64,000 bases of DNA from Nitrospirota bacterium. GTDB lineage: Bacteria > Nitrospirota > Thermodesulfovibrionia > Thermodesulfovibrionales > UBA1546. Numbering within the stretch: position 1 is the first letter of the stretch; each line of letters begins with the position of its first letter. The stretch spans positions 14,677 to 78,676 of the forward strand of contig WPIF01000006.1 in assembly GCA_009773185.1 (NCBI GenBank). The letters are read 5' to 3'. Shown here in pieces: positions 1 through 64,000 of this stretch. The notes beneath the pieces are model-generated. The model made no database searches. It was not told the origin of the DNA and saw only the letters and a program-made list of their open reading frames with translations. Position numbers and translations under genes: made by a program.

Positions 1-243
1 TTTTCGGAAATATTAAATGCAGTCAAATACAGCGGGAACCATTACACGGTCCTGCGCGGCAAAAAACCTATTGCCTTTATTAGCCCTGCTGAGGAACATG
101 TAAAGGAGAGAACACTGGGCGAGTTAAAGGGTTTACTGGCAAAACTTCCGCATCTCGGCGAGGAGGCAGACTATTTCGAGAAAGACTTAAAAAAGATTAT
201 AAAGCGTCAGCCACCTATGCCTGAGAAAAGCCGATGGGCGTAA
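1..243 (+). CDS. Phd/YefM-like antitoxin, 5'-truncated by the window edge
   Basis: Frame-1 ORF is open from nt 1 to TAA 241-243. Its stop overlaps the ATG (234) of the downstream PIN toxin, the classic antitoxin-toxin layout. Confidence 0.55.
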   Translation, partial: FSEILNAVKYSGNHYTVLRGKKPIAFISPAEEHVKERTLGELKGLLAKLPHLGEEADYFEKDLKKIIKRQPPMPEKSRWA

Positions 244-635
244 TATTCGATACCAGCGTTCTGATTGCCATAGAGCGCGGCTCATTCCGGATTGAAAAAC
301 TCGTAGAAGGCCGGGAAGGCGAAAAATTCGGGATTAGCGTGATAACAGTATCAGAGCTTTTGCATGGCGTGCACAGGGCTGATTCCGAGAAAAGAAGGTT
401 GAAGAGGGAAGCCTTTGTTGAAAAAATCATAGAGACTTTTCCCATATATAATTTTGATTTAAGCGCCGCAAGGATTTATGCAAGGGTTTGGGCAACACTT
501 GCAAAGAAAGGAATAAATATCGGGGCCCATGACCTCATTATTGCCGCCACTGCTGTTTCACTCGGTTTTTCAGTCGTGACATCTGACATGAGGGATTACA
601 GCAAGATCAAGGGGCTGAAGGTTGAAAATTTTTAA
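234..635 (+). CDS. vapC: VapC-type PIN-domain toxin
   Basis: 133 aa. N-terminal MGVIFDTSVLI (PIN acidic motif), internal DLIIAATA, C-terminal VVTSD. Overlaps the upstream antitoxin. Confidence 0.85.
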   Translation: MGVIFDTSVLIAIERGSFRIEKLVEGREGEKFGISVITVSELLHGVHRADSEKRRLKREAFVEKIIETFPIYNFDLSAARIYARVWATLAKKGINIGAHDLIIAATAVSLGFSVVTSDMRDYSKIKGLKVENF

Positions 636-739
636 AGGTTTTAGGAAATTATTGCGGCTTCCACCGGCAAAGACAAAGTCATCTGAAAGCCACTTGCAAT
701 ATCTGCCATTGTAGTGTATTGTAATACAGGAGGTGCTTT

Positions 740-958
740 ATGAGAACAGTATTGTCCGTCAGCCTGCCGGAAAACATGTCCGAGGAACTCGATAGATTCG
801 CAAAAACTACAGGACGCAACAAAAGCGACATCGTGAAGGAATCCCTGAGCATGTTTCTGTGGGAAACAAAGCTCAAGGCAGTTCAGAAAAGGCTCGGCCC
901 AAAGGCAAAAAAGCTGGGTATTGTCAGTGAAGAGGATGTTTTTAAAGCGATCTCATGA
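740..958 (+). CDS. CopG/RHH-family antitoxin (module 1)
   Basis: 72 aa. A beta-strand-like LSVSLPENMSEELDRFAK N-terminus is typical of ribbon-helix-helix. SD GGAGG lies upstream. ATGA overlap with the PIN gene at 955-958. Confidence 0.75.
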   Translation: MRTVLSVSLPENMSEELDRFAKTTGRNKSDIVKESLSMFLWETKLKAVQKRLGPKAKKLGIVSEEDVFKAIS

Positions 959-1356
959 TTGCCGTATTTGATACTAATGTACTTATTGCGGCAATCATCA
1001 CTGAGGGGGTTTGCTCGAAATTATTGCACAGGGCCCGCAGCCGGGAATTTTCGCTCGTCTCATGCCCGTTCATCATGACCGAAATCCGGCGCACCCTCTC
1101 AAAGAAATTTAGCCTTTCACATGATGAAACCGCCTCGGCAATAGAGCCAATCGGTGAGGCCATTGACCATATCCTTAGGCACAACATAAAAATTACGGAC
1201 ATCTGCCGGGATGCGGATGACGACAATGTTCTCGCCTGCGCCCTCGCAGCAAAGGCTACTTATCTTGTAACAGGAGATGCCGATCTGCTGGCGCTGAAAA
1301 ACTTTAGAGGCGTCAAAATCATCACTCCAAGGGACTTTGAGGCGTTGTTTGATTAA
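955..1356 (+). CDS. PIN-domain toxin (PIN_3-like, module 1)
   Basis: 133 aa. MIAVFDTNVLIAAI..., CRDADDDNVLACA, LVTGDADLL. Paralogue of 6672-7070. Confidence 0.8.
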   Translation: MIAVFDTNVLIAAIITEGVCSKLLHRARSREFSLVSCPFIMTEIRRTLSKKFSLSHDETASAIEPIGEAIDHILRHNIKITDICRDADDDNVLACALAAKATYLVTGDADLLALKNFRGVKIITPRDFEALFD

Positions 1357-1380
1357 CTCCTGATTGCCGCGCTTCGGCTC

Positions 1381-1536
1381 TTGCTAACTTTTTGCTTTCT
1401 GCCCTCCGCACTTTCGCGCTTCCGAACTATTGCACTATTGCGCTATGGACTACGGGACTATATGTAATTATGGAGGTTCAACCTCAATAGAATCTCATTG
1501 CACTTTTGACTTCTGCTCTATTGGCTTGCTCGCTGG
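1381..1536. repeat. Degenerate or fragmented copy of the inter-cassette repeat family (copy A)
   Basis: Shares word blocks with copies B and C in gene-relative orientation: CACTTTTGAC..CTGCTCTATTGGCTT, CTATTGCACTAT(T/G)G and TTGCTTTC. The order is rearranged or truncated. Confidence 0.5.
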
Positions 1537-1635
1537 ATTAAGAGATGAACATAAAGCCGCATGAGAAGTGGTGTGCGAATGTAGAAAATAGGATGTGTTG
1601 TACTAGCTCATTAATTCTCCTGATCATTTCTATCT

Positions 1636-1690
1636 AGTTCCCATATTGTGAACTTTTTTACTTGACAAACTATGGGAACTTACTTAAAAT
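1636..1690 (+). promoter_or_regulatory. Sigma-70-type promoter with operator palindrome for the higB operon
   Basis: TTGACA (1662-1667), 17 nt, TAAAAT (1685-1690). A perfect 10-bp inverted repeat AGTTCCCATA (1636-1645) / TATGGGAACT (1671-1680) brackets the -35. Confidence 0.55.
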
Positions 1691-1735
1691 GTCTAAAGAT
1701 GTTATTTATCCTTTATAAATTTTCATGGAGTCTTA

Positions 1736-2020
1736 ATGGTTCTTTTAGGCCGGGAAAAACTGGAGCAATTCACTCAGAAACATACGAATGCTCGTAATTG
1801 GATTCAAACGTGGCTTGCAGAGGTCGAAAATGTTAAGTGGCAAGAACCGCAAGACATTAAGAAGCGATATGCGAAGGCGAGTTTTTTAGCCGATAATGTT
1901 GTTATTTTTGATGTAAAAGGGTCTGCTTACAGGCTAGAGGTACAGGTGGCATATAACACAGGAAAAGTTATCGTGAAATGGGCAGGAACCCATGCAGAAT
2001 ATGACAAAAGGCATAAATGA
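1736..2020 (+). CDS. higB: HigB-family (RelE-fold) toxin
   Basis: 94 aa. The pattern ...W..P.D.K..Y..AS.L..N.V.F...G..YRL...V.Y......V.W.GTHAEYDK matches the HigB_toxin family as I remember it. Confidence 0.85.
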   Translation: MVLLGREKLEQFTQKHTNARNWIQTWLAEVENVKWQEPQDIKKRYAKASFLADNVVIFDVKGSAYRLEVQVAYNTGKVIVKWAGTHAEYDKRHK

Positions 2021-3237
2021 GGGGGAAGATGGAATCGAAAATTATTAATACCGAAGAAGATTATAGAAAATCACTTGAAGAAGTGGAACGCCTCATTGCA
2101 CATGATCCAAAACCCGGAACTCCAGAAGCGGCGCGCTTGGAACTTTTAGCAAAGTCATTGGCGATTTATGAAAAAGAGCATTTTCATTTTGAATTGCCTG
2201 ACCCTATAGAAGCAATCCGATTTAGAATGGAAGAGCAAGGATTGATGCAAAGAGATTTAGTTCCGTACATTGGTAGCAAAAGCAAAGTCTCTGAAATTCT
2301 ATCTCGCAAGCGCCCTCTCACTATCCAAATGATTCGCGCATTACATACTGGCTTAGGCATCCCGGCTGAAGTTTTATTGCAGGAGCCAAAAAAGATACAA
2401 CATGATAAATGCCAAGATATTGCTCTCGACTGGGAAAAATTTCCTATTGACGAAATAGTCAAGCGCGGCTGGATAAAGACTAGTGTTAAGAGTATTCGCA
2501 AACATGCGGCAGAACTCATGCAGGAGTTTCTTTCGCCTATAGGAGGAGAGTTCCCCGCGGGAGCACTATGTCGACGCAGCAAGAAGGAAATGGATATATA
2601 CGCGCTATTAGCTTGGACAGCCCGCGTGCTTATTCGCGCCGCCAAAGAATGTTGCTCGCAGGAGTATAAGCATAGCACTGTCACAAAGGAATTTATGCGG
2701 GAAGTAGCTCGCTTGAGCTGGTCTAACAGAGGACCGCTGCTTGCGCAGGAATTCTTGGCGAATCATGGCATTGCTTTGATTATCGAGCCACACTTAGCAA
2801 AGACAGCTATGGATGGTGGCGCCATGATGAGCCGTCGGGGGCCAGCCATTGGGTTAACACTTAGGTATGACCGCATTGACAGTTTTTGGTTTACTCTTAT
2901 CCACGAACTTGTACATGTAGCCAAACATCTTAAGGATGACGGCGATATTTATATTGATGATCTTGACTCGAAATTCGACGATCCAAATGAGATAGAAGCT
3001 GATTTATTGTCTGGCGATGTTTTAATACCCCAAAAAATATGGAAAACGAGCCGTGCCAATATTCAAAAGACAGACGACGCAATAAATGAACTTGCCAAAC
3101 AACTCGGCATACATCCAGCAATAGTCGCAGGCAAAATTCGGTATGAAAATAAAAATTATACAATACTTAATGATTTGGTTGGTCACAAACAAGTTAGAAA
3201 ACTATTTGCTACTACATCGGGGATAACAGATGTTTAA
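2017..3237 (+). CDS. HigA-type HTH antitoxin fused to an ImmA/IrrE (M78) metallopeptidase domain
   Basis: 406 aa. Residues 1-~125 look like a complete HigA (EDYRKSLEEVERL..., PDPIEAIRFRMEEQGLMQRDL..., IRALHTGLGIPAEVLLQ). The C-terminal half has FTLIHELVHV (HExxH, nt 2902-2916) and a downstream EIEAD. ATGA overlap with higB. An alternative start ATG 2029 sits behind a GAGGGGGA SD. Confidence 0.8.
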   Translation: MRGKMESKIINTEEDYRKSLEEVERLIAHDPKPGTPEAARLELLAKSLAIYEKEHFHFELPDPIEAIRFRMEEQGLMQRDLVPYIGSKSKVSEILSRKRPLTIQMIRALHTGLGIPAEVLLQEPKKIQHDKCQDIALDWEKFPIDEIVKRGWIKTSVKSIRKHAAELMQEFLSPIGGEFPAGALCRRSKKEMDIYALLAWTARVLIRAAKECCSQEYKHSTVTKEFMREVARLSWSNRGPLLAQEFLANHGIALIIEPHLAKTAMDGGAMMSRRGPAIGLTLRYDRIDSFWFTLIHELVHVAKHLKDDGDIYIDDLDSKFDDPNEIEADLLSGDVLIPQKIWKTSRANIQKTDDAINELAKQLGIHPAIVAGKIRYENKNYTILNDLVGHKQVRKLFATTSGITDV

Positions 3238-4315
3238 TCATTTACATTACGTGCCTATTCTGAAAAGTAAAAGGGCCGAATTTGTTGCCCTTGGACAGCT
3301 TGCAGCCGATATCAAAACCAAGTTGACGCCCATGATTGAGGTAATAACAGTCCCATGGGATTTTGCAAAGGACCTCCCTAGAAAAACTCTTAAATCCCAT
3401 ATTGATGGTGTAATCGAATATATTGCAAAATCATGGCCTAATGATTTGCCAATGTTTCTTGACCTGCTTTATGTTGCTTCGAGGAATGAGATTATTGCGG
3501 ACAAGCATTGTTTAATATATTGCTTCGAAGCTCTGCGCGTTTATAAACAGATGGTAATCCCTGTAACGAATATAGATCGAGATGAAAATTATCAAGAAGC
3601 TCTCAAGTCAATATTAAGAAAAGATAAAAGAGGCCTCTGTGTTCGAATACAACAAACTGATCTCGACGACTTGGATAATTTATCTAACGCCATCGACACC
3701 TTATTAGGCAAGTTCGATTTGGCACCCAACGATTGTGATATCGTCCTTGATTTTCAAGCACTCCCGCTTCAGGAAGTGAGTGATCCTGTCGCATATATTT
3801 CAAATATAATCAGAACATTTCCCAACATAAAAAAATGGCACAGCTTTACAGTAGCCGCATCAAACTTCCCCAAAATCCCTGCTATGGTAGCTAATTCTAC
3901 CAAACTAATTTCACGGGAAGAATTCATCATCTGGAATGAGATAATAAAAAATGGGAGGCTTCCGAAATTGCCTTCCTTTGGGGATTACGCCATTCAACAC
4001 CCTGATTTAGAAGATGTTGATTTTCGAACACGAAAGATTCCGGTGAGCTTAAGGTATGCTACACCGACTCAGTGGCTGGTTTACAAGGGTCGAGAGAAAA
4101 ATAAATTTGGACATGCACAATTCAATAAAATATGCAGTTCCTTAGTAAAAAGTAATGAATATTGTGGCGCAAGTTTCAGTGAAGGCGATAGCTATATAAG
4201 CCGCTGCGCAAAGAACTCTGACGGGCCAGGTAGGCCAGAAGAATGGAGACGCGCCGGTTTCAACCATCACATGACACTTGTTGTGAAACAACTCTCCAAT
4301 TTTGGCGAGCCTTAA
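3230..4315 (+). CDS. Phage 'Beta protein' family (PF14350-like / sce7725-like) protein
   Basis: 361 aa. The N-terminal HYVPILKSKRAEFVAL is the family's hallmark as I recall it. Has an 8-nt start/stop overlap with the upstream gene. Assignment is from memory, not from a search. Confidence 0.55.
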   Translation: MFNHLHYVPILKSKRAEFVALGQLAADIKTKLTPMIEVITVPWDFAKDLPRKTLKSHIDGVIEYIAKSWPNDLPMFLDLLYVASRNEIIADKHCLIYCFEALRVYKQMVIPVTNIDRDENYQEALKSILRKDKRGLCVRIQQTDLDDLDNLSNAIDTLLGKFDLAPNDCDIVLDFQALPLQEVSDPVAYISNIIRTFPNIKKWHSFTVAASNFPKIPAMVANSTKLISREEFIIWNEIIKNGRLPKLPSFGDYAIQHPDLEDVDFRTRKIPVSLRYATPTQWLVYKGREKNKFGHAQFNKICSSLVKSNEYCGASFSEGDSYISRCAKNSDGPGRPEEWRRAGFNHHMTLVVKQLSNFGEP

Positions 4316-4850
4316 TTCGGTCTCTAATCTCTTTTTTCAATTCGCGAATAGATATATTTTGAACAAGCCTGTTCCACAGAATATTTCGCGACCTATTTAT
4401 TAATCCCCTATGAAAGTTACGCTCTCTCAAAATGTCGAGCGTTTCATTCCGCCATAAAAGTTGAACTAATTCATTCGGATTTACTTTTTTGTTTTTTTTG
4501 CAAGGGCGTATCTTTACCAGTTTTATTTGTCCGTTAATACATTGAACTTCACTAATGCCCCACCATCGAGGAACGGATTGCTTAATTTTATAAAGGTGAC
4601 GAGTGCAGGTCACAACTGTGACATAATCCAAAACCTTATTGTAAATATCCTGCTGTCCAGAGAGCCTCTTTAAAGTGTCTTTTTCGCTCTTGATCTCATA
4701 TCCATGAATAGACCCATTAACTACAGCTACATCGACGCGCGCATTCCCTTGGCAAAGTCCCATTTCTTCTATGACAAGTGTATTCGAATCGCCGCCATAC
4801 TTCTGTCGAAGAGTATGAAGCAAAATGTTCCGAATATCTATATCTCGCAT
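4260..4850 (-). CDS. PD-(D/E)xK-like nuclease-fold protein, 'sce7726-family'-like
   Basis: Core EEMGLCQGNARVDVAVVNGSIHGYEIKSEKD (D...E-x-K), then RWWG and QLLWRNE motifs. I chose ATG 4850 (MRDIDIRN, AAGG SD) rather than the ORF-track start 4895, because a promoter-like element lies at 4886-4894. Confidence 0.55.
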   Translation of the reverse strand: MRDIDIRNILLHTLRQKYGGDSNTLVIEEMGLCQGNARVDVAVVNGSIHGYEIKSEKDTLKRLSGQQDIYNKVLDYVTVVTCTRHLYKIKQSVPRWWGISEVQCINGQIKLVKIRPCKKNKKVNPNELVQLLWRNETLDILRERNFHRGLINRSRNILWNRLVQNISIRELKKEIRDRIKARQNWRVVSQQVSCDG

Positions 4851-4885
4851 AAATACCTTATGCAACTTCTCATTGTACGGAATAA

Positions 4886-4894
4886 AGTATACCA
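4886..4894 (-). promoter_or_regulatory. Extended -10 (TGGTATACT) for the sce7726-like gene
   Basis: The minus strand reads TGGTATACT about 36 nt upstream of ATG 4850. Confidence 0.4.
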
Positions 4895-5084
4895 AATTCC
4901 AAATAAAAATAACTATTAGCCAATGTAAGGACAGTGACCGGTTTTTTCACTTAGATGTTCCAATCCCTCGACGACTCATTTCACGCAGGATTGCAGACTT
5001 CTACACGTACTCCGCAAACAATGCGATTTTCTATAGATGTTGACTTGATGGAGAAGTATGCAAAACCGCACAGTCACAATTAAT

Positions 5085-5103
5085 AATGAAGGACGGCTTC
5101 ATT
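5085..5103 (-). terminator. Hairpin immediately downstream of the 176-aa ORF
   Basis: AATGAAG-gacgg-CTTCATT, a 7-bp stem starting 5 nt after the stop. No clear U-tract on the minus strand. Confidence 0.3.
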
Positions 5104-5107
5104 TTGT

Positions 5108-5638
5108 TTAAGGTAATTTTGCACTCAAGCCAGAATTTGGGCCGCGCGGAACACCAAAGGCTGTATCAGTGCCAACATTAGCACGGAGGTCATTGAGCAA
5201 TGCCTGTGGACTGATTGCTGTCCCGATTTTGGCTTCAGACTCAGGGCTTGGATTACTGACGGGCTTTGCCCGGTAAATTATTAAACTCGATATATTGTCT
5301 CGGATTGCACGGAGACAAAGACCACGGAGGTAAAAGCGATTGAACTCACCTTCAGCAAGCATATCGGGAGCTTTTTCATTCATTTTTGCAGTGATTATTT
5401 TTCCTTTTACATTCCGTTCTTCAGTTGGATTGAATTTATTGCCTGAACGGAGTTGTGAGGTTAACCATGAATCATCATATTTTTCTGCTGCCTCTTTTAG
5501 TAATTGAGGATATTCTTGCTGTCCAATTACATTTAGTCTTTTGCTGGCGTGGAGTTTGCCAGTTTTAATGTCACCATTAATTTCCTCTAACATCAGTTCA
5601 CGAGTTGCACTGTCAAGATTCACAAGGCTGAATGCCAT
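5108..5638 (-). CDS. Hypothetical protein, no family recognised
   Basis: 176-aa ORF with an AAGGAGG SD. It is preceded by the repeat-borne extended -10 at 5711-5719. Confidence 0.5.
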   Translation of the reverse strand: MAFSLVNLDSATRELMLEEINGDIKTGKLHASKRLNVIGQQEYPQLLKEAAEKYDDSWLTSQLRSGNKFNPTEERNVKGKIITAKMNEKAPDMLAEGEFNRFYLRGLCLRAIRDNISSLIIYRAKPVSNPSPESEAKIGTAISPQALLNDLRANVGTDTAFGVPRGPNSGLSAKLP

Positions 5639-5700
5639 ATTGGCCTCCTTTTTGGGGGTTAATATTGGGTTATCTATTTACACACAACATTATCTTTATA

Positions 5701-5832
5701 TTGCTGCCGAATTATAACAAGACAGCTCGGAAGCAAGCAAGCGAGGAAGCCTAAACTGCGAGGGTTCAAGGGTTCAGCAAAAGCAACAGAGAATAAGCGC
5801 AAAAGTCAAAAGTGCCATAGTTCCATAGGGCG
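5701..5832. repeat. Inter-cassette repeat copy B (carries an outward TGTTATAAT on the minus strand)
   Basis: Collinear with copy C: ATTATAACAA, ~50 nt, AGGGTTCAAGGG, ~8 nt, AAGCAACAGAG, ~15 nt, CAAAAGTG. It lies directly 3' of vapC (5845) and 5' of ORF 5638. Confidence 0.75.
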
Positions 5833-5844
5833 ACGGTACACAAG

Positions 5845-6261
5845 TTATACAAAAGCAACTTTAAAGTCGAAAATATCCTTTATTGCCTGAAAATCTTTTT
5901 TGTTCTGGGTATAGACGACTGCGCCCATGCTTCTTGCTGAAGCTGCAATCAGGCAGTCATTTGTGATCGAGGCGGATTTTCTTATGTCGTATCCTTTGGC
6001 AGACTGGAGGCTGGAAATAATCTCGCCCGCCTTTTCATAATCTTTGACAGAGGGGGCGACGATTCTGTCAACGCGCCTGAAAAAATCAGAAAGCTCGTTG
6101 AATGCCCGCAAGGCTTCCTGTGTATGAACGCCTGCCCTGAGTTCCATAAGCACAACAGATGATAGATAGACTAAACCGTCTGACAGGAAAATTTCTTTAT
6201 GAAGGGAAGGGTTTGAGAAGCGGTCTATGAGGATGTTTGTGTCTACGAGCTTTTTAAGCAT
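5845..6261 (-). CDS. vapC: VapC-type PIN-domain toxin
   Basis: 138 aa. MLKKLVDTNILID..., ...NDCLIAASA... Has an 8-nt overlap with the upstream antitoxin. Confidence 0.85.
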   Translation of the reverse strand: MLKKLVDTNILIDRFSNPSLHKEIFLSDGLVYLSSVVLMELRAGVHTQEALRAFNELSDFFRRVDRIVAPSVKDYEKAGEIISSLQSAKGYDIRKSASITNDCLIAASARSMGAVVYTQNKKDFQAIKDIFDFKVAFV

Positions 6262-6451
6262 AGACCTTTTTTATCTTTGTCCCTCTGTGCTTTTCAAAAA
6301 TATTCTCAATCTCTATCTTGCCGCTTGCCATATCCAATGCCTTGTTTATTGCCTCTGCGTTGTCCTTTACCCTGAAAATTCTTTTAACGTTTTCGATGTC
6401 CCTCTTTTTAACTTCAAAGTGGTCTATTGTTATTACGTTTGCCTTTGACAT
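6254..6451 (-). CDS. VapB-like antitoxin
   Basis: 65 aa starting at ATG 6451 (MSKANV), 8 nt after a GGAGG SD. The ORF-track start 6469 would translate the SD itself. Overlaps the vapC start. Confidence 0.6.
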   Translation of the reverse strand: MSKANVITIDHFEVKKRDIENVKRIFRVKDNAEAINKALDMASGKIEIENIFEKHRGTKIKKVYA

Positions 6452-6537
6452 CTTAATCACCTCCTGCAAATTTAGCTCTTCAAATTAGTATATCAAAAAT
6501 AAGGTTCTTTTCTAACATTTCCCTCTCCCAAAACCTG

Positions 6538-6660
6538 CCAGCATTATAACAACCACAAGTGCCATAGTGCAATAGAGCATAAAGAAAGGGTTCGAGGAGT
6601 CGAGGGTTCAAGGGGTCTAGTGAAAGCAACAGAGCACATCAAAAGCTCAAAAGTGTCCGC
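6538..6660. repeat. Inter-cassette repeat copy C (carries an outward TGTTATAAT on the minus strand)
   Basis: See copy B. It sits between the PIN gene end (6672) and the vapB start (6451). The extended -10 is at 6543-6551. Confidence 0.75.
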
Positions 6661-6671
6661 AAACGAGGAAT

Positions 6672-7070
6672 CTATCCTTTCAGCCTGCTCCAGAACTCTC
6701 TTGGGGTAACAATATCTATACCCTTGTATTTCTTTAAAACAAGAAGGTCCTCGTCCCCGGTTATGATAAATTCGGCATTGCCGCTCAATGCCGTCCCGAT
6801 TATTATGTTGTCATCCTTATCCCTGCATGGCGAGTCAGCAAGCTCACGAGGTTTAACCCTTTCAGCCTCATCTCTTAAATATCCGATGATATCCTTCACG
6901 ACACTCTCCGGAAGGCGCACTTTTTTTGTCAGGTTTATTTTTACTTCCGACAGGATATGTTCACTTATTACAATGCTGTGGCCTGAAAGGCAGACCTCAA
7001 AGACCTCGGAACAAAGTCCCCTTGCAGCAAATGCCGCGATAATGACATTGGAATCAAGAACAACCCTCAT
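6672..7070 (-). CDS. PIN-domain toxin (PIN_3-like, module 2)
   Basis: 132 aa. MRVVLDSNVIIAAF..., CRDKDDNIIIGTA, IITGDEDLL, IVTPREF. Paralogue of 955-1356. Confidence 0.8.
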   Translation of the reverse strand: MRVVLDSNVIIAAFAARGLCSEVFEVCLSGHSIVISEHILSEVKINLTKKVRLPESVVKDIIGYLRDEAERVKPRELADSPCRDKDDNIIIGTALSGNAEFIITGDEDLLVLKKYKGIDIVTPREFWSRLKG

Positions 7071-7285
7071 GAAATTGCTTTGAAAATATCCTCATCAGTA
7101 ATCAGGCCCTCTGCCTCGGCAAAAGGAAGGACCTTTTTCCTCAATTGCTGGAAACGCTTGACAGCAACATAACGGGCAATGGCATCTCTGATTATCTCGC
7201 TTTTAGAGGTCTTTTCTCTTTTAACAACAGTATTGAGTTCCTTTTGAAGCTTTTCAGGCAGTCTTATTGTTATTGTATCCTTCAT
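7067..7285 (-). CDS. CopG/RHH-family antitoxin (module 2)
   Basis: 72 aa starting at ATG 7285 (MKDTITIRLPEK), 7 nt after AAGGAGG. The C-terminus ITDEDIFKAIS parallels IVSEEDVFKAIS of module 1. ATGA overlap with the PIN gene. Confidence 0.75.
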   Translation of the reverse strand: MKDTITIRLPEKLQKELNTVVKREKTSKSEIIRDAIARYVAVKRFQQLRKKVLPFAEAEGLITDEDIFKAIS

Positions 7286-7352
7286 CGGAGAACCTCCTTG
7301 TTTGTAAGACAATGTAACACAAAATGAAATTGGTTGTCAAGTAACCACTTAG

Positions 7353-8624
7353 TCAAAACAATCTTGCCTGTCCTTTTATCTTTTTTCTCTCCACCTCTTC
7401 AAATATCTTTATCTTTCCGTATTCGCCGTCAAAGCCCGGTGCGATGTGGACTTTGCCTTGCCTCATCCTCGATATTGCCTCTGCGATTTGAGGGTTGCCG
7501 GCTTTTTCGCTATCCTCTATTGGAGTGTCCATCAATATTTTGAATTCATTGCCAAGTTTTTCGAGAAGATTAAAATATTCTTTTTGAACAGCCTTGCTGT
7601 TTACTCCTACCTTCAGAGTCTCTGAGATAATTTCCTGAAGTGGAATTGCGGAATAAAAAACAGGAGCATCTTTGGGCCTGAAACCGTCTTTTCTGTCAGC
7701 AAGCTTTGCTACCCTGTGCATGACTCCGATAGTTACCTTTTTCCCGCAGACAGGGCAGAGGTAATTATTTTTTATCGTCTCTTCAGGCGACAGGCTTACC
7801 TCGCATGTCCTGTGGCCGTCATAGTGATATTTGCCTTCCTCAGGAAAGAATTCTATTGTGCCGGTGAAGCCGCCTTTCTTTTTAATTGCATCAGTTATTG
7901 ACGCATACGATATCTCGGTATCAAGTATATTTGCCTCCCTTCCAATCTTTGGAGGTGAATGGGCATCAGAGTGCGATGTAAGAGTAATCCGGTCGAGTTG
8001 CGAAAGCCTCCAGTTCATTTTCGGGTCAGATGAAAGTCCTGTCTCTATCGCGTAGATATTAGGCGTCAATTCCTCAAAACATTCTTCAAGGGAATCAAAG
8101 CCTGAGGCAGCACCGAATACAGAGAAATGGGGTGTCCATGCATGTGCAGGAATGAGCATTGTCTTATCAGATGCATCGAGGACTATCCTGAGGAGCTTCT
8201 TTGCATCAAGCCCGAGGATTGGCCTTCCGTCTGCTGAAAGATTCCCTATCTTTGAAAGCCTGGCGTTAATCTTTCCCGCAACAGTAAGGTCAGGCGCCAG
8301 AAGAATGCTGTGTATCTTTCTCACTCTGCCATTTTTGCTGTAGATACAGCTTATCTCTGCAGTGAGCATGAAATACATGTCGGAGATGCATGAGACAGGG
8401 ATATCATCATTCCTGTATTTTTTTTTGAGTTTGAATAAACCATTCCCGCAGTCTTCCAGTTTTTCCTTTAACTCACTGAGCCATTCCGGATGCGTAAAAT
8501 CACCTGTCCCGATAACCTTTATCCCTTTTAACTGCGACCATTTCCAGAGATTTTCAGGGGTCATGTCAGGGCTTGTTGCGCGGGAATATTTCGAGTGCAT
8601 GTGAAGGTCTGCGATAAATCTCAT
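7353..8624 (-). CDS. Endonuclease Q-like PHP-domain nuclease
   Basis: 423 aa. The N-terminal ADLHMHSKYSRATS...VIGTGDFTHPEW fits a PHP fold. A Zn-ribbon CPVCGKKVTIGVMHRV is present. Length and layout match EndoQ as I recall it. Confidence 0.6.
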   Translation of the reverse strand: MRFIADLHMHSKYSRATSPDMTPENLWKWSQLKGIKVIGTGDFTHPEWLSELKEKLEDCGNGLFKLKKKYRNDDIPVSCISDMYFMLTAEISCIYSKNGRVRKIHSILLAPDLTVAGKINARLSKIGNLSADGRPILGLDAKKLLRIVLDASDKTMLIPAHAWTPHFSVFGAASGFDSLEECFEELTPNIYAIETGLSSDPKMNWRLSQLDRITLTSHSDAHSPPKIGREANILDTEISYASITDAIKKKGGFTGTIEFFPEEGKYHYDGHRTCEVSLSPEETIKNNYLCPVCGKKVTIGVMHRVAKLADRKDGFRPKDAPVFYSAIPLQEIISETLKVGVNSKAVQKEYFNLLEKLGNEFKILMDTPIEDSEKAGNPQIAEAISRMRQGKVHIAPGFDGEYGKIKIFEEVERKKIKGQARLF

Positions 8625-8694
8625 GGTAGATTATAAAAGATATTAAGAGAGAAACGAAACAAAATAGTTATCTGATAAGGAAATAAAACTGTTA

Positions 8695-8794
8695 GCCGGC
8701 AATAGTATAAGTCTTTCGCTCATTCTCGGTCTTCGACCTCCGGGGAATCCGCCAGGGGCGGATAAAACCGCTCAAGACCAACACTATCGCCGGC
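8695..8794 (+). repeat. MITE-like structured repeat, copy 1
   Basis: The core TTCGCTCATTCTCGGTCTTCGACCTCCGGGGAATCCGCCAGGGGCGGATAAAACCGCTCAAG is shared with copies 2 and 3. Its own imperfect terminal inverted repeats are GCCGGCAATAGT.../...ACTATCGCCGGC. Confidence 0.7.
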
Positions 8795-8804
8795 AATATA
8801 TTTA

Positions 8805-9560
8805 TTATTCTTTCTCTTGTTTCTGAGGCATATTTTTCATGGCCTCTTCCATTTTCTTCGCAGCTTCTTCCATCTGTTTTTGCTGTTCTTCAGTCATCTG
8901 TCCGCCCTGAGGCATCTTTGAGACACTTTCCCGCATCTTCTTTGTGGCCTCTTCAATTTCTTTTGCTGCCTTTTCCATCTCTTGGGTTTTTCCAGCCAGT
9001 TCTCCGGAAAGTTTCTTCGCTGCCATCTGTCCGGTTATACTGAGGAGTATCAGTATCGCGCCTATAATACCGAATACGAGCCATGCTTTTTGGGAAGGGA
9101 TTTTGTGGATCTCTATGCTCGCGGCAACGAGAAAGAAAGTATAGGCCACAATGCCTGCTGCGCCCCCTAAATAAGGGATGATACTGAGAATTGCAGCTAT
9201 CGGCGCAAATGCCGAGATGTATGCTCCGCATCTGTAGGCTGTTTCATATGATTCCTGTGAACCCATGAGTTTCCATATCACGAAGAGTATCGCAGCGCCC
9301 ACGAAACCGAATATCGCGATAAAAATCGGCATCATTATTATGGCTGCCAGGCCCATTGCTATTCCTCCGGCTATACTCATGCCAAGGATGCTAAGAACGG
9401 CCTGTATGAGACCGGATATAACACCCATCACTACCATAAAGACAAGCGGCTCGACAAATCCTCCTGTCTTTGGCATCTCCCTGAAAAAAGCGGCAGGAGT
9501 TGTCAGAACCTTAATTGCAGTCTGCGGGAATGCAGCGAAATTTATACCTTTACCTTCCAT
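8805..9560 (-). CDS. Yip1-domain multi-pass membrane protein with a Lys/Glu-rich tail
   Basis: 251 aa with about 5 hydrophobic helices. The N-terminus INFAAFPQTAIKVLTTPAAFFREMP is Yip1-like. The C-terminal tail is charged and coiled. Confidence 0.55.
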   Translation of the reverse strand: MEGKGINFAAFPQTAIKVLTTPAAFFREMPKTGGFVEPLVFMVVMGVISGLIQAVLSILGMSIAGGIAMGLAAIIMMPIFIAIFGFVGAAILFVIWKLMGSQESYETAYRCGAYISAFAPIAAILSIIPYLGGAAGIVAYTFFLVAASIEIHKIPSQKAWLVFGIIGAILILLSITGQMAAKKLSGELAGKTQEMEKAAKEIEEATKKMRESVSKMPQGGQMTEEQQKQMEEAAKKMEEAMKNMPQKQEKE

Positions 9561-9704
9561 AAGAACCTCCTTCTTAAAAGTTTACAGGTTAAAAGCTGAT
9601 TTTTAAAAAAAAGTGTAGCAGTAAATGAAATGCTTTGCAAACTGTATTTTTAATTTCAGGTTCTTCCTTAATTTGTATTCTTTAAGCTAAAATTGCATAT
9701 AAGC

Positions 9705-11156
9705 ATGATGACTATTTCAGGCAGAAAAATCTCATATGCTGGAATTTTTATTTTCTGGTTTGTCACAATGGCTGTCCTTTTATTCAGGCATTACGGATTA
9801 AACCAGAATATAGCGCCTGCTGCCTATAAGTCTGTTATCCCCGATGAATTACTCGGGGAGCAATGGCTGGGGGTTTATTATAAGGGAGAAAAGATAGGGT
9901 ATGCCGGCAGGCAGATAGAAAAAAAGGACGAGGGATACAAGGTCTCTGAACTGTTGAAAATGAGGCTTAAAGTTATGGATACCCGGAAGGAAATAGAGAC
10001 CATAACCAATGCCTTTCTGGACCATGGCTTGAGGCTTAAATCTTTTGATTTTGAGCTCAAGTCAGATGCGGATATGACAATCAGGGGCAGGGTCAAGGAC
10101 AACAATCTTAATGTGGAAATAGAGACTCAGGGAGCAAAATCAGAGAAGGTTGTCCGTTTAAAGGATGCTCCATCACTAAACCTTTCCGTTGTCCCCGATA
10201 TTCTTAAACAGGGGCTAAAGACCGGCAGGAAATTCACTATGGCAATAATTGACCCGGCAACTCTTATGCAGGAAAATATGTTTATAGAAGTCACAGGCAA
10301 AGAACCGATTACTGCCATGGGAATAAAGCAGGATGCATTTAAGGTAAGGGGGGTGTTTAAGGGCACGGAGTTTTTTATGTGGCTTACGGAAAAAGGTGAA
10401 GTCCTTAGAGAAGAAAGCCCGATGGGATTTACCCTCATCAAAGAATCTAAAGAAAACGCAATGCGGATTGAGAGGCCATCCCTGGATTTCATAACACAGG
10501 TTGCAGTGCCTTTTAATCTAAAACTTCCCCGCGATACCACTTATCTCATGGTGAAGATTTCAGGGATTGATTTTAAAGGGTTTGAACTGGATGGGGGGAG
10601 GCAGAGGCTTGAGGGTGATGTGCTGGAGATAAGAAAAGAGGCCCTCAGCTATCAGCCCTCAGCTATCAGCTTAAAACATCAGGAAGAATATCTTAAAGAC
10701 ACGATGTTCATTCAGTCTAAAGACCCGCAGATTGTTGCTTTAGCAAAAGAGATTGTAAAAGGTGAAAAGGATAAGCTGAAGGCAGCAAGACTGATTTATG
10801 AATGGGTATATAAGAATATCGAGAAAGTTCCGGCAATAACTATTCCAATGGCAACAGAGGTGCTGAAGACAAAAAGAGGCGACTGCAATGAGCATACTAC
10901 TCTTTATGTTGCGCTTGCGCGCGCAGCAGGGATTCCGGCAAAGATTGCAATAGGCTTAACTTATAAAGACGGTTTTTTTTATTATCATGCATGGCCTGAG
11001 ATATTTGTTAAACAATGGATTGCAGTTGACCCTACACTCGGCCAGTTTCCTGCAGATGCAGCGCATATAAGGCTTATCACAGGGGATATTGATAAACAGG
11101 CGCAGATACTTTCCGTGGTAGGGAAGATAAAGATTGAAGGGATGGAGTATAAATAA
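9705..11156 (+). CDS. Transglutaminase-like (TGc) domain protein
   Basis: RGDCNEHTTLYVALARAAGIPA...YHAWPE fits a Cys-His catalytic core. N-terminal TM helix. The start is ambiguous (TTG 9693 or ATG 9705). Confidence 0.75.
   Translation: MMTISGRKISYAGIFIFWFVTMAVLLFRHYGLNQNIAPAAYKSVIPDELLGEQWLGVYYKGEKIGYAGRQIEKKDEGYKVSELLKMRLKVMDTRKEIETITNAFLDHGLRLKSFDFELKSDADMTIRGRVKDNNLNVEIETQGAKSEKVVRLKDAPSLNLSVVPDILKQGLKTGRKFTMAIIDPATLMQENMFIEVTGKEPITAMGIKQDAFKVRGVFKGTEFFMWLTEKGEVLREESPMGFTLIKESKENAMRIERPSLDFITQVAVPFNLKLPRDTTYLMVKISGIDFKGFELDGGRQRLEGDVLEIRKEALSYQPSAISLKHQEEYLKDTMFIQSKDPQIVALAKEIVKGEKDKLKAARLIYEWVYKNIEKVPAITIPMATEVLKTKRGDCNEHTTLYVALARAAGIPAKIAIGLTYKDGFFYYHAWPEIFVKQWIAVDPTLGQFPADAAHIRLITGDIDKQAQILSVVGKIKIEGMEYK
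10642..10669. repeat. 14-bp x2 tandem repeat inside the CDS
   Basis: CCCTCAGCTATCAG occurs twice, perfectly. It encodes ..LSYQPSAIS.. Confidence 0.9.
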
Positions 11157-11170
11157 ATGAATTCAAAGAG

Positions 11171-11255
11171 GGGAAGGCATTATATTTTCGCTCATTCTCG
11201 GCCTCCGAGGAATCCGCCAGAGGCGGATAACACCGCTCAAATACAATGCCTTCCC
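11171..11255 (+). repeat. MITE-like structured repeat, copy 2
   Basis: 17-bp terminal inverted repeats GGGAAGGCATTATATTT / AAATACAATGCCTTCCC. Same core as copy 1 but with a 9-bp deletion. Confidence 0.75.
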
Positions 11256-11311
11256 TAATTTTTTAAAAAAAAGAGGGGGCCGAATTAATGCGGCCCCGAG
11301 CTGTGGAAACA

Positions 11312-12436
11312 CTATTCAGTATCTCTCATGAATTTAAAATAAACCATTGCCCAGTTGCCGAGGATGATTGATGTGATTCCTGTGAGGCTGGCTATGGACA
11401 TGGTGGACATGCCTGTTACGCCGTGCCCGAGGTTACAGCCTCCGGCAATGACCGCGCCTATTCCCATAAGGATACTTCCAAAGAATACGGTAAGGACTTC
11501 CTTTGCCGGTGGGATTTTCCACTTGAATTCCTTGAGGGCAAATGCACTGAGAGCCGCGCCAAGCGGAATGGCAAAGATAAAAAATACGCCCCACGTACCT
11601 TTGAATATTCCCAGAAAACTGAATTCCTGGAATGGAGAATGGGAACTGTTGGTAAGCACGGTATAGAAGAATTCCCTTAATGGTGTAGTTATGGCAAGGC
11701 CTCTTGGGATGCCTCCGAAGATAGAAGATACCTCCCATGCCAATATAGTCAACAGACCGATAAGAACTCCGGTCAATCCCCATGTATAACCTTTCCTGAC
11801 CACTCCGAAAGTAGGTTTTCCCTTAAATATAAAGATTAATAACGCGATGGAGAAAACTGTGATAGTAATCCATTTTGCCGCAGGACTGCCCCCGAAGAGA
11901 TCCCAAATGGCAGGATTCTTTATCCCAAAAATCTCAACATTGAAGCCCTTCAAAAATTCACGGACCGGGCTCAATATCCCGTCTGTAGTCATTGCAACAC
12001 CAAAGAAGAACCCGACTATTGCAACTAAAGCTGCCATCTGTCCTTCTCCGAGCCTGTAAACAATCCCGCTGGCACATCCCCCTGCAAGGACTATCCCTAA
12101 TCCGAACAGGAAACCACCGAGTATATTGGCAATCGGCACAAAATTCTGGCGCAGCAATGTGGTTGAAACAAATTGGCCTGCTTCCTGGTCAAAAGCCATT
12201 ATGAGGCCTGCGTCTTCCAGCAAATTCGTGCCGATTACAGCTACTACCACACATAGCAGATATGACCTGAAAAGCGTGAGGTCTTTTATAAATATGATGT
12301 CCCTGAATGCAGAATTAAGGCAGAAACGCCCTTTTTGTAGTATAAATCCCAGAGACAGCCCAAGAATTACTGCCGTCAATGCCGAGACAACACTACCGAA
12401 TGGCATACGCTTCCCTCCCGCTCCAAAGATGCGCAT
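11312..12436 (-). CDS. YeeE/YedE-family sulfur-compound (thiosulfate) transporter
   Basis: Polytopic membrane protein with the two signature Cys loops LAGGCASG and AGGCNLGHG. The start is probably an internal Met (e.g. 12406). Confidence 0.75.
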   Translation of the reverse strand: MRIFGAGGKRMPFGSVVSALTAVILGLSLGFILQKGRFCLNSAFRDIIFIKDLTLFRSYLLCVVVAVIGTNLLEDAGLIMAFDQEAGQFVSTTLLRQNFVPIANILGGFLFGLGIVLAGGCASGIVYRLGEGQMAALVAIVGFFFGVAMTTDGILSPVREFLKGFNVEIFGIKNPAIWDLFGGSPAAKWITITVFSIALLIFIFKGKPTFGVVRKGYTWGLTGVLIGLLTILAWEVSSIFGGIPRGLAITTPLREFFYTVLTNSSHSPFQEFSFLGIFKGTWGVFFIFAIPLGAALSAFALKEFKWKIPPAKEVLTVFFGSILMGIGAVIAGGCNLGHGVTGMSTMSIASLTGITSIILGNWAMVYFKFMRDTE

Positions 12437-12911
12437 GCTTACCGCATCCGTTTCCTTTTGCTATGAGTACAGGCATCTTCGCATTTTTCTCTACTTCTCT
12501 GGACGCGCATCCGGTTACAAGCTTCTGCATCCGTGACTTTCCGCTGCAGCCTACAATGATGAGGTCAACCCCTTCTTGTTCCGAAACCTTAAGGATTTCC
12601 TCTGAAGGATGTCCTGCTCTTATGACGGTTTTAATATTTGTCAGGCCGCCGTTTTCCATCTCTTTTTTATAATACGTCAGCACTTTTTCTGCTTTTTTGT
12701 CCAGGGCCTCTTTATACTCTGTGTCTTCCAATGCATCCTTTAAAGTTGCGAGTTCTGCATCCCCAAGCATGGCAGTCATCATGGAATTACCTTCCAATTG
12801 TTCAACATGAAGCAGGATTATGCTTTCTGGCGACCAGACCAGATTTCTAAACAATGACAATATCCCCTTTGAATCCTTTGTACTATCAACTGCAAGCAAT
12901 ATTTTTTTCAT
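12393..12911 (-). CDS. Universal stress protein (UspA family), paralogue 3
   Basis: MKKILLAVDSTKDSK..., ...DLIIVGCSGKS..., ...PVLIAK. Confidence 0.8.
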   Translation of the reverse strand: MKKILLAVDSTKDSKGILSLFRNLVWSPESIILLHVEQLEGNSMMTAMLGDAELATLKDALEDTEYKEALDKKAEKVLTYYKKEMENGGLTNIKTVIRAGHPSEEILKVSEQEGVDLIIVGCSGKSRMQKLVTGCASREVEKNAKMPVLIAKGNGCGKHAHLWSGREAYAIR

Positions 12912-12950
12912 TTTTTCTCCTTTTTTAGTTGTTTTAAAATTTTAGTATTT

Positions 12951-13460
12951 TTATGCCTTGGCAACAGCTTCCTTCCAGTCATAAACTTTCTCGTCTGCCG
13001 TGTCTTTTGCCACGAGCACAGGCACGTTTGCATTTCTTTCCACTTCCTTGCTTACGCATCCGGTTATGAGCCTGTGGACGCCCTGTTTTTCATTAAAGCC
13101 CGTGACTATGAGGTCAACGCCTTCTTCTTCAGCAACCTTGAGAATTTCTTCAGCAGGAATTCCATCCCTTATCACTGTCTTTATAGTGATAAGGCCGCTG
13201 TTTTCCAGTTCCTTCCTGTAATAGCTGAGGATATTTTCAGCCTTCCTGTCCAGTTCCTCCTTATACTCTGTACCTTTCAGAGATTCTCTTAATGTTGATA
13301 ACTCGGCTTCCCCGAGCATATCAATCATCAGCGAGCCTCCTAAAAGCCTTTCCACATGGAGAAGGATTACTTTTTCCGGCGGCCTGACTAAATTTTTGAA
13401 GACAGATAACACAGACTTGGAACCTTTTGAATCATCAACTGCAACCAAAATCTTTTTCAT
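12951..13460 (-). CDS. Universal stress protein (UspA family), paralogue 2
   Basis: MKKILVAVDDSKGSK..., DLIVTG..., PVLVAK. Confidence 0.8.
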   Translation of the reverse strand: MKKILVAVDDSKGSKSVLSVFKNLVRPPEKVILLHVERLLGGSLMIDMLGEAELSTLRESLKGTEYKEELDRKAENILSYYRKELENSGLITIKTVIRDGIPAEEILKVAEEEGVDLIVTGFNEKQGVHRLITGCVSKEVERNANVPVLVAKDTADEKVYDWKEAVAKA

Positions 13461-13487
13461 TTTTCCCTCCGTTTTTATTTTCAGTTG

Positions 13488-14069
13488 TTAAGGTAAAAAT
13501 ACCTTTTCAAAAATAATTCCCAAAAAAAACATGGCTAAAATTATTACTGTAGAGAGTGATACTGCATAATAAGCATCTCTCCACGTGTAAGATTCTTCAC
13601 ATATGACCGGCTTTCTTGCTGCGAGAACAGGTACCAGTGCATTTTTTTCTACATCTCTGGCAACACTGCCGGTAATGAGCTTGTTTAGTCCCTCCTTCCT
13701 GCTGTAGCCAAGAATTATGAGTTCAACACCTTCTGCTGCTGCGACATTAAGGATGTCTTCAGCAGGAACCCCGTCTTTTATTAAGGTCTTTATATTGAAT
13801 ATACCGCTCTCTTCCAGCTCTTTCCTGTAATAGTTGAGTATCTTTTCAGCTTTTCTGTCCAGTTCCTTTTTATATTCCGTATCTTTAAGTTCCTCTTTAA
13901 GTATTGATAAATCTGCTTCTCCCAGCGTATTGATCATTAATGACCTTCCTAAAAGCCTTTCTACATGGAGAAGGATTACCTCTTCAGGCCGCTGGACTAA
14001 ATTCTGGAAAGTAGCCAACACTGCCTTTGAACCCTTTGTATCATCTACTGCAATCAATACCTTTTTCAT
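13488..14069 (-). CDS. Universal stress protein with a C-terminal TM anchor, paralogue 1
   Basis: MKKVLIAVDDTKGSK..., ELIILGYSRKEG..., with a C-terminal hydrophobic helix. GAGGGGGA SD. Confidence 0.8.
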   Translation of the reverse strand: MKKVLIAVDDTKGSKAVLATFQNLVQRPEEVILLHVERLLGRSLMINTLGEADLSILKEELKDTEYKKELDRKAEKILNYYRKELEESGIFNIKTLIKDGVPAEDILNVAAAEGVELIILGYSRKEGLNKLITGSVARDVEKNALVPVLAARKPVICEESYTWRDAYYAVSLSTVIILAMFFLGIIFEKVFLP

Positions 14070-14125
14070 TTTCCCCCTCTTTCGCTTAAAAGTATTGCAT
14101 TTTTCAATATGCCATTTACAGTAAA

Positions 14126-14141
14126 AGCATCTTCTGTGCCA
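14126..14141 (-). promoter_or_regulatory. Sigma-54 (-24/-12) promoter for the usp cluster
   Basis: The minus strand reads TGGCACagaagATGCT, with GG-N10-GC spacing satisfied. It lies ~57 nt upstream of ATG 14069 and is divergent from a sigma-54 activator gene. Confidence 0.55.
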
Positions 14142-14298
14142 GTTTTATAGTAATTTAAAAAACCGTTTAATATTAGGCAGATAAGTGAAGTAATGGATTT
14201 TTTTATTGACAGGAATGTGTTAATATTGTTAAAACTGTTAATTAACAATAATTAACGGTTGATAAATTAGCTTAACGCTTGGTTCAATTTTTGACACT

Positions 14299-15660
14299 AT
14301 GGCTGGGTTAGATAAATTCTTAAAAGATCCGAAATTCCTGATGGATGTCTTTGAGACCATGAGGGACGGCCTCATGATTGTAGATACTGAAGGAATTATA
14401 TTGTTTTTCAATAAAGCTGCTGAAGAAATAACAGGCTATCGCAGAAACGAAGTAATAGGAAAATCCTGCACCATGCTCGACAGCGATACCTGCGTAGTCT
14501 TAACCGAAACAGGCAGGCAAAGAAGCTGCGATCTTTTCAAGACCGGTTCCATCTGCAACAAGAGATGCCGTATAAGGGACATGTCCGGGAGGGGAGTCTA
14601 CCTCTTAAAAAACGCTGTTACCTTAAAGGGCGAGAATAATGAAATAATCGGCGCTGTAGAGACGATGACAGATATTACTTCATTATATATGAAGGAATTA
14701 GAGCTTGAAGAACTAAGGCAGGAATTAAGAAAGGAATACTGGTTTATGGGGCTTCTCGGGAAAAGCGCTCTGATGCAGAATTTGTACGAACAGATACGGA
14801 ACGCTGCCATTAGCGAGGCCCCTGTTTTGATCTGCGGTGAAAGCGGCACCGGCAAGAACCTTGTTGCCAATGCAATCCATTCGCTCAGCCGGAGAAAAGA
14901 CGGGCCGTTCATCAGCTTGAATTGTGTGTCTTTGAATGAGCATCTTCTTGAAAGCGAACTGTTCGGCCACAAGAGAGGTTCGTTTACCGGCGCCATAAGT
15001 GACCGCACCGGAAGATTTGAGGCCGCGCACAACGGGACTATCTTTCTCGATGAAATAGGAGATATGCCTCTGATTATGCAGGCCAAACTCCTGAGAGTCC
15101 TTGAAGAGAAAGTAGTTGAGCGTGTTGGAGAAAACAGGCCTATTCCTGTTAATGTCAGGCTTATATCAGCTACAAATAAAGATTTATATAAACTTGTCTC
15201 TCAGGGTAAATTCAGGGAAGATCTTCTTTACCGGGTCAATTCTATTTTTATCAAAACTCCTCCGCTGAGGGAGAAAATCGAAGACATACCTATTCTTGCC
15301 TTTCACTATCTGAAGAAAATCTCTGTTGTGAATAATAAAGAGATAAAGAGAATAAGCCCTGAGGCAATAGATATTATAGAGAATTACAGTTGGCCGGGAA
15401 ATGTGAGGCAGCTTATTAATGCCCTGGAGCATAGCGCAATTACCTGTAAGGGTGATACAATCGAGGTTTCTGACCTGCCTGACTATATCTTTCATAATAA
15501 GAAGCTTGAATCCATAGAAGGTAATTCTAACCGTATTAACAAGGAGAAAATACGTTCTGCGCTTTTGATGCACAAAGGCAACAAGACCCTGACTGCCAGG
15601 CACCTCGGAGTCAGCAGGGTAACATTGTGGAAAAAACTCAGAGAACTTGGGATAGACTGA
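14299..15660 (+). CDS. PAS-domain sigma-54-dependent transcriptional activator (bEBP, Fis-type HTH)
   Basis: N-terminal PAS domain. AAA+ module with GESGTGKNLVANAIH, the GSFTGA variant of GAFTGA, and ELFGH. C-terminal HTH. Confidence 0.85.
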   Translation: MAGLDKFLKDPKFLMDVFETMRDGLMIVDTEGIILFFNKAAEEITGYRRNEVIGKSCTMLDSDTCVVLTETGRQRSCDLFKTGSICNKRCRIRDMSGRGVYLLKNAVTLKGENNEIIGAVETMTDITSLYMKELELEELRQELRKEYWFMGLLGKSALMQNLYEQIRNAAISEAPVLICGESGTGKNLVANAIHSLSRRKDGPFISLNCVSLNEHLLESELFGHKRGSFTGAISDRTGRFEAAHNGTIFLDEIGDMPLIMQAKLLRVLEEKVVERVGENRPIPVNVRLISATNKDLYKLVSQGKFREDLLYRVNSIFIKTPPLREKIEDIPILAFHYLKKISVVNNKEIKRISPEAIDIIENYSWPGNVRQLINALEHSAITCKGDTIEVSDLPDYIFHNKKLESIEGNSNRINKEKIRSALLMHKGNKTLTARHLGVSRVTLWKKLRELGID

Positions 15661-15693
15661 TATAAGGATTAGAGTATATATCAATTTAAATAA

Positions 15694-15787
15694 GGAGAAG
15701 GCATTGTATTTGAGCGGTTTTATCCGCTCCTGGCGGATTCCTCGGAGGTCGAAGACCGAGAATGAGCGAAAATATAATGCCTTCTCC
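15694..15787 (-). repeat. MITE-like structured repeat, copy 3 (inverted)
   Basis: TIRs GGAGAAGGCATTGTATTT / AAATATAATGCCTTCTCC. The core is the reverse complement of copy 1. Confidence 0.75.
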
Positions 15788-15801
15788 TTGGAATTAACAA
15801 G

Positions 15802-16257
15802 ATGAAACTAAGAATTTTGGGGCTTACAGTATATTCAATCGGCATGGCTTATGTTGAGGCAATGGTTGTTATCTATCTGAGAAGGCTTATCCCATTTGAA
15901 GGGTTGAGTGAATTGTCTGTGGACAAGATTGCTGTTTTTCTGGGGGAAAACTATATCCTGTTTGAGGAGCAGACAAGAGAGGCTGCCACAATTGTAATGC
16001 TAATATGTGTTGCTCTGCTTGCAGGAAGGAATTTAAAAGAAAAGACAGCAGCTTTTTTATGGTGCTTCGGGATATGGGATATTTTCTATTATGTGTTTCT
16101 CCGCATCTGGACAGGCTGGCCAAAGTCATTTATGGACATGGATGTGCTGTTTTTAATCCCTGCGCCGTGGGTCTCGCCTGTTGCAGTGCCTCTGGCAATA
16201 TCGGTCATTATGCTGGGTGTTGCTCTTTTTCTATTTAAAGGGAAGGGAAAGGCTTAA
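15802..16257 (+). CDS. Small integral membrane protein, unknown function
   Basis: 151 aa with ~4 predicted TM helices. Confidence 0.5.
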   Translation: MKLRILGLTVYSIGMAYVEAMVVIYLRRLIPFEGLSELSVDKIAVFLGENYILFEEQTREAATIVMLICVALLAGRNLKEKTAAFLWCFGIWDIFYYVFLRIWTGWPKSFMDMDVLFLIPAPWVSPVAVPLAISVIMLGVALFLFKGKGKA

Positions 16258-16382
16258 CGACTATCCAGTTACCCGCTTGTCCGCACTCAGGCCGCCTCAG
16301 ACGACTCGCAACCAAGCCGGAATGAAACGACTAAATGCAACTTGAACATTTTTTTGTTAAACTCTTTAAAATATAAGCTGCT

Positions 16383-17642
16383 ATGAATACCTATCAGATA
16401 ATTATTCCTTTGAGTTATCTCTGCGTAACCGCTTTTGGCTACTGGCTCCAGTTCCTTAATCTGAGCTATTTAAAGAGATACGGCCATATCGTCCCTGAGG
16501 AATTTAAGGGTTATATAGACGAAGGCTTGCTAAAGAAGACAAGGGATTACACCCTGGAGCACAGCCGGTTTGGTTTCATAGAATCGGCTTTTGACAATAT
16601 CATTGTTATTATCTTTTTCTTTGGCGGGCTGTTGAATATCTATAATTCATGGGTTGCATCCTTTAATCTCTCTTTTATTCTCTGGGGCATACTATTTTTT
16701 CTCATCCTGAGCTTTGCAAAAACGATTCTTGCAATACCCTTTGACCTTTACAGCACATTCAGAATAGAAAACAAATACGGTTTCAATACCATGACAGGGA
16801 AATTATGGCTGGCTGACTTTTTGAAATCGCTCCTGCTTTCGACGATACTAATCAGCATCATGAGCGCTGCGGCATTTTTTCTTATCAAGGCAAGCCCTGA
16901 TTTCTGGTGGTTTTTTGTGTGGCTCTTTTTCCTTTTGTTCAGCCTTTTCATGATGTATATCTCGCCTTATGTCATTGAGCCGCTTTTCAATAAATTTACG
17001 CCTGTTGAAGATGAGGAGATGGAAGGCTCTATAAAGGATTTAATGAAAAAAGCCGGCATTAAAGTGAGCAGGGTATTCAAGATGGATGCATCAAAGAGGA
17101 GCAAACATACAAATGCATATTTTTCAGGCATTGGAAAAGTAAAAAGGATAGTGCTTTATGACACCTTGCTTCAGATTATGAATAAAAATGAGGTTCTTTC
17201 TGTCCTGGCGCATGAGGCCGGCCACTGGAAGAAAAAACATGTCCTGAAAATGCTTGTTGTCATAGAGAGCCTCTCATTCATAGGCATATACATATCTTTC
17301 CGTATAATAAAAACAGGAATACTCGGCAGGCTTTTTGATATTCAGGCCGATACTATTTTTGTTAATCTGATTTTGCTTGGCTTTATCGGAGGCATAGTTT
17401 CTTTTCCTCTTACCCCGCTGTTCAGTTATCTGTCAAGGCGGCATGAGAAAGAGGCTGACAAATTCGCTGCTGAAATGACAGAGAATCCCGAGGCAATGGC
17501 GACATCATTAATAAAACTCTCAAAAGACAATCTCTCAAACCTTTATCCCCATCCTTTTTATGCATCTTTTTACTATTCTCATCCGCCGGTGGTGCAGAGG
17601 ATAAGGGAGATAATGGGAGAGGAGAAATATAAAAGGGGGTGA
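16383..17642 (+). CDS. M48-family (Ste24/HtpX-like) membrane zinc metalloprotease
   Basis: Multi-TM N-terminus, HEAGHWKKKH (HExxH) and a downstream EKEAD. Confidence 0.8.
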   Translation: MNTYQIIIPLSYLCVTAFGYWLQFLNLSYLKRYGHIVPEEFKGYIDEGLLKKTRDYTLEHSRFGFIESAFDNIIVIIFFFGGLLNIYNSWVASFNLSFILWGILFFLILSFAKTILAIPFDLYSTFRIENKYGFNTMTGKLWLADFLKSLLLSTILISIMSAAAFFLIKASPDFWWFFVWLFFLLFSLFMMYISPYVIEPLFNKFTPVEDEEMEGSIKDLMKKAGIKVSRVFKMDASKRSKHTNAYFSGIGKVKRIVLYDTLLQIMNKNEVLSVLAHEAGHWKKKHVLKMLVVIESLSFIGIYISFRIIKTGILGRLFDIQADTIFVNLILLGFIGGIVSFPLTPLFSYLSRRHEKEADKFAAEMTENPEAMATSLIKLSKDNLSNLYPHPFYASFYYSHPPVVQRIREIMGEEKYKRG

Positions 17643-17715
17643 TATAAATATAGCATCTGTAATAAACTATAAGCCAAGCGTTATTATTTTAAAAAACATG
17701 TAATGGAGGAATGAG

Positions 17716-18114
17716 ATGAAAGGGAAAACTGTTAGATATCTGGTGTTTGTTTCATTTATTATTTTTTTCTTAACAGGTACTGCCTTTGCCCTTACGTTCA
17801 ATGAATTGGAGAATAATCTTGATACTGATAAGAATACAAAGGTCAGCGTCAAGGAATACTGGAAAACAGTTAAGGGGCAGGAGGTGTCATGGACAGGGAG
17901 CGTTGTTGATGTAACGAGCGGAAAGAACAGATACAAGGTTTCTGTGAAATTAGGAAGTAGGAGCAGGCCAAATATTAGTCTTTTAACCTCTGATTCCGCG
18001 GCAGCAACACTCAAAAAGGGACAGTCAGTGAGGTTTAAGGGCTCTCTCCGTACCTATAGAAAGTGGGGAAGTCATTTTACTGTTGAATTGGATGATGTGA
18101 CAATACAGAAATGA
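17716..18114 (+). CDS. Secreted small protein, unknown function
   Basis: 132 aa with a signal-peptide-like N-terminus (FVSFIIFFLTGTAFA). Confidence 0.5.
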   Translation: MKGKTVRYLVFVSFIIFFLTGTAFALTFNELENNLDTDKNTKVSVKEYWKTVKGQEVSWTGSVVDVTSGKNRYKVSVKLGSRSRPNISLLTSDSAAATLKKGQSVRFKGSLRTYRKWGSHFTVELDDVTIQK

Positions 18115-18205
18115 AGTCTTTGTTTTTGAAATTTTCAAATACGGGGGCAGGCTCAAAACCTGCCTCCCATTAAACTTCCCAACAGATTACAGGATAGTTT
18201 CTATA

Positions 18206-18913
18206 ATGATAACTCTTGATGGCATCAGTAAATCCTTTGGCGGAACATTTGCTGTAAAGGACATCTCCCTTACTGTTGGTAATGGCGAGATATTCGGGCT
18301 TGTAGGGCCAAACGGCGCAGGAAAGACAACAACCATAAGGATGATGACAGGGCTGCTGAGGCCTGACAAAGGTAAGATTTTAATCGGCGCATACGATATT
18401 GTTGCAGAACCAATAAAGGCAAAGTCAATTCTCGGCTATGTGCCTGATAAATCCTTCCTTTATGAAAAACTTACTGCAAGGGAATTTCTGGCCTTCATAT
18501 CATCAATATACAATGTTGAGAAATCAGAAGCGCTGGCAGGAATGGAAAGGCTTCTTGAGCTATTCGGGATTAAGGATATAGAGGATGAACTTGTCGAGAG
18601 CTTTTCGCAGGGGATGAGGCAGAGGCTTTTGTTTACTGCTGCATTGATTCATAATCCCTCAGTTCTTTTGATAGATGAACCGTTCATGGGGCTGGACCCT
18701 TTTGGAGTAAGGATGCTCAAGGGAGTTATACAGGACTTAAGCTCAAGCGGCATTACTATTTTTCTTGCAACGCACAGCCTTCATATCGCAGAGGAATTAT
18801 GCAGCAGGGTAGGGTTCATAAATAAGGGTTCTCTGGTTGCAATTAAAAACAGTGAGGAGATAAAAAATATAGAAGGCGGGCTTGAGGGGTTGTTTTTGAG
18901 GATGGGAAGTTAG
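18206..18913 (+). CDS. ABC transporter ATP-binding protein
   Basis: Walker A GPNGAGKTT, signature FSQGMRQR, Walker B LLLIDEP. Confidence 0.85.
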   Translation: MITLDGISKSFGGTFAVKDISLTVGNGEIFGLVGPNGAGKTTTIRMMTGLLRPDKGKILIGAYDIVAEPIKAKSILGYVPDKSFLYEKLTAREFLAFISSIYNVEKSEALAGMERLLELFGIKDIEDELVESFSQGMRQRLLFTAALIHNPSVLLIDEPFMGLDPFGVRMLKGVIQDLSSSGITIFLATHSLHIAEELCSRVGFINKGSLVAIKNSEEIKNIEGGLEGLFLRMGS

Positions 18914-18932
18914 GAGAATATTTTAAGAGATC

Positions 18933-20558
18933 ATGCTGACTTTACTTATAAAGCCAAAGATGCTGTCAATCAAAAATTCGATTAACACCGGGATTATGTT
19001 GCGGAGGCTGCCGTTTGTCGCAATCGGTGCCGGGTTCTGGATTTTATTCTACATCGGGACATATAAGGTGCTGAATTATGTAAGGGGCATTGAGTTTTTG
19101 GGAGAGATGCTTTCGGGGAAACTTTTCTCAATGACGTTTTTCAGCCTTCTCGGATTCCTGATATTGAGTAATATAATTACTGCCATATCTTCTTTCTATC
19201 TTTCAAGAGATATCCCGTTTCTTCTCTCAAAGCCCATTGCGATGCGTGATATTATCAGGCTTAAATCATTCGAAACAATCCTGAATTCATCATGGATGGT
19301 CATGTCTTTCATTCCGCCTGTCTTTATCGCATACGGAGTCAGCTATAATGCATCGCTGAATTATTACATAACTGTCTTTGCTGCCTTCATGATGTTTATA
19401 CTTATAACAGCAGGTCTCGGCATTATCATGGCCCATATACTTACGAGACTATTCCCTGCCAAGAGGTCAAGAGACATCCTGCTTGGGCTTGGCATTATAC
19501 TTTTTCTTGCGCTTTATTTTATCCTGAAATCTGTTGTGCCGCACGACATCAGTAAGCCCGAGGATTTTGTAGGCTCTATCATGAGATTTAAAACAGACTC
19601 ATTTCTTCTGCCGAGTCACTGGATTACAGAAGCAATCTTGCCCCTGCTGAAAAATCAAAAATCAGATATCTTTTATCTATTATTGCTTTTCAGCAATAGT
19701 GCATTCTTTCTCCTTCTGTCGGCAATAACGGGCAATAAACTTTACAGGAGTAATATCGAGAGGATACAACCTTCAGGAAAAAGTGCAGGAAAATTTCTGA
19801 GGAGTTTTTATCCTGAACGCAATATGGCGTTAATCTACAAAGATACAAGGATATTTTTCAGGGATACAGGCCAGTGGTCGCAGATATTCATAATCGGCGC
19901 GCTTATTATGGTGTATATATATAATTTCAAGTCTATTCCGATGGATGCAATAGCAGGGTTGTCGCCATTTATCAGGGAGCTGATGGTGCTTATTAATATG
20001 GTTCTGGCAGGGATGGTGCTTTCTGCTGTGGCAGCGAGGTTTCTTTACACATCCGTAAGCCTTGAAGGCGAGGCGTTCTGGGTCATAAGGACTGCTCCGG
20101 TTGAGATGTCTGGATTTCTGCGGTCAAAGCTTTTATATGCCTGCATACCTCTGACGCTGCTTATGGTATCCCTTGTCTTTGTAACCAATCTGGCAATGAA
20201 TGTCAGTGGAATCCTGATGTCCGCATCTGTGGCAACAACATTGATGCTTTGTATTTCAATAAGCGGGCTTGGGACAGGTTTTGGCGCAATATATCCGAAA
20301 TTCAAATACGAAAACATTGCATCTGTCTCCATGAGCCTCGGAGGAATGGCGTTTATGCTGATTGCCTTCAGTGTTGTGATTGTTACATTATCGCTTGAGG
20401 CTTGGATTTTTTATCTCCATCGGATAAAGTTGATTAGCGGGTTTAACTGGCAGAGTACATTGTGTGTAGTTCTAATTTTTCTGATAAACACTGCTGCCTT
20501 TTATCTGCCCATGAGGATAGGGGAGAAAAAGCTTCAGGACAATGCAGGAGTTATTTAA
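18933..20558 (+). CDS. Putative ABC exporter permease (multi-TM)
   Basis: 541 aa with >=10 hydrophobic helices. Directly follows the ATPase. Confidence 0.6.
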   Translation: MLTLLIKPKMLSIKNSINTGIMLRRLPFVAIGAGFWILFYIGTYKVLNYVRGIEFLGEMLSGKLFSMTFFSLLGFLILSNIITAISSFYLSRDIPFLLSKPIAMRDIIRLKSFETILNSSWMVMSFIPPVFIAYGVSYNASLNYYITVFAAFMMFILITAGLGIIMAHILTRLFPAKRSRDILLGLGIILFLALYFILKSVVPHDISKPEDFVGSIMRFKTDSFLLPSHWITEAILPLLKNQKSDIFYLLLLFSNSAFFLLLSAITGNKLYRSNIERIQPSGKSAGKFLRSFYPERNMALIYKDTRIFFRDTGQWSQIFIIGALIMVYIYNFKSIPMDAIAGLSPFIRELMVLINMVLAGMVLSAVAARFLYTSVSLEGEAFWVIRTAPVEMSGFLRSKLLYACIPLTLLMVSLVFVTNLAMNVSGILMSASVATTLMLCISISGLGTGFGAIYPKFKYENIASVSMSLGGMAFMLIAFSVVIVTLSLEAWIFYLHRIKLISGFNWQSTLCVVLIFLINTAAFYLPMRIGEKKLQDNAGVI

Positions 20559-21090
20559 GTTTCTCAAGCTCCCTTTTAAAATGCTCCATTGTCTTGTCAT
20601 CATAAACGCAGAACTCGACAACTTCAATCGAGGTTTTCTGATTTTTGAGAAAATTTGCTGATTCATTTACGAGTATCTTTGCGCATCTGTCCTTGGGAAA
20701 ACCGAATATGCCGGAGCTTATAGCAGGCATCGAAACACTTTTTAAACCTTTTTCTGATGCAAGCTTAAGCGTACTGTTTACCGCGCTTTTGAGTTTGTTG
20801 TCCTCATCTCCTTCGCCCATCCTCGGGCCAACAGTATGTATTACAAACTTTGAGGGAAGTTTTCCCGCAGATGTGATTACTGCTGTACCAACGGGTGTAT
20901 AGCCAAGCTTATCGCTTTCATCCTGAATTGTCTGCCCGCCTTTTCTGACAATAGCTCCTGCAACACCGCCGCCGTGCTGGAGATGGGAATTTGCCGCGTT
21001 TACAATAGCATCCACATTTCTTTCAGTAATATCTCCCTGGACAAGGCGCAATGTTTTGTTTGCTATCGTATGTTCGGTTATCAGTTTCAT
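20551..21090 (-). CDS. Macro-domain protein (ADP-ribose-binding / deacetylase type)
   Basis: LVQGDITERNVDAIVNAANSHLQHGGGVAGAI and ISSGIFGFP. The start is set at ATG 21090 (GGAGG SD), because the longer ORF to 21180 translates a repeat element. Confidence 0.8.
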   Translation of the reverse strand: MKLITEHTIANKTLRLVQGDITERNVDAIVNAANSHLQHGGGVAGAIVRKGGQTIQDESDKLGYTPVGTAVITSAGKLPSKFVIHTVGPRMGEGDEDNKLKSAVNSTLKLASEKGLKSVSMPAISSGIFGFPKDRCAKILVNESANFLKNQKTSIEVVEFCVYDDKTMEHFKRELEKLK

Positions 21091-21109
21091 TAAAAAATCC
21101 TCCTGTCTT

Positions 21110-21178
21110 GTCATTCCGCACTTGATGCGGAATCCAGAATTATTGTCTTCACTGGATTCCCGCTTTCGCGGGAATGAC
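21110..21178. repeat. 69-bp double-hairpin palindromic element
   Basis: GTCATTCCGCACTTGATGCGGAATCCAG ... CTGGATTCCCGCTTTCGCGGGAATGAC. The two arms are inverted copies and each arm is itself a hairpin. Confidence 0.8.
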
Positions 21179-21246
21179 ATTTACTCTTTATCACGTGTGA
21201 TAAAGAGTATGGGCATATTATATAAAATTTTGTGGTATAATTTGAC

Positions 21247-22548
21247 ATGCTTAAGAAAATAATTTTATTTGTTATTTTCACGGCTTTTTTTGTATCTACT
21301 TCGGTTTTTTCGGAAACGCAGAAAACAGAAACAAAAAAAAATAACGTAATTGTTATTACTGTCAATGGTGTAATCAATCCTTCCTCTGCTGAATATATAG
21401 GCAAGAGCATTAAAAAGGCAAACGAACGCAAACCCGATGCCTTGATAATCGAGCTGGACACTCCGGGCGGCCTTGATACCTCTATGAGAAGCATAGTCAA
21501 GGATATAATCGGCAGCGAAGTCCCTGTGGTTGTTTATGTGTCGCCGAGCGGGGCGCGGGCAGCATCAGCGGGTGTGTTTATAATGCTTGCCTCGCATGTT
21601 GCTGCGATGTCTCCTGGAACAAATATCGGCGCAGCTCATCCTGTCGGTGTCGGCGAGAAGATGGATAAGACAATGGCTGAAAAGGCAACGAATGACGCCG
21701 CAGCTTATATAAGGTCACTTGCAGAAAGGACAGGCAGAAACGCAAAGTGGGCTGAAGATGCTGTAAGAAAGAGCATATCTGCAACAGAGACAGAGGCATT
21801 AAATCAAAAAGTCATTGACCTCGTGAGCAAAGACCTCAACACGCTTCTTTCAGGTATAGACGGCAGGAAGGTCAGAACTGTTATGGGAGAGAAGACCCTG
21901 AAGACCGCAAAGGCCAATGTTATCAGAGAAGAGATGAGTTTAAGGCATAAGATTCTTAACTTTATCACTGACCCGAATGTGGCTTATATGCTGATGCTCC
22001 TCGGGTTCTATGGATTGTTTTTTGAGCTCACAAATCCCGGCGCTATATTTCCGGGTGTAATGGGAGGGATATGCCTGATACTTGCGTTCTATGCATTCCA
22101 GACACTGCCTGTAAATTATGCCGGGCTTCTCCTCATAATTTTGGCTATCATACTTTTTATACTCGAAGTAAAGATTGTTTCACATGGCGTTCTGACCATC
22201 GGCGGTGTTATCTCTATGCTCATAGGCTCTTTGATGTTATTTGAATCACCCGGGCCTTTTATGAAATTATCTCTTTTCCTGGTACTTCCGGCAGTAATTC
22301 TAACAGCGCTGTTTTTTACAGTTATGCTTGGCCTTGCATACAAGGCGCATAAGAGGAAACCAGTTACAGGTTCAGAAGGGCTTATCGGATTGAAGGGAAT
22401 TGCAAATGCAGATATAACAAAAGAAGGCGGTATGGTATTATTACACGGGGAGATTTGGTCTGCATATTCTGATGAAACCATATCCAAAGGTGAAAAGATA
22501 ACAGTCGAGTCTGTAACAGGGTTGAAGGTAAAAGTCAAAAAACAATAA
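21247..22548 (+). CDS. NfeD-family membrane-bound ClpP-class serine protease
   Basis: Signal peptide, a ClpP-like domain (ELDTPGG...SAGVFI), a TM block and a C-terminal OB-like NfeD domain. Followed by an SPFH gene. Confidence 0.8.
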   Translation: MLKKIILFVIFTAFFVSTSVFSETQKTETKKNNVIVITVNGVINPSSAEYIGKSIKKANERKPDALIIELDTPGGLDTSMRSIVKDIIGSEVPVVVYVSPSGARAASAGVFIMLASHVAAMSPGTNIGAAHPVGVGEKMDKTMAEKATNDAAAYIRSLAERTGRNAKWAEDAVRKSISATETEALNQKVIDLVSKDLNTLLSGIDGRKVRTVMGEKTLKTAKANVIREEMSLRHKILNFITDPNVAYMLMLLGFYGLFFELTNPGAIFPGVMGGICLILAFYAFQTLPVNYAGLLLIILAIILFILEVKIVSHGVLTIGGVISMLIGSLMLFESPGPFMKLSLFLVLPAVILTALFFTVMLGLAYKAHKRKPVTGSEGLIGLKGIANADITKEGGMVLLHGEIWSAYSDETISKGEKITVESVTGLKVKVKKQ

Positions 22549-22586
22549 GATAGGTCTTATACGACTTATAAAAAAGGAGGTTTAAA

Positions 22587-23351
22587 ATGGGAATACCGCC
22601 GGTAGTTATGGGTTTTTTGTTTGTAATATTCATGGTCGTCTATTTCCTTTCGAGCGCAATAAAGATATTAAGGGAATATGAGAGGGGTGTTGTATTCAGG
22701 CTTGGAAGAATTATACCTGTAAAAGGGCCGGGCCTTGTAATCATAATCCCGATAATAGATAAACTTGTAAGGGTGAGCCTCAGGACAGTAACCATGGATG
22801 TTCCTCCTCAGGATATAATAACAAGGGACAATATAACAGTTAAGGTCAATGCGGTTATCTATTTCAGGGTGATTGGCCCTATAAAGGCAATTACAGAGGT
22901 AGAGGATTTCTACTATGCAACTTCACAGATTGCCCAGACGAGTCTCAGAAGCATCCTCGGCCAGAGCCAGCTTGACGACCTCCTTGCCAAAAGGGATGAG
23001 TTGAACGCTGAACTTCAAAAGGTCATTGATTTTCAGACAGAACCCTGGGGCATAAAGGTCTCGACCGTTGAGGTGAAGAACGTTGATATACCTGTTGAGA
23101 TGCAGCGCGCCATTGCGCGCCAGGCAGAGGCAGAGCGTGAAAGAAGGGCAAAGGTCATACACGCAGAGGGAGAATTCCAGGCATCCCAGAAGCTTGCAGA
23201 TGCAGCAAAGATAATAGCAACAGAAAGCGGGGCGCTGCAGCTGAGATTTCTCCAGACCCTTACGGAGATTGCGACTGAGAAAAACTCAACAATAATATTC
23301 CCGGTGCCGATAGATCTGATTAAACCCTTTATTGACAAAATGGGAAAATAA
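22587..23351 (+). CDS. SPFH/band-7 (stomatin/prohibitin-like) protein
   Basis: [12 protein letters not shown]..., ...[23 protein letters not shown]... Confidence 0.85.
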
Positions 23352-23474
23352 AACAGGCTCGCGGCCTTTGAAGGTCTGAGACCCGTGGGGAGTTAACCAA
23401 TAGTTCTGCTCAAAAATAGGATATGGCTCAGGCTTATTGCCCTGCTGCTGATTATTGCGGGTTCCTTTCTTATC

Positions 23475-24104
23475 ATGTATAAGACAGGACTTGTTGCTTT
23501 TTTTCTGGATAAGGAAAAGATAACAGGTTTTCTTAATTCTCTTGGCCCGCTTTCTTTTGCAGGATTTATAATCATTCAGGCTATACAGGTTATTGCCGCT
23601 CCAATACCCGGGGAAGTAACCGGGTTTATCGGCGGATATCTGTATGGCATATCTCTGGGGATAACGCTTTCCACAATCGGCCTGACCATTGGCTCATATT
23701 TGGCTTTTACCCTTTCAAGATTTCTGGGAAGGCCGTTTGTTGAGAAGTTCATAAAAAAAGAGACAATGGAAAGATATGATTATCTCCTTCACCATAAGGG
23801 TGCATTCCTCATATTTCTCCTCTTTCTGATACCTGGGTTCCCGAAGGATTCCTTATGCTATATCATTGGCTTGGGGCATCTGACCACAAAGGAGTTCCTT
23901 GTTATCAGCACTGTCGGAAGATTTGGAGGCACTGTCCTGCTTACGCTCGGCGGTAATTATATACACCGTCACCAGTATTACAGTTTTTTTGTGCTGATAG
24001 GGGTTGCCATAATTGTTGTTTTTTTATCTATGGTCTATAAAGACAAGCTTGAGCATGTTTTCAAAAAGTTGCATCGCCAGCACAAAGGGGAAGACAGAAA
24101 ATAA
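23475..24104 (+). CDS. TVP38/TMEM64 (DedA-related) family membrane protein
   Basis: Contains FIPGFPKD. The frame stays open upstream to 23397 and encodes another TM helix, so the true start may be a non-ATG codon upstream. Confidence 0.6.
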   Translation: MYKTGLVAFFLDKEKITGFLNSLGPLSFAGFIIIQAIQVIAAPIPGEVTGFIGGYLYGISLGITLSTIGLTIGSYLAFTLSRFLGRPFVEKFIKKETMERYDYLLHHKGAFLIFLLFLIPGFPKDSLCYIIGLGHLTTKEFLVISTVGRFGGTVLLTLGGNYIHRHQYYSFFVLIGVAIIVVFLSMVYKDKLEHVFKKLHRQHKGEDRK

Positions 24105-24348
24105 TCCCGCATAATCTGTTCTGCCGTCAAAGTTTTTTAAAAAGCAGCCGATAATTCTTTAATAGCAGCCTATATCCTTATGCCTTTCTGAACCCTTATG
24201 TTTCTACGGGAGGCGGAAAGGGGGTGAGAATATGCCTCCTTAAAGCAGAAAAAATTATAAGACATCGCGGGTCCATGGCCGATAGAAAAATTTTTCTATC
24301 AAAATTCTTTTAACCCACAGCAAAAAAATAAATCAAGAGGAGTATAGC

Positions 24349-25404
24349 ATGAAAAAACTATCAGATTATAAGGACAGTAACATTCAGGAAAATATATGGA
24401 AAATTGGCGAGAAAAGTGAAGAATATATCAGGCATCTTGACGAGGCAACAGGGTTGTTCAATAAAAAGCTTGAGGATATTGAAAAGAGATGTTCTGACCC
24501 TGATGAAAATGCGGATGGGCTTTTAGAGGCGATTGCAAAGGCCATGCTCGACATGAGCTATGCGTGCGAGGAATTTGAAGAAAAATTTGCTTATGACAAA
24601 ACGCTAATAAAAAATGCCCAGGTCGAATTCCGTAAAAAAACAGACTATATTATTTCCAAAAGTTATTTCTTGAATCACGCAAGAATATGGCCGAGGGGAT
24701 ACCCAGGAGATTATAAAATAATCGAAGGTCTCTATAAAAATATAGAAATGTCCAGGGGAATAGGGCGTTATCTGGATAGATATTTTCTTTCCATTATAAC
24801 GCTTGCGGTGGCTGTCAAGGGACGGAAGGATACATTGTCAAAACTTTTAGAAGCAGATCTCAGGGAACGAAAAGAACCTAAAATTCTCGATATTGCCTGC
24901 GGCCCCTGCCGCGAGATTTTTGAGTTGGCCCCGAATATTAAAAAAAGCGGCGCCAAGGTGACATGTCTTGATCAGGATTCTGAGGCGCTGAGTTTTTCAG
25001 CAAACCGCTTGTCATATTCGGGTCTTGCATCAGGTCAGGTGGAATTCCGTAAATATAATGCTGTCAGAATGATTAATCATGAGAGAAATCTCAAGGAATT
25101 CGGGCAGCAGGATGTAATTTATAGTGTCGGGCTTTTTGACTATCTCGATGATGATGTGCTCACAAGACTGCTTGGCACTCTTTATAGATTACTCTCGCCC
25201 GGAGGACGCCTGATAACTTCGTTTAAAGATTCCCGCCGCTACAGTACGTTCGACAATAAATGGCTCCTTGACTGGGATGCTTTTTTACAGCGTACAGAGG
25301 AGGATATGTGGAATTTATTTGAGAATGCAGGCATTCCACTCACCGCTCTGACTACAACCCGTGAGGCATCGGGGGTTATCGTTTTCTTTGCAGCTTCCAA
25401 GTAA
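24349..25404 (+). CDS. Class I SAM-dependent methyltransferase with an N-terminal helical domain
   Basis: Motif I ILDIACGPCRE and post-I VTCLDQD. Confidence 0.7.
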   Translation: MKKLSDYKDSNIQENIWKIGEKSEEYIRHLDEATGLFNKKLEDIEKRCSDPDENADGLLEAIAKAMLDMSYACEEFEEKFAYDKTLIKNAQVEFRKKTDYIISKSYFLNHARIWPRGYPGDYKIIEGLYKNIEMSRGIGRYLDRYFLSIITLAVAVKGRKDTLSKLLEADLRERKEPKILDIACGPCREIFELAPNIKKSGAKVTCLDQDSEALSFSANRLSYSGLASGQVEFRKYNAVRMINHERNLKEFGQQDVIYSVGLFDYLDDDVLTRLLGTLYRLLSPGGRLITSFKDSRRYSTFDNKWLLDWDAFLQRTEEDMWNLFENAGIPLTALTTTREASGVIVFFAASK

Positions 25405-25414
25405 ACAGGAACAA

Positions 25415-25445
25415 GGCTGGACACCCGCAAAAAGGGTGTCCAGCC
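25415..25445 (+). terminator. Strong 12-bp stem hairpin after the methyltransferase gene
   Basis: GGCTGGACACCC-gcaaaaa-GGGTGTCCAGCC. No U-tract. Confidence 0.45.
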
Positions 25446-25491
25446 TGTAAAATCGGTTGACAAGTTTTTTTTTGAAGCTATAATTAAATAT

Positions 25492-27651
25492 ATGACGGAA
25501 AAAAGTAAATACATCGAGGAACAGATTTCTAAAATACTTCAGTTCTGGATCGGCATCGTATTATTGCTTGCCATCAGCCTTTTCCTTCTCCTTGGAATAA
25601 TGGATTATTTTGTAACACCTGAGAATTTTGAAAAATTTGGCATTTACAGGGTGAGCATATCATCTGTTCTTGCCTTTCTCTACTATCTAAACAGGCTTAA
25701 AAAAAATAGAAACTATCAATATATCATAATCACTATTATGGTTATTTTATCGGCTGTGACTATAGAACTGATGATTTTGCAACTCGGCGGCCACAGGTCA
25801 AATTACTATGCAGGGCTTAACCTTCTCATTATTGCTGCCTTAGGCCTTATACCTTACAGCCTGCCTCTATCAATATCCGTAGCATCTGTGATCTATGCAA
25901 TCTATATTATTCCTATCCTGATCTTTGATAAGATTACAGATATCCCTGTCTTTGTAAGCAATAATGCCTTTATGGTTTCCACGTTTATCATTGCTCTCAC
26001 ATGGAGAATCTTGACCCAAAAAACTATGCTCAACGAACTCAGCCTTCAATATGACATCGAACAAGAAAAGAAAAAGCTTAAACATTATTCTGACGAGCTT
26101 GAAAATCTGGTTTCTGAGCGGACAAAAGAGCTGAATAAATCAGAATTGATGTTGAGATCCCTTTTTGAGGATGCCAATGACGGCATAATGATCATGGACA
26201 GAAACGGGATAATACTTAATGTTAATCAGAAAGCCTGCGATATGCATGGTTTTGACAGGAAGGCGCTTATCGGGGTAAATATTGAACTCCTTGAGAGAGA
26301 AGAAAACAAACAATTATTCAGGGAGCGCATGGAACGCATATTAAACTACGAAGCGTTGATGTTTGAAACTCAACATTACAGAAAGGATGGAAGCAAAGTC
26401 TTCCTGGAAATCAGCTCAAAGGCTATAGAAGTGGAAGGACATGTCCTGATTCAGTCGTTTCACAGGGATATTACCGAAAAAAAGAAACTTCAGGAACATT
26501 TGTTCCAGTCGCAGAAAATGGAATCCGTTGGAACGCTTGCAGGCGGGATTGCCCATGACTTTAATAATGTGCTGACAGGCATTCTCGGGCAGGTTGAACT
26601 TATGCGTATGACTGACGGATTGGAAGAAAAGATAATAAAAAGGCTGAATATTATTGAAAGCGCAGCCCGGAGGGTAAGCGTTACAATTTCAAAGCTCCTG
26701 GGGTTTGCGCGCAGGAGAAACTATGAAATACTGCCTTTTGATATCAATGAAGTTATTAAGGATACGGTAAAATTGCTTGAGAAGGTTGTAGATAAGAAAA
26801 TAAATATCAGGCTGGAACTCGGCGATAACATTCCATTGATTGAATGCGACGTCAACCAGATGGAACAGGTCATTATGAATCTGATTGTTAATGCGCGGGA
26901 TGCTATGCCGGATGGAGGCGTTATTTTGATTAAGACCGGTTATGTGAATACTGAAAAACGCATGCCCGATATACCGCCTTATATTAAGCCCGGTGAATAT
27001 ATTTTATTAAGGGTATCCGATTCGGGCTGCGGAATGCCCGAAGATATAATTAATAAAGTATTCGAGCCTTTTTTCACTACGAAGGACTGTGGCAAAGGCA
27101 CGGGACTGGGTCTTTTCATGGTTTATGAGATCATTAAAGATCACGGGGGGTACCTTAGCGTCAAGAGCAAGATAAACAAGGGAAGCGTATTTGATATCTA
27201 CATGCCTGCTTCTGATAAAAAAGCTCCTGCGTTTGCAGGACGACCTCTTGCTTTTCGAAAAGAAAGCCATGAAACTATATTTGTTGTTGATGACGATGAG
27301 TATGCCCTGACCTTTATAAGAGAAGTTCTGGAAATGCACGGTTACAATGTTTTAGCTGTAAATAACCCTATCAGCGCGCTTGATGCCTTTCAAAGGATAT
27401 CTGACGACGTGGCTCTTGTCATTATGGATATTGTTATGCCTCTGATGGATGGCAGGGAATTGGCGGAGTATATAAGATTGAAAAAACCGGCAGCCAGGAT
27501 TCTGGCAATTTCAGGCTATAACAAATATGCTGCGGATAAAAACAGCCTGAGGGTAAACGGATTTTTGCAGAAACCTTTTGGCTCCGGGGACCTGCTTTTA
27601 AAAGTAAGACAAATCCTTGATCTAAAAGATATGGATATCGCCATAAATTAA
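25492..27651 (+). CDS. Hybrid sensor histidine kinase / response regulator (multi-TM, PAS, HisKA, HATPase, REC)
   Basis: [16 protein letters not shown] (H-box), an N-box/G-box (GTGLGL) and a C-terminal REC (VVDDDE...DIVMP). Confidence 0.85.
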
Positions 27652-28409
27652 TAAGCCCGACACAGTTCTTTCATTTCGTCTCTATATGTCCCGTCTTCGT
27701 TATATATATACAGCGGTTTTTCTATCTTCATTTCTGGCTTGCCCTCCTTAACTGCCTCAACAAGAACCATCTTTGCCTCTGTATTGAGGTTTGAATGCAC
27801 AAATTGCAGCCTCTTGGGTTCCATTTGTTTTTTTTTCAATGAATCAATAAGCTCCACAAGTCTTGACGGATGGTAGATTATACAGAACCTGCCTTTATCC
27901 CGGAGAAGATAGAAGGCAGCGCTTATTAAATCCTGGAGACTAAGCTTTATTTCATGCCTTGCAATTGCCTTTTCATCTGTAGGGCTTATAAGCCCTGTTT
28001 TCTGGCGCCTGAAAGGAGGATTGGACACAACAAGGTCATAGGAATTATTTTTTAGCTGTGAAGATTTGATTGTTCTTATGTCGTGGCTGACAATCTCAAT
28101 CCTGTCTTCAAGATGGTTCATGACGCAGTTCTTTTCAGCAAGCCTTGCCAGGCTGCCCTGTATCTCTACAAGCGTTAAATGAGATTCCGGATATTTTCTG
28201 GCAAGCAGGATACCGATAATTCCGGAGCCCGCGCCCAGATCTGCAATCCTTCCTGTTCTCCGAAGATGCACAAATGAGTAGAGAAGCAGGGCATCTACAG
28301 AAAATCTGTACCCTTTTTTATTCTGGTAGAGTTTTACGTCGCGTATTGTATCGAGTGTCAGTTCCAATGTATTAAAATACTTTGCCCATTCTATTGAGGA
28401 TAAAATCAT
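27648..28409 (-). CDS. SAM-dependent methyltransferase, tRNA m6A37 (YfiC/TrmN6)-like
   Basis: DLGAGSGIIG and VVSNPPFRR (NPPF). The start is uncertain. The ORF-track start 28499 overlaps the PilZ gene by 128 nt. Confidence 0.55.
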   Translation of the reverse strand: MILSSIEWAKYFNTLELTLDTIRDVKLYQNKKGYRFSVDALLLYSFVHLRRTGRIADLGAGSGIIGILLARKYPESHLTLVEIQGSLARLAEKNCVMNHLEDRIEIVSHDIRTIKSSQLKNNSYDLVVSNPPFRRQKTGLISPTDEKAIARHEIKLSLQDLISAAFYLLRDKGRFCIIYHPSRLVELIDSLKKKQMEPKRLQFVHSNLNTEAKMVLVEAVKEGKPEMKIEKPLYIYNEDGTYRDEMKELCRAY

Positions 28410-28740
28410 GAACCTTTTCAAAAACATGGAACCATAATTTATCGGGTATTTCCTCAATCTCTGCCCCGATAATGAAATCAGCTGACGTGTCATCGGCAAC
28501 GCAGTGTCGTACCCTCACCTTGAACTTCACCTCTTTGTTAAGTGAAGCAGGCACAGAGATCAGGCATCCTATAACCGAATTGTTTTCTATCGGGGATGGG
28601 CTTTTCAGCCTTATGCCATGGCGGCTGAAATCAAGCAGGGCAACCTGAATAAAATCATCATCTTTTTTTATCTTAAATATAATATACTGCCTGTAAATTT
28701 CAGGAACAGGATATCTCGTTTCTTTACGGCGCTCCTGCAT
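28372..28740 (-). CDS. PilZ-domain protein (c-di-GMP receptor type)
   Basis: RRKETRYPV (RxxxR) and LLDFSRHGIRL (DxSxxG). Confidence 0.75.
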   Translation of the reverse strand: MQERRKETRYPVPEIYRQYIIFKIKKDDDFIQVALLDFSRHGIRLKSPSPIENNSVIGCLISVPASLNKEVKFKVRVRHCVADDTSADFIIGAEIEEIPDKLWFHVFEKVHDFILNRMGKVF

Positions 28741-28747
28741 GTTTATG

Positions 28748-29395
28748 TTATCCTCCTATCAGTCCAGTTAGCTGTTTTATGTCATCAATAATAAAATCAG
28801 CGTCTTTCAGTGATTCCCTGTTCCTGAAGCCATAGGTTACAGCCACTGTTATTATACCTGCGCTTTTACCTGCCTGTATATCAAAATTGCTGTCACCCAC
28901 AATCAGTGCTTTCCCTGGCGCTATTTTTAGAAGTTCAAGGACTTTTCTGACAGGTACCGGAGAAGGTTTTTTCTCGTGAACACTATCGCTTCCCAGCACA
29001 ATATCAAAAAATCTCAGAAGTCCGAGGTCCTTAAGGAGTTTTTTTGACAGCGCTTCCCTTTTATTTGATATTACTGCTTTTTTAAATCCCTTGAGTTTTT
29101 CGAGAGTTTCTATTATCCCCGGATACGGCTTTGTAAAATCAGTAAGATGCTCTGTGTAATAGGCAATAAACCTGTCAAGCACTTCATTTTTTATGCCGGT
29201 GTTATTTCCAACTATTTTCTCTACAAGCTTTGTAAGCCCTTCGCCAACCATCTTAACTGTATCTTTGATGGTGAGCGGTTTAAGCCCGTAAGGTTTTATT
29301 GCATAATTCAGGGCATTGGTTATGTCTGTGCTTGAGTCAACAAGTGTACCGTCAAGGTCAAAGATTATTAGTTCCGAGTTTTTAAAGTTCTCCAT
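28748..29395 (-). CDS. HAD-family hydrolase (phosphoglycolate phosphatase-like)
   Basis: IIFDLDGTLVDS, ...VISNK..., ...VGDSNFDIQAG. The start is set at Met23 of the ORF-track product. Confidence 0.75.
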   Translation of the reverse strand: MENFKNSELIIFDLDGTLVDSSTDITNALNYAIKPYGLKPLTIKDTVKMVGEGLTKLVEKIVGNNTGIKNEVLDRFIAYYTEHLTDFTKPYPGIIETLEKLKGFKKAVISNKREALSKKLLKDLGLLRFFDIVLGSDSVHEKKPSPVPVRKVLELLKIAPGKALIVGDSNFDIQAGKSAGIITVAVTYGFRNRESLKDADFIIDDIKQLTGLIGG

Positions 29396-29518
29396 AAAGG
29401 ATTTTCTGCTAACCTCTTGATTAATTATAGTAAATCTATTGAAATCTTGACAATATTTCAAATATATGTTACAACTTAACAGTTAGTTTTTATACTTTAT
29501 GATAAAAGGAGGTGACAA

Positions 29519-29707
29519 TTGTTGAAGAAAATAATAGCTTTAATTCTTTCATTAGTGCTTGTAGTAGCATTTGCGCTTACAGTATCAGGATGCAAAAAAG
29601 CTGAAGAACCGGCACCTGCACCAGCAGCAGCGCCAGCACCGGCTGAGGCACCAGCAGCACCAGCAGCACCGGCAACACCGGCACCGGCAGCGCCAGCAGG
29701 TAAGTAA
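29519..29707 (+). CDS. Small lipoprotein with an Ala/Pro-rich tail
   Basis: GGAGG SD and a TTG start. Signal peptide plus lipobox LTVSGC, then a (A/P)n tail. Confidence 0.6.
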   Translation: MLKKIIALILSLVLVVAFALTVSGCKKAEEPAPAPAAAPAPAEAPAAPAAPATPAPAAPAGK

Positions 29708-29723
29708 ATTGATTCATCATTAT

Positions 29724-29762
29724 TCAGGGGTGGATTAATCCACCCCTGAAAATTGCTTTTTT
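29724..29762 (+). terminator. Rho-independent terminator
   Basis: TCAGGGGTGGA-tta-TCCACCCCTGA, then a T-run (gcTTTTTT). Confidence 0.7.
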
Positions 29763-29781
29763 AGGGAAAAACTGGTATAGT
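29753..29781 (+). promoter_or_regulatory. Sigma-70-type promoter (extended -10) of the rimP-nusA leader
   Basis: TTGCTT, 17 nt (containing TG), then TATAGT (TGgTATAGT). Confidence 0.45.
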
Positions 29782-29824
29782 AATACTAATTTAAGAGTTC
29801 CAAAATATCCGATGTTTTTATATA

Positions 29825-29853
29825 AAGAGTGGGTTTACCCACTCTTTTGTTTT
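29825..29853 (+). terminator. Leader terminator or attenuator directly upstream of rimP
   Basis: AAGAGTGGG-ttta-CCCACTCTT followed by TTGTTTT. It ends 8 nt before ATG 29862. Confidence 0.6.
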
Positions 29854-29861
29854 AATTGGTT

Positions 29862-30329
29862 ATGAATAATGAATCAGCGGTTGAACAGTCAGTATTGAAA
29901 CTGGTAAGACAGGTTGCTGATGACCAGGCAGTTGAAGTTTTTGGAGTAAATCTGTTTGGGAGAGGTAACAGGAAGTTGCTCAGGGTTACAATAGATAAAG
30001 AAGGCGGAGTAACGCTTGGTGACTGCGAAAGATTCAGCAGGAGGCTCGGGTCTCTGCTTGAAACTGAAGACGTTATTCAGGGTTCTTATAACCTTGAGGT
30101 TTCATCGCCTGGCCTGGACAGGCCGTTAACTGCACCGGCAGATTTTGAAAAGAACAGAGGGAGGCTTGTAAGGGTGACTATAAGGGAGAAGATGGATAAT
30201 CGGAATTTTTTTATCGGCAGGATAAGCGAGGTGACCGGCAGTTATTTGAGGCTGTCTGCTGATAAGAAAGAATGGGAAATCCCTTTTGAAAATATAGTAA
30301 AGGCAAGACTGGAGATAGAAATAAGATGA
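29862..30329 (+). CDS. rimP: Ribosome maturation factor RimP
   Basis: ...LEVSSPGLDRPL... signature. Precedes nusA with an ATGA overlap. An alternative start is TTG 29856. Confidence 0.85.
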   Translation: MNNESAVEQSVLKLVRQVADDQAVEVFGVNLFGRGNRKLLRVTIDKEGGVTLGDCERFSRRLGSLLETEDVIQGSYNLEVSSPGLDRPLTAPADFEKNRGRLVRVTIREKMDNRNFFIGRISEVTGSYLRLSADKKEWEIPFENIVKARLEIEIR

Positions 30330-31447
30330 CAAAAGAACTATGTCATGTAATAGACCAGCTAAGCAGAGAAAAAGGCATAGAAAAAGAGATTCTTTTAAAT
30401 GCACTTGAATCAGCTTTGCTTTCTGCTGCCCGTAAACGCTATGGTGACAGAACAAATGTCAACCTTACGATAGACTCAAAGACCTGTAACATTGCTGTTT
30501 ATGAAACCAAAAAAATCGTTGACAAGGTTCTGGATAAGGACCTGGAAATCTCAAATGCAGATGTAAAAAAATCTTTTCCGGGCAGTATTGGCAAAGAAAG
30601 TGTTGATATCCCTCTTGATTTGCAGGACTTTGGGAGGATAGCTGCCCAGACAGCAAAACAGGTTATTTTTCAGAAGGTGCGGGAGGCTGAGCGTGACGTA
30701 ATTTATAATGAATTCAAGGGGAAAGTTGGACAGATTTTGAGTGGAGTTGTTCTTAGAAAAGAAAAAAATAACTACTATATTAATATAGGCAAGACAGAGG
30801 CCATCCTTTCGCAAAGTGAAACATTGCCGGGAGAAAACCTCAGGAGGGGAGATACAGTCAGGGCATATATAGAAGATGTAAAATTGACCCCGAGGGGGCC
30901 TGTTATACTTGTTTCCAGGACTAATCCTCACTTTGTTGCCGGGTTGTTCAAGATGGAAGTGCCTGAGATAAATGAGGGGCTAGTTGTGATAAAAGATATA
31001 GTCCGTGAGCCAGGGGAGAGGACAAAGATTGCTGTCTATTCGACAAATACATCCATAGACCCGGTTGGAGCCTGCGTAGGCATGAAAGGCACACGGGTTC
31101 AGTCCATTGTGCGCGAACTCCATGGGGAAAGGATAGACATAATCCCATGGACTGATGATCCGAGAATGCTCATTGCACGGGCATTGAGTCCTGCAAGCGT
31201 TGAAAGGATAGGCATAAACGAAGACGGGAAAACGGCAATGGTGGTTGTTAATGACCAGCAGCTTTCATTGGCCATAGGTAAAAAGGGCCAGAATGTGAGG
31301 CTTGCCATGAAGCTTACGGGATGGGACATTGACATACTCAGCGACACGGAATATGGCAAGATTAAAATAGAAGAGGCGGATAAGGCCTTAGAAGAAATAC
31401 TCAGCAAGGAAGCTCTAAAGAAAAATAAACCATCTATTGATGGGTAA
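30326..31447 (+). CDS. nusA: Transcription termination/antitermination factor NusA (no C-terminal AR repeats)
   Basis: N-terminal domain, S1 and two KH domains (GACVGMKGTRVQ..., LAIGKKGQNVRLA). Confidence 0.9.
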   Translation: MTKELCHVIDQLSREKGIEKEILLNALESALLSAARKRYGDRTNVNLTIDSKTCNIAVYETKKIVDKVLDKDLEISNADVKKSFPGSIGKESVDIPLDLQDFGRIAAQTAKQVIFQKVREAERDVIYNEFKGKVGQILSGVVLRKEKNNYYINIGKTEAILSQSETLPGENLRRGDTVRAYIEDVKLTPRGPVILVSRTNPHFVAGLFKMEVPEINEGLVVIKDIVREPGERTKIAVYSTNTSIDPVGACVGMKGTRVQSIVRELHGERIDIIPWTDDPRMLIARALSPASVERIGINEDGKTAMVVVNDQQLSLAIGKKGQNVRLAMKLTGWDIDILSDTEYGKIKIEEADKALEEILSKEALKKNKPSIDG

Positions 31448-33530
31448 AAACCTTTCAGAATTCCCGATACAGTACATCAAAGGCGTTGGCCCCCGAAGGG
31501 CAAAGCTTCTCAATAACCTTGGAATTAAAACTGCAGACGATGCTCTTTATTGCCTGCCCTACAGATACGAAGACAGGGAAAATATCAAAAAAATAAGCAA
31601 TCTCAGTTACGGACAACTTGAGACTGTAACCGGGAAGGTTATTGCTGCTGAGGTAATAAAGCTGCCAAGGAGCAATCTCAAGCTGTTTGAACTTACAGTA
31701 TCTGATGGAAGCGGCCTTGTCAAAGGTAAATGGTTTAACCAGCCATTTATGAAAAAGAACTTTGAAGCAGGGCAGGAAGTGATTCTTAGCGGAGTCGTTA
31801 AAAGGAATCCTTATTGGGGAATCGGATTCGAATTTGACAATCCTGAATATGAGCTTGTAACCGATGATAAGGATGCCTTTATACACACCTCAAGGATTGT
31901 TCCGGTATACCGGACAACCACAGGCCTGAGCGTCAGGCAGTTCAGGACCATAATGTTCAATCTAATCGATATCTGCATAAAAGAAGTGCCTGATATTATG
32001 CCGAAAGAAATACTTGAGAGGAATAACCTTCCAGAACTTAAGGAGAGCATTTTAAATTCCCATTTCCCGGAAGCCGGGACAGACATGGATACCCTGAACA
32101 GGGGCATTAGCATTTATCAGAAGAGGCTTTCTTTTGACGAGCTTTTTATGTTCGAACTGGGGCTTTCAGTGCTGAAGAAGGGCAAAGACATTGAAAAGGG
32201 AATAGAGTTTAACTCAGAGGGTGTTCTTGTCAACAGGCTTCTCAATAAACTTCCATTCAGGCTTACTGCAGCACAGCAGAGGGTGTTTGAAGAAATACTT
32301 CATGATATGAGGCAGCCTCATCCGATGAACCGGCTGCTGGAGGGTGACGTTGGCTGTGGCAAGACCGTCATCGCCATAATGGCAATGCTCACTGCTATTG
32401 AATGCGGTTATCAGTCAGCGCTGATGGCGCCTACCGAGATACTCGCTGAACAGCATTACATAAATATACATAAAATTATCGAAGACATGGGGCTTAATGT
32501 ATGTCTTCTTACAGGGAGTATAAAAAAGAGGCCCCTCGAAGATATAGCATCAGGCAAAATTAATATAGTTATCGGCACTCATGCATTGATACAGGAAGGC
32601 GTTGAATTCAGGAATCTCGGGCTTGTGATAATAGATGAACAGCACAGGTTTGGCGTTATGCAGAGAGCGCTCCTGAGGAAAAAGGCATTAAATCCAGATG
32701 TCCTTGTTATGACGGCAACTCCTATACCGAGGACACTGTCCATGACCCTCTATGGGGACCTGAATTATTCTGTAATAGATGAACTTCCGCCCGGAAGGAG
32801 GCCTGTGATAACAAGGCTGTTTTCAGATAAGCAGAAAGATTATATCTATAAGGCAATTGCCAACGAGGCGCAGAAGGGAAGGCAGGTCTATGTTGTATAC
32901 CCGGTGATAGAGGAGACCGTAAAATCAAACCTCAAATCCGCGATAATAGGCAAAGAAGCTCTCGAGAAAATGTTCCCTGATTTAAGGGTCAGCCTTATTC
33001 ACGGCAAGATGAAACCCCTTGAAAAGGAAAGCGTTATGGCGGCATTCAAGAAAGGCGAGATTGATATACTTGCAAGCACAACAGTGATAGAGGTTGGCGT
33101 GGATGTGCCTAATGCTGCGATGATGCTCATAGTCCATGCAGAAAGGTTCGGGCTTGCCCAGCTCCATCAGCTTCGCGGAAGAGTAGGGAGGGGCGCAGAG
33201 CAGTCCTATTGCTTTTTGCTGGCATATGAACCGAGAGGCGAAGATGCAAGGCAGAGGCTTGATATAATGGTCAGGACCAATGACGGGTTCAGGATAGCAG
33301 AAGAGGACCTTATTATCAGGGGGCCGGGAGAATTTTTCGGAACAAGGCAGGCAGGAATGCCGGATCTTAAGATTGCGAATATAATAAGAGATGCAAGGCT
33401 TATTGAGGTTGCACGGAAAGAGGCTTTTGCATTGATAGATAATGATCCGGAACTGAATAGGTTTCCTGCATTAAAGAAAAGCGTTGAAGGTTTCTGGCGA
33501 GGGAAGATAGAGTTGTTTAAGACGGGATAG
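31440..33530 (+). CDS. recG: ATP-dependent DNA helicase RecG
   Basis: Wedge domain. Helicase motifs GDVGCGKT, DEQHRFG and QLHQLRGRVGRG. Confidence 0.9.
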   Translation: MGKNLSEFPIQYIKGVGPRRAKLLNNLGIKTADDALYCLPYRYEDRENIKKISNLSYGQLETVTGKVIAAEVIKLPRSNLKLFELTVSDGSGLVKGKWFNQPFMKKNFEAGQEVILSGVVKRNPYWGIGFEFDNPEYELVTDDKDAFIHTSRIVPVYRTTTGLSVRQFRTIMFNLIDICIKEVPDIMPKEILERNNLPELKESILNSHFPEAGTDMDTLNRGISIYQKRLSFDELFMFELGLSVLKKGKDIEKGIEFNSEGVLVNRLLNKLPFRLTAAQQRVFEEILHDMRQPHPMNRLLEGDVGCGKTVIAIMAMLTAIECGYQSALMAPTEILAEQHYINIHKIIEDMGLNVCLLTGSIKKRPLEDIASGKINIVIGTHALIQEGVEFRNLGLVIIDEQHRFGVMQRALLRKKALNPDVLVMTATPIPRTLSMTLYGDLNYSVIDELPPGRRPVITRLFSDKQKDYIYKAIANEAQKGRQVYVVYPVIEETVKSNLKSAIIGKEALEKMFPDLRVSLIHGKMKPLEKESVMAAFKKGEIDILASTTVIEVGVDVPNAAMMLIVHAERFGLAQLHQLRGRVGRGAEQSYCFLLAYEPRGEDARQRLDIMVRTNDGFRIAEEDLIIRGPGEFFGTRQAGMPDLKIANIIRDARLIEVARKEAFALIDNDPELNRFPALKKSVEGFWRGKIELFKTG

Positions 33531-33564
33531 GTCGGCTACAGCGCCTTGTTCGGTCTTCATTTTG

Positions 33565-34626
33565 TCAGTCTTTCATCTGCTTTTTTGCCGACTTGATAAA
33601 GCGTCCGAATGCTCTGTCCTTTTTCCGTTTATCCACATATGACATCTCGTGGTAATCAGATTCCTTCTTAAGCTTCATATAGCTGGAATAACGTTCTTTA
33701 CTCAACTCACCATTTGTAACTGCAGAAAGAACTGCGCAGTCAGGTTCCTGTGTGTGGCTGCAATTTGTATAGCGACATTTTTCGGAAAGTTCAATAATAT
33801 ATTCAAACCCCTGCTTAACTCCCTCGCTGACACCAAGAAGCCCTACCTCTCGCATTCCTGGCGTATCAATCAACATCGAGCCTTGGTTAAGAAAGATAAG
33901 CTGCCGGCGTGCCGTTGTGTGTGTGCCTTCTCCTGTTCCACTGACGGCATTTGTGTTGAAAGTATTTTGCCCAATTAAGCGGTTGATGATGGTTGTTTTA
34001 CCAACTCCCGATGATCCAAGCAGACAATATGTCTTTCCCGGGATTAATACTTGTTGGAATTCGTCAAATCCGGACCCCGTTATGTTACTGAGAGCGAAGA
34101 CTTTGGATATGGCGACAGTCTGTTTGATAGCCGCAAGTTTTTGTTCCAGTTCACTGTGAGAGATCAAGTCCGACTTGGTAAGAATAACAATCGGCTCGAC
34201 ATGGCCGTCAGCTGCCATTACCAAATAGCGTTCCAATCTTTTCATATTGAAGTCGAAATGACACGATTGAACAATAAAAGCGATATCGATATTGGCGGCA
34301 ATCATCTGGAAATCCACGTTTTCACCGGCGCATTTGCGACGTAAAAACGATTTTCTTGGAAAAACTCCATGAATAATTGCTTCAGTATCATCGTTGTGAT
34401 ATTGCACAGTAACCCAATCGCCCACACATGGCAGGTCAACTGAGGATTCGATTCGGAATTGAAATTTCCCTGCAAGTTCAGCTGGAATCTCCCTGAGTTC
34501 ATTTTTGATGAGATATGAACCACGATCAACCGCTGATACACGCGCGATACCGTGACCATCTTGATGTAAGGCATCAAAATGTGTTTCAAACCATTGATCA
34601 AAACCCAGATCTTTCAATTTCATCAT
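33565..34626 (-). CDS. rsgA: Ribosome small-subunit-dependent GTPase RsgA
   Basis: Circularly permuted GTPase (TKSDL...GSSGVGKTT) and a C-terminal Zn motif CRYTNCSHTQEPDCAV. Confidence 0.85.
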   Translation of the reverse strand: MMKLKDLGFDQWFETHFDALHQDGHGIARVSAVDRGSYLIKNELREIPAELAGKFQFRIESSVDLPCVGDWVTVQYHNDDTEAIIHGVFPRKSFLRRKCAGENVDFQMIAANIDIAFIVQSCHFDFNMKRLERYLVMAADGHVEPIVILTKSDLISHSELEQKLAAIKQTVAISKVFALSNITGSGFDEFQQVLIPGKTYCLLGSSGVGKTTIINRLIGQNTFNTNAVSGTGEGTHTTARRQLIFLNQGSMLIDTPGMREVGLLGVSEGVKQGFEYIIELSEKCRYTNCSHTQEPDCAVLSAVTNGELSKERYSSYMKLKKESDYHEMSYVDKRKKDRAFGRFIKSAKKQMKD

Positions 34627-34695
34627 ATTTTTTCACCGAACGCCTGAACTAACAGGTGCAACGGCTGTATCGCCGCATCCTGTTGGAGTGAGTCG

Positions 34696-35031
34696 TTATG
34701 CAACTATTTCATTTAATCCTTCAATAACCTGATTCAATTCTTCTTCTGAGACCCTGCCTAATAACTTACCTATTCTTTCTGACGACAGTGTCCGAATTTG
34801 ACTTATCTTAATCCATGACTGTTTTGGTAAATTGCCTGTTCGTAATTCCAGAGTCAATGGGAATCCAGCCCGTTGCGGCTGGCTTGTAATTGCGACAGCT
34901 ATAACGGTTCCGGAACGCTCATTAAAAACATCATGGCTTAAAATTAACACCGGCCGTAAGCCCGCCTGTTCATGGCCTCGCACAGGATTTAAGTCAGCCC
35001 AGCGGACCTCGCCCCTCAGTATTCGGGCCAT
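34696..35031 (-). CDS. mazF: MazF/PemK-family toxin
   Basis: RGEVRWADLNPVRGHEQAGLRPVLILS... Confidence 0.85.
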   Translation of the reverse strand: MARILRGEVRWADLNPVRGHEQAGLRPVLILSHDVFNERSGTVIAVAITSQPQRAGFPLTLELRTGNLPKQSWIKISQIRTLSSERIGKLLGRVSEEELNQVIEGLNEIVA

Positions 35032-35258
35032 TCGCCGATTTCCTTATTTAATCCTTCTTCAGCTATTGCCTTTTCGAAGGCAGTATCAAGTTTTGTGCAT
35101 TCCTTTGATAGCCGGCTGCGTTTTATCCTTTGCAATTTATCCCCTACTGCTTCCTGAACCGCCTGACTGCGGTTCTGAAAGACATGTTTGACGACAAGCC
35201 TGTCTATTTGCTCAATATATTCTTCATCTAAAGTGATGGCAATCTTTGCTTTTCCCAT
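35016..35258 (-). CDS. RHH-type antitoxin (MazE partner)
   Basis: KIAITLDEEYIEQIDRL... Has a 16-nt overlap with mazF. Confidence 0.7.
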   Translation of the reverse strand: MGKAKIAITLDEEYIEQIDRLVVKHVFQNRSQAVQEAVGDKLQRIKRSRLSKECTKLDTAFEKAIAEEGLNKEIGEWPEY

Positions 35259-35451
35259 AGATTCCCCCCTTCCAAATAGTATTACATTATATCATACCTT
35301 ATGAAAATGCTGCCATATATTGTCCGCTCTTTTTTAATTATTCCCTATATTAATATGTGCAGCGACTCTGCTCAGGCGCACGGGGAAATAAGGATAGAAT
35401 GAAAATCAAAAAGGTTTAATCCCGTGTCGCTCTGGAGCAATTTGTTCGAGG

Positions 35452-35778
35452 TCATCTTTGAATTTCTTTCAGGCCTAAGTTTTTATTTTCTTTCATTAAT
35501 TTGTTTTTAAATTCCGAATCAAGATTATCGATTTCCGTAAATATGATTCTTTCTTTACTATATCCACTTCCGACTGAGGACATTGTTTTGATTTTCATGT
35601 AGGCTTTCCCTTCATGTTGTCCAATATATTCCGACAATTGAAGAGTCTGTATGTAGTTGAGTTCATATTGTCTTTTGAATTCCTTGCCGCTGACTTTTTC
35701 TGGATCATTGCACCCGATTAATCCGAAAAGCGATATGACAACAACCGTAAGAACGGTTAATTTTGTATTAATTATCAT
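35452..35778 (-). CDS. Small lipoprotein, unknown function
   Basis: Signal peptide plus lipobox LIGC. Confidence 0.55.
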   Translation of the reverse strand: MIINTKLTVLTVVVISLFGLIGCNDPEKVSGKEFKRQYELNYIQTLQLSEYIGQHEGKAYMKIKTMSSVGSGYSKERIIFTEIDNLDSEFKNKLMKENKNLGLKEIQR

Positions 35779-35955
35779 TTTATTATTCCTCGAACATTAT
35801 ATTTTATGCCGCATGCGTCTTTTTGATAGATTTTAGGAAAAATTAAGAGGTTGAGTCAATAGAAATCTCTATTTCATGAACGCCTCTTATGTTATTATGA
35901 GATATTGCTTAGGCCTGATTTTTGAACGGATTAGCATTAAGTGAAAGGAGGTCGT

Positions 35956-36282
35956 ATGTGGCGAAGGGTTAAGAATAATATGGATTCAGGAGTAGAAAAG
36001 ATAAAGTGGTTTTCCACTGTGCTGGCCGAAAGAATGAAGATAGAATTTTCAGTGATTAAGCTTTTGCAGGAGCGGGAAAAAAAGGATAAGGACAGGGCAG
36101 AGAAGATGAGGCTTGTCGGAGAACGCGTGTTTGAGTTAAGAAATCATTCGGAAAAAAATATATTTAAGGACAAGGCGATAACTGAGGCCATAGTTGAGAT
36201 TGAGAGGCTTGATGCCGAGCTTGAGGATATAAAGAAAAAGGCGTCAGAGATGAGCAATATAGAAGGGGAAGAAGGTAAATAG
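35956..36282 (+). CDS. Small charged coiled-coil protein, unknown function
   Basis: AAGGAGG SD then ATG 35956. Its stop codon lies inside the first unit of the 17-bp array. Confidence 0.5.
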   Translation: MWRRVKNNMDSGVEKIKWFSTVLAERMKIEFSVIKLLQEREKKDKDRAEKMRLVGERVFELRNHSEKNIFKDKAITEAIVEIERLDAELEDIKKKASEMSNIEGEEGK

Positions 36283-36373
36283 GGGAAGAAGGTAAATAGG
36301 GGAAGAAGGTAAATAGGGGAAGAAGGTAAATAGGGGAAGAAGGTAAATAGGGAAGGTAAATAGGGGAAGAAGG
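36265..36373. repeat. 17-bp tandem array (5 perfect units plus 2 partial)
   Basis: GGGGAAGAAGGTAAATA x5 (36265-36349), then GGGAAGGTAAATA, then GGGGAAGAAGG. Confidence 0.95.
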
Positions 36374-36386
36374 GGAAGCTTTAAAA

Positions 36387-37166
36387 GTGGAGAATGTAAT
36401 TTTATACGGAATAGTTTTTCTTTTCGGCTCTGTTGTCGGCTCTTTCCTGAATGTCTGCATATACAGGATACCGAGGGGGGAGTCAATAATATTGCCGCCG
36501 TCACATTGTCCTTTATGCAACACGCCTATAAAAATATATGACAATATTCCAATTTTCAGTTATCTGATGCTTGGCGGGAAATGCAGGGCATGCAAGTCAC
36601 ATATATCTTGCAGGTATCCGCTGGTTGAAGCCATGAACGCTTTGTTTTATATGGCATTAATCTGGAGGTTTGGGTTTGGATGGCATACACTCATTTATTT
36701 TGTATTGGCCTCTGCGCTGATTGTCATAACATTTATTGACCTTGATTTTCAGATAATACCTGACAGCATAACACTGCCGGGTATTTTTATAGGGCTTGTT
36801 GCAGGTTCATTAATGCTTCCTGACCCGTTTTTGAGATGGTCTCTGCTCGGTTATAAGGCATCTATCATAGGGGCCTTGACAGGTTTTTGCCTTTTTTATA
36901 TGGTTGCTGTTTTGAGCAGGGGCGGAATGGGGGGAGGAGATATAAAGATGATGGCAATGGTTGGGGCCTTAATGGGATGGAAATCTGTGCTGCTGACGAC
37001 TTTTTTGGGCAGTCTTCTTGGTTCTGTCTGGGGAATATCTTTAATGGTATTTAAGGGCAAGGGAAGGAAGACCAGGATACCATTCGGGCCATACCTGTCT
37101 GCAGGCGCTGTTATCACCCTTTTTTACGGCCAGGAAATTCTTTACTGGTATCTTGGGCACAGATGA
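36387..37166 (+). CDS. pilD: Prepilin peptidase (A24 family, PilD-like)
   Basis: GTG start. N-terminal Cys box (CPLC...CRAC), polytopic, GGGDIKMM aspartyl motif. Confidence 0.85.
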   Translation: MENVILYGIVFLFGSVVGSFLNVCIYRIPRGESIILPPSHCPLCNTPIKIYDNIPIFSYLMLGGKCRACKSHISCRYPLVEAMNALFYMALIWRFGFGWHTLIYFVLASALIVITFIDLDFQIIPDSITLPGIFIGLVAGSLMLPDPFLRWSLLGYKASIIGALTGFCLFYMVAVLSRGGMGGGDIKMMAMVGALMGWKSVLLTTFLGSLLGSVWGISLMVFKGKGRKTRIPFGPYLSAGAVITLFYGQEILYWYLGHR

Positions 37167-38401
37167 ATCCCGGAGCAATATTTTTATTAGCGTCTGTATT
37201 TTTTATTTTAATTTTAATCTTTTCCTATCTTCTTAAATCATATTTACAATTCAGGAGCAAAAAGGAAAAGTCAGAGCATAAGGATACATCCGATGTCGGC
37301 TTTGTTGTAGACACCTTTCATGAACTTGTAGCAAAACTTAAGGAAAAGGAAAAAGAACTTGAAATATTAAAGAAGATAGCTGAGCAGAGGGCAGAGGATG
37401 TGGAGAGCTATAATAAAAACATCCTGCAGAGTGTTCCCAGCGGAGTAATAAGCTTTGACCGGGAATTGAAGATTGAGAGCATAAATTCACCCGCAGAAAA
37501 GATACTTGAACTCAGGGCAGAAAGCATAATTGGAAAGGACTATCTGGAAGTCCTGGGCAAGGCGATATCAAATATCCTTAAAGAAGGGAAATCTGTTGAG
37601 AGAGGGGAAATACAGTACCGGACATCGAGCGGCCGCTGGGTATGGCTGGGCCTTACATTTTCACCCCTTCGTGACAGCGAAGGAAGGGATATAGGCCATA
37701 TCCTTGTCTTTACCGACCTCACAGAGCTTAAGGCGCTCGAATCCCAGGCAGAACTCAGGGAACGGCTCTCAAGCCTTGGTGAGATGTCTGCAGGCATTGC
37801 ACATGAGATAAGGAATCCCCTGGGAGTGATTGCGGGTTATACGAAATTACTTTCCAGAAAGGTAGATGCTGCATTGCTGCCGACTGTTGAGGCCATATCA
37901 AAAGAGGTTGAGGTCATGGACAGGATTATCTCGGACTTCCTGTCTTTCGCAAGGCCGGTGGATTTAATGATTTCCAGGGTTAATCTTAATGATGTGATAC
38001 AGAGCTGTATAGCAAGCATAGGCGGCAATATCAGCAGTATAGAGGTTTCCATGGATATTGATAAAACTCTCTTTATCTCAGGCGATGAAATACTCCTGAG
38101 GCAGGCATTCACGAACCTTATTCAGAATTCGGTTGAGGCGATGAGAGACGGAGGGAAACTGAGTTTCGGGTATAAAGATATGGGAGATTATATGGAGATA
38201 ACAGTGTCAGATACAGGCCATGGGATGTCGGATGGCATTAAGGAAAAAATCTTTCTCCCTTTCTATACAACAAAAGAAAAAGGCACAGGACTTGGCCTTG
38301 CAATAGTCCATAAGATCATTGTATCCCATGGGGGCACAATTTTGGTTGACAGCACGGAGGCAGGGACAACATTCAGGTTAAGGCTGCCGGCAGGCAATTG
38401 A
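37163..38401 (+). CDS. Membrane sensor histidine kinase (PAS, HisKA, HATPase)
   Basis: AGIAHEIRNPL H-box and GTGLGLAIV G-box. ATGA overlap with pilD. Confidence 0.85.
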   Translation: MNPGAIFLLASVFFILILIFSYLLKSYLQFRSKKEKSEHKDTSDVGFVVDTFHELVAKLKEKEKELEILKKIAEQRAEDVESYNKNILQSVPSGVISFDRELKIESINSPAEKILELRAESIIGKDYLEVLGKAISNILKEGKSVERGEIQYRTSSGRWVWLGLTFSPLRDSEGRDIGHILVFTDLTELKALESQAELRERLSSLGEMSAGIAHEIRNPLGVIAGYTKLLSRKVDAALLPTVEAISKEVEVMDRIISDFLSFARPVDLMISRVNLNDVIQSCIASIGGNISSIEVSMDIDKTLFISGDEILLRQAFTNLIQNSVEAMRDGGKLSFGYKDMGDYMEITVSDTGHGMSDGIKEKIFLPFYTTKEKGTGLGLAIVHKIIVSHGGTILVDSTEAGTTFRLRLPAGN

Positions 38402-38455
38402 AATTATATGCATTTTATGTTTAGATAAATTACAGCACCAAAGAGGGCTGAAGGC

Positions 38456-40081
38456 ATGGATGATGTAGAAGAAAAAGATTTAATTATCGCAAGTGACATC
38501 TTCAAGGCCATGACAAAGACCCTCAAGACATTTAAGGCATACCTGCCGAATAACCCCATATATCAAAAGTTTGCCGCAGAACTCCTCGAAAAATTTAATT
38601 CTTTTTTTGATATAAATGATACCCTTCCTCTTGCAGTGGAGCAATTTTCGCTGTTATTCAATGGGAAGGAAGTTTTCCATAATGAAGAAAGAACCGATAA
38701 TATCGCGCTTATGCTCTTTGTGGATAACATAAGAGAGTTATGTTTTTATAAAGGGATAACACTGGATGAACTAATAAGTTTTGTTGAGGTTTTCAAGGCA
38801 GTGTCAGAAAAACAGAACCTTGAGGATGATATTGTAACGCTTTTATGGGAAAAGAATATTGAGCATATCAGCTATTCTGTTTCAGAAGGCTTTATTGAGG
38901 AGGGATTGCCGCTTGATAATGATCTTTTCATGGGAGAGGGCGGGGATGAGAGGACCCCTTTGGGGGCTACGTACATAGATATTGTCATGGCGCCTTCAGT
39001 GCTTGATTTTAAAGTAGACCCTGTCAGTGACAGTGAAATGGATGCCCTTCAGCTTGAGATGCAGAGGCTTGAAGGCGACAGCTTGCTCTCTGAGGCGGGT
39101 GAGTTATTTTTAGAACTCATGACGACTGAAAAAGACATAGAAGGATTCAGGGAGCTTGCAAGAAATATCGGAAAGGTAATAGATATTACGGTTGATAAAA
39201 ATTCGATAGAGAAAGCTGCAGAAATTATCGGCAGGCTGAGGGCAATAAGCGAGACAGAAAGCACATCTGAACATAGAAAAATAATTGATAATGTCATTGA
39301 CGGGGCCGGCAGTAAAGATAATATCAAAAAACTCTTTGCCGGAGATAAAAAGACCGGGACTGTTCAGGCATACCTGCTTCTCCTTAATAAAAATGCAATA
39401 CGTCCGCTTTTAGATCTTTTAGGTGAGATTGATGATAGAAAGGGAAGAAGGGACCTCTGTAATATACTGTCAGCTATAGGGAAGCAGGCTATAGAGGAAT
39501 TTGAAAGCGGAATATACGATGACAGGTGGTATCTTGTCAGAAACACCTTAATGATACTCGGCATTATAAAAGAACCTGCTGCAATAAAGTATATAGAAGG
39601 AGCGCTTCATCACCCTGAACTCAGGGTAAGAAAGGAAGCGGTAAAGGCACTGGAATCCATAGGCTCAGAAGAGGTAAAGGTTCCGCTCATGACTGCCTTA
39701 AAAGATAATGACGCGGTTGTAAGGACAAGCGCCTTAAAGGCATTAAGAAAATTTGGTGATAAGAAGTTGTTTGAGATAGTAAAAGAGAGGGTGTTGGGGA
39801 GTGATTTAAAGGAAAGGCCTTTCACTGAAAAGAAGGAACTCTTTGAGGCTTTGGCTGAAACAGGCAGGGAGATGGCATTTCCAATACTCTCCGAGTTTTT
39901 TAGGAAAAAAGGATTATTCAGGCGGGCAGAACCCGAAGAACTGAGGGCGTGCGCCGCTTATGGACTTGGGATTTTAGGCACTAAAGAATCCATCACGCTC
40001 TTGGAAAAAGGGTTGTATGCAAAAGAGGAATTTGTGAGAGATGTCTGCAAAAAGGCGCTTGTAAAGGCTGGTGTCAAATGA
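38456..40081 (+). CDS. HEAT-repeat protein
   Basis: C-terminal repeats of the type HPELRVRKEAVKALESIG and DNDAVVRTSALKAL. Confidence 0.65.
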   Translation: MDDVEEKDLIIASDIFKAMTKTLKTFKAYLPNNPIYQKFAAELLEKFNSFFDINDTLPLAVEQFSLLFNGKEVFHNEERTDNIALMLFVDNIRELCFYKGITLDELISFVEVFKAVSEKQNLEDDIVTLLWEKNIEHISYSVSEGFIEEGLPLDNDLFMGEGGDERTPLGATYIDIVMAPSVLDFKVDPVSDSEMDALQLEMQRLEGDSLLSEAGELFLELMTTEKDIEGFRELARNIGKVIDITVDKNSIEKAAEIIGRLRAISETESTSEHRKIIDNVIDGAGSKDNIKKLFAGDKKTGTVQAYLLLLNKNAIRPLLDLLGEIDDRKGRRDLCNILSAIGKQAIEEFESGIYDDRWYLVRNTLMILGIIKEPAAIKYIEGALHHPELRVRKEAVKALESIGSEEVKVPLMTALKDNDAVVRTSALKALRKFGDKKLFEIVKERVLGSDLKERPFTEKKELFEALAETGREMAFPILSEFFRKKGLFRRAEPEELRACAAYGLGILGTKESITLLEKGLYAKEEFVRDVCKKALVKAGVK

Positions 40082-41280
40082 AAGATAAAAAAGATGATGA
40101 TGCATTTAAGGAAAAGGTTGCCCGGTATGGAACGGCGATAGTAAACCACCTTTCGATACTTGTAAAGCTGACGGGTATACACGGCTCAATAAATGAGGCT
40201 ATGGTAAATGCTGCATCCAGGCTTCTCTCAGATCTCGCCCCATTTCTGGATGAAAGAGGGGAGCTTAGCATTAAGATGGTTGAGGGCTCTTTTTTTGTTG
40301 AAGATGTAAGGGTAAAGACATCATTATCCGATGTTGGCAACGTTGAATTTCTTGCAGGTGAATTTCAAAAAAGGAAGATTGGCGTCCTTACATTCAGGGC
40401 GCCGCTTCAGAGCGATGACTTGATATACCTGGCTTATTCCGTTAAGGGTGGAGTTGAGGCCTCAGAGATACAGTCGTTACTCGAGAGCAAACTGACAAAG
40501 GGTATTTCTATCGGAGGGCCTCTTTTTTTCGAGAAAAAGGATTCTGTTGACATGAGCGACACAAGGGCTGTCGCAACAAAATTGTATACTATGGGACTTT
40601 ATGCCGTTAAAGAAATTGACAGTTCTGCCAGGACAGGGAAACTGATAAACATAAGAAAGGTCAAGAGGGTTATACATGCAATAGTAGATAACATTCTCAA
40701 AGATGAGAATGTTATCTTAGGCTTCACAACACTTAAAAACTTTGAGAATTATCATTACAACCACATGATAAATACTGCTATCCTTTCAATAGCGCTTGGC
40801 AAGAGAATCAGGCTCCCCAAATATCAGCTGAGCAGTCTCGGGATAGCTGCGGTCTTTCACGATATAGGGAAGACTGAAATCCCCCTCTCAATTTTAAATA
40901 AACCCTCAGGATTCAATCCCAAGGAATTGGAGTTGGTAATGAGGCATCCGGTGGAAGGCGTAAAGGCATTGGTAAGGGCAAAAGACCTCAGCGATATATC
41001 AATTATCTCTATGCTCGTTTCTTTTGAGCATCATCTGAACTATGACAATACCGGCTATCCTGAACTCTCCGGGAAAAGAACACCTAATATTTTTAGCAGG
41101 ATTATAGGCATAGCTGATTGTTATGATGCGCTCACATCGGGAAAGATATACGAACGGGTTGCTTATACTCCTGAAAGCGCCCTGAAGGCCATGTATGAGA
41201 AAAGCGGCAGATCATTTGACCCTGTGCTTACGAGAGTATTTATAAATATGCTTGCAGGGAACAGCCCCGGCTCACAATGA
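40078..41280 (+). CDS. HD-GYP domain protein (c-di-GMP phosphodiesterase type)
   Basis: AAVFHDIGK and HHLNYDNTGYP. ATGA overlap with the HEAT gene. Confidence 0.8.
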   Translation: MKDKKDDDAFKEKVARYGTAIVNHLSILVKLTGIHGSINEAMVNAASRLLSDLAPFLDERGELSIKMVEGSFFVEDVRVKTSLSDVGNVEFLAGEFQKRKIGVLTFRAPLQSDDLIYLAYSVKGGVEASEIQSLLESKLTKGISIGGPLFFEKKDSVDMSDTRAVATKLYTMGLYAVKEIDSSARTGKLINIRKVKRVIHAIVDNILKDENVILGFTTLKNFENYHYNHMINTAILSIALGKRIRLPKYQLSSLGIAAVFHDIGKTEIPLSILNKPSGFNPKELELVMRHPVEGVKALVRAKDLSDISIISMLVSFEHHLNYDNTGYPELSGKRTPNIFSRIIGIADCYDALTSGKIYERVAYTPESALKAMYEKSGRSFDPVLTRVFINMLAGNSPGSQ

Positions 41281-41283
41281 CCA

Positions 41284-42975
41284 TTAATTTTTCTTCTGCG
41301 CTTTTTCTATCCTGGCCCACGTATCACGCAATGTCACTGTCCTGTTGAAAACTAATCCTTTATCGGAAGAATCCGGGTCAACACAGAAATAACCCATCCT
41401 CTCGAACTGGAATCTGTCTCCTGATTTTGCATTTGCAAGGCATGGTTCAACAAAACACGATTTCAGTGATTCAAGTGATTTTGGGTTCATATCCGTCTTG
41501 AAATCATTGCTCTCCCCGCCTGGGACAGGTCTTGTGAAAAAGTGGTCATAAAGGCGTACTTCTGCCTCGATAGCGTGTGAAGCTGAAACCCAGTGAATAG
41601 TTGACCTGACCTTACGCCCGTCAGGGGAATCACCGCCGCGTGTTGCAGGGTCGTATGTGCATTGAAGTTCTGTAACTTCCCCGGTGTTTTTGTCTTTAAC
41701 CACACCGGTACAGGTTATGTAATAAGCGTAGCGCAGCCTTACTTCTTTTCCGGGTGAGAGGCGGAAGAATCCTTTTGGCGGGTCCTCGCGGAAATCATCT
41801 TTTTCTATGTAGAGCACCCGCGAGAAAGGAACTTTTCTTGTGCCCATGCCAGGATCTTCGGGGTTATTTACAGCATCCAGTTCTTCGGCCTGATTTTCAG
41901 GATAATTGACGATTACAACCTTTAACGGCCGGAGAACAGCCATGACACGTTGGGTATGCTTGTTCAAATCTTCTCTGATACAGAACTCAAGCAGGGCCAT
42001 ATCAACGGTGCTGTCTCTTTTTGCAACCCCAATGCGCTCACAGAAATTTCTTATTGACTCAGGGGTATACCCGCGTCTTCGCAGGCCTGATATGGTAGGC
42101 ATTCTGGGGTCATCCCATCCGCTGACATGTTTTTCCTGAACGAGCTGAATAAGTTTTCGCTTGCTCAAAACTGTATGGCTGAGATTAAGTCGTGCAAACT
42201 CTATTTGCTGCGGGTGATAAACATTCAACTGTTCAAGGAACCAGTCATACAAGGGCCGGTGGTCCTCAAATTCGAGAGTGCAGATTGAATGGGTAATTTT
42301 TTCTATTGAATCAGAAAAACAATGTGCAAAGTCATACATAGGATAAATGCGCCATTTATCTCCTGTCCGGTGATGGTCTGCGCGCATGATTCTGTATATG
42401 ACAGGGTCTCTCATATTTATATTCCCTGACTTCATATCTATCTTTGCGCGAAGGGTGCGCGAGCCGTCAGGTAATTCACCTTTACGCATTTTTTCAAAGA
42501 GTTCGATATTTTCTTCAACAGAGCGGCTGCGATATGGGCTTTCCCTGCCGGGTTCTGTAAGCGTTCCTCTGTATTCCCTTATTTCATCAGCGCTTAAGTC
42601 GCATACATATGCCTTTTCTTTTTTAATCAAATCTACGGCATATCCGTATAATTTTTCAAAGTAGTCTGATGCATAATATTCCCTATTGTCCCAGCCAAAT
42701 CCAAGCCATTTAACGTCCTCTTTTATTGATTTAACATATTCGACTTCTTCTTTTGCAGGGTTTGTGTCATCGAATCTGAGGTTGCAGAGGCCCTTGAATT
42801 CTTCTGCTATTCCAAAATTAAGGCATATGGATTTTGCATGGCCGATATGAAGATAGCCGTTAGGCTCAGGGGGAAAGCGTGTATGAACACGGCTGTCAAA
42901 TTTTCTGTTTTTCAGGTCTTCCCTGATTAGCTCTCTTATAAAATCAGATGGATACGGAGTCTCTGGTGTGCTCAT
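41284..42975 (-). CDS. glnS: Glutamine--tRNA ligase
   Basis: [17 protein letters not shown] (HIGH), VLSKRK (KMSKS) and a C-terminal anticodon-binding beta-barrel region. Confidence 0.9.
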
Positions 42976-44372
42976 ATCGCCTTAATCGCCTTCTCTAATC
43001 TTTTAATCGTCTTTTCCTTCCCCAATACTTCAAGCACTTCAAATATTCCTGGACTTTCTGTGCCGCCGGTTATTGCAACGCGCACAGGCTGGGCGAGGGC
43101 GCCGAGTTTTATGCCGTGTTTTTCGACTATTGCCTTAAAGATATTCTCAAGCCCCTGCGCAGAAAAATCACTTGGCGATTCTATGCTCTCCTTCAGTTCC
43201 TTAAGATAAGGCAGGCTTTTCTCATTCAGGAATTTTGCTTTAGCCTTTTCATTGTATTCAATATCTTCAGCAATATAGTAGCGAAGGGAACTTGCAAGCT
43301 CAACCAGAGTCTTGGCGCGCTCCTGAAGTGTCTTAATTGCTTTGGAAAGCCACTGTTTGTCTATTTCCTGTCCTTTCTGAATGATGCCTGCATTTTCAAG
43401 GAATGGAATCACAAGCTCTCTAAGCTCTTCAGGATTTGATTTGATGATATACTGGCTGTTAAGCCAGAGGAGTTTCTCAGGGTTAAATACAGCAGATGAT
43501 TTCCCGACATTCTCGAATGAAAAATGCTCGATAAGCTCTTCCCTTGTGAATACCTCCTGGTCGCCGTAAGACCATCCAAGCCTTACAAGGTAATTTACCA
43601 ATGCATCGGGAAGATATCCCATCTCCCTGTATGCCATGACTGATGTTGCGCCGTGCCTTTTTGAAAGCCTTGTCTTGTCAGCTCCGAGTATCATCGGAAG
43701 ATGCGCGAACAATGGTATTTCATATCCCAGCGCCTTATAAATATGCAGCTGCTTAGGAGTATTATTCAGATGGTCGTCACCGCGAATGACATGTGTTATC
43801 TTCATGTCAACGTCATCAACGACAACAGTGAAATTATAAGTAGGTGTTCCGTCAGAGCGCATGATTATGAGGTCATCGAGCTGATCATTTTCGAAAACTA
43901 CTTTTCCCCTCATCATATCAACAACAACAACCTGGCCTTCCTGCGGCATCTTAAAACGTACTGCCGGTGTAATACCCGATACAGGGGTTGTTAGATTTCT
44001 GCATCTTCCGTCATATTTCTGGGGTTTGCCCTGAGCCATTGCCTCTTTTCTTCTCTGTTCAAGTTCATCTGGAGAACAGTAGCAATGATATGCTTTTCCT
44101 TCTTTAACAAGCTTTTCAACATAGCTTTTGTAGACATCGAATCTGTCTGTCTGCCTGAAAGGGCCCTCATCCCATTCAAGTCTGAGCCATTTCATCCCTT
44201 CTATGATTGCTTCTATATATTCATCTGTCGAACGCGTCCTGTCAGTGTCCTCAATTCTCAGGATGAATTTGCCATTATTGTTTCTTGCAAAAAGATAATT
44301 AAAAAGAGCAGTTCTTGCCCCTCCTATATGAAGATGCCCTGTCGGACTTGGTGCAAAACGAACCCGTATCAT
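42972..44372 (-). CDS. gltX: Glutamate--tRNA ligase
   Basis: [21 protein letters not shown] and LSKRHG. The start is set at ATG 44372 (GGAGGTT SD), because the ORF-track N-terminal extension is non-homologous. Confidence 0.9.
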
Positions 44373-44807
44373 TAAAAAATAACCTCCGAAATTTAGTCTA
44401 GGATATAGAATATAACAGATTTCAATCGGAAAATGCAGTCTAATCGGGAGTAAGAGATAAAAGCTTGCAAGGAGGTTGTGGCTGGATTGAAGCAAGATTC
44501 ACGGGTCTGTCAGTATAGGGGCTGAAGACTCCACTGTGTGGAGCGGATAGCCACGCTGAGAACTTAAAAGAATCCAACTATACAGAACTAACAACTGAAC
44601 TTTTACAGGGTAGTTTAAGATTGCTGAGAGGCAGACACGACCTTCTTGATTTATGTGCAAATTCGGTCTTTCAGACATGCTTCTTTTGCTAAGGCTGGTT
44701 TCCCAAAAAATTCGTAAGGTTCGCTTTGAGAATATTTTTCGCAATTAAATAGCTGGCATATAAATTTAATAAACTGGAGCGTCTTGAGCGGCATCAGAGA
44801 ACTTTAA

Positions 44808-46211
44808 TTATCTTGCAGGTTTTATCTCAAGCGACACTATTTTTTTCGTGCCAGAAGTGATATTGAACCTCTCATCTCCCCTGTAACCCGCAATCCATAC
44901 TATATCTTCTCCTGACAGAATTATCGGCACTTTATCCCGTTCATCCCTCGGGACCTTTTCATCAACAAAAAAATCCTGGAGCTTTTTCTTTTTCCCGAAA
45001 CCAGCAGGATAAAAAAAATCCCCATCCTTTCTTGCCCTGATGGTAAGTGGTGCTTTTACTTTATCAGCATCAAATATAGCAACACTTTTTTCTTGCGCTT
45101 TGCGCTCTGCGCTCTGCTCCTCAATAGAACCCTTAATCAAAACACCTGCCTCTCTCAAAACAACTTCTCCCGGCACTTCGAGGCTGTAAGTTCCAAGTTT
45201 CACAGGGAGCTCTGATGTGAGGATTAAAGTTGAATAACCCCTGATTACCCTTATGCCTTTAGGAAGATAAAGCCTGTCTCCGGAATCCCCGTTCTTAATA
45301 AGCCCGATGATATCTTCTATATGAATAAAACTAATTCCTCTCAAGCCCTTAACTGCATCTATCGCCCTTCTCAAAACCCTTCTTAAAATCACTTTGTCCA
45401 TATTTTCAAGCGGAACAAGGAAGAGTTCTATTGTCTTCTCTGTTTTTTTGGGAATGAGTTTCATCAATGTTTTAGTGACGATAAGCTCAAGATAGTTATC
45501 CTCTTCCCTTATAATCTCGCTCATCCTGCCGATTGTGCCGATAAGGTCAGGGTTTTTTTTCGTGAATTCAGGCATGACAGAGAGCCTCAGCCAGTTCCTG
45601 AAATAATCTTTTTTGATATTTGAGGAGTCAACCATAAACTGCGGTTCGGCGTTTAGCGGTCGGCATTCAGCGTTTTGAAGCAGGAATTTTTCTATCTCAT
45701 TTCTTTCAGTTTCAATCAGCGGTCTGATAATTTTCCCCCGTACAGGCGGGATGCCTGAAAGGCCTTTCTGCCCTGAGCCTCTGAGAATTCTCATAAAAAA
45801 TGTCTCTGTCTGGTCATCGGCATTATGTGCAAGCGCAATTTTATTAGCGCCTGTTTCTAAAGCAGCATCTTCAAATGACTCGTATCTCAGTTCTCTTGCC
45901 GCCTCCTGTTTGTTTAATCCGAGCTCTTTTGCATAGGATATTACATTAATGGATTTTGTGATGAATGGAATGTTGAGGTTCTCGCAAAGTTTTTTGCAAA
46001 ACTTAATCTCATCAGGGATTTCCTCAGACCTCAGTCCATGGTCAATGTATATCGCATGAAGGTCAAGTTTATATTCGTCTTTTAACTGATTCAGGAGCAG
46101 AAGCAGGCATACCGAATCAGGCCCTCCGGAAAGACCGGCCAATACCCTGTCTTTCTCGCGGAGCATTGAGTGCTTTTTGATTGTTGCCTTTACCCTGCCA
46201 ATCAGATTCAT
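44808..46211 (-). CDS. tilS: tRNA(Ile)-lysidine synthetase TilS
   Basis: PP-loop LSGGPDS with downstream HNADDQ. Confidence 0.85.
   Translation of the reverse strand: MNLIGRVKATIKKHSMLREKDRVLAGLSGGPDSVCLLLLLNQLKDEYKLDLHAIYIDHGLRSEEIPDEIKFCKKLCENLNIPFITKSINVISYAKELGLNKQEAARELRYESFEDAALETGANKIALAHNADDQTETFFMRILRGSGQKGLSGIPPVRGKIIRPLIETERNEIEKFLLQNAECRPLNAEPQFMVDSSNIKKDYFRNWLRLSVMPEFTKKNPDLIGTIGRMSEIIREEDNYLELIVTKTLMKLIPKKTEKTIELFLVPLENMDKVILRRVLRRAIDAVKGLRGISFIHIEDIIGLIKNGDSGDRLYLPKGIRVIRGYSTLILTSELPVKLGTYSLEVPGEVVLREAGVLIKGSIEEQSAERKAQEKSVAIFDADKVKAPLTIRARKDGDFFYPAGFGKKKKLQDFFVDEKVPRDERDKVPIILSGEDIVWIAGYRGDERFNITSGTKKIVSLEIKPAR
45093..45120. repeat. 7-bp x4 array inside tilS
   Basis: TTGCGCT TTGCGCT CTGCGCT CTGCTCC. 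It encodes ..EEQSAERKAQEKS.. on the minus strand. Confidence 0.85.
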
Positions 46212-46247
46212 AAGTACTTTAACTCTAAGGATTAATAACTGAAGATG

Positions 46248-46931
46248 TCAATTCCTTATTATTTCTCTGGCACTGCCGTCCCTCATCTCAATGATAAGGG
46301 TTACGTAATCTTTATCGTAGACCAATGGGTCATGGGTTGCGATGATAATTGTTTTGCCCTGTTGCTGAAGGTTTCTCATTATGGACAAAAATTCCTCTGA
46401 AAGGTGCGTGTCCAGATGTGCTGTGGGTTCGTCTGCTAAAATAATATCAGGGTTATTAATCAGGGCCCTTGCAATTGCTGCCCTCTGCTGTTCCCCGCCC
46501 GAAAGCTTCTGAACCGGAAAGTCTATCCTCTCGCTCATGCCGAGATTTTCAAGTATCCTTGCTGCACCTTGCCTGAGTTCTGAAGGTTTTATATCAGTGG
46601 GGAGCACCGGAAGCATTACATTATCGCACACAGAGATGCCTTTAATCAGATGAAACTGCTGGAATATAAAACCAAAGGTATTTCTTCGGACCTCTGTCAT
46701 AAATCTTTCAGGAAGACGCGAGACATCCCTGCCTTCAACTATTACCCTTCCTGATGTCGGCCTGCTCATGCATCCTATGAGAGACAGGAGCGTTGTTTTG
46801 CCTGAGCCGCTTGGGCCTTTGAATACAGCGAAGTCTCCTTCCTTAACCTCTATGGAGACATCATTAACTGCGAGAACCTCGTCAGGATTGCCTCTATTAA
46901 AATATTTGGTTGCGTTTTCTGTTTTTATCAT
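46248..46931 (-). CDS. ABC transporter ATP-binding protein (MacB/LolD-like)
   Basis: GPSGSGKTT, LSGGEQQR, ILADEPT. Confidence 0.85.
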   Translation of the reverse strand: MIKTENATKYFNRGNPDEVLAVNDVSIEVKEGDFAVFKGPSGSGKTTLLSLIGCMSRPTSGRVIVEGRDVSRLPERFMTEVRRNTFGFIFQQFHLIKGISVCDNVMLPVLPTDIKPSELRQGAARILENLGMSERIDFPVQKLSGGEQQRAAIARALINNPDIILADEPTAHLDTHLSEEFLSIMRNLQQQGKTIIIATHDPLVYDKDYVTLIIEMRDGSAREIIRN

Positions 46932-46933
46932 TT

Positions 46934-48112
46934 TTATCCCCTCATAACAATATCAGGGTCGGTGATAGATGCCTTCCATGAAGGTATGATTGTTGAGGCG
47001 ATATAAGGGACTATAGTAAGTGACATCAGTATTGCAATCTGATAGAAATCTATGAATGGAGCAAGCCTGAATTCAGGATAGATAACAGACCAGCCCTTCA
47101 GGGCCGGGGCCAGTAAGGAGGCGCCCATAAAAAAGATATGTATATAAGCAAGGATAATTCCGCACATGAAAGAAGTCAGCGAGATTACAAGGCCTTCCCA
47201 GAACTTCATTTCAAGCACATCAGATGTTTCCCATCCTATTGCCTTAAGAATGCCTATTTCCTGTTTTTCTTCAGCGCTGAGTCCTGTTGCCTTGTCCCAT
47301 GCCAGTATGATAAAGGCAATCAGGGCTCCCATAAACAGCGCTATTATCAGCCCGCTTCTCCATCCGAAAACAGCATCATAAGTCCTGATTATCTCATCCC
47401 TGAGGATAGGGCGGGAATCAGGAAACTGCTCTTTTATTTTTCTGGCAACAGTCGGTATTTCCGCTTCATTGTTGACATGCACTGCAAGGTCTGTTGCAGT
47501 ATTTTCCGGCATGCCGACCAGAGTTTTGAAATCATCCTCGCTTATTACAATCAGGTCGGCTGTCATTATCTCTGAGGCCGACTCAAAGACCCCGACAATA
47601 TTAAAATTCATCCACTTATTGTCCGCAGACTGTAGGTATAATGTGCTTCCTAAATCTTTTTTAATAACTCTTGCCTCAGCAATGCCCCTGCCGATTGCGG
47701 CAACACCTTTCTCACGAGGCGAAGGCATCCGGCCGCTGACAACTTTATTGTTTTCCAGTCCTGAGGCGCCAATGCCGAGTATCGTATAATTTGCCTTTAC
47801 ACCGGAATCATAATAATATCCCCAATATCTTGGTTCAGCACCTGAGACACCTGATATCTCCATAATGTCATTCGCGAGCCCTGTAGGAATAAGTTCATGT
47901 CTTCCGGCCCGCATTTTCTGTACAACAATCTCAGGTGAATCCTTGAGGAGCAGGTGCGCCTCCTGTCTGAGTGAATAGGAAAGGAATATGATGGAGCTGA
48001 CTGTGAATATCACAAGGGTAAAGACCATGATAATCCCTATGTTCTTAAACTTGCGCCTTAAAAGTGACTGGAGTGTATAATCCAGAATATTTATGTGTTT
48101 CTCAAGGGCCAT
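46934..48112 (-). CDS. FtsX-like ABC permease
   Basis: N-terminal TM helix, a large periplasmic domain and 3 C-terminal TM helices. Confidence 0.75.
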   Translation of the reverse strand: MALEKHINILDYTLQSLLRRKFKNIGIIMVFTLVIFTVSSIIFLSYSLRQEAHLLLKDSPEIVVQKMRAGRHELIPTGLANDIMEISGVSGAEPRYWGYYYDSGVKANYTILGIGASGLENNKVVSGRMPSPREKGVAAIGRGIAEARVIKKDLGSTLYLQSADNKWMNFNIVGVFESASEIMTADLIVISEDDFKTLVGMPENTATDLAVHVNNEAEIPTVARKIKEQFPDSRPILRDEIIRTYDAVFGWRSGLIIALFMGALIAFIILAWDKATGLSAEEKQEIGILKAIGWETSDVLEMKFWEGLVISLTSFMCGIILAYIHIFFMGASLLAPALKGWSVIYPEFRLAPFIDFYQIAILMSLTIVPYIASTIIPSWKASITDPDIVMRG

Positions 48113-48425
48113 CTGTTCTTATCTCTATTAACTTTCCCATGGAATTCATGCCGGGGGGAGGAATGACCGAGCCTGTCGGGAAATGTTCGATGGAACACGG
48201 ATAGTCCTGAAAGGCCGAGAACAGGTCTGCCTGGGCCGGGTTTCTTGTATAGCGGGCGTCTGTGGCTAAAACCATGTCTGTTAAGTGGAGTGTTTTCACT
48301 ATCTCCTTAATATCTTTTCTGAGGATATGATGTTCGGAAAGGCTGATATGTGACTGAATATACAGCAGCGCCATAATTACAAGATTAATTGCAGTAAACA
48401 CGAAAAATGTTGTGGACCTGCGCAA
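48102..48425 (-). CDS. Small membrane-anchored protein, unknown function
   Basis: 107 aa with one N-terminal TM helix. Coupled (11-nt overlap) to the permease gene. Confidence 0.45.
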   Translation of the reverse strand: MRRSTTFFVFTAINLVIMALLYIQSHISLSEHHILRKDIKEIVKTLHLTDMVLATDARYTRNPAQADLFSAFQDYPCSIEHFPTGSVIPPPGMNSMGKLIEIRTDGP

Positions 48426-48917
48426 CTACTTGAGCTCCTCTTTGGTAATCTCGTCAAACCTGAGAATTTTTTTACCGTTATGGTCTTTCATGAATTCTTT
48501 TGCATTCTTTTCGTTTCCAACAGGTATGAGTTCATCTCCCATCGGGCCGTTTACATCGCTTCCCTTGATGAAAAACATTTTTGCCGCCGGCATAAACTTT
48601 GTCGAATAATATTCTGTGACATAGACAGCAAGGATATCAGAGGTCTTTTTAGACGGGTTGTATGTGCTGAGGCTGTGATAATATGTGAACATATCTTTTG
48701 GGCCATCGAAAAAGGCATAAGAGCCGTCTTTGAATATTATCTCTGAAACCCATTTGGGATATTTTGCCACAAACATTCCGCATACCCCGCATTTATCCTT
48801 TGGAGAGGGTTTGATAGGTTTTTCTTCTCCTGCAAACGCAAGGGTTGCAACAAAAAAAATTATCAGCAAACCGATTCCAATGTGTTTTATAACGCCTCCG
48901 TAATATATTTTTTTCAT
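48426..48917 (-). CDS. NosL-family (copper-chaperone-like) protein
   Basis: Signal peptide, then the KCGVCGMFV motif typical of NosL. Confidence 0.65.
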   Translation of the reverse strand: MKKIYYGGVIKHIGIGLLIIFFVATLAFAGEEKPIKPSPKDKCGVCGMFVAKYPKWVSEIIFKDGSYAFFDGPKDMFTYYHSLSTYNPSKKTSDILAVYVTEYYSTKFMPAAKMFFIKGSDVNGPMGDELIPVGNEKNAKEFMKDHNGKKILRFDEITKEELK

Positions 48918-49145
48918 GGCCTCTCCTTTAAAGAAATTAATTGCTGATATTCATGCCGTACATATCATTTAACAATAATCTTTATAAAAATGCAAAGTCA
49001 ACAGCCGGGAAGGTACAGTGAGCGCTAAACCAGCAATCTGCTTCCGTGAGCTTCATTTGCCTGTATAAAAACCTGCAAGAAGGATGTCATGTTTTGGCTA
49101 TAAGTTTTATTAACTGTCTTATAAATAATAAAAAATTGTTTGGGG

Positions 49146-49174
49146 TTGAGGAAAGGTCATTGTATAGGTATAAT
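49146..49174 (+). promoter_or_regulatory. Sigma-70-type promoter for the cytochrome gene
   Basis: TTGAGG, 17 nt, TATAAT. It lies 35 nt upstream of ATG 49209, which has an AAGGAGG SD. Confidence 0.5.
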
Positions 49175-49208
49175 AAATCCAAAATTTTAACTTTAAAGGA
49201 GGTTTCGT

Positions 49209-49793
49209 ATGTTTCTAAGGATTTTTGCCGTATGTGTTTTTGTCCTGTCGCTGGTTTCTATGTCGTGGGCAGCAGGGGCACATGATGGCCTCTTGTGCAC
49301 AGGCTGTCATGGTATCCACACTGCAAAGGGAGATATAATCTTTGCAGTTGAGCCGAACAAAAAGGCTATCAATCCAAAAACAAAACAGCCGAATACCGGA
49401 ACAACAGCCCTTTGCCTGGGTTGTCATGAGACACCGGATAAAGGCGGTATGGGGATAATGGCTGTATCAGGGCACATGAGCCATCCTTTCGGTGTAACTC
49501 CGAACGCAAAGGTTGCAACGGTTCCCGCGGCTTTTTTAAGGGAAGGAAAATTAGAATGTGTGGGTTGCCACGACCCTCATCCTTCCAATCCATTTTATAA
49601 ATATCTCAGGGTTGATACTTCAAAGGGCGCGAAGATGACTGATTTTTGCGCAATGTGCCATTCATCAAAGGCAGACCCAAATGTGGTAAAAAACCTGAAG
49701 ATGTTCAACAGCATGGATGAGAGAAGCTATGTGCCTGCGGCAGTTACTCCGGCAGCTCCCGCATCGGCGCCGGCGGCACCCAGAAGGAAATAA
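49209..49793 (+). CDS. Tetrahaem c-type cytochrome with an Ala/Pro-rich tail
   Basis: Signal peptide and four CxxCH motifs (CTGCH, CLGCH, CVGCH, CAMCH). Confidence 0.8.
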   Translation: MFLRIFAVCVFVLSLVSMSWAAGAHDGLLCTGCHGIHTAKGDIIFAVEPNKKAINPKTKQPNTGTTALCLGCHETPDKGGMGIMAVSGHMSHPFGVTPNAKVATVPAAFLREGKLECVGCHDPHPSNPFYKYLRVDTSKGAKMTDFCAMCHSSKADPNVVKNLKMFNSMDERSYVPAAVTPAAPASAPAAPRRK

Positions 49794-49857
49794 TGAAGTT
49801 TGATGTATATGCCTCTACCCTGTGTTTTATTAAGAAGCGCAGGGTAGAGTTTTTCCT

Positions 49858-50730
49858 GTGAAGCTGTTAAAGGATTTTCTTGTTTATGCCTCTGTGGAAA
49901 AAGGACTCTCTAAAAATACAGTTGAGTCTTATTCGCGTGACCTTGCATTGTTTCAAAAATTCATGGTTTCAAAAAATAAGAGGCTCAATTTATTTTCCAA
50001 GGCAGATATATTGGATTTTCTTAATAAAGTTAAGGATGACGGATACTCTGTGCCAAGTATCTGCAGGTTCATATCTTCAATCCGCGGGTTTTGCAGATAT
50101 ATGATGATAGAAAAGATTATCAGGGAGGACCCTTCAGAAAATCTTCAGTCACCCAAAAAGTGGGACCGGCTCCCCAAGGCATTAAGCTTCGGGGATGTTA
50201 TGGCTCTCCTTGATTCCAGAACTGACAGCCCCGCGTTTCTCAGGGATTCTGCAATGCTGGAGCTCCTTTATTCTTCAGGCCTGCGGGTGAGTGAACTTGT
50301 TTCGTTGAAGGTCGGCAATATAAACTTTGAGGCAGGTTTTCTGAGGGTTATGGGGAAGGGGTCAAAGGAAAGAGTTGTGCCGATAAATGCAAGGGCACTG
50401 AATAAAATAAAAGAATATATCAGAGAACTCAGGCCTGCGATCCTGAAAAAAAGGCGTTCAGATTATCTCTTTGTTACAAACAGGGGCAGCGCAATGACCA
50501 GGCAGCGTTTCTGGCAGACGATTAAGAAATTGGGCAATCAGGCAGGCATAAAGCTCTCGCCGCATACCTTGCGGCACTGTTTTGCGACACATCTGCTGGA
50601 AGGCGGCGCTGACCTCAGGTCTGTTCAGAAGATGCTGGGCCATTCGGATATATCAACAACTCAGATATATACAAAGGTATCAACTGACAGGATTAAGAAA
50701 GTATATCGTGAGCATCACCCCAGGGCTTAA
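49858..50730 (+). CDS. XerC/XerD-family tyrosine recombinase
   Basis: GTG start. N-terminal SAM-like domain (EKGLSKNTVESYSRDL). Catalytic region with SGLRVSE and HTLRHCFATHLLEGGADLRSVQKMLGH...TQIY. Confidence 0.8.
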   Translation: MKLLKDFLVYASVEKGLSKNTVESYSRDLALFQKFMVSKNKRLNLFSKADILDFLNKVKDDGYSVPSICRFISSIRGFCRYMMIEKIIREDPSENLQSPKKWDRLPKALSFGDVMALLDSRTDSPAFLRDSAMLELLYSSGLRVSELVSLKVGNINFEAGFLRVMGKGSKERVVPINARALNKIKEYIRELRPAILKKRRSDYLFVTNRGSAMTRQRFWQTIKKLGNQAGIKLSPHTLRHCFATHLLEGGADLRSVQKMLGHSDISTTQIYTKVSTDRIKKVYREHHPRA

Positions 50731-50782
50731 CTGTTTTTAATTATTTTGTTATAATTTGAGTTACAGTAAAGGAGAAGGACTC

Positions 50783-51160
50783 ATGGCTTTAATTCTGGTC
50801 ATAGACGATTCATTGTATATGCGGGGGAAAATATGCAGCATCCTGAGGCTGGACGGGCATATAATACTTGAGGCAGACAATGGGCTTAAAGGCCTTCAGA
50901 TGGCCTCTGCAAATTCACCTGACTGTGTTCTGCTTGATATCATAATGCCGGGGATGGACGGCCTGAAAATAATCAAGTCCCTGAAAGATCAGCACCTGAA
51001 TATCCCTATGATTGTTGTAACGGCAGATATTCAGGAAAGCACACGCAAACAATGTATGGAGTTGGGAGCTGCTGCGGTTATAAATAAACCTCCGAAGGAA
51101 GAAGAGCTGCTCAGTATAATTAATAAAGTTCTTGCTCTTAAAAAAGGGGCTGACCGATGA
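50783..51160 (+). CDS. CheY-like single-domain response regulator
   Basis: LVIDDS...LLDIIMPGMDG...K. AAGGAGAAGG SD before ATG 50783. Confidence 0.8.
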   Translation: MALILVIDDSLYMRGKICSILRLDGHIILEADNGLKGLQMASANSPDCVLLDIIMPGMDGLKIIKSLKDQHLNIPMIVVTADIQESTRKQCMELGAAAVINKPPKEEELLSIINKVLALKKGADR

Positions 51161-51765
51161 ACCTTACAACCGAACAGATAGATGCACTTAAAGAGCTAAT
51201 CAATATCGGTGTTGGAAGAGCGGCAAGTGTGTTGAGCGAGATGGTTCGCCATCATATCAGCCTGCAGGTTCCTTTCATAAAGATACTATTGCCGGCAGAA
51301 TTGAAGGCCGAAATGGAGGAACTTGGAAGGTATAGGGTTGCCGCTGTAAAGCTCGGGTTTAAAGGTCTCTTTTCAGGCTCTGCAGCGCTGGTTTTTCCTC
51401 CTGACAGCGCCTCGAAACTTGTTGCGGTCCTGACTGGCGAGGAGTCAGGAACCAATGACCTCGATTCAGTCAGGGTAGGGACGCTAAGCGAAGTTGGCAA
51501 TATTGTCATTAATGGCGTTATGGGCTCGATTTCCAATGTGCTTAAACAGAACATTAATTATTCGCTTCCTAACTATATGGAAGATAACGTGGATAATCTG
51601 TTGACTTTAGACAAACACGATCCTAATGCAACAGTCCTGCTGGCACGCACGCGGTTTACGATTGAACAACTTTGTGTTGAAGGAGATATAATCCTGATTT
51701 TTGAGGTTGGTTCATTTGACTCCCTGCTTGCCGCCATAAACAGGGATTACGGAGGGCAGTCTTGA
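51157..51765 (+). CDS. CheC/CheX-like chemotaxis phosphatase
   Basis: IDALKELINIGVGRAASVLSEM and a second EVGNIVING repeat. Confidence 0.7.
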   Translation: MNLTTEQIDALKELINIGVGRAASVLSEMVRHHISLQVPFIKILLPAELKAEMEELGRYRVAAVKLGFKGLFSGSAALVFPPDSASKLVAVLTGEESGTNDLDSVRVGTLSEVGNIVINGVMGSISNVLKQNINYSLPNYMEDNVDNLLTLDKHDPNATVLLARTRFTIEQLCVEGDIILIFEVGSFDSLLAAINRDYGGQS

Positions 51766-53840
51766 ACGAGATAGAAATTGCTGAGAAAGAATTCGGCATT
51801 CTCGATCATGCCCCTCTGGGGTTGTTTGTTTTACGGCAGGATTTTGTTGTTCTTTTCTGGAACAGTTGTCTCGAGGACTGGACCGGCATTAGCAGAAGAG
51901 ATATTATAGGGACGAACATCAGCGCCCATTTTCCCCATCTGAATAGCCCTGAATATCATAAGCGCATCCAGAATATTTTTGAAGGCGGGCCGCCAACGAT
52001 TTTTTCCTCTCAGCTTCACAAATATATTATCCCTTCGCGCTTATGGGATGGGCAGGTGCGTATACAGCATACAACAGTGACCTCTATCAGCGCAGCGGAT
52101 GGGACAGGGTTTTATGCCCTTTTTGCCATTCAGGATGTCACTGACTTAACACACCGCATTCAGGGATACAGAATTATGCGGGATCAGGCACTGGAAGAAG
52201 TAAAAGAACGCAAAAAGGCAGAAGATGAATTAAGAAGGGCGCATGAAGGGTTGGAGCTAAGAGTTAAAGAACGTACTGCTGACCTGGTTTTGTTAAACGA
52301 AAGGCTTCAGGGCGAGATTAAAGTGCGTAAAAAAGTCGAGGAAGAACTGAAAAAACTTGTTTCAACTCTGAATACCCTTGTATACCATATTCCCGAAGGT
52401 GTTGCATTGCTTGATGCGGAACATCGCATAGTGCTTTTGAACAGTATCGGAGAGAAATATCTCGAAGCAATTACAGGCGCAAACATCGGAGATGTTTTGA
52501 CTGATATATCAGGCCATCCCCTGGAAGAGTTTCTTGTGTCTGCATCGCATAAGGTCTGGCATGAGCTGAAAATTGGCAGCCCTTCCAATTTTGTATTTGA
52601 AATAGCAGGAAGGACTATAGTCCAGAATAGTGTTATAGGCGGGATGGTGCTTGTCCTGAAGGATGTTACAGAGGAAAGGATGCTCGATGACCGTGTAAAC
52701 TCGCAGGAGAGGCTGGCTGCCGTAGGACAGCTTGCTGCGGGCATTGCCCATGACTTTAACAACATCCTCACAGGCATTATAGGGTTTGCGGATATTCTTA
52801 GAACTGATTATTCATTGCCCTACGAGGAAAAGGAAATGGTAGAGGCTATCCTGCAGAATGGCGAGAGGGCTGCACAGCTGGTACGCCAGATACTTGATTT
52901 CAGCAGTAAATCCCTAAGTGAGGTTCAGTCCATTAATTTGATGCCCTTTCTCAAAGAATTGTCGAAGTTTATCGGAAGGACTATTCCTGAAAATATTGAA
53001 ATCTTCATTGATTGCAAGCCCGGAGAATATATTATTGAGGGAGACGCTGCAAAGATACAGCAGGTCTTTACGAACCTGGCGCTTAATGCGCGTGACGCAA
53101 TGCCTGATGGCGGTAAATTGAGGTTTGCGCTGTCACGAATCAGTATAAAACCTGAAGATATGCTGCCTGTAAATGATATGCCTTATGGTGACTGGATAGC
53201 TATAAATGTTACAGATACAGGGACAGGCATTCATCCTGATACTTTGCCGCACATATTCGAGCCGTTTTTTACTACAAAAGGAGTCGGCAAAGGGACAGGC
53301 CTTGGCCTTTCGCAGGTATATGGCATAGTAAAACAGCACGAGGGGCATATTAATGTGAAGACCGAGGTTGGCAAAAGTACTGCCTTCAATATATATCTGC
53401 CTGCAAGCAGGTCAAAGGCCGGGACAAATTTTACAAAAGAAGAGATTATAATGCCGAAAGGGCGGAAAGAAGCCATATTAGTCGTGGAAGACAATGAATC
53501 AGTGCGGAATCTTATACATAAAAAACTCAGCAAATTGGATTATAGAGTCCTGACAGCAATAAACGGAAAGGACGCACTGTCAATATTTAAGGACAACCAG
53601 AATGATATAAAACTGGTCATTACTGATTTGGTAATGCCTGAGATGGGCGGCATAGAGCTGAGCAAGATAGTCAAGGCTAAAAATCCTTCTGTGAAGATTA
53701 TAGCTCTGAGCGGCTATTCTGTGAATTTCAAGGAAGAAGATTTACGGAAGTCAGGCATTGAGGAATGCATGCAAAAGCCATTTCAAAGCCAGAAGTTTAT
53801 TGAGGTTGTATCCAGGGTTTTAGAAAGAGAACCTGGTTGA
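51762..53840 (+). CDS. Hybrid sensor histidine kinase / response regulator (2x PAS, HisKA, HATPase, REC)
   Basis: [25 protein letters not shown] and a C-terminal REC. Confidence 0.85.
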   Translation: MNEIEIAEKEFGILDHAPLGLFVLRQDFVVLFWNSCLEDWTGISRRDIIGTNISAHFPHLNSPEYHKRIQNIFEGGPPTIFSSQLHKYIIPSRLWDGQVRIQHTTVTSISAADGTGFYALFAIQDVTDLTHRIQGYRIMRDQALEEVKERKKAEDELRRAHEGLELRVKERTADLVLLNERLQGEIKVRKKVEEELKKLVSTLNTLVYHIPEGVALLDAEHRIVLLNSIGEKYLEAITGANIGDVLTDISGHPLEEFLVSASHKVWHELKIGSPSNFVFEIAGRTIVQNSVIGGMVLVLKDVTEERMLDDRVNSQERLAAVGQLAAGIAHDFNNILTGIIGFADILRTDYSLPYEEKEMVEAILQNGERAAQLVRQILDFSSKSLSEVQSINLMPFLKELSKFIGRTIPENIEIFIDCKPGEYIIEGDAAKIQQVFTNLALNARDAMPDGGKLRFALSRISIKPEDMLPVNDMPYGDWIAINVTDTGTGIHPDTLPHIFEPFFTTKGVGKGTGLGLSQVYGIVKQHEGHINVKTEVGKSTAFNIYLPASRSKAGTNFTKEEIIMPKGRKEAILVVEDNESVRNLIHKKLSKLDYRVLTAINGKDALSIFKDNQNDIKLVITDLVMPEMGGIELSKIVKAKNPSVKIIALSGYSVNFKEEDLRKSGIEECMQKPFQSQKFIEVVSRVLEREPG

Positions 53841-53987
53841 TTCTGAAAGTATAGCTGTATCTGCGGGTTTAAAGGGCTGCATTTTTGCCAGGAGTTTTAA
53901 TGCTTTATTAAAATTTTTTTTTATGCTACATTTTTCTTACAAGCTTTTATTGTTTATCTGAAATAAATTTGATTGCGGAGGTAAGTA

Positions 53988-56411
53988 ATGCCTGACAAAT
54001 TAGGTATCAACGAGCTTTATAAATGCTGCGATATGAATGTTTTTAAATTCAATACAACAGATGACCTGCCGCCTTTTGAAGGGACTATAGGGCAGGACAG
54101 GGCGCTGAAAGCCCTTGATTTCGGGATAAGCCTTGAAAATTCCGGGTTTAACATTTTTATACTTGGAGAAAACGGCACAGGCAAGATGAGCACAATAAAG
54201 TCTATCCTGTCAAAGCAGTCCCTGAACGAACCTGTTTCATCCGACTGGTGTTATGTCTATAATTTCAAGGATGCCGATGCACCGATAGCTGTGTCGCTTG
54301 AGCCCGGCAGGGCTGCTACTTTTCAAAAGGACATGGATGAACTTGTAAAGATACTAAGGGTTGAGGTGCCGAAGGTTTTTGAATCAAAGGAATATGATAA
54401 ACAGAAAAACCTTATTCTTGAAGAATTCCAGAAAAAACAAAAGGACCTGTTTTCAACTCTTGAAGACGAGGCACAGGCTAAGGGATTCTCTATAAGAAAG
54501 ACCGTAAGCGGCCTTCTGATAGTGCCTGTCAAAAAAACAGGCGAGCCCTTAAATGAAGAAGAGTTCGATGCCCTTGATGACAAAACAAAGAAAAAGGTCG
54601 AGGAAATCGGCAAGACCCTGCAGGAAAAACTCGATGATGTTGTCAGGACTTTAAGGGAAGGAGACAAGCTTGTTAAAGACCTCCTCAGCAGGCTCGAGAG
54701 AGAAGCTGCGCTTTCTGCGGTTGGGCACCTTATAGATGAATTAAAGAGTAAGTATCGCGACCATGAAAAGATAACTGTTTATCTGGAGGACGTGAAGGAA
54801 GATATTCTCGCACATCTTGACGATTTTAAGACAACTGAAGAACAGGCGCCGGCCCTGCCGTTTATGAAGGCCCAAAAGGCGGAACCGACGTTTACAAGAT
54901 ATACTGTCAATGTCCTTGTGAATAATAAAGAGAGCAAAGGGGCTCCCTGTGTTTTTGAGAGCAATCCTACATACTTCAATCTTTTTGGAAGGATTGAGCA
55001 CAAGATACAATACGGTATTGCAATAACAGACTTTTCAATGATTAAGGCAGGCTCATTGCACAGGGCAAACGGCGGCTATATTGTGATAAATGTCCTTGAC
55101 CTGTTGAGAAACCTTTTTGCCTATGACGCCTTGAAGCGCTCTATAAGGAATAAAGATATAAGGATAGACGACGTGTGGGAGCAGTACAGGCTGGTGTCAA
55201 CAACAACCCTCAAGCCGGAGGCCATCCCATTGGATATCAAGGTCATACTTGTGGGTAATCCTCATCTTTATTATCTGCTCTATAACCTTGACGAAGAATA
55301 CAGGGAACTGTTCAAGGTCAAGTCGGACTTTGACAGCAGGATGGACCGGACAGATGAGAATATACATAAGTATGCGTCTTTTGTTGCTGCAAAGTGCAAG
55401 GATGACAAACTGCTTCCGTTTGACAGGTCCGGGATTGCAAAGGTTGTTGAATATGGTTCAAGGCTTGCCGATCATCAGGAGAAGCTATCTTCAAAATTTA
55501 GTGAGGTAACCGACCTGATAAATGAAGCGCACTATTGGGCGCTAAAGGCAAAAAACAATGTTGTTATGGGCGAGCATGTAGAAAAGGCGATAGATGAAAG
55601 GGTCTACAGGAATAACAGAATAGAAGAGCGCCTCCGCGAGATGATTGCAGAGGGAACACTGATAGTTGAAACATCAGGGGCCAGGGTGGGCCAGATTAAC
55701 GGACTTGCTGTCCTGGATCTCGGCGATTACAGTTTCGGAAAACCATCAAGGATAACTGCGAAGACCTGGACAGGAAAGGCAGGGGTTTTAAACATAGAGC
55801 GTGAAACAAAGATGAGCGGCAAGATACATGAAAAGGCAATGCTCATATTAACAAACTATTTAGGCAGTACATATGCAACAAAGAAGCCGATAAGCATTTC
55901 AGCGTCAATTACATTCGAGCAGCTCTATGATATGGTAGAGGGCGACAGCGCGACCTGCGCGGAGTTATATGCATTACTGAGCAGTATTGCCAATGTCCCG
56001 ATAAAGCAGAACATTGCTATTACCGGCTCAATGGACCAAAACGGGGATGTTCAGCCCATAGGCGGAGTGAATGAAAAGATAGAGGGGTTCTTTGAGTTGT
56101 GCAGGCTGAGGGGGCTCGACGGAAGCCATGGCGTGGTAATACCCAGGCGGAATGTCAGGCATCTGATGATAAAAAAGAGTGTAGTTGATGCTGTCAAAGA
56201 AGGCAAGTTCTCAATCTACCCCATAAACAGGGTTGAGGAAGGGATAGAGATACTTACAGGCATACCTGCCGGAGAGTTAAAGGAAGACGGAACATATCCG
56301 GAAGGCACTATCAATTACCTTGTTGTAAAACGCCTTACAGAAATATCAGATGCATTAAAGGAAAAGAAAGATAAAGAAGAAGAAAAGAACGAAAAAGACA
56401 AAGATAAATGA
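53988..56411 (+). CDS. Lon-like (LonB/COG1067-type) AAA+ protease
   Basis: Walker A GENGTGKMS. C-terminal Lon S16 domain with GDSATCAELYALLS and IGGVNEKIEGF (Ser-Lys dyad). Confidence 0.75.
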   Translation: MPDKLGINELYKCCDMNVFKFNTTDDLPPFEGTIGQDRALKALDFGISLENSGFNIFILGENGTGKMSTIKSILSKQSLNEPVSSDWCYVYNFKDADAPIAVSLEPGRAATFQKDMDELVKILRVEVPKVFESKEYDKQKNLILEEFQKKQKDLFSTLEDEAQAKGFSIRKTVSGLLIVPVKKTGEPLNEEEFDALDDKTKKKVEEIGKTLQEKLDDVVRTLREGDKLVKDLLSRLEREAALSAVGHLIDELKSKYRDHEKITVYLEDVKEDILAHLDDFKTTEEQAPALPFMKAQKAEPTFTRYTVNVLVNNKESKGAPCVFESNPTYFNLFGRIEHKIQYGIAITDFSMIKAGSLHRANGGYIVINVLDLLRNLFAYDALKRSIRNKDIRIDDVWEQYRLVSTTTLKPEAIPLDIKVILVGNPHLYYLLYNLDEEYRELFKVKSDFDSRMDRTDENIHKYASFVAAKCKDDKLLPFDRSGIAKVVEYGSRLADHQEKLSSKFSEVTDLINEAHYWALKAKNNVVMGEHVEKAIDERVYRNNRIEERLREMIAEGTLIVETSGARVGQINGLAVLDLGDYSFGKPSRITAKTWTGKAGVLNIERETKMSGKIHEKAMLILTNYLGSTYATKKPISISASITFEQLYDMVEGDSATCAELYALLSSIANVPIKQNIAITGSMDQNGDVQPIGGVNEKIEGFFELCRLRGLDGSHGVVIPRRNVRHLMIKKSVVDAVKEGKFSIYPINRVEEGIEILTGIPAGELKEDGTYPEGTINYLVVKRLTEISDALKEKKDKEEEKNEKDKDK

Positions 56412-57334
56412 AAAAGGCGTTATGGCTGCTTGAGGCCGGTTTATTTATCATTTTTTCCCTGCCGTTAGCAATATTGCCGTTTAAAGTCTCGACCAAGGCC
56501 GGAAAAATGCTCGGCCTTTTGCTTTTTTATATATGGGGAAGCAGAAGACGGATTGCCATTGAGAATATCAAGCTCTCGGCTCTCGGCTCTTTCTCCTCGG
56601 CGAATCCGCCTGCGTGCGGACAGCTCTCAGCTGTAAATATTGCAAAAGAGACTTTCAGAAACCTCGGCAGGTCGTTCACTGAGATAGTAAAAATCTATTA
56701 TGGACTTGGCAAAAACATAATAGATTCTGTAGAGATTTCTGGCGTAGAAAACTTTAATAAGGCCAGGGCAAAGGGCAAAGGTATTTTGTTTCTGACCGGC
56801 CACTGTGGGAACTGGGAACTGCTGGGAACTGCCGTGGCTGCAAATCTTGCAGATATTGCGATAGTGGCGAGGCCTATCAATAACCCCTATATCAATAAAT
56901 TCATTGTGAACGGAAGGCAGAGACATGGCAACAGCATAATCGCCAAACAGGGGGCCTTAAAGGTCATTATAAAGAGGCTGAGAGAAGGCGGATGTGTCGG
57001 GATTCTGATGGACCAGTCTGTTTTGCCTGCTGAAGGTTATGTGATAGATTTTCTCGGAAGGGGCGCCTGGACAACAAAGATGCCTGCGCTCATAGCAAGA
57101 AAGACAGGCGCTGCGATCCTTCCTGTATTCATACACAGGACAGAGAGGGGGCACAGCCTGAAAATATATCCCGAAGTGGAATTATCTAATATCGCTGATA
57201 AGGAAAAAGCAGTGCTTGAGGATACAAAGAAGTTTTCGGGTTTTATTGATGGATACATCAAAGAACATCCCTTTGAATGGCTCTGGATTCACAGGAGATG
57301 GAAGAGGGTTGGGGCTGGAGTATCGGCAAAATAA
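56408..57334 (+). CDS. LpxL/HtrB-family lysophospholipid (lipid A) acyltransferase
   Basis: N-terminal TM helix and TGHCGNWE (HX4E/D). ATGA overlap with the Lon-like gene. Confidence 0.7.
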   Translation: MKKALWLLEAGLFIIFSLPLAILPFKVSTKAGKMLGLLLFYIWGSRRRIAIENIKLSALGSFSSANPPACGQLSAVNIAKETFRNLGRSFTEIVKIYYGLGKNIIDSVEISGVENFNKARAKGKGILFLTGHCGNWELLGTAVAANLADIAIVARPINNPYINKFIVNGRQRHGNSIIAKQGALKVIIKRLREGGCVGILMDQSVLPAEGYVIDFLGRGAWTTKMPALIARKTGAAILPVFIHRTERGHSLKIYPEVELSNIADKEKAVLEDTKKFSGFIDGYIKEHPFEWLWIHRRWKRVGAGVSAK

Positions 57335-57364
57335 AACCGCAATGCTATTCCCTGCTTTGTGTGA

Positions 57365-57937
57365 TTAATGAGAGGCTAATTCTTTTCCTGCCTCATAAGC
57401 ATCTTTAAGCGCTGTCGGATGTTTGAGTATCGCGCCTTTTGCATCAATACCCGTAAAGCTTAATGTCTTATGTTCAGGGACGCTTATGGTCCTGAAGAAT
57501 GCCTTTGCAGTTGCGTCCGAACACTCAGTCCCCAGCTCTTTTTTCATCCCGCCTGCAAGCAGCAAAAGCCCTTTTCTTCCGTATTTGCCTTCGGGAATTG
57601 GTTTTTTTAGCAGATATTTTTCGCACCAGAATGCCTGGCACCTGTCTATCATTATCTTTGTCTGGGCGCTAAGGCCGAAGAAAAAAATCGGCGAGGCAAG
57701 GATAATCCTGTCAGCAGTTCTTATGGCATCATATATCTGCACCATTTCATCTTCGGTGGTACAGATGCCTGTTTCATCGCATCCGCCGCAGTTCTGGCAG
57801 GGTGAGATTTTCATAAGGTTGAGATTAAAGGTTTGGACTGTAGACCTTGAATCCTCTATCCCTTTTATGGCCTCCCTGAGAAGAAGCTCGGTATTGCCGC
57901 CTTTTCGCGGGCTCCCTAAAAATGCAATTATATTCAT
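57365..57937 (-). CDS. Iron-sulfur flavoprotein / NADPH-dependent FMN reductase family
   Basis: MNIIAFLGSPRKGGNT and the compact Cys cluster CQNCGGCDETGIC. Confidence 0.75.
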   Translation of the reverse strand: MNIIAFLGSPRKGGNTELLLREAIKGIEDSRSTVQTFNLNLMKISPCQNCGGCDETGICTTEDEMVQIYDAIRTADRIILASPIFFFGLSAQTKIMIDRCQAFWCEKYLLKKPIPEGKYGRKGLLLLAGGMKKELGTECSDATAKAFFRTISVPEHKTLSFTGIDAKGAILKHPTALKDAYEAGKELASH

Positions 57938-57945
57938 AGCACCCC

Positions 57946-58134
57946 TTATTCCTCAGTAACGCTGATTGCCTGAACAGGGCATATATCAACTGCTTCCTCG
58001 CATTTGCATGTATTGCATTTATCAGGGCCTATGACATATGCCTTGTCATCTCTAAGCTGAAAGACTTCAGGACAGACCTCAGTACAAGCGCCGCAGCCTA
58101 CGCATGTGTCCCAGTCAATTGCCGGTTTCAACAC
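57946..58134 (-). CDS. Small [4Fe-4S] ferredoxin
   Basis: 62 aa starting at GTG 58134, 7 nt after GGAGG. Contains CVGCGACTEVCP ... CEEAVDICP. Confidence 0.75.
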   Translation of the reverse strand: MLKPAIDWDTCVGCGACTEVCPEVFQLRDDKAYVIGPDKCNTCKCEEAVDICPVQAISVTEE

Positions 58135-58210
58135 GTAAAACACCTCCTTACTGAATGAAAGATTGAGTTTTATTATAGCAGTTTTTTCTTTTAAGAATAT
58201 ATTTTCCGCA

Positions 58211-59260
58211 TTAATCTTTCCATTCTTTCTGAACTTCATAGCACCCATGGAGTTTAAATGCCTTCCTTGCATTTTCTATTTGTTCTCCGACAAGCCCTTC
58301 AACCGAATAATCGCCCAAACCTTCTCTCTGCATATAAACCATGTACCCTATCTGTTCAGGTTCAAGCCCCATGACCCTCGCGCCAATGCCGTCAGCCTTT
58401 AAAGCATCCGATGATGCAATGGCCACCCCGAGTTCCACGCTGTTGCCGTCAATAGGCCCGTCCCCTTCCATCCCGGTCATCCCATCAATAACAACAAGGT
58501 CGGGCCAGACAAGCTTTGAAAAAGAAAGGATGTTATAGTGAATTACCTTCACGGCCTTTATATATGTCCTGAAGTGCCGGAACAGGTAATTTACAAGCCA
58601 GTTGGGGAGGCTGCGCCTCATATAGGAAATAGTTCCTTTGGGAAGCTTGTCAAAAAAGGTTTCAGGCGCATCAACCTCTATCCCTCCCTTCATTCCATGG
58701 ATTGTGGACATGTCCTCCTGTTTGACAAAGCCTGCCATATTTTTTATCCCTAATGTTGCAATTGCGAAGTTATGGGTTTTGGGAGGAGCTACGGAAATTT
58801 TATAATCAAAGTCCCTGCTTCTTTTTGCTATGCGGAGATGAGTAACTCCGACAGCGGTCTTAATCGGGACCCTGATGTATTCATCACACCTGTCGAAACT
58901 TTCAAGCCTTATATTCGGATATTTTTTTTCAAGTGTGTCATAGTGGAAATATCTGAATACGTCTTCGGTACGCATCCCGCGGTAATATGCGCTTCCGCTG
59001 CTTTCTCCAACGGTTATATTTTTCCCCGGGAAATGTGCCTGCAAAAATTCGATAACCCCTTCAACTGCCTCAACATGTGTGTTGGCAACCTGTTTTTTAA
59101 TATCTGTCAGGTTGGGTTTTATCAGGATATTTTTTGCAGATGCAATATCAGTTAAATCAGGGGCTATCAATTCCAGCGCCTTAATAATATTCTGTTTTCT
59201 GTTAACCCCTTTTACCAGTGAAACTTTCCTGCCAGTTTTCATATGATTACCTGCAGGCAT
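58211..59260 (-). CDS. DUF362-domain protein
   Basis: ...ILIKPNL..., ...VIDGMTGMEGDGP... The start is ambiguous (59260 or 59242). Confidence 0.6.
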   Translation of the reverse strand: MPAGNHMKTGRKVSLVKGVNRKQNIIKALELIAPDLTDIASAKNILIKPNLTDIKKQVANTHVEAVEGVIEFLQAHFPGKNITVGESSGSAYYRGMRTEDVFRYFHYDTLEKKYPNIRLESFDRCDEYIRVPIKTAVGVTHLRIAKRSRDFDYKISVAPPKTHNFAIATLGIKNMAGFVKQEDMSTIHGMKGGIEVDAPETFFDKLPKGTISYMRRSLPNWLVNYLFRHFRTYIKAVKVIHYNILSFSKLVWPDLVVIDGMTGMEGDGPIDGNSVELGVAIASSDALKADGIGARVMGLEPEQIGYMVYMQREGLGDYSVEGLVGEQIENARKAFKLHGCYEVQKEWKD

Positions 59261-59293
59261 ATTTCAGGGAAGATGACGTGAAATGCAGGAGGC

Positions 59294-59680
59294 CTACCTG
59301 GATTTTTTGGCGTACTGGATGCTGATTTCATATGAAACGCTTGCGTGTTCAGGAGAAGGGGGACTGGTTTTTCCTTTGCAGACTAACTTGCCCTTTCCTG
59401 ATTTCTTGCGGTTTTTAATCAGGTCTGCAATGGCTGGGGTTAAATCAAAGCCCCCGTTGACGCAATCTTTAATCATGCATTCCATATTGAAATAGGCATA
59501 ACTGGCAGGAAGGATATTAATGGTGCGCTCCATAAGAACCGGATTTGCTACTTTCTGGTAGTATGTCATATTAATTATAATTGATGAAACTTTAGGGAAG
59601 CGCTCTGAAACCAGGCCGGCATTAATCCTGTTTTTTTTGACAAGTTCCATCCTTGCGATATAATCTTGCCTGTGTGCCAT
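59294..59680 (-). CDS. Hypothetical protein, no family recognised
   Basis: 128-aa ORF upstream of, and co-directional with, the DUF362 gene. Confidence 0.45.
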   Translation of the reverse strand: MAHRQDYIARMELVKKNRINAGLVSERFPKVSSIIINMTYYQKVANPVLMERTINILPASYAYFNMECMIKDCVNGGFDLTPAIADLIKNRKKSGKGKLVCKGKTSPPSPEHASVSYEISIQYAKKSR

Positions 59681-59873
59681 TTTGTTTGCCTCCTTACTTA
59701 AAAACTGGAGCGTTAGAGCTGCTCAACAAAAAAGCCACAAAGATAAAGGTCTTTGCGGCCATCGAATGTACAAAAACTTCTGCAACTCAATGGCAGTATG
59801 ACATATTACCCGGCAGAAAGTCAAACAATAGGATTCCGAAGAATTAAACCCGGCATCCTGTACGGGCTATTTT

Positions 59874-62189
59874 TTACCATTGGCCCAGCGTTCCTTTTAT
59901 CCTTTCAAGTTCAACAGTAGCTTTTGCGTAATCAACCTCAGCCCTTTTTTCAGAGGATAGAGCCTTTGCATATTCCTCCTGAAATTTAAGCACATCGTTC
60001 AGGGTTGCCATGCCAACCTTGAACCTGCCTTTCTCGGCCTCAAATCTTTTTTCTGCTGCTGTCCGTGTCTTCTTTGTTGCGCTGATTGTCTCTGACGCAA
60101 GCTGAACCGTCCTCCATGCCTCTCTTACCTCAGCCGTGATTTTCTGTTCCAGTATCTTCAGGGTGATGCCTGATTTTTCCTCCTCGTGCATTGCCTTGAG
60201 ATAGGTTCCTTCCGCGGCGCTGTTGCCTATTGGTATTCTGAGAGAGAGGCCGAACTGCCATGAATAGTAATCCCCGGAACCCAGCCTGTCAAGGGTATTA
60301 TCATAGGCCCCGTTAAGCCCGTTCAGGCCGGCAGAGCCGATTAAGTTAAGGTCAGGATATTTTTGGTTGTCAAAGTATTTTCTGAGTATCTCTTTGTTTT
60401 TATATTCAATGGAAGCCTGCTTGTAGTCTTTCCTGTTATTAAAGGCCGTATCTGTTGCCTTCTCAACAGGCTGGATATCGGTTGGTATGGGTGTTTTTTC
60501 TATCGGGATAAGCTCGGCCTGCCAGTCCTTCATATTAATTACGACCCTCAGCCTGTCTGCCATATCAAATACCAGCTTCTTTGCCTTAAGCAGGGACTCT
60601 TCCCTTAATGAAGCCTCGGCCTCAGCCTTGAAAATTTCTACGGGTGCAAGTAAGCCCGCGTCTATTTTTGCCTTTGCCTCAGCTAAAAGATTTTGTGCAA
60701 GTTTAAGCGAAAGTTCAGCGACCTCGAAATCGTATCTTGCAAACGCAAGGTCCCAGTATGCCCTGGCTGTATCGGCTATAATACCGATTGATTTATCATC
60801 AAGGCTTAACCTGGCAGCTTCGTAATTATTTTTTGCCACATTAAGATTGCTTTCCTGAATCTCTTTGCCAATGCCTTTAAGCAATGGCTGAGTCATTGTC
60901 AGCACCAGCGCAGAGGTATAATAAGGGTTGGTTGTCAGATATGGCGCGTTGCTTTTCGAGCGTTCATTGGCCCACTTGAGTTCGTATGTTGTCCCTGTGT
61001 TTACTTTGCCGCCAAGGCTGACATCGCCATTTGCTGTTCTTTCTTCTGTGCCTGTAAGAAGGGAAGGTGAACTGGATTTTTTGTAGGACTCGGTTGCCTT
61101 AAGGTCTATATTGGGGTCAAATTCACCCTTCCTGAACTTTATGTCTGCCTCAGCTATCTTTGGATTTATGCGTTCCCCTGCCAGAGACAGGTTTTCCCTG
61201 AGTGACATATTAATTGCCTCACTGAGGGTAAGTTCGAGTTTTTCAGCGGCAGAAACACCGGAAGAGTTGAATATCAAAAGCGCAGAAGCGCAGGAGAACA
61301 GGAGTAATTTCAGGGCTTTGGAACTTTGGAACTTTGGAACTTTGGAACTGTTTCTTAACGTCAGATACCCTGAAAATATTATCAGCACTCCGCCGATGAT
61401 TGAGTTTATGCCTGGCATTTCACTGAGAAATATCATGCTTAAAATTATAGCACTAACCGGCTCGAGATAACCAAGGACAGCAGTTTTGTTGGCAGTCACA
61501 TATTTAAGCCCACTGAAATAAAGCAAAGGGGCTATTGTGGAATGGACTATTCCCATAACAAGAAAAGTCCATAGGGCATTGAAAGGGAATTCTCTAACAA
61601 AAGGCGCAAGCAACAGTATTATGACGATGTTTGAAAAGAAGGCAAGCACAAGCGGGTGGAAGTCCTGTGAATAGAGTCTGATGACTATGATTATAATTGC
61701 GTATGTAAACCCGGATATGATTCCTGCGATTATCCCTGCGGTTTGGCCTTCCTTAAATGAGAATCCGTTGAGCATAATCCAGAGGCCTGCGGAGGCTATG
61801 ATAATTATAATAATGAGTCTTTTTGTGATCTTTTCTTTCAGGAAAACAGGAGCTAAAAATGCAACGATTATAGGTGCAGTATAGTGAGTAAGGACTGCAT
61901 TGGCTATAGTTGTATATTTATATGCGTAGTAATAAGTGAATGTGTTAAAAAGTCCTATGATCCCGAGGAGCATGGGATATTTAAGCCTTTTTATCTCCGG
62001 GATTTCTTTCCGGTAATTTTTATGCGACAGGATTATCCCCTGAACAGTCAGTGCCACTATAACTGAGTAAAAAATAAGGATATGCACTGCAACCCCTGAG
62101 AGCCTTATGACTATTCCAAGAGAGCTCCAGAGGAATATGGCAAGCAGGATATAGAGAGAAGCCATTGCCTGTGTCATAGAAAAATACAT
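59874..62189 (-). CDS. Single ORF fusing an EamA/DMT 10-TM transporter (aa 1-~280) to a complete TolC-like outer-membrane factor with its own signal-peptide-like segment
   Basis: The N-terminal half has two EamA-like 5-TM repeats. After the 8-bp x4 array come KALKLLLFSCASALLIFNSSGVSAAEK and ~470 aa of TolC-type coiled/beta repeats. Confidence 0.6.
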   Translation of the reverse strand: MYFSMTQAMASLYILLAIFLWSSLGIVIRLSGVAVHILIFYSVIVALTVQGIILSHKNYRKEIPEIKRLKYPMLLGIIGLFNTFTYYYAYKYTTIANAVLTHYTAPIIVAFLAPVFLKEKITKRLIIIIIIASAGLWIMLNGFSFKEGQTAGIIAGIISGFTYAIIIIVIRLYSQDFHPLVLAFFSNIVIILLLAPFVREFPFNALWTFLVMGIVHSTIAPLLYFSGLKYVTANKTAVLGYLEPVSAIILSMIFLSEMPGINSIIGGVLIIFSGYLTLRNSSKVPKFQSSKALKLLLFSCASALLIFNSSGVSAAEKLELTLSEAINMSLRENLSLAGERINPKIAEADIKFRKGEFDPNIDLKATESYKKSSSPSLLTGTEERTANGDVSLGGKVNTGTTYELKWANERSKSNAPYLTTNPYYTSALVLTMTQPLLKGIGKEIQESNLNVAKNNYEAARLSLDDKSIGIIADTARAYWDLAFARYDFEVAELSLKLAQNLLAEAKAKIDAGLLAPVEIFKAEAEASLREESLLKAKKLVFDMADRLRVVINMKDWQAELIPIEKTPIPTDIQPVEKATDTAFNNRKDYKQASIEYKNKEILRKYFDNQKYPDLNLIGSAGLNGLNGAYDNTLDRLGSGDYYSWQFGLSLRIPIGNSAAEGTYLKAMHEEEKSGITLKILEQKITAEVREAWRTVQLASETISATKKTRTAAEKRFEAEKGRFKVGMATLNDVLKFQEEYAKALSSEKRAEVDYAKATVELERIKGTLGQW
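61317..61348. repeat. 8-bp x4 perfect tandem array at the EamA/TolC junction
   Basis: TTTGGAAC x4. It encodes SKVPKFQSSK on the minus strand. Confidence 0.95.
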
Positions 62190-62326
62190 CCTTTACATTT
62201 AAAATTATTTTGTGAAACATCGAATGCTTTTTTTAGAAATTATCACTATTGCCTTATATCTTGTCAATTAAATTTTGCAGGAGTAATGAAAAATGATATA
62301 CTTAGGTAAATATTGGAGGTTAGGAT

Positions 62327-63172
62327 TTGCTAAAACTTCGTGACGGCATAGTTGAGCTTTACAGAAAGGTTGCCACCTCGCTTCCGCCTGATGTTGAGGA
62401 TGCGCTTAAGGCAGCGTATGCGGTTGAGAAGAAAGGCTCGAATGCAAAGCAGGCCTTGCAGGTAATACTGGAAAATATCCGTCTTGCAAGGGAGACAGCA
62501 AGGCCGATATGCCAGGATACAGGCGTTCCTGTATTTTATGTAAAAACTCCTGTAGGGCTCAGCCAGCTTGAACTTGAAAATACAATAATAGAGGCCACAC
62601 GCATCGCGACTGAAAAGATTCCATTGAGGCCTAATGCCGTTGATATTATCACAGATAAAAATTCAGGAGATAATACGGGATTAGGGTTCCCCGTGATTTA
62701 TATCAGCGATACCCTGAGCAGCACCCTTACAATAGACCTGATGCTTAAAGGTTCAGGCTGTGAAAACATGGGACAGACATATAAGCTCCCCATAGAGGAA
62801 CTTATTGCGAACAGAGACCTTGACGGTGTAGGGAAATGTGTTCTCGATACAGTCTATAAGGCACAGGGCAAGGGCTGCCCGCCGTATACACTGGGAGTCG
62901 GTATTGGCGCAGCAAAGGACCAGGTTGCAAGACTCGCAAAGGAGCAGCTTATGAGAAGGCTTCCTGATATAAATGAGTCCGAGGTCCTCTTCAAACTTGA
63001 AAAGAAACTTTTGCATGAAATCAACAGTCTCGGTATAGGCCCATTGGGATTTGGGGGAAAAACAACTGCTCTTGGTGTAAAGATAGGCGTAAACCACAGA
63101 CATCCTGCATCTTATCTTGTGGATATATCAGTTTCATGCTGGGCTAACAGAAGGGGAAGGCTGATATGGTGA
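62327..63172 (+). CDS. Class I (Fe-S) fumarate hydratase / tartrate dehydratase, alpha subunit
   Basis: TTG start 7 nt after GGAGG. Contains RPICQDTGVPVFYVK. Confidence 0.8.
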   Translation: MLKLRDGIVELYRKVATSLPPDVEDALKAAYAVEKKGSNAKQALQVILENIRLARETARPICQDTGVPVFYVKTPVGLSQLELENTIIEATRIATEKIPLRPNAVDIITDKNSGDNTGLGFPVIYISDTLSSTLTIDLMLKGSGCENMGQTYKLPIEELIANRDLDGVGKCVLDTVYKAQGKGCPPYTLGVGIGAAKDQVARLAKEQLMRRLPDINESEVLFKLEKKLLHEINSLGIGPLGFGGKTTALGVKIGVNHRHPASYLVDISVSCWANRRGRLIW

Positions 63173-63783
63173 AAAAAGCAGAGAGCAGAGAGCAGAGGGC
63201 AGAGGGCAGAGTAATAAATCTGCCTTTAACAAAAAAAGATGCCATGAAGCTCAGGGCCGGGGATGTGGTTTTGATAAATGGTTTGATTGTGACAGGAAGG
63301 GATAAGGTTCACAAGTTTCTTTTTAACGGGAAAAATCAGAAAAAACACATGCCGTTTAATCTTGACGGAGCGGTGCTGTACCATTGCGGGCCTATCATAA
63401 AAAAAACAGAGGGCGAATACAAGGTTATAGCAGCAGGCCCAACAACAAGCATGCGCGTAGAGATGTATGAGCATAAGATAATATCCGATTACGGGCTCAG
63501 GGGCATTATGGGCAAGGGCGGAATGGGAGAGCATACACTCAGGGCGATGAAGGCAAAGGGCTGTGTATATTTCCATGCAATAGGAGGCGCTGCTGCATAT
63601 CTGGCAGACAGGATTAAGAGGGTTGTTGATGTATGGAAACTTGAGGAATTCGGAATGACAGAGGCAATGTGGTTATTGGAGGTTGAGAATTTTCCTGCGA
63701 TAGTGACGATGGATGCGCATGGAAAGAGCCTGCATAAAGAAATAGAAAAAGCTTCATTATTGAATCTTAAAAAACTCGTATGA
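63166..63783 (+). CDS. Class I fumarate hydratase / tartrate dehydratase, beta subunit
   Basis: LRAGDVVLINGLIVTGRDKVHK and GPTTSMR. The first ~15 codons are encoded by a heptamer array. Confidence 0.8.
   Translation: MVKKAESREQRAEGRVINLPLTKKDAMKLRAGDVVLINGLIVTGRDKVHKFLFNGKNQKKHMPFNLDGAVLYHCGPIIKKTEGEYKVIAAGPTTSMRVEMYEHKIISDYGLRGIMGKGGMGEHTLRAMKAKGCVYFHAIGGAAAYLADRIKRVVDVWKLEEFGMTEAMWLLEVENFPAIVTMDAHGKSLHKEIEKASLLNLKKLV
63178..63211. repeat. 7-bp x~5 array at the 5' end of the beta-subunit CDS
   Basis: GCAGAGA GCAGAGA GCAGAGG GCAGAGG GCAGAG. Confidence 0.9.
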
Positions 63784-63815
63784 ACGATGAGTTCACACGC
63801 CGCGAAGGAGTAAAG

Positions 63816-64000
63816 ATGAAACAGAAAAACCATAGGGGTGGCTACTTATCCATCTTGATGTTATTGTTGTGCGGTTTTTTAATTGGCTGTGCAGCAATGC
63901 CTTGGCAGACAGCTTCAGACATACCCGAACCCGTATCTGATGGCATATACCGAGGCCCTCGACCTAACTTTGATGAACTAAAAAAAGTGGCGATCGGAAC
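63816..64000 (+). CDS. Lipoprotein, 3'-truncated by the window edge (possibly phosphatase-like)
   Basis: GAAGGAG SD, then ATG 63816. Signal peptide plus lipobox LIGC. IYRGPRPNFDELKK resembles the start of dual-specificity phosphatase domains (weak). Confidence 0.5.
   Translation, partial: MKQKNHRGGYLSILMLLLCGFLIGCAAMPWQTASDIPEPVSDGIYRGPRPNFDELKKVAIG

Follow-up and report, generated by a model that had tools for sequence, protein, structure and literature searches.

In a Thermodesulfovibrionales (Nitrospirota) metagenome contig, endoQ and a nupC-like nucleoside transporter gene are separated by a 7.5-kb region. This region is very probably a small toxin-antitoxin (TA) and defence island, built from separately acquired cassettes, that occupies a variable chromosomal hotspot. 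Our analysis covered a stretch of 64,000 nucleotides (the window), and the left flank of the island was recovered from the source contig; contig L001 matched the window with 0 mismatches across 10,635 nt and its gene content left of the Phd-like gene is nupC, one unknown gene, scpB, nlpC and moeA. All of the open reading frames in the original prediction were present at the same positions, and its family calls (PIN, RHH_1, PIN_3/TIGR00305, HigB_toxin and Peptidase_M78) were borne out by profile matches. The features of the island and its right-hand flank are as follows.

1..243, plus strand: Phd/YefM-like antitoxin, 93 aa, with the 3' 80 codons in the window; first island cassette, a mostly positional assignment
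234..635, plus strand: VapC1, PIN toxin, 133 aa (Pfam PIN 1.8e-15)
740..958, plus strand: RHH antitoxin A, 72 aa (Pfam RHH_1 3e-7), ATGA overlap with the toxin gene
955..1356, plus strand: PIN_3/TIGR00305 toxin A, 133 aa (PIN_3 2.6e-17, TIGR00305 6e-17)
1357..1530, plus strand: R1, pyrimidine-rich junction carrying the shared motifs CTATTGCACTAT... and CACTTTTGACTTCTGCTCTATTG
1662..1690, plus strand: predicted sigma-70-like promoter TTGACA-17-TAAAAT preceding the PD-lambda-2-like operon (11 of 12 consensus positions, a consensus match only)
1736..2020, plus strand: HigB-like homologue of PD-Lambda-2 component A, 94 aa (HigB_toxin 9e-24; PADLOC PD-Lambda-2_A 2e-41)
2017..3237, plus strand: fusion of Xre-HTH and M78 (ImmA/IrrE) peptidase, component B homologue, 402-406 aa (PADLOC PD-Lambda-2_B 3e-156, full length; Pfam Peptidase_M78 4e-8)
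3230..4315, plus strand: Beta protein (P4 beta family), component C homologue, 361 aa (Beta_protein 2e-73; PADLOC PD-Lambda-2_C 9e-58)
4260..4850, minus strand: sce7726/phage P4 cII-like protein, 196 aa, ORF to 4895 (sce7726_fam 6e-54; PADLOC 'cll' 3e-33)
5108..5638, minus strand: hyp176, stand-alone 176-aa protein (phrog_30545 2e-36)
5700..5844, minus strand: R2, pyrimidine-rich junction directly 3' of VapC2, with shared motifs
5845..6261, minus strand: VapC2, PIN toxin, 138 aa (Pfam PIN 7e-13)
6254..6451, minus strand: putative VapB-type antitoxin, 65 aa, ORF to 6469 (assigned by size, position and overlap only)
6520..6671, minus strand: R3, pyrimidine-rich junction directly 3' of PIN3_B, with shared motifs
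6672..7070, minus strand: PIN_3/TIGR00305 toxin B (PIN3_B), 132 aa (PIN_3 2.5e-15, TIGR00305 1.6e-18)
7067..7285, minus strand: RHH antitoxin B, 72 aa, ATG at 7285 (Pfam RHH_1 4e-9), ATGA overlap with the toxin gene
7353..8624, minus strand: EndoQ, the conserved right-hand flank, as originally named (E 1e-51 to P. furiosus EndoQ structures)

Defence islands and variable hotspots between conserved core genes have been described for many bacteria. Like hotspot examples in the literature (PMC9122126 and PMC11723918), the present region combines conserved flanking genes (endoQ and nupC) and cargo that is wholly different between relatives with a clustering of TA and defence genes and a compositional deviation; unlike them, it belongs to an uncultured Thermodesulfovibrionales host, occupies a plain intergenic gap without a phage or satellite backbone and is known from only three genomes. 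We regard it as an ordinary hotspot and a further example of a known island type. EndoQ has 594 relatives in genome contigs, and the endoQ–nupC adjacency is kept in only two comparator genomes (L006 and L007), all comparators being MAG or metagenome contigs. In L006 (EndoQ 82%, NupC 86%) the two genes lie 411 nt apart, with a single 129-aa ORF between them and neither TA nor defence genes. In L007 (EndoQ 80%, NupC 84%) the gap contains 5.5 kb of cargo unlike that of the window: a TA pair of a PIN-like gene with UPF0175, a TIR protein of the CAP12/Pycsar type, a CxxCxxCC protein, and a restriction-modification system made up of an EcoRII-C-like gene and an N6/N4 methylase. Because the gap is near-empty in the first genome and filled with unrelated cargo in the second, the segment adjacent to endoQ is accessory, as had been proposed. 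The closest EndoQ relatives (84-85%; L003, L004, L005 and L105) have lost synteny or lie on contigs that end too early, and at 63% (L124) endoQ is still followed by scpB-nlpC-moeA. The seven contigs whose EndoQ is identical appear to represent a single clone and say nothing on within-species polymorphism: DNA comparison of four stretches gave 100% identity, and for the other contigs only a match in neighbouring genes was reported. In flank alignments, one breakpoint falls at the endoQ stop codon, directly past which variability begins, and the other approximately 65-110 nt upstream of nupC.

The k-mer and GC comparison envisaged in the original prediction identified the tetranucleotide signature of the island as the most deviant in the window (distance 0.188 vs 0.127 ± 0.015; rank 1 of 57 sliding segments) with a normal GC content, and this deviation could partly stem from short genes and long spacers and not from foreign origin. 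The signature would also suit the decayed remnant of a single integrated mobile element, be it a prophage, satellite or ICE, with which all cassettes came in, as would the presence of phage-associated families (satellite P4 beta and cII; phrog_9159, phrog_984 and phrog_30545) and an E. coli plasmid record in which a beta/sce7726 pair lies between genes annotated as phage functions. However, we consider such an origin improbable: no integrase, transposase or tRNA was found in 20 kb of the source contig, no flanking direct repeat and no structural or replication gene was found at the island, and the island had no DNA match among 50,697 phage or 72,556 plasmid records. In addition, the closest relatives of individual cassettes lie in different genomic contexts, which argues for piecemeal acquisition over a single event.

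Separate acquisition into a hotspot, our preferred explanation, also extends to the two RHH-PIN_3 modules (A and B); on the basis of sequence comparison, they are in all likelihood distant family members from two old, separate subfamilies that arrived independently. The original prediction treated them as clear paralogues descended from an old duplication, an inverted pair delimiting an accessory and possibly mobile or invertible segment (1357-6671). The co-location of the two modules is real, and much of their description held: the modules are of the same family and the same lengths and are in convergent orientation, and both 72-aa RHH proteins, whose genes overlap the toxin gene by ATGA, end in ...EEDVFKAIS and ...DEDIFKAIS as part of a common C-terminal motif, G-[IL]-[IV]-[ST]-[ED]-E-D-[VI]-F-K-x-I-S. 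Other relatives of the two toxins were absent from the remaining 56.7 kb of the window and from approximately 2.1 Mb around endoQ at 170 other loci. However, the term clear paralogues overstates a relationship of 33-34% identity between the toxins, 29% between the antitoxins and approximately 48% at the DNA level, and IITPRDF and IVTPREF, reported as toxin C-termini, are followed by five to six further residues. Much closer relatives of each module number in the hundreds elsewhere: among clusters at 90% identity, at least 120 match PIN A at 72-92% and at least 120 match PIN B at 64-100%, as against 29-38% between the A and B clades; in a neighbour-joining tree of the PINs, A and B form two clean clades and are not closest relatives, an outcome that the original prediction had itself set against its model. 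RHH relatives 94-96% identical accompany A-type PINs and 94% identical relatives accompany B-type PINs, each antitoxin varying together with its toxin. Relatives at 89-92% identity occur as solitary modules elsewhere in the chromosome, at unrelated loci (a close relative of A at a response-regulator/ADH locus, and one of B after nadC), and no genome was found with the two modules around a different interior.

No DNA-level inverted repeat links the modules, and there is no substrate for homologous inversion because of their low DNA identity and because the longest inverted match spans 30 nt at 70% and falls outside both of them. Nor do they enclose all other cassettes, as had been claimed: Phd-VapC1 (1-635) lies beyond the bracket yet within the variable gap, and therefore the island, whose true borders are the two breakpoints, reaches beyond the pair. 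They face each other because the genes form two convergent blocks meeting at the Beta/cII overlap. Two modules can be arranged in four ways, of which convergence is one, and it has no statistical weight. We hold a duplicated, border-marking pair to be extremely unlikely, and A and B play no structural part in setting the limits of the island or in its movement. Each module resembles type II VapBC-like PIN_3 (PF13470)/TIGR00305 plus RHH systems, in which a small RHH gene overlaps a PIN gene of approximately 133 aa by ATGA and antitoxin and toxin co-vary, and the PIN acidic residues (D6, E43, D89, D108 and D110 in PIN A) are invariant in both clades; the particular feature here is the presence of two subfamilies with a common antitoxin C-terminal motif. 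For the PIN_3 subfamily of these modules, no solved structure was detectable by sequence. A promoter-like site (TTGACA-18-TACATT, 7340-7311) was found by promoter scan before RHH antitoxin B.

The HigB-HigA::M78 pair had been counted as a TA pair separate from a neighbouring candidate system; the pair and the Beta protein jointly match components A, B and C of PD-Lambda-2, and the profile matches indicate that pair and candidate system are one PD-lambda-2-like unit with a convergent P4 cII-like gene. Like PD-lambda-2 (Vassallo et al. 2022, PMC9519451), the unit consists of co-directional, overlapping genes for A (HigB-like), B (Xre-M78) and C (P4-beta-like), and all three proteins strongly match the PADLOC models; unlike PD-lambda-2, it occurs in Nitrospirota and not E. 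coli and includes a fourth, convergent cII-like (sce7726) gene with a 56-nt overlap at the 3' end of the Beta gene. The cII-like protein also carries a precomputed Pfam assignment (PF26915, Phage_P4_cII). The adjacency of beta- and cII-family proteins is reminiscent of gop-beta-cII in satellite P4 (PMC9122126; bioRxiv 10.1101/2023.04.06.535777), but PADLOC detected no gop homologue among the nine island proteins scanned, the Beta protein matches the gop-beta-cII 'beta' model at 6e-7, far less well than PD-Lambda-2_C, and the cII-like gene is convergent. The same four-gene layout is present on a Sinorhizobium terangae plasmid, the convergent overlapping beta/sce7726 pair is also found on Sinorhizobium, E. 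coli and Rhodococcus plasmids, and component C is often missing from plasmid relatives of A and B.

In the two VapC-type cassettes, the Phd/YefM-like gene starts 38 nt to the left of the window and, complete in L001, overlaps the start of VapC1, and the putative VapB-type gene overlaps the start of VapC2 by 8 nt. The antitoxin calls originally made for these two genes stand as assignments by position and size and not by family, with a sub-cut-off match to Pfam PhdYeFM_antitox for 1-243 (E 8e-4) and no match in Pfam or NCBIfam for 6254-6469. VapC1 matches NCBIfam VapC models at 8e-24, below the equivalog cut-offs, and an 83% identical relative with a Phd partner lies across endoQ on the opposite side in another contig (L009). 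The stand-alone protein hyp176 matched no Pfam, NCBIfam or PADLOC model and belongs to a family of 981 representative clusters; its confident AF2 fold (pLDDT 92.6) has no PDB match and no solved relative, and weak matches in BFVD are to 'minor capsid / head morphogenesis' proteins.

Under the hotspot model, the gap would have accumulated six self-contained cassettes, each acquired separately: Phd-like/VapC, RHH/PIN_3 A, the four-gene PD-lambda-2-like unit, the 176-aa gene, VapB-like/VapC and RHH/PIN_3 B. Judging from their families, the TA pairs would each consist of a PIN RNase toxin and a labile RHH or Phd-type antitoxin that binds both this toxin and its own promoter, and the ATGA stop/start overlap is consistent with translational coupling. 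Were the antitoxin lost, the RNase would be freed and growth would be arrested, which may either stabilise the locus or abort phage infection. The PD-lambda-2-like unit may be expected to act as does E. coli PD-lambda-2, in which component B is toxic and neutralised by A, and C is required for defence (PMC9519451).

Each of the three pyrimidine-rich stretches (R1-R3) follows a PIN toxin gene on its 3' side, always in the same relative orientation, and R1 is not part of module A because homology to module-A relatives stops approximately 25 nt past the stop codon. Three motifs, CACTTTTGA(C/G)yTyTG, CTATTGCACTATGGCACTT and GAACCCTTGAACCCTCG, have three copies each in the 64-kb window, every one of them inside the island, vs an expected 0.02-0.1. 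A similar motif follows a 90%-identical PIN3_B relative at the nadC locus (L083), in L007 another such motif lies at the island edge, 14 nt past the endoQ stop, and only one further match was found in 2.2 Mb. The pattern was derived from the same instances that it finds, and L007 is the only independent match. Against our preferred reading, purely independent acquisition does not account for a motif shared 3' of three different PIN genes. Chromosomal integron cassette arrays, such as the Vibrio superintegrons, are rich in TA modules. The island shares with these arrays a dense set of small self-contained cassettes, several TA pairs and short repeats at some junctions. The motif counts and positions would fit a site-specific capture array, integron-like or served by an unknown recombinase, in which the motif 3' of the toxins is the recombination site. 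We judge this model very unlikely, however, since there is no IntI and no integrase or other recombinase gene within 20 kb, cassette orientation is mixed, motif order is shuffled between copies, and the stretches fold as single strands no better than shuffled sequence (z +0.6, +0.9, -0.2 and +0.9) and are therefore not attC-like. Their pyrimidine-rich, C>G composition (Y 0.64-0.69, C/G 1.3-1.5) is just as compatible with an ordinary 3'-UTR or with a Rho-type terminator.

The left ~7.5 kb of the window is an ordinary toxin-antitoxin (TA)/defence hotspot between core genes, a locus of a known kind: the same flanking genes, endoQ and a nupC-like gene, were found with different or near-empty cargo (in two comparators), and the cargo is rich in TA and defence genes. 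The gene map was drawn from an ORF listing and family scans (Pfam, NCBIfam and PADLOC), and we infer the TA and defence mechanisms of the island genes from family membership only.

Gene map of the island and the adjoining endoQ gene
1-243, plus strand: Phd-like antitoxin gene, partial in the window, assigned by position and size only
234-635, plus strand: VapC (PIN) toxin, VapC1
740-958, plus strand: RHH antitoxin of module A, 72 aa, RHH_1 above cut-off
955-1356, plus strand: PIN_3/TIGR00305 toxin of module A (PIN3_A), both models above cut-off
1736-2020, plus strand: HigB-like protein, PADLOC PD-Lambda-2 A, 2e-41
2017-3237, plus strand: Xre-M78 fusion, PADLOC PD-Lambda-2 B, 3e-156
3230-4315, plus strand: Beta protein, PADLOC PD-Lambda-2 C, 9e-58
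4260-4850, minus strand: sce7726/P4 cII-like protein, cII-like model 3e-33 (3230-4895 is given for the Beta and cII-like pair)
5108-5638, minus strand: hyp176, a 176-aa protein without annotated function
5845-6261, minus strand: VapC (PIN) toxin, VapC2
6254-6451, minus strand: putative VapB, a small ORF upstream of VapC2, assigned by position and size only
6672-7070, minus strand: PIN_3/TIGR00305 toxin of module B (PIN3_B), both models above cut-off
7067-7285, minus strand: RHH antitoxin of module B, 72 aa, RHH_1 above cut-off
7353-8624, minus strand: EndoQ, E 1e-51 to P. furiosus EndoQ structures

These genes are arranged as two blocks that converge on the overlap between the Beta and cII-like genes. 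The source contig (ENA ERZ27284381 k139_818614, 167 kb), in which locus L001 matches the window without mismatch over 10,635 nt, supplies the left flank; relatives of its EndoQ place the organism in Nitrospirota, order Thermodesulfovibrionales. In this flank the Phd-like gene encodes 93 aa and starts 38 nt left of the window, and it is followed leftwards by a 171-nt spacer, a divergent nupC-like transporter gene and then an unknown gene, scpB, a LysM/NlpC-P60 gene and moeA. With this flank in hand, the TA-dense stretch can be equated exactly with the endoQ-nupC gap, which here spans ~7.5 kb and 14 genes. Twelve of the 14 belong to TA pairs or to the PD-lambda-2/cII unit described below, and 10 of these 12 match a family model above threshold, the other two being the Phd-like and VapB-like antitoxins. 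Outside the island, between bipA and moeA, L001 carries an additional TA pair at 2208-2692, ~7 kb to the left of where the window begins, made up of a ParE toxin gene and, upstream of it, a gene for 59 aa; TA genes of this genome are therefore not restricted to the endoQ-nupC gap.

A tblastn search with all island and flank proteins covered 170 loci centred on endoQ, drawn from collections of genomes and metagenomes; endoQ was kept beside nupC in only two of them, which are therefore the only informative comparators for gap content. In the first (L006; EndoQ 82%, NupC 86%), endoQ and nupC are 411 nt apart and enclose a single 129-aa ORF, whereas the second (L007; EndoQ 80%, NupC 84%) carries 5.5 kb of cargo (1630-7122), none of it related to that of the window: a PIN-like/UPF0175 pair, a CAP12/Pycsar-type TIR protein, a CxxCxxCC protein, an EcoRII-C-like gene and an N6/N4 DNA methylase, whose reading frame seems to be broken into two ORFs of 263 aa and 59 aa. 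The 129-aa ORF (11292-11681) fills nearly the whole short gap, runs across the conserved region upstream of nupC and stops 3 nt short of that gene's start codon; its reading as a radical-SAM fragment was dropped, as it has no Pfam match. Flank alignments place the edges of the variable segment precisely, with similarity ending at the endoQ stop codon and returning 65-110 nt ahead of the nupC start. The proposal of an accessory segment beside endoQ is thereby supported. In addition, a more distant locus (L124, 63%) has endoQ followed by scpB-nlpC-moeA, which indicates that the backbone is old.

Among the closest EndoQ relatives (84-85%), synteny was lost or the contigs were short, and a scan of JGI metagenomes found no further endoQ-nupC neighbours (best full-length EndoQ match 76%, one partial match 84%). 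Seven contigs share an identical EndoQ as well as the genes around it and look like one clone; since the four stretches compared as DNA are 100% identical, these contigs are uninformative on population polymorphism. In composition, the GC content of the island is normal (0.422 versus 0.427 ± 0.009), but among 57 sliding segments it is the one whose tetranucleotide usage lies farthest from that of the remaining window (distance 0.188 versus 0.127 ± 0.015). Together, these observations add one documented TA/defence hotspot, between endoQ and nupC, in an uncultured Nitrospirota lineage.

The original prediction was largely right in what it observed and in calling the segment accessory, but not in describing it as bracketed by paralogous RHH-PIN modules in inverted orientation. 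The gene coordinates and lengths that it gave were correct, as were the ATGA overlaps and the terminal peptide motifs, except that IITPRDF and IVTPREF do not end the toxins, 5-6 residues following them. Judged by sequence, modules A (740-1356) and B (6672-7285) belong to one TA family (RHH-PIN, VapBC-like, TIGR00305/PF13470): each toxin gene overlaps its 72-aa RHH antitoxin gene by ATGA, and 15 PIN sequences spanning both types all have D6, E43, D89, D108 and D110. Within this family the two are remote from one another, the toxins being 33-34% identical, the antitoxins 29% and the DNA ~48%. PIN3_A has at least 120 relatives (90%-identity clusters) at 72-92% identity and PIN3_B at least 120 such clusters at 64-100%, compared with 33% between the two island toxins and 29-38% across the clades generally. 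The phylogeny of the PIN proteins, a neighbour-joining tree of 123 sequences, resolved into two clean clades with A and B apart, and so the pairing of the two as paralogues fell away. Because A and B are not each other's closest relatives, the paralogous bracket does not hold, and the modules do not mark the borders of the segment either, as the Phd-VapC pair lies outside module A.

That A and B lie together reflects instead the common tendency of TA genes to cluster in islands. The antitoxin varies in step with its toxin (RHH 94-96% alongside PIN 89-90%), which indicates that the modules travel as units, and for A and B alike the nearest relatives whose context could be used are modules standing alone: those of A type (L090, L173) have a two-component/ABC cluster and ADH genes next to them, and those of B type (L083-L089, L174-L176) come directly after nadC. 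Likewise, a relative of Phd-VapC1 (67%/83%) was found in another locus (L009), across endoQ from the island side. PIN_3 relatives were absent from the rest of the window and from ~2.1 Mb around other endoQ genes, and no solved structure was detectable by sequence for either toxin. Inversion or recombination between A and B was rejected: at ~48% DNA identity there is no usable repeat, and neither a repeat search nor pairwise DNA alignment of A with B revealed an inverted repeat linking them. Two TA modules of one family that lie inverted to each other thus do not show that an element is bounded or invertible, and ~30% family-level similarity should not be taken as paralogy within a genome. The two antitoxin subfamilies have in common a C-terminal tail, G-[IL]-[IV]-[ST]-[ED]-E-D-[VI]-F-K-x-I-S, which is presumably the toxin-binding segment, and cross-neutralisation between the modules is conceivable.

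The centre of the island (1736-4315) corresponds to PD-Lambda-2 A, B and C by PADLOC models, in co-directional genes overlapping by 4 nt and 8 nt. In the E. coli system, the only one for which these roles were demonstrated, B is a toxic Xre-peptidase, A is a HigB-like protein that neutralises B, and C is a P4-beta-like protein required for defence (PMC9519451). The same three components in one operon are present here, but the island unit adds a convergent cII-like fourth gene and its host lies well outside Enterobacteria, so that a PD-lambda-2-like system with such a fourth gene is extended well beyond that group. The gop-beta-cII defence locus of P4 likewise pairs Beta with cII (PMC9122126; bioRxiv 10.1101/2023.04.06.535777), and identity with that locus was considered: the cII-like model matches at 3e-33, but beta matches at only 6e-7 and no gop homologue was found among the nine island proteins scanned with PADLOC, and this identity was rejected. 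The PD-lambda-2-like assignment is accompanied by a recurrent layout in plasmids. The convergent beta/sce7726 pair, with a 3' overlap of 56 nt in the island, occurs with overlaps of 35-47 nt in three distant plasmids, of Sinorhizobium terangae (L183), E. coli (L184) and Rhodococcus (L185), and the full four-gene layout is found on the S. terangae plasmid, where an unnamed gene for 132 aa takes the place of A; plasmid relatives of PD-lambda-2 A and B often lack C. From the PADLOC matches and this recurrence, the genes that the original prediction had divided between a HigB-HigA::M78 pair and a separate candidate system are real but constitute one unit of known type with a recurrent fourth gene. 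Beta and sce7726 look like a conserved two-gene unit, found alone or joined to HigB-like and Xre-M78 genes, and their conserved antisense overlap might be regulatory.

How the cargo entered the gap was considered from the mobile-element side. An integrated prophage, satellite or ICE was judged improbable, there being no transposase, integrase or tRNA within 20 kb, no flanking direct repeats and no DNA match to sequenced phage or plasmid collections. Integrase or recombinase Pfam matches were likewise absent from the 20.4-kb locus carrying the island (L001) and from a further 21-kb locus (L186). An integron cassette array was rejected on the same lack of IntI, on cassettes lying on both strands and on junctions that are not attC-like, since they fold as shuffled sequences do. 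The junctions in question are three pyrimidine-rich spacers.

Junction spacers of the island
1357-1530, plus strand: R1, directly 3' of a PIN toxin gene (PIN3_A)
5700-5844, minus strand: R2, directly 3' of a PIN toxin gene (VapC2)
6520-6671, minus strand: R3, directly 3' of a PIN toxin gene (PIN3_B)

These spacers (Y 0.64-0.69, C/G 1.3-1.5) follow three unrelated PIN cassettes and have in common the motifs CACTTTTGA(C/G)yTyTG, CTATTGCACTATGGCACTT and GAACCCTTGAACCCTCG, in partly shuffled order; the pyrimidine-rich set may also be written CACTTTTGAC...GCTCTATTG, CTATTGCACTATGG, GAACCCTTGAACCC. In the window each motif is found three times, always inside the island, against 0.02-0.1 expected. 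A related motif follows a PIN3_B relative (L083, 8416-8454) and another follows the endoQ stop codon at the island edge of L007 (1629-1670), beyond which one further match was found in 2.2 Mb; the motif was absent from viral contigs. As single-stranded DNA the spacers fold no better than shuffles and form no hairpin, and positions 1-7400 have no Rfam match at E <= 1. The spacers are possibly 3'-UTRs or Rho-type terminators, and possibly a footprint of cassette junctions. It is very improbable that the motif set records an undescribed cassette-capture mechanism, site-specific or template-switch; if it did, chromosomal hotspots of Thermodesulfovibrionales would be loaded with TA and defence cassettes by a process that needs no linked integrase.

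The stand-alone protein hyp176 belongs to a large family without annotated function (phrog_30545; 981 representative clusters). It returned no family match and no fold match in the PDB, and its AlphaFold model is confident (pLDDT 92.6), with only weak similarity in BFVD, to phage minor-capsid/head-morphogenesis proteins. In Geobacter, hyp176 is found with a trypsin-like protease, a 266-aa unknown gene and transposases as its neighbours.

Follow-up and report, generated by a model that had tools for sequence, protein, structure and literature searches.

The cytochrome b/c1 precursor FbcH of Bradyrhizobium japonicum (Thony-Meyer et al., Cell 1989, and later work) is reportedly cleaved at an internal signal, giving two mature proteins. 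The gene described here is laid out in a similar way, as one ORF that appears to encode a polytopic inner-membrane protein, an internal signal peptide and a second protein on the periplasmic side. Both FbcH products stay in one inner-membrane complex, whereas the present product, after a cleavage that is predicted only, would need to reach the outer membrane and form a trimer.

Fusions that involve outer-membrane proteins are rare (PMC4827864). The recognised inner-membrane partners in tripartite pumps are ABC, RND and MFS transporters, and DMT/EamA proteins are not among them (PMC8277102). In DMT proteins with 10 TM helices, both termini face the cytoplasm (PMC6508934). E. coli YdeD (EamA) exports cysteine to the periplasm and, according to a passage of PMC10821248 citing Wiriyathanawudhiwong 2009, TolC is reported to carry it across the outer membrane. 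This pair of a DMT exporter and TolC resembles the present one and offers a functional rationale for keeping the genes together. The two E. coli genes are unlinked and unfused, and the EamA protein described here scores far below the curated cut-offs for named exporters. In the literature searched, no inner-membrane transporter was reported to share one chain with an outer-membrane factor.

Coding repeats are also known in the leaders of phase-variable outer-membrane proteins, such as CTCTT in Neisseria opa (PMC3960869) and CT in Helicobacter pylori oipA (PMC10564699). The present gene carries a repeat at the corresponding place.

Results and discussion

One ORF with an EamA half and a TolC-like half

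The gene lies in a 64,000-nucleotide stretch of contig WPIF01000006.1 (GenBank assembly GCA_009773185.1, positions 14,677 to 78,676) from a Nitrospirota bacterium. This whole stretch is called the window and its numbering is used throughout. All features below are on the minus strand. The ORF list and Pfam define a single fused ORF of 771 aa (59874..62189), which agrees with the original prediction of one EamA plus TolC-like ORF; both domain families are confirmed by Pfam. The annotated protein, KAF0145558.1, has 767 aa and begins at Met5 of this ORF (position 62177).

The EamA/DMT transporter half (aa 1-279; 61353..62189) was delimited by Pfam, hydropathy and a positive-inside count. It matches PF00892 in two stretches (E=3.6e-34; 118.4 bits against a gathering cut-off of 28.2), corresponding to two tandem EamA repeats. 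Ten TM helices are predicted from the hydrophobic segments and from the secondary structure of the model, and hydropathy and charge counts predict an N-in/C-in protein with both termini in the cytoplasm. Scores against equivalogs of named exporters stay below the cut-offs (95 bits versus 230 for TIGR00950 (2A78), 37.7 versus 300 for YddG).

The mature TolC-like outer-membrane factor (aa 315-771 plus the stop; 59874..61247) contains two OEP repeats and was recognised from Pfam, PDB matches, dN/dS and the model. PF02321 matches in two stretches (E=8.2e-42; 143.6 bits against a gathering cut-off of 22), and TolC chains of the PDB match at E=1e-6 to 1e-5. Cut-offs for TolC subfamilies are not reached (111 versus 225 for TIGR01844, 56.5 versus 210 for the NodT lipoprotein family TIGR01845). 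An AlphaFold2 model built on a 17-row alignment has a mean pLDDT of 58.5. Because pLDDT is below 50 in the EamA half, the model was used for secondary structure only. Its TolC half displays the TolC-type pattern of strands and long helices, with pLDDT of 70-92 over most of its length.

Conservation of the fused gene

Six contigs, assembled independently and drawn from NCBI, ENA and Logan assemblies, carry the exact 767-aa protein. One independent ENA assembly (L010) is 100% identical in DNA over 7.1 kb. We found at least seven distinct full-length alleles fused in frame, at 74-97% identity: that of the window (WIN), L006, L012, L033, L034, L001 (plus P0050 and P0051) and L035. On the TolC tree they form one clade, with the two-gene locus L016 as outgroup. 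Between fused alleles, dN/dS is 0.09-0.17 for the EamA half and 0.07-0.10 for the TolC half. Both halves are therefore under strong purifying selection (0.07-0.17 overall). If EamA is translated, its lack of a stop codon means that the fused chain must be made.

Three linker types, A, B and C, are equal in length, and the short alleles differ from them by exactly 24 bp. Selection thus seems to have kept the frame through a change in linker length. In three remnant loci (L002, L007 and L008) most of eamA is gone; TM9-10 is kept in frame and is the sole source of a TolC start codon. From these comparisons, the fusion is a genuine, conserved gene in a small group of uncultivated Nitrospirota.

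An exhaustive search of 1.84 billion representative proteins gave no other EamA-OEP fusion among the best 150 matches. Four long OEP proteins (P0088, P0153, P0170 and P0172) were examined as candidate fusions and rejected, their extensions being low-complexity or AMIN regions and not transporters.

Origin from an overlapping gene pair

More distant Nitrospirota carry the same proteins in the same order, encoded by two genes. At eleven loci (L016, L019-L025, L027, L028 and L041), with 47-74% identity, eamA and tolC are in different frames and the stop of the first overlaps or abuts the ATG of the second. The original prediction had left it to orthologues to tell whether the genes are separate or fused: they overlap as two genes in these eleven distant loci and are fused in frame in the clade of the window. 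Both arrangements keep AEKLELTL at the start of mature TolC and GYLTL[KR] at the end of EamA. In both, short periodic DNA codes for the Lys-rich n-region, although the units are of 7 bp in the two-gene operon and of 8 bp in the fusion. Most two-gene loci carry an SD-like GGAG/GGGG in the eamA tail. At that position the fused clade reads K-N-S, with no SD. In the two-gene operon the frames are separate, eamA has its stop, and tolC its SD and ATG. The fused clade lacks the eamA stop and the SD, and nearly always the tolC ATG as well.

In these relatives eamA, encoding a 10-TM DMT exporter, and tolC form a pair coupled in translation, with the SD of tolC in the last eamA codons. The subclade of the window has lost the stop and the SD, and most of its alleles the ATG too. 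Ribosomes on EamA therefore run straight into TolC. The relatives form a stepwise record from a coupled overlapping pair to a fusion, in which the SD and the stop disappear, the ATG decays and the linker lengthens.

Linker, signal peptide and predicted topology

Comparison with the two-gene relatives identifies a Lys-rich, probably cytoplasmic linker after the EamA half (aa 280-294, NSSKVPKFQSSKALK; 61308..61352). This linker was once the n-region of the TolC signal peptide and is now translated in the EamA frame. TolC of the two-gene relatives starts with M(K)KKFKVKS.., encoded by GTTYAAA(A) units. Alignment with L035 places the ancestral tolC ATG at the CTG of Leu293 (61311..61313). At the aligned position L035 reads GTT ATG AAA CTT CTC CTG, so that its ATG is kept, in frame. 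Elsewhere, the codon at this position is CTG in L005 and L007, CGG in L001 and L002, and CGC in B-type alleles.

Next comes the retained core and c-region of the signal peptide (aa 295-314, LLLFSCASALLIFNSSGVSA; 61248..61307), defined by hydropathy, the model and a conserved boundary. A second repeat, 8 bp x2, lies inside the core region at 61278-61293. The Cys of LLLFSC comes from the TGC of the repeat unit. Its reading as the Cys of a NodT-type lipoprotein was rejected, as it stands too early, in mid-core, and has no lipobox context.

The n-, h- and c-regions and the V-S-A/A motif are all present but internal (aa 280-314) instead of N-terminal. All fused alleles have Ala at -1 and one of V, S and A at -3. 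The A/AEKLELTL boundary is common to all fused and unfused homologues, and in the unfused ones an ordinary signal peptide ends there. Lys and Arg residues number 15 in the cytoplasmic against 2 in the periplasmic loops, following the positive-inside rule; this count puts the linker, which carries 4 Lys, on the cytoplasmic side. In the secondary structure of the model, a helix spanning 290-308 is preceded by coil. The signal-peptide core (aa 295-314) fits a predicted TM11 running from in to out, with a putative SPase I site, V-S-A/A, after Ala314. As in FbcH, a polytopic domain, here predicted to end in the cytoplasm, is followed by a positive stretch, a hydrophobic core and a small-x-small motif, the last found in all fused alleles.

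We consider it probable that the gene is a fixed EamA-TolC fusion derived from an overlapping pair, with the old signal peptide as its joint, and that its product is processed by SPase I. The Lys-rich n-region would now be the cytoplasmic linker after TM10, and the hydrophobic core would insert as an eleventh helix, from in to out. In the periplasm, signal peptidase I would gain access to V-S-A/A and release mature TolC for outer-membrane assembly. EamA would be left with an extra C-terminal helix after cleavage. This scheme corresponds to the first of two readings offered by the original prediction, a real fusion with a TM11 and release by signal peptidase. The fused alleles, selection, the lost tolC signals, the Lys-rich linker and the -3/-1 motif support it, while its cleavage step is deduced from sequence.

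If cleaved as predicted, the protein would be a natural case of bacterial polyprotein processing by signal peptidase, with the halves sent to different membranes. The DMT exporter and its presumed exit duct would also be made in a strict 1:1 ratio, which hints at a DMT-TolC export route outside the standard scheme of tripartite pumps.

TolC could instead be made mainly from an internal start, at the ATGs of TM9-TM10 or at the CTG in the old position, the full-length fusion being a tolerated by-product. The remnants L002, L007 and L008 must start TolC inside TM9-10, the window has these ATGs too, and L035 keeps its in-frame ATG at the old start. However, the SD is lost throughout the fused clade, and neither the internal ATGs nor the CTG are preceded by anything SD-like. 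Most alleles have CTG, CGG or CGC in place of the old ATG. Furthermore, without a stop every ribosome that finishes EamA enters TolC, so that the fused chain is made anyway. We regard a mainly internal start as unlikely.

The in-frame ATGs of TM9-TM10 encode Met253 and Met258. They could start TolC independently, which counts against the processed fusion.

Genomic neighbourhood

No MFP or pump gene adjoins the fused gene in the window, where only a 40%-identical ABC ATPase was found, at 46275-46937. In relatives L005, L013, L024 and L027, TolC lies directly beside MFP, ABC and FtsX/MacB genes. The fused gene shares with MacAB-TolC pumps (PMC5985334, PMC8277102) an OEP-family channel that in relatives adjoins pump genes, but it differs from them in having no flanking MFP and ABC/FtsX genes. 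As TolC is paired with MacAB-type cassettes in relatives, a direct functional coupling of EamA to TolC may not exist.

The 8-bp array and the reading frame

TRF, frame simulation and a lag-8 test define a perfect 8-bp x4 tandem array, (GTTCCAAA)4, at 61317..61348. TRF delimits it as 61316-61349, with period 8, 4.2 copies, 100% matches and a score of 68. On the coding strand (61348..61317) it encodes S-SKVPKFQSSK, so that both the exact array and its translation SKVPKFQSSK are as first described. The longest perfect lag-8 run is 26 nt, whereas 200 block shuffles gave 7.9 on average and 11 at most. The periodicity is thus far beyond chance.

In the frame simulation, the frame stays open to the TolC stop with 1, 4 or 7 units and only with these. 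With 0, 3 or 6 units it runs for 23 more codons and then stops (..PEITPVLLRFCAFDIQLFRCFCR), a shorter run than the "~30 codons" given for three units in the original prediction. With 2, 5 or 8 units it ends at ..KP (CCC TGA), the immediate stop foreseen for five units. The TolC part was also said to have no ATG, GTG or TTG of its own. This is correct between the array and the hydrophobic core, but an in-frame TTG lies inside the core (Leu304; 61277-61275). A start at this TTG would leave no usable signal peptide.

An identical (GTTCCAAA)4 array is found in strain L007, in another genomic context. L035, which looks like the earliest of the fused alleles, has a short linker. Judged against the short-linker alleles, the three extra units (24 bp, 8 codons) appear to be a later in-frame expansion. 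The array had been proposed to weld the two ORFs. It does sit at the junction, but the merger itself is a stop loss in an overlapping pair.

A hypervariable junction module

Linker and signal peptide together form a hypervariable, recombining, 8-bp-periodic junction module of ~120 bp (61241..61361), recognised from lag-8 periodicity, dS and an allele switch. Its lag-8 periodicity has z=8.5, and across the clade the module is 7- or 8-bp periodic. dS is about 1.0-1.2 in the module versus 0.13-0.29 in the flanks, i.e. a synonymous divergence 4-8 times higher. Along the module the allele type switches sharply, from L034-like to L007-like and back to mixed. Across the clade, non-triplet periodicity and hypervariability are combined in a module coding for a signal peptide. 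A perfect x4 array amid the degenerate units of other alleles indicates that unit turnover occurs, and frameshifted variants must then arise at some rate. For the processed fusion, (GTTCCAAA)x4 would be a local homogenised form of a slippage-prone 8-bp-periodic tract, and not an on/off switch.

The module could also be a dedicated hypermutable cassette of 7-/8-bp units, exchanged between strains, that marks an insertion hot spot for pump cassettes and through which expression and targeting of the channel would be rewired or silenced rapidly. We think this quite unlikely. If true, a free-living environmental lineage would have a locus of the contingency type, and the polyprotein of an inner-membrane transporter and an outer-membrane factor would be the first of its kind. 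The hosts are uncultivated groundwater Nitrospirota that may, for example, be under phage pressure, and the EamA-TolC polyprotein would be one outcome of the cassette.

Unlikely alternatives: phase variation and assembly artefact

The second reading of the original prediction was that slippage at the array toggles expression of the outer-membrane factor. Slipped-strand mispairing would make the locus phase-variable, with TolC ON at four units and OFF, leaving EamA only, at three or five. Such switching could, for example, allow escape from phages that use TolC as receptor, by comparison with Neisseria opa and Helicobacter pylori oipA. The array is perfect (8 bp x 4.2 copies), and its unit length is not divisible by three. 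Its place, within the stretch of an outer-membrane protein gene that codes for the signal peptide, is the classic one for such repeats (PMC3960869, PMC10564699). As in opa and oipA, the non-triplet repeats can be translated in all frames to signal-peptide-like residues. Unit turnover has occurred, as the clade-wide 7-/8-bp periodicity and the 4-8 times faster divergence indicate, and a second non-triplet array is found at another gene start 1 kb away.

However, in opa and oipA the tracts are long, are variable among strains as well as inside a single one, and often stand out of frame, whereas there are four units here, with no number variation and no out-of-frame (OFF) allele among about ten fused or remnant alleles. 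Four copies are few for a high-frequency switch. The two strains with a perfect array, WIN and L007, share about 94% nucleotide identity and have exactly four units each. In most fused alleles the units are too degenerate to slip, and the length is nevertheless the same. An OFF state would alter the EamA C-terminus as well. Exact look-up of ten simulated proteins (the seven states with 0, 1, 2, 3, 5, 6 or 7 units, two alternative starts, and TolC from the first downstream Met) in a collection of 15 billion proteins returned none of them, whereas the 4-unit protein is on six contigs. The 3' edge of the array, used as a DNA pattern, had 0 matches in JGI metagenome contigs. The absence of out-of-frame alleles, the equal unit number in WIN and L007 and the degenerate arrays of the same length elsewhere speak against the toggle, which we judge very unlikely.

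Three candidate variants were set aside. P0052 (116 aa, 96% identical), taken as a truncated junction variant, is a TolC fragment with an unrelated signal peptide in a frameshift-ridden assembly. P0054, whose EamA tail ends in ..NSSKVLKK and a stop, was considered as an OFF allele; behind this EamA comes a MacB operon, encoded on the other strand, and no tolC lies downstream. P0040 and P0049 (contigs of 5081 and 5086 bp), apparently a pair differing in frame, are different loci.

Finally, it is extremely improbable that the genes are in fact separate, through mis-assembly or collapse at the repeat, or that tolC is a dead, decaying pseudogene in a coincidentally open frame: although repeats are classic sites of assembly errors and the TolC part has no canonical start, this is largely refuted by the identical protein on six independent contigs, by the same array in L007, a different strain with a different genomic context, by the TolC dN/dS of 0.07-0.10 and by the existence of fused alleles with non-repetitive linkers (L001, L006, L012, L033, L034 and L035).

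A single reading frame joins EamA to TolC across an 8-bp array

The fused ORF (771 aa; 59874-62189, minus strand) contains two EamA stretches (Pfam, E=3.6e-34) and two OEP/TolC stretches (E=8.2e-42). Tandem Repeats Finder (TRF) places a period-8 array at the junction (61316-61349; 4.2 copies, 100% matches), which reads (GTTCCAAA)x4 on the coding strand (61348..61317). Thus, the single ORF spanning four 8-bp units, as described in the original prediction, is confirmed. Perfect lag-8 runs reach 26 nt in the window but no more than 11 in 200 composition-preserving shuffles, so that the array is not due to chance. When unit numbers are simulated, the frame stays open to the TolC stop with 1, 4 or 7 units, ends after 23 further codons with 0, 3 or 6 units and stops immediately (..KP*) with 2, 5 or 8 units, in agreement with the frame arithmetic initially given for 3, 4 and 5 units. 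The TolC part was also said to have no start codon of its own. Indeed, no ATG, GTG or TTG is found at the window junction from the array to the hydrophobic core. The sole in-frame start-like codon is a TTG within the core, where it is useless for initiation.

The fusion is genuine and under selection

From Met5, the ORF is exactly KAF0145558.1, annotated as 'MAG: outer membrane protein [Nitrospirae bacterium]'. Assemblies from NCBI, ENA and Logan yield six contigs that encode this exact protein; one of these contigs (L010, from an independent ENA assembly) shows 100% identity with the window across 7.1 kb. Further full-length in-frame fusions are observed in loci L006, L012, L033 and L034 (91-97% identity), in L001 with its protein variants P0050 and P0051 (ca 76%) and in L035 (74%). 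Comparisons of fused alleles give dN/dS values of 0.09-0.17 in the EamA half and 0.07-0.10 in the TolC half. Both halves are therefore functional, and because EamA is selected and translated but has no stop of its own, its translation must produce the fused chain. The six-contig identity, the other in-frame alleles and the purifying selection on both halves show that the fusion is real, as proposed in one of the two initial readings.

The linker derives from an overlapping gene pair

A comparison of orthologous loci for separate or fused genes had been suggested; both arrangements are found. The close clade is fused in frame. More distant Nitrospirota carry eamA and tolC next to each other but in different frames, at eleven loci (L016, L019-L025, L027, L028 and L041; 47-74% identity). 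There, the stop codon of eamA and the ATG of tolC either overlap or are no more than a few bases apart, and the final eamA codons (..LK-G-E..) usually embed a GGAG/GGGG Shine-Dalgarno (SD) sequence. The TolC tree groups the fused alleles in a single clade, to which the two-gene locus L016 is sister.

Within the fused clade, linkers fall into length classes. A short linker, equivalent to the 1-unit state of the window, is found in L035 and L002. Types A (window), B (L006, L012, L033, L034 and L008) and C (L001) are equal in length, each exactly 24 bp above the short linker, and the 8-bp units are degenerate in types B and C. The SD sequence (..LK/R-N-S..) and the eamA stop are lost throughout the clade. 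The old tolC start is still ATG in L035 alone (..RNSPKV-M-KLLLF..); it has become CTG in the window, L007 and L005, CGG in L001 and L002 and CGC in B-type alleles. The linker is therefore what was once the lysine-rich n-region of the signal peptide of TolC and is now translated in the frame of EamA. The two-gene relatives have M(K)KKFKVKS.. as this n-region, built from GTTYAAA(A)-type units, the same tract as GTTCCAAA of the window.

Slippage may occur at the 8-bp array at low frequency. The stronger proposal, that slippage toggles TolC expression, is not supported: the roughly ten fused or remnant alleles all keep the frame, L007 carries an identical perfect x4 array in a different strain (ca 94% nucleotide identity) and a different genomic arrangement, and a collection of 15 billion proteins contains none of the ten variants simulated. 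Among JGI metagenome contigs, none matches the array edge exactly. In contrast, the leader-peptide coding repeats of opa (CTCTT) and oipA (CT) form long, polymorphic tracts that are often out of frame (PMC3960869, PMC10564699), a pattern not seen at the window array.

Predicted topology and processing of the fused chain

Hydropathy predicts ten TM segments in the EamA half. Lysine and arginine number 15 in predicted cytoplasmic loops versus 2 in periplasmic loops, so that both EamA termini are predicted to be cytoplasmic; solved 10-TM DMT proteins have a matching topology (PMC6508934). The linker SKVPKFQSSKALK, with its four lysines, would then lie on the inner side and the core LLLFSCASALLIF would span the membrane from inside to outside. 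The V-S-A|AEK site agrees with the -3/-1 rule, its -1 residue is alanine in every fused allele, and the |AEKLELTL boundary is where ordinary signal peptides end in unfused homologues. Confidence in the AlphaFold model is low (pLDDT 58.5, and below 50 in the EamA half), yet the modelled secondary structure runs through ten helices, a coil (280-289) and a further helix (290-308) into a complete TolC-type pattern. Most likely, the EamA half would be inserted co-translationally, the retained signal core would act as TM11 and signal peptidase I would free TolC at V-S-A|AEK. The closest known precedent is the FbcH cytochrome b/c1 precursor of B. japonicum.

The junction is a rearrangement hot spot

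In L013 (L013:319-3857), a TetR-FtsX/MacB-ABC-MFP cassette occupies precisely the interval from the 3' end of eamA to tolC; in L005 (L005:141-3978), such a cassette lies upstream of tolC. The tolC following it has an unrelated signal peptide in L013 and starts with MVRNSPKV, a linker remnant, in L005. In L002, L007, L008 and L036, eamA is reduced to a TM9-10 remnant behind trehalose genes; in L007 these are trehalose-synthesis genes and the remnant is fused in frame to tolC. The MAG GCA_030693605.1 carries, on separate contigs, both L007 and L011, a stand-alone eamA beside fumarase that terminates ..LTLRTNQKGLP* and whose homology with the window stops at the base preceding the array. A segment of ca 127 bp, corresponding to window 61353-61480, is duplicated between these two loci. 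Recombination between the copies would recreate a window-like fused gene. Finally, in P0037, P0039, P0042/P0043 and P0046, mature TolC is at least 90% identical to that of the window (59874-61247) and the signal peptides are ordinary and unrelated, the homology boundary falling exactly at the predicted cleavage site.

The whole module, linker plus signal-peptide DNA, is composed of non-triplet units. A lag-8 signal (z=4-8.5) is found across the fused and remnant subclade and a lag-7 signal (z=3.4-10) in most two-gene relatives; comparable periodicity is absent from TolC-body controls and from the most distant relatives. Between the window and B-type alleles, dS is ca 1.0-1.2 in the module versus 0.13-0.29 in the flanks. 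Site by site, the window tracks L034 (B backbone) as far as the end of TM10, changes over fully to L007 (A type) for ca 120 bp (window ca 61241-61361) and is mixed thereafter. This sharp switch shows the module to be a discrete recombining cassette.

Possible function and neighbouring features

MacAB-type genes neighbour tolC in L005, L013, L024 and L027, which points to an ABC-type tripartite pump as the system served by this TolC; none adjoins the fused gene in the window. The clade-wide conservation of the eamA-tolC pairing suggests a functional link between the two proteins. A parallel is found in E. coli, where both YdeD(EamA) and TolC are reported to play a part in the export of cysteine (PMC10821248). 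The partners recognised for tripartite pumps do not include DMT proteins (PMC8277102). Outer-membrane pore proteins are rarely fused to other domains (PMC4827864). When 1.84 billion representative proteins were scanned exhaustively with HMMER, the best 150 matches contained no other EamA-OEP fusion. Operon-neighbour fusions and polyproteins with an internal signal peptide are kinds already known; the window version is confined to a small Nitrospirota subclade.

Immediately downstream of tolC, a 128-aa ORF (59294-59680, minus strand) has no Pfam hit on record. It occupies the same position in L007, L008, L010 and L031; DUF362, ferredoxin and flavodoxin-like genes come next. A 7-bp x5 array (63177-63211, plus strand; GCAGAGA GCAGAGA GCAGAGG GCAGAGG GCAGAGT) makes up codons 5-15 of the ORF for the fumarase beta subunit (63166-63783, plus strand); this ORF overlaps the stop of fumarase alpha at 63172. 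The array is a second non-triplet one just past the start of a translationally coupled gene, and one unit more or fewer causes an immediate frameshift; in L011 this place carries a different N-terminal extension that is periodic too. A 17-bp x6.7 array of AGGGGAAGAAGGTAAAT (36264-36373; TRF score 192) sets in where a plus-strand ORF ends (..SNIEGEEGK*), at its final codons and stop; an SD-like GGGGAAGAAGG and a TAA recur in every unit. The compound GCA/ACCAGC/39-bp repeat at 29608-29699 (TRF score up to 102) is probably a low-complexity coding stretch.
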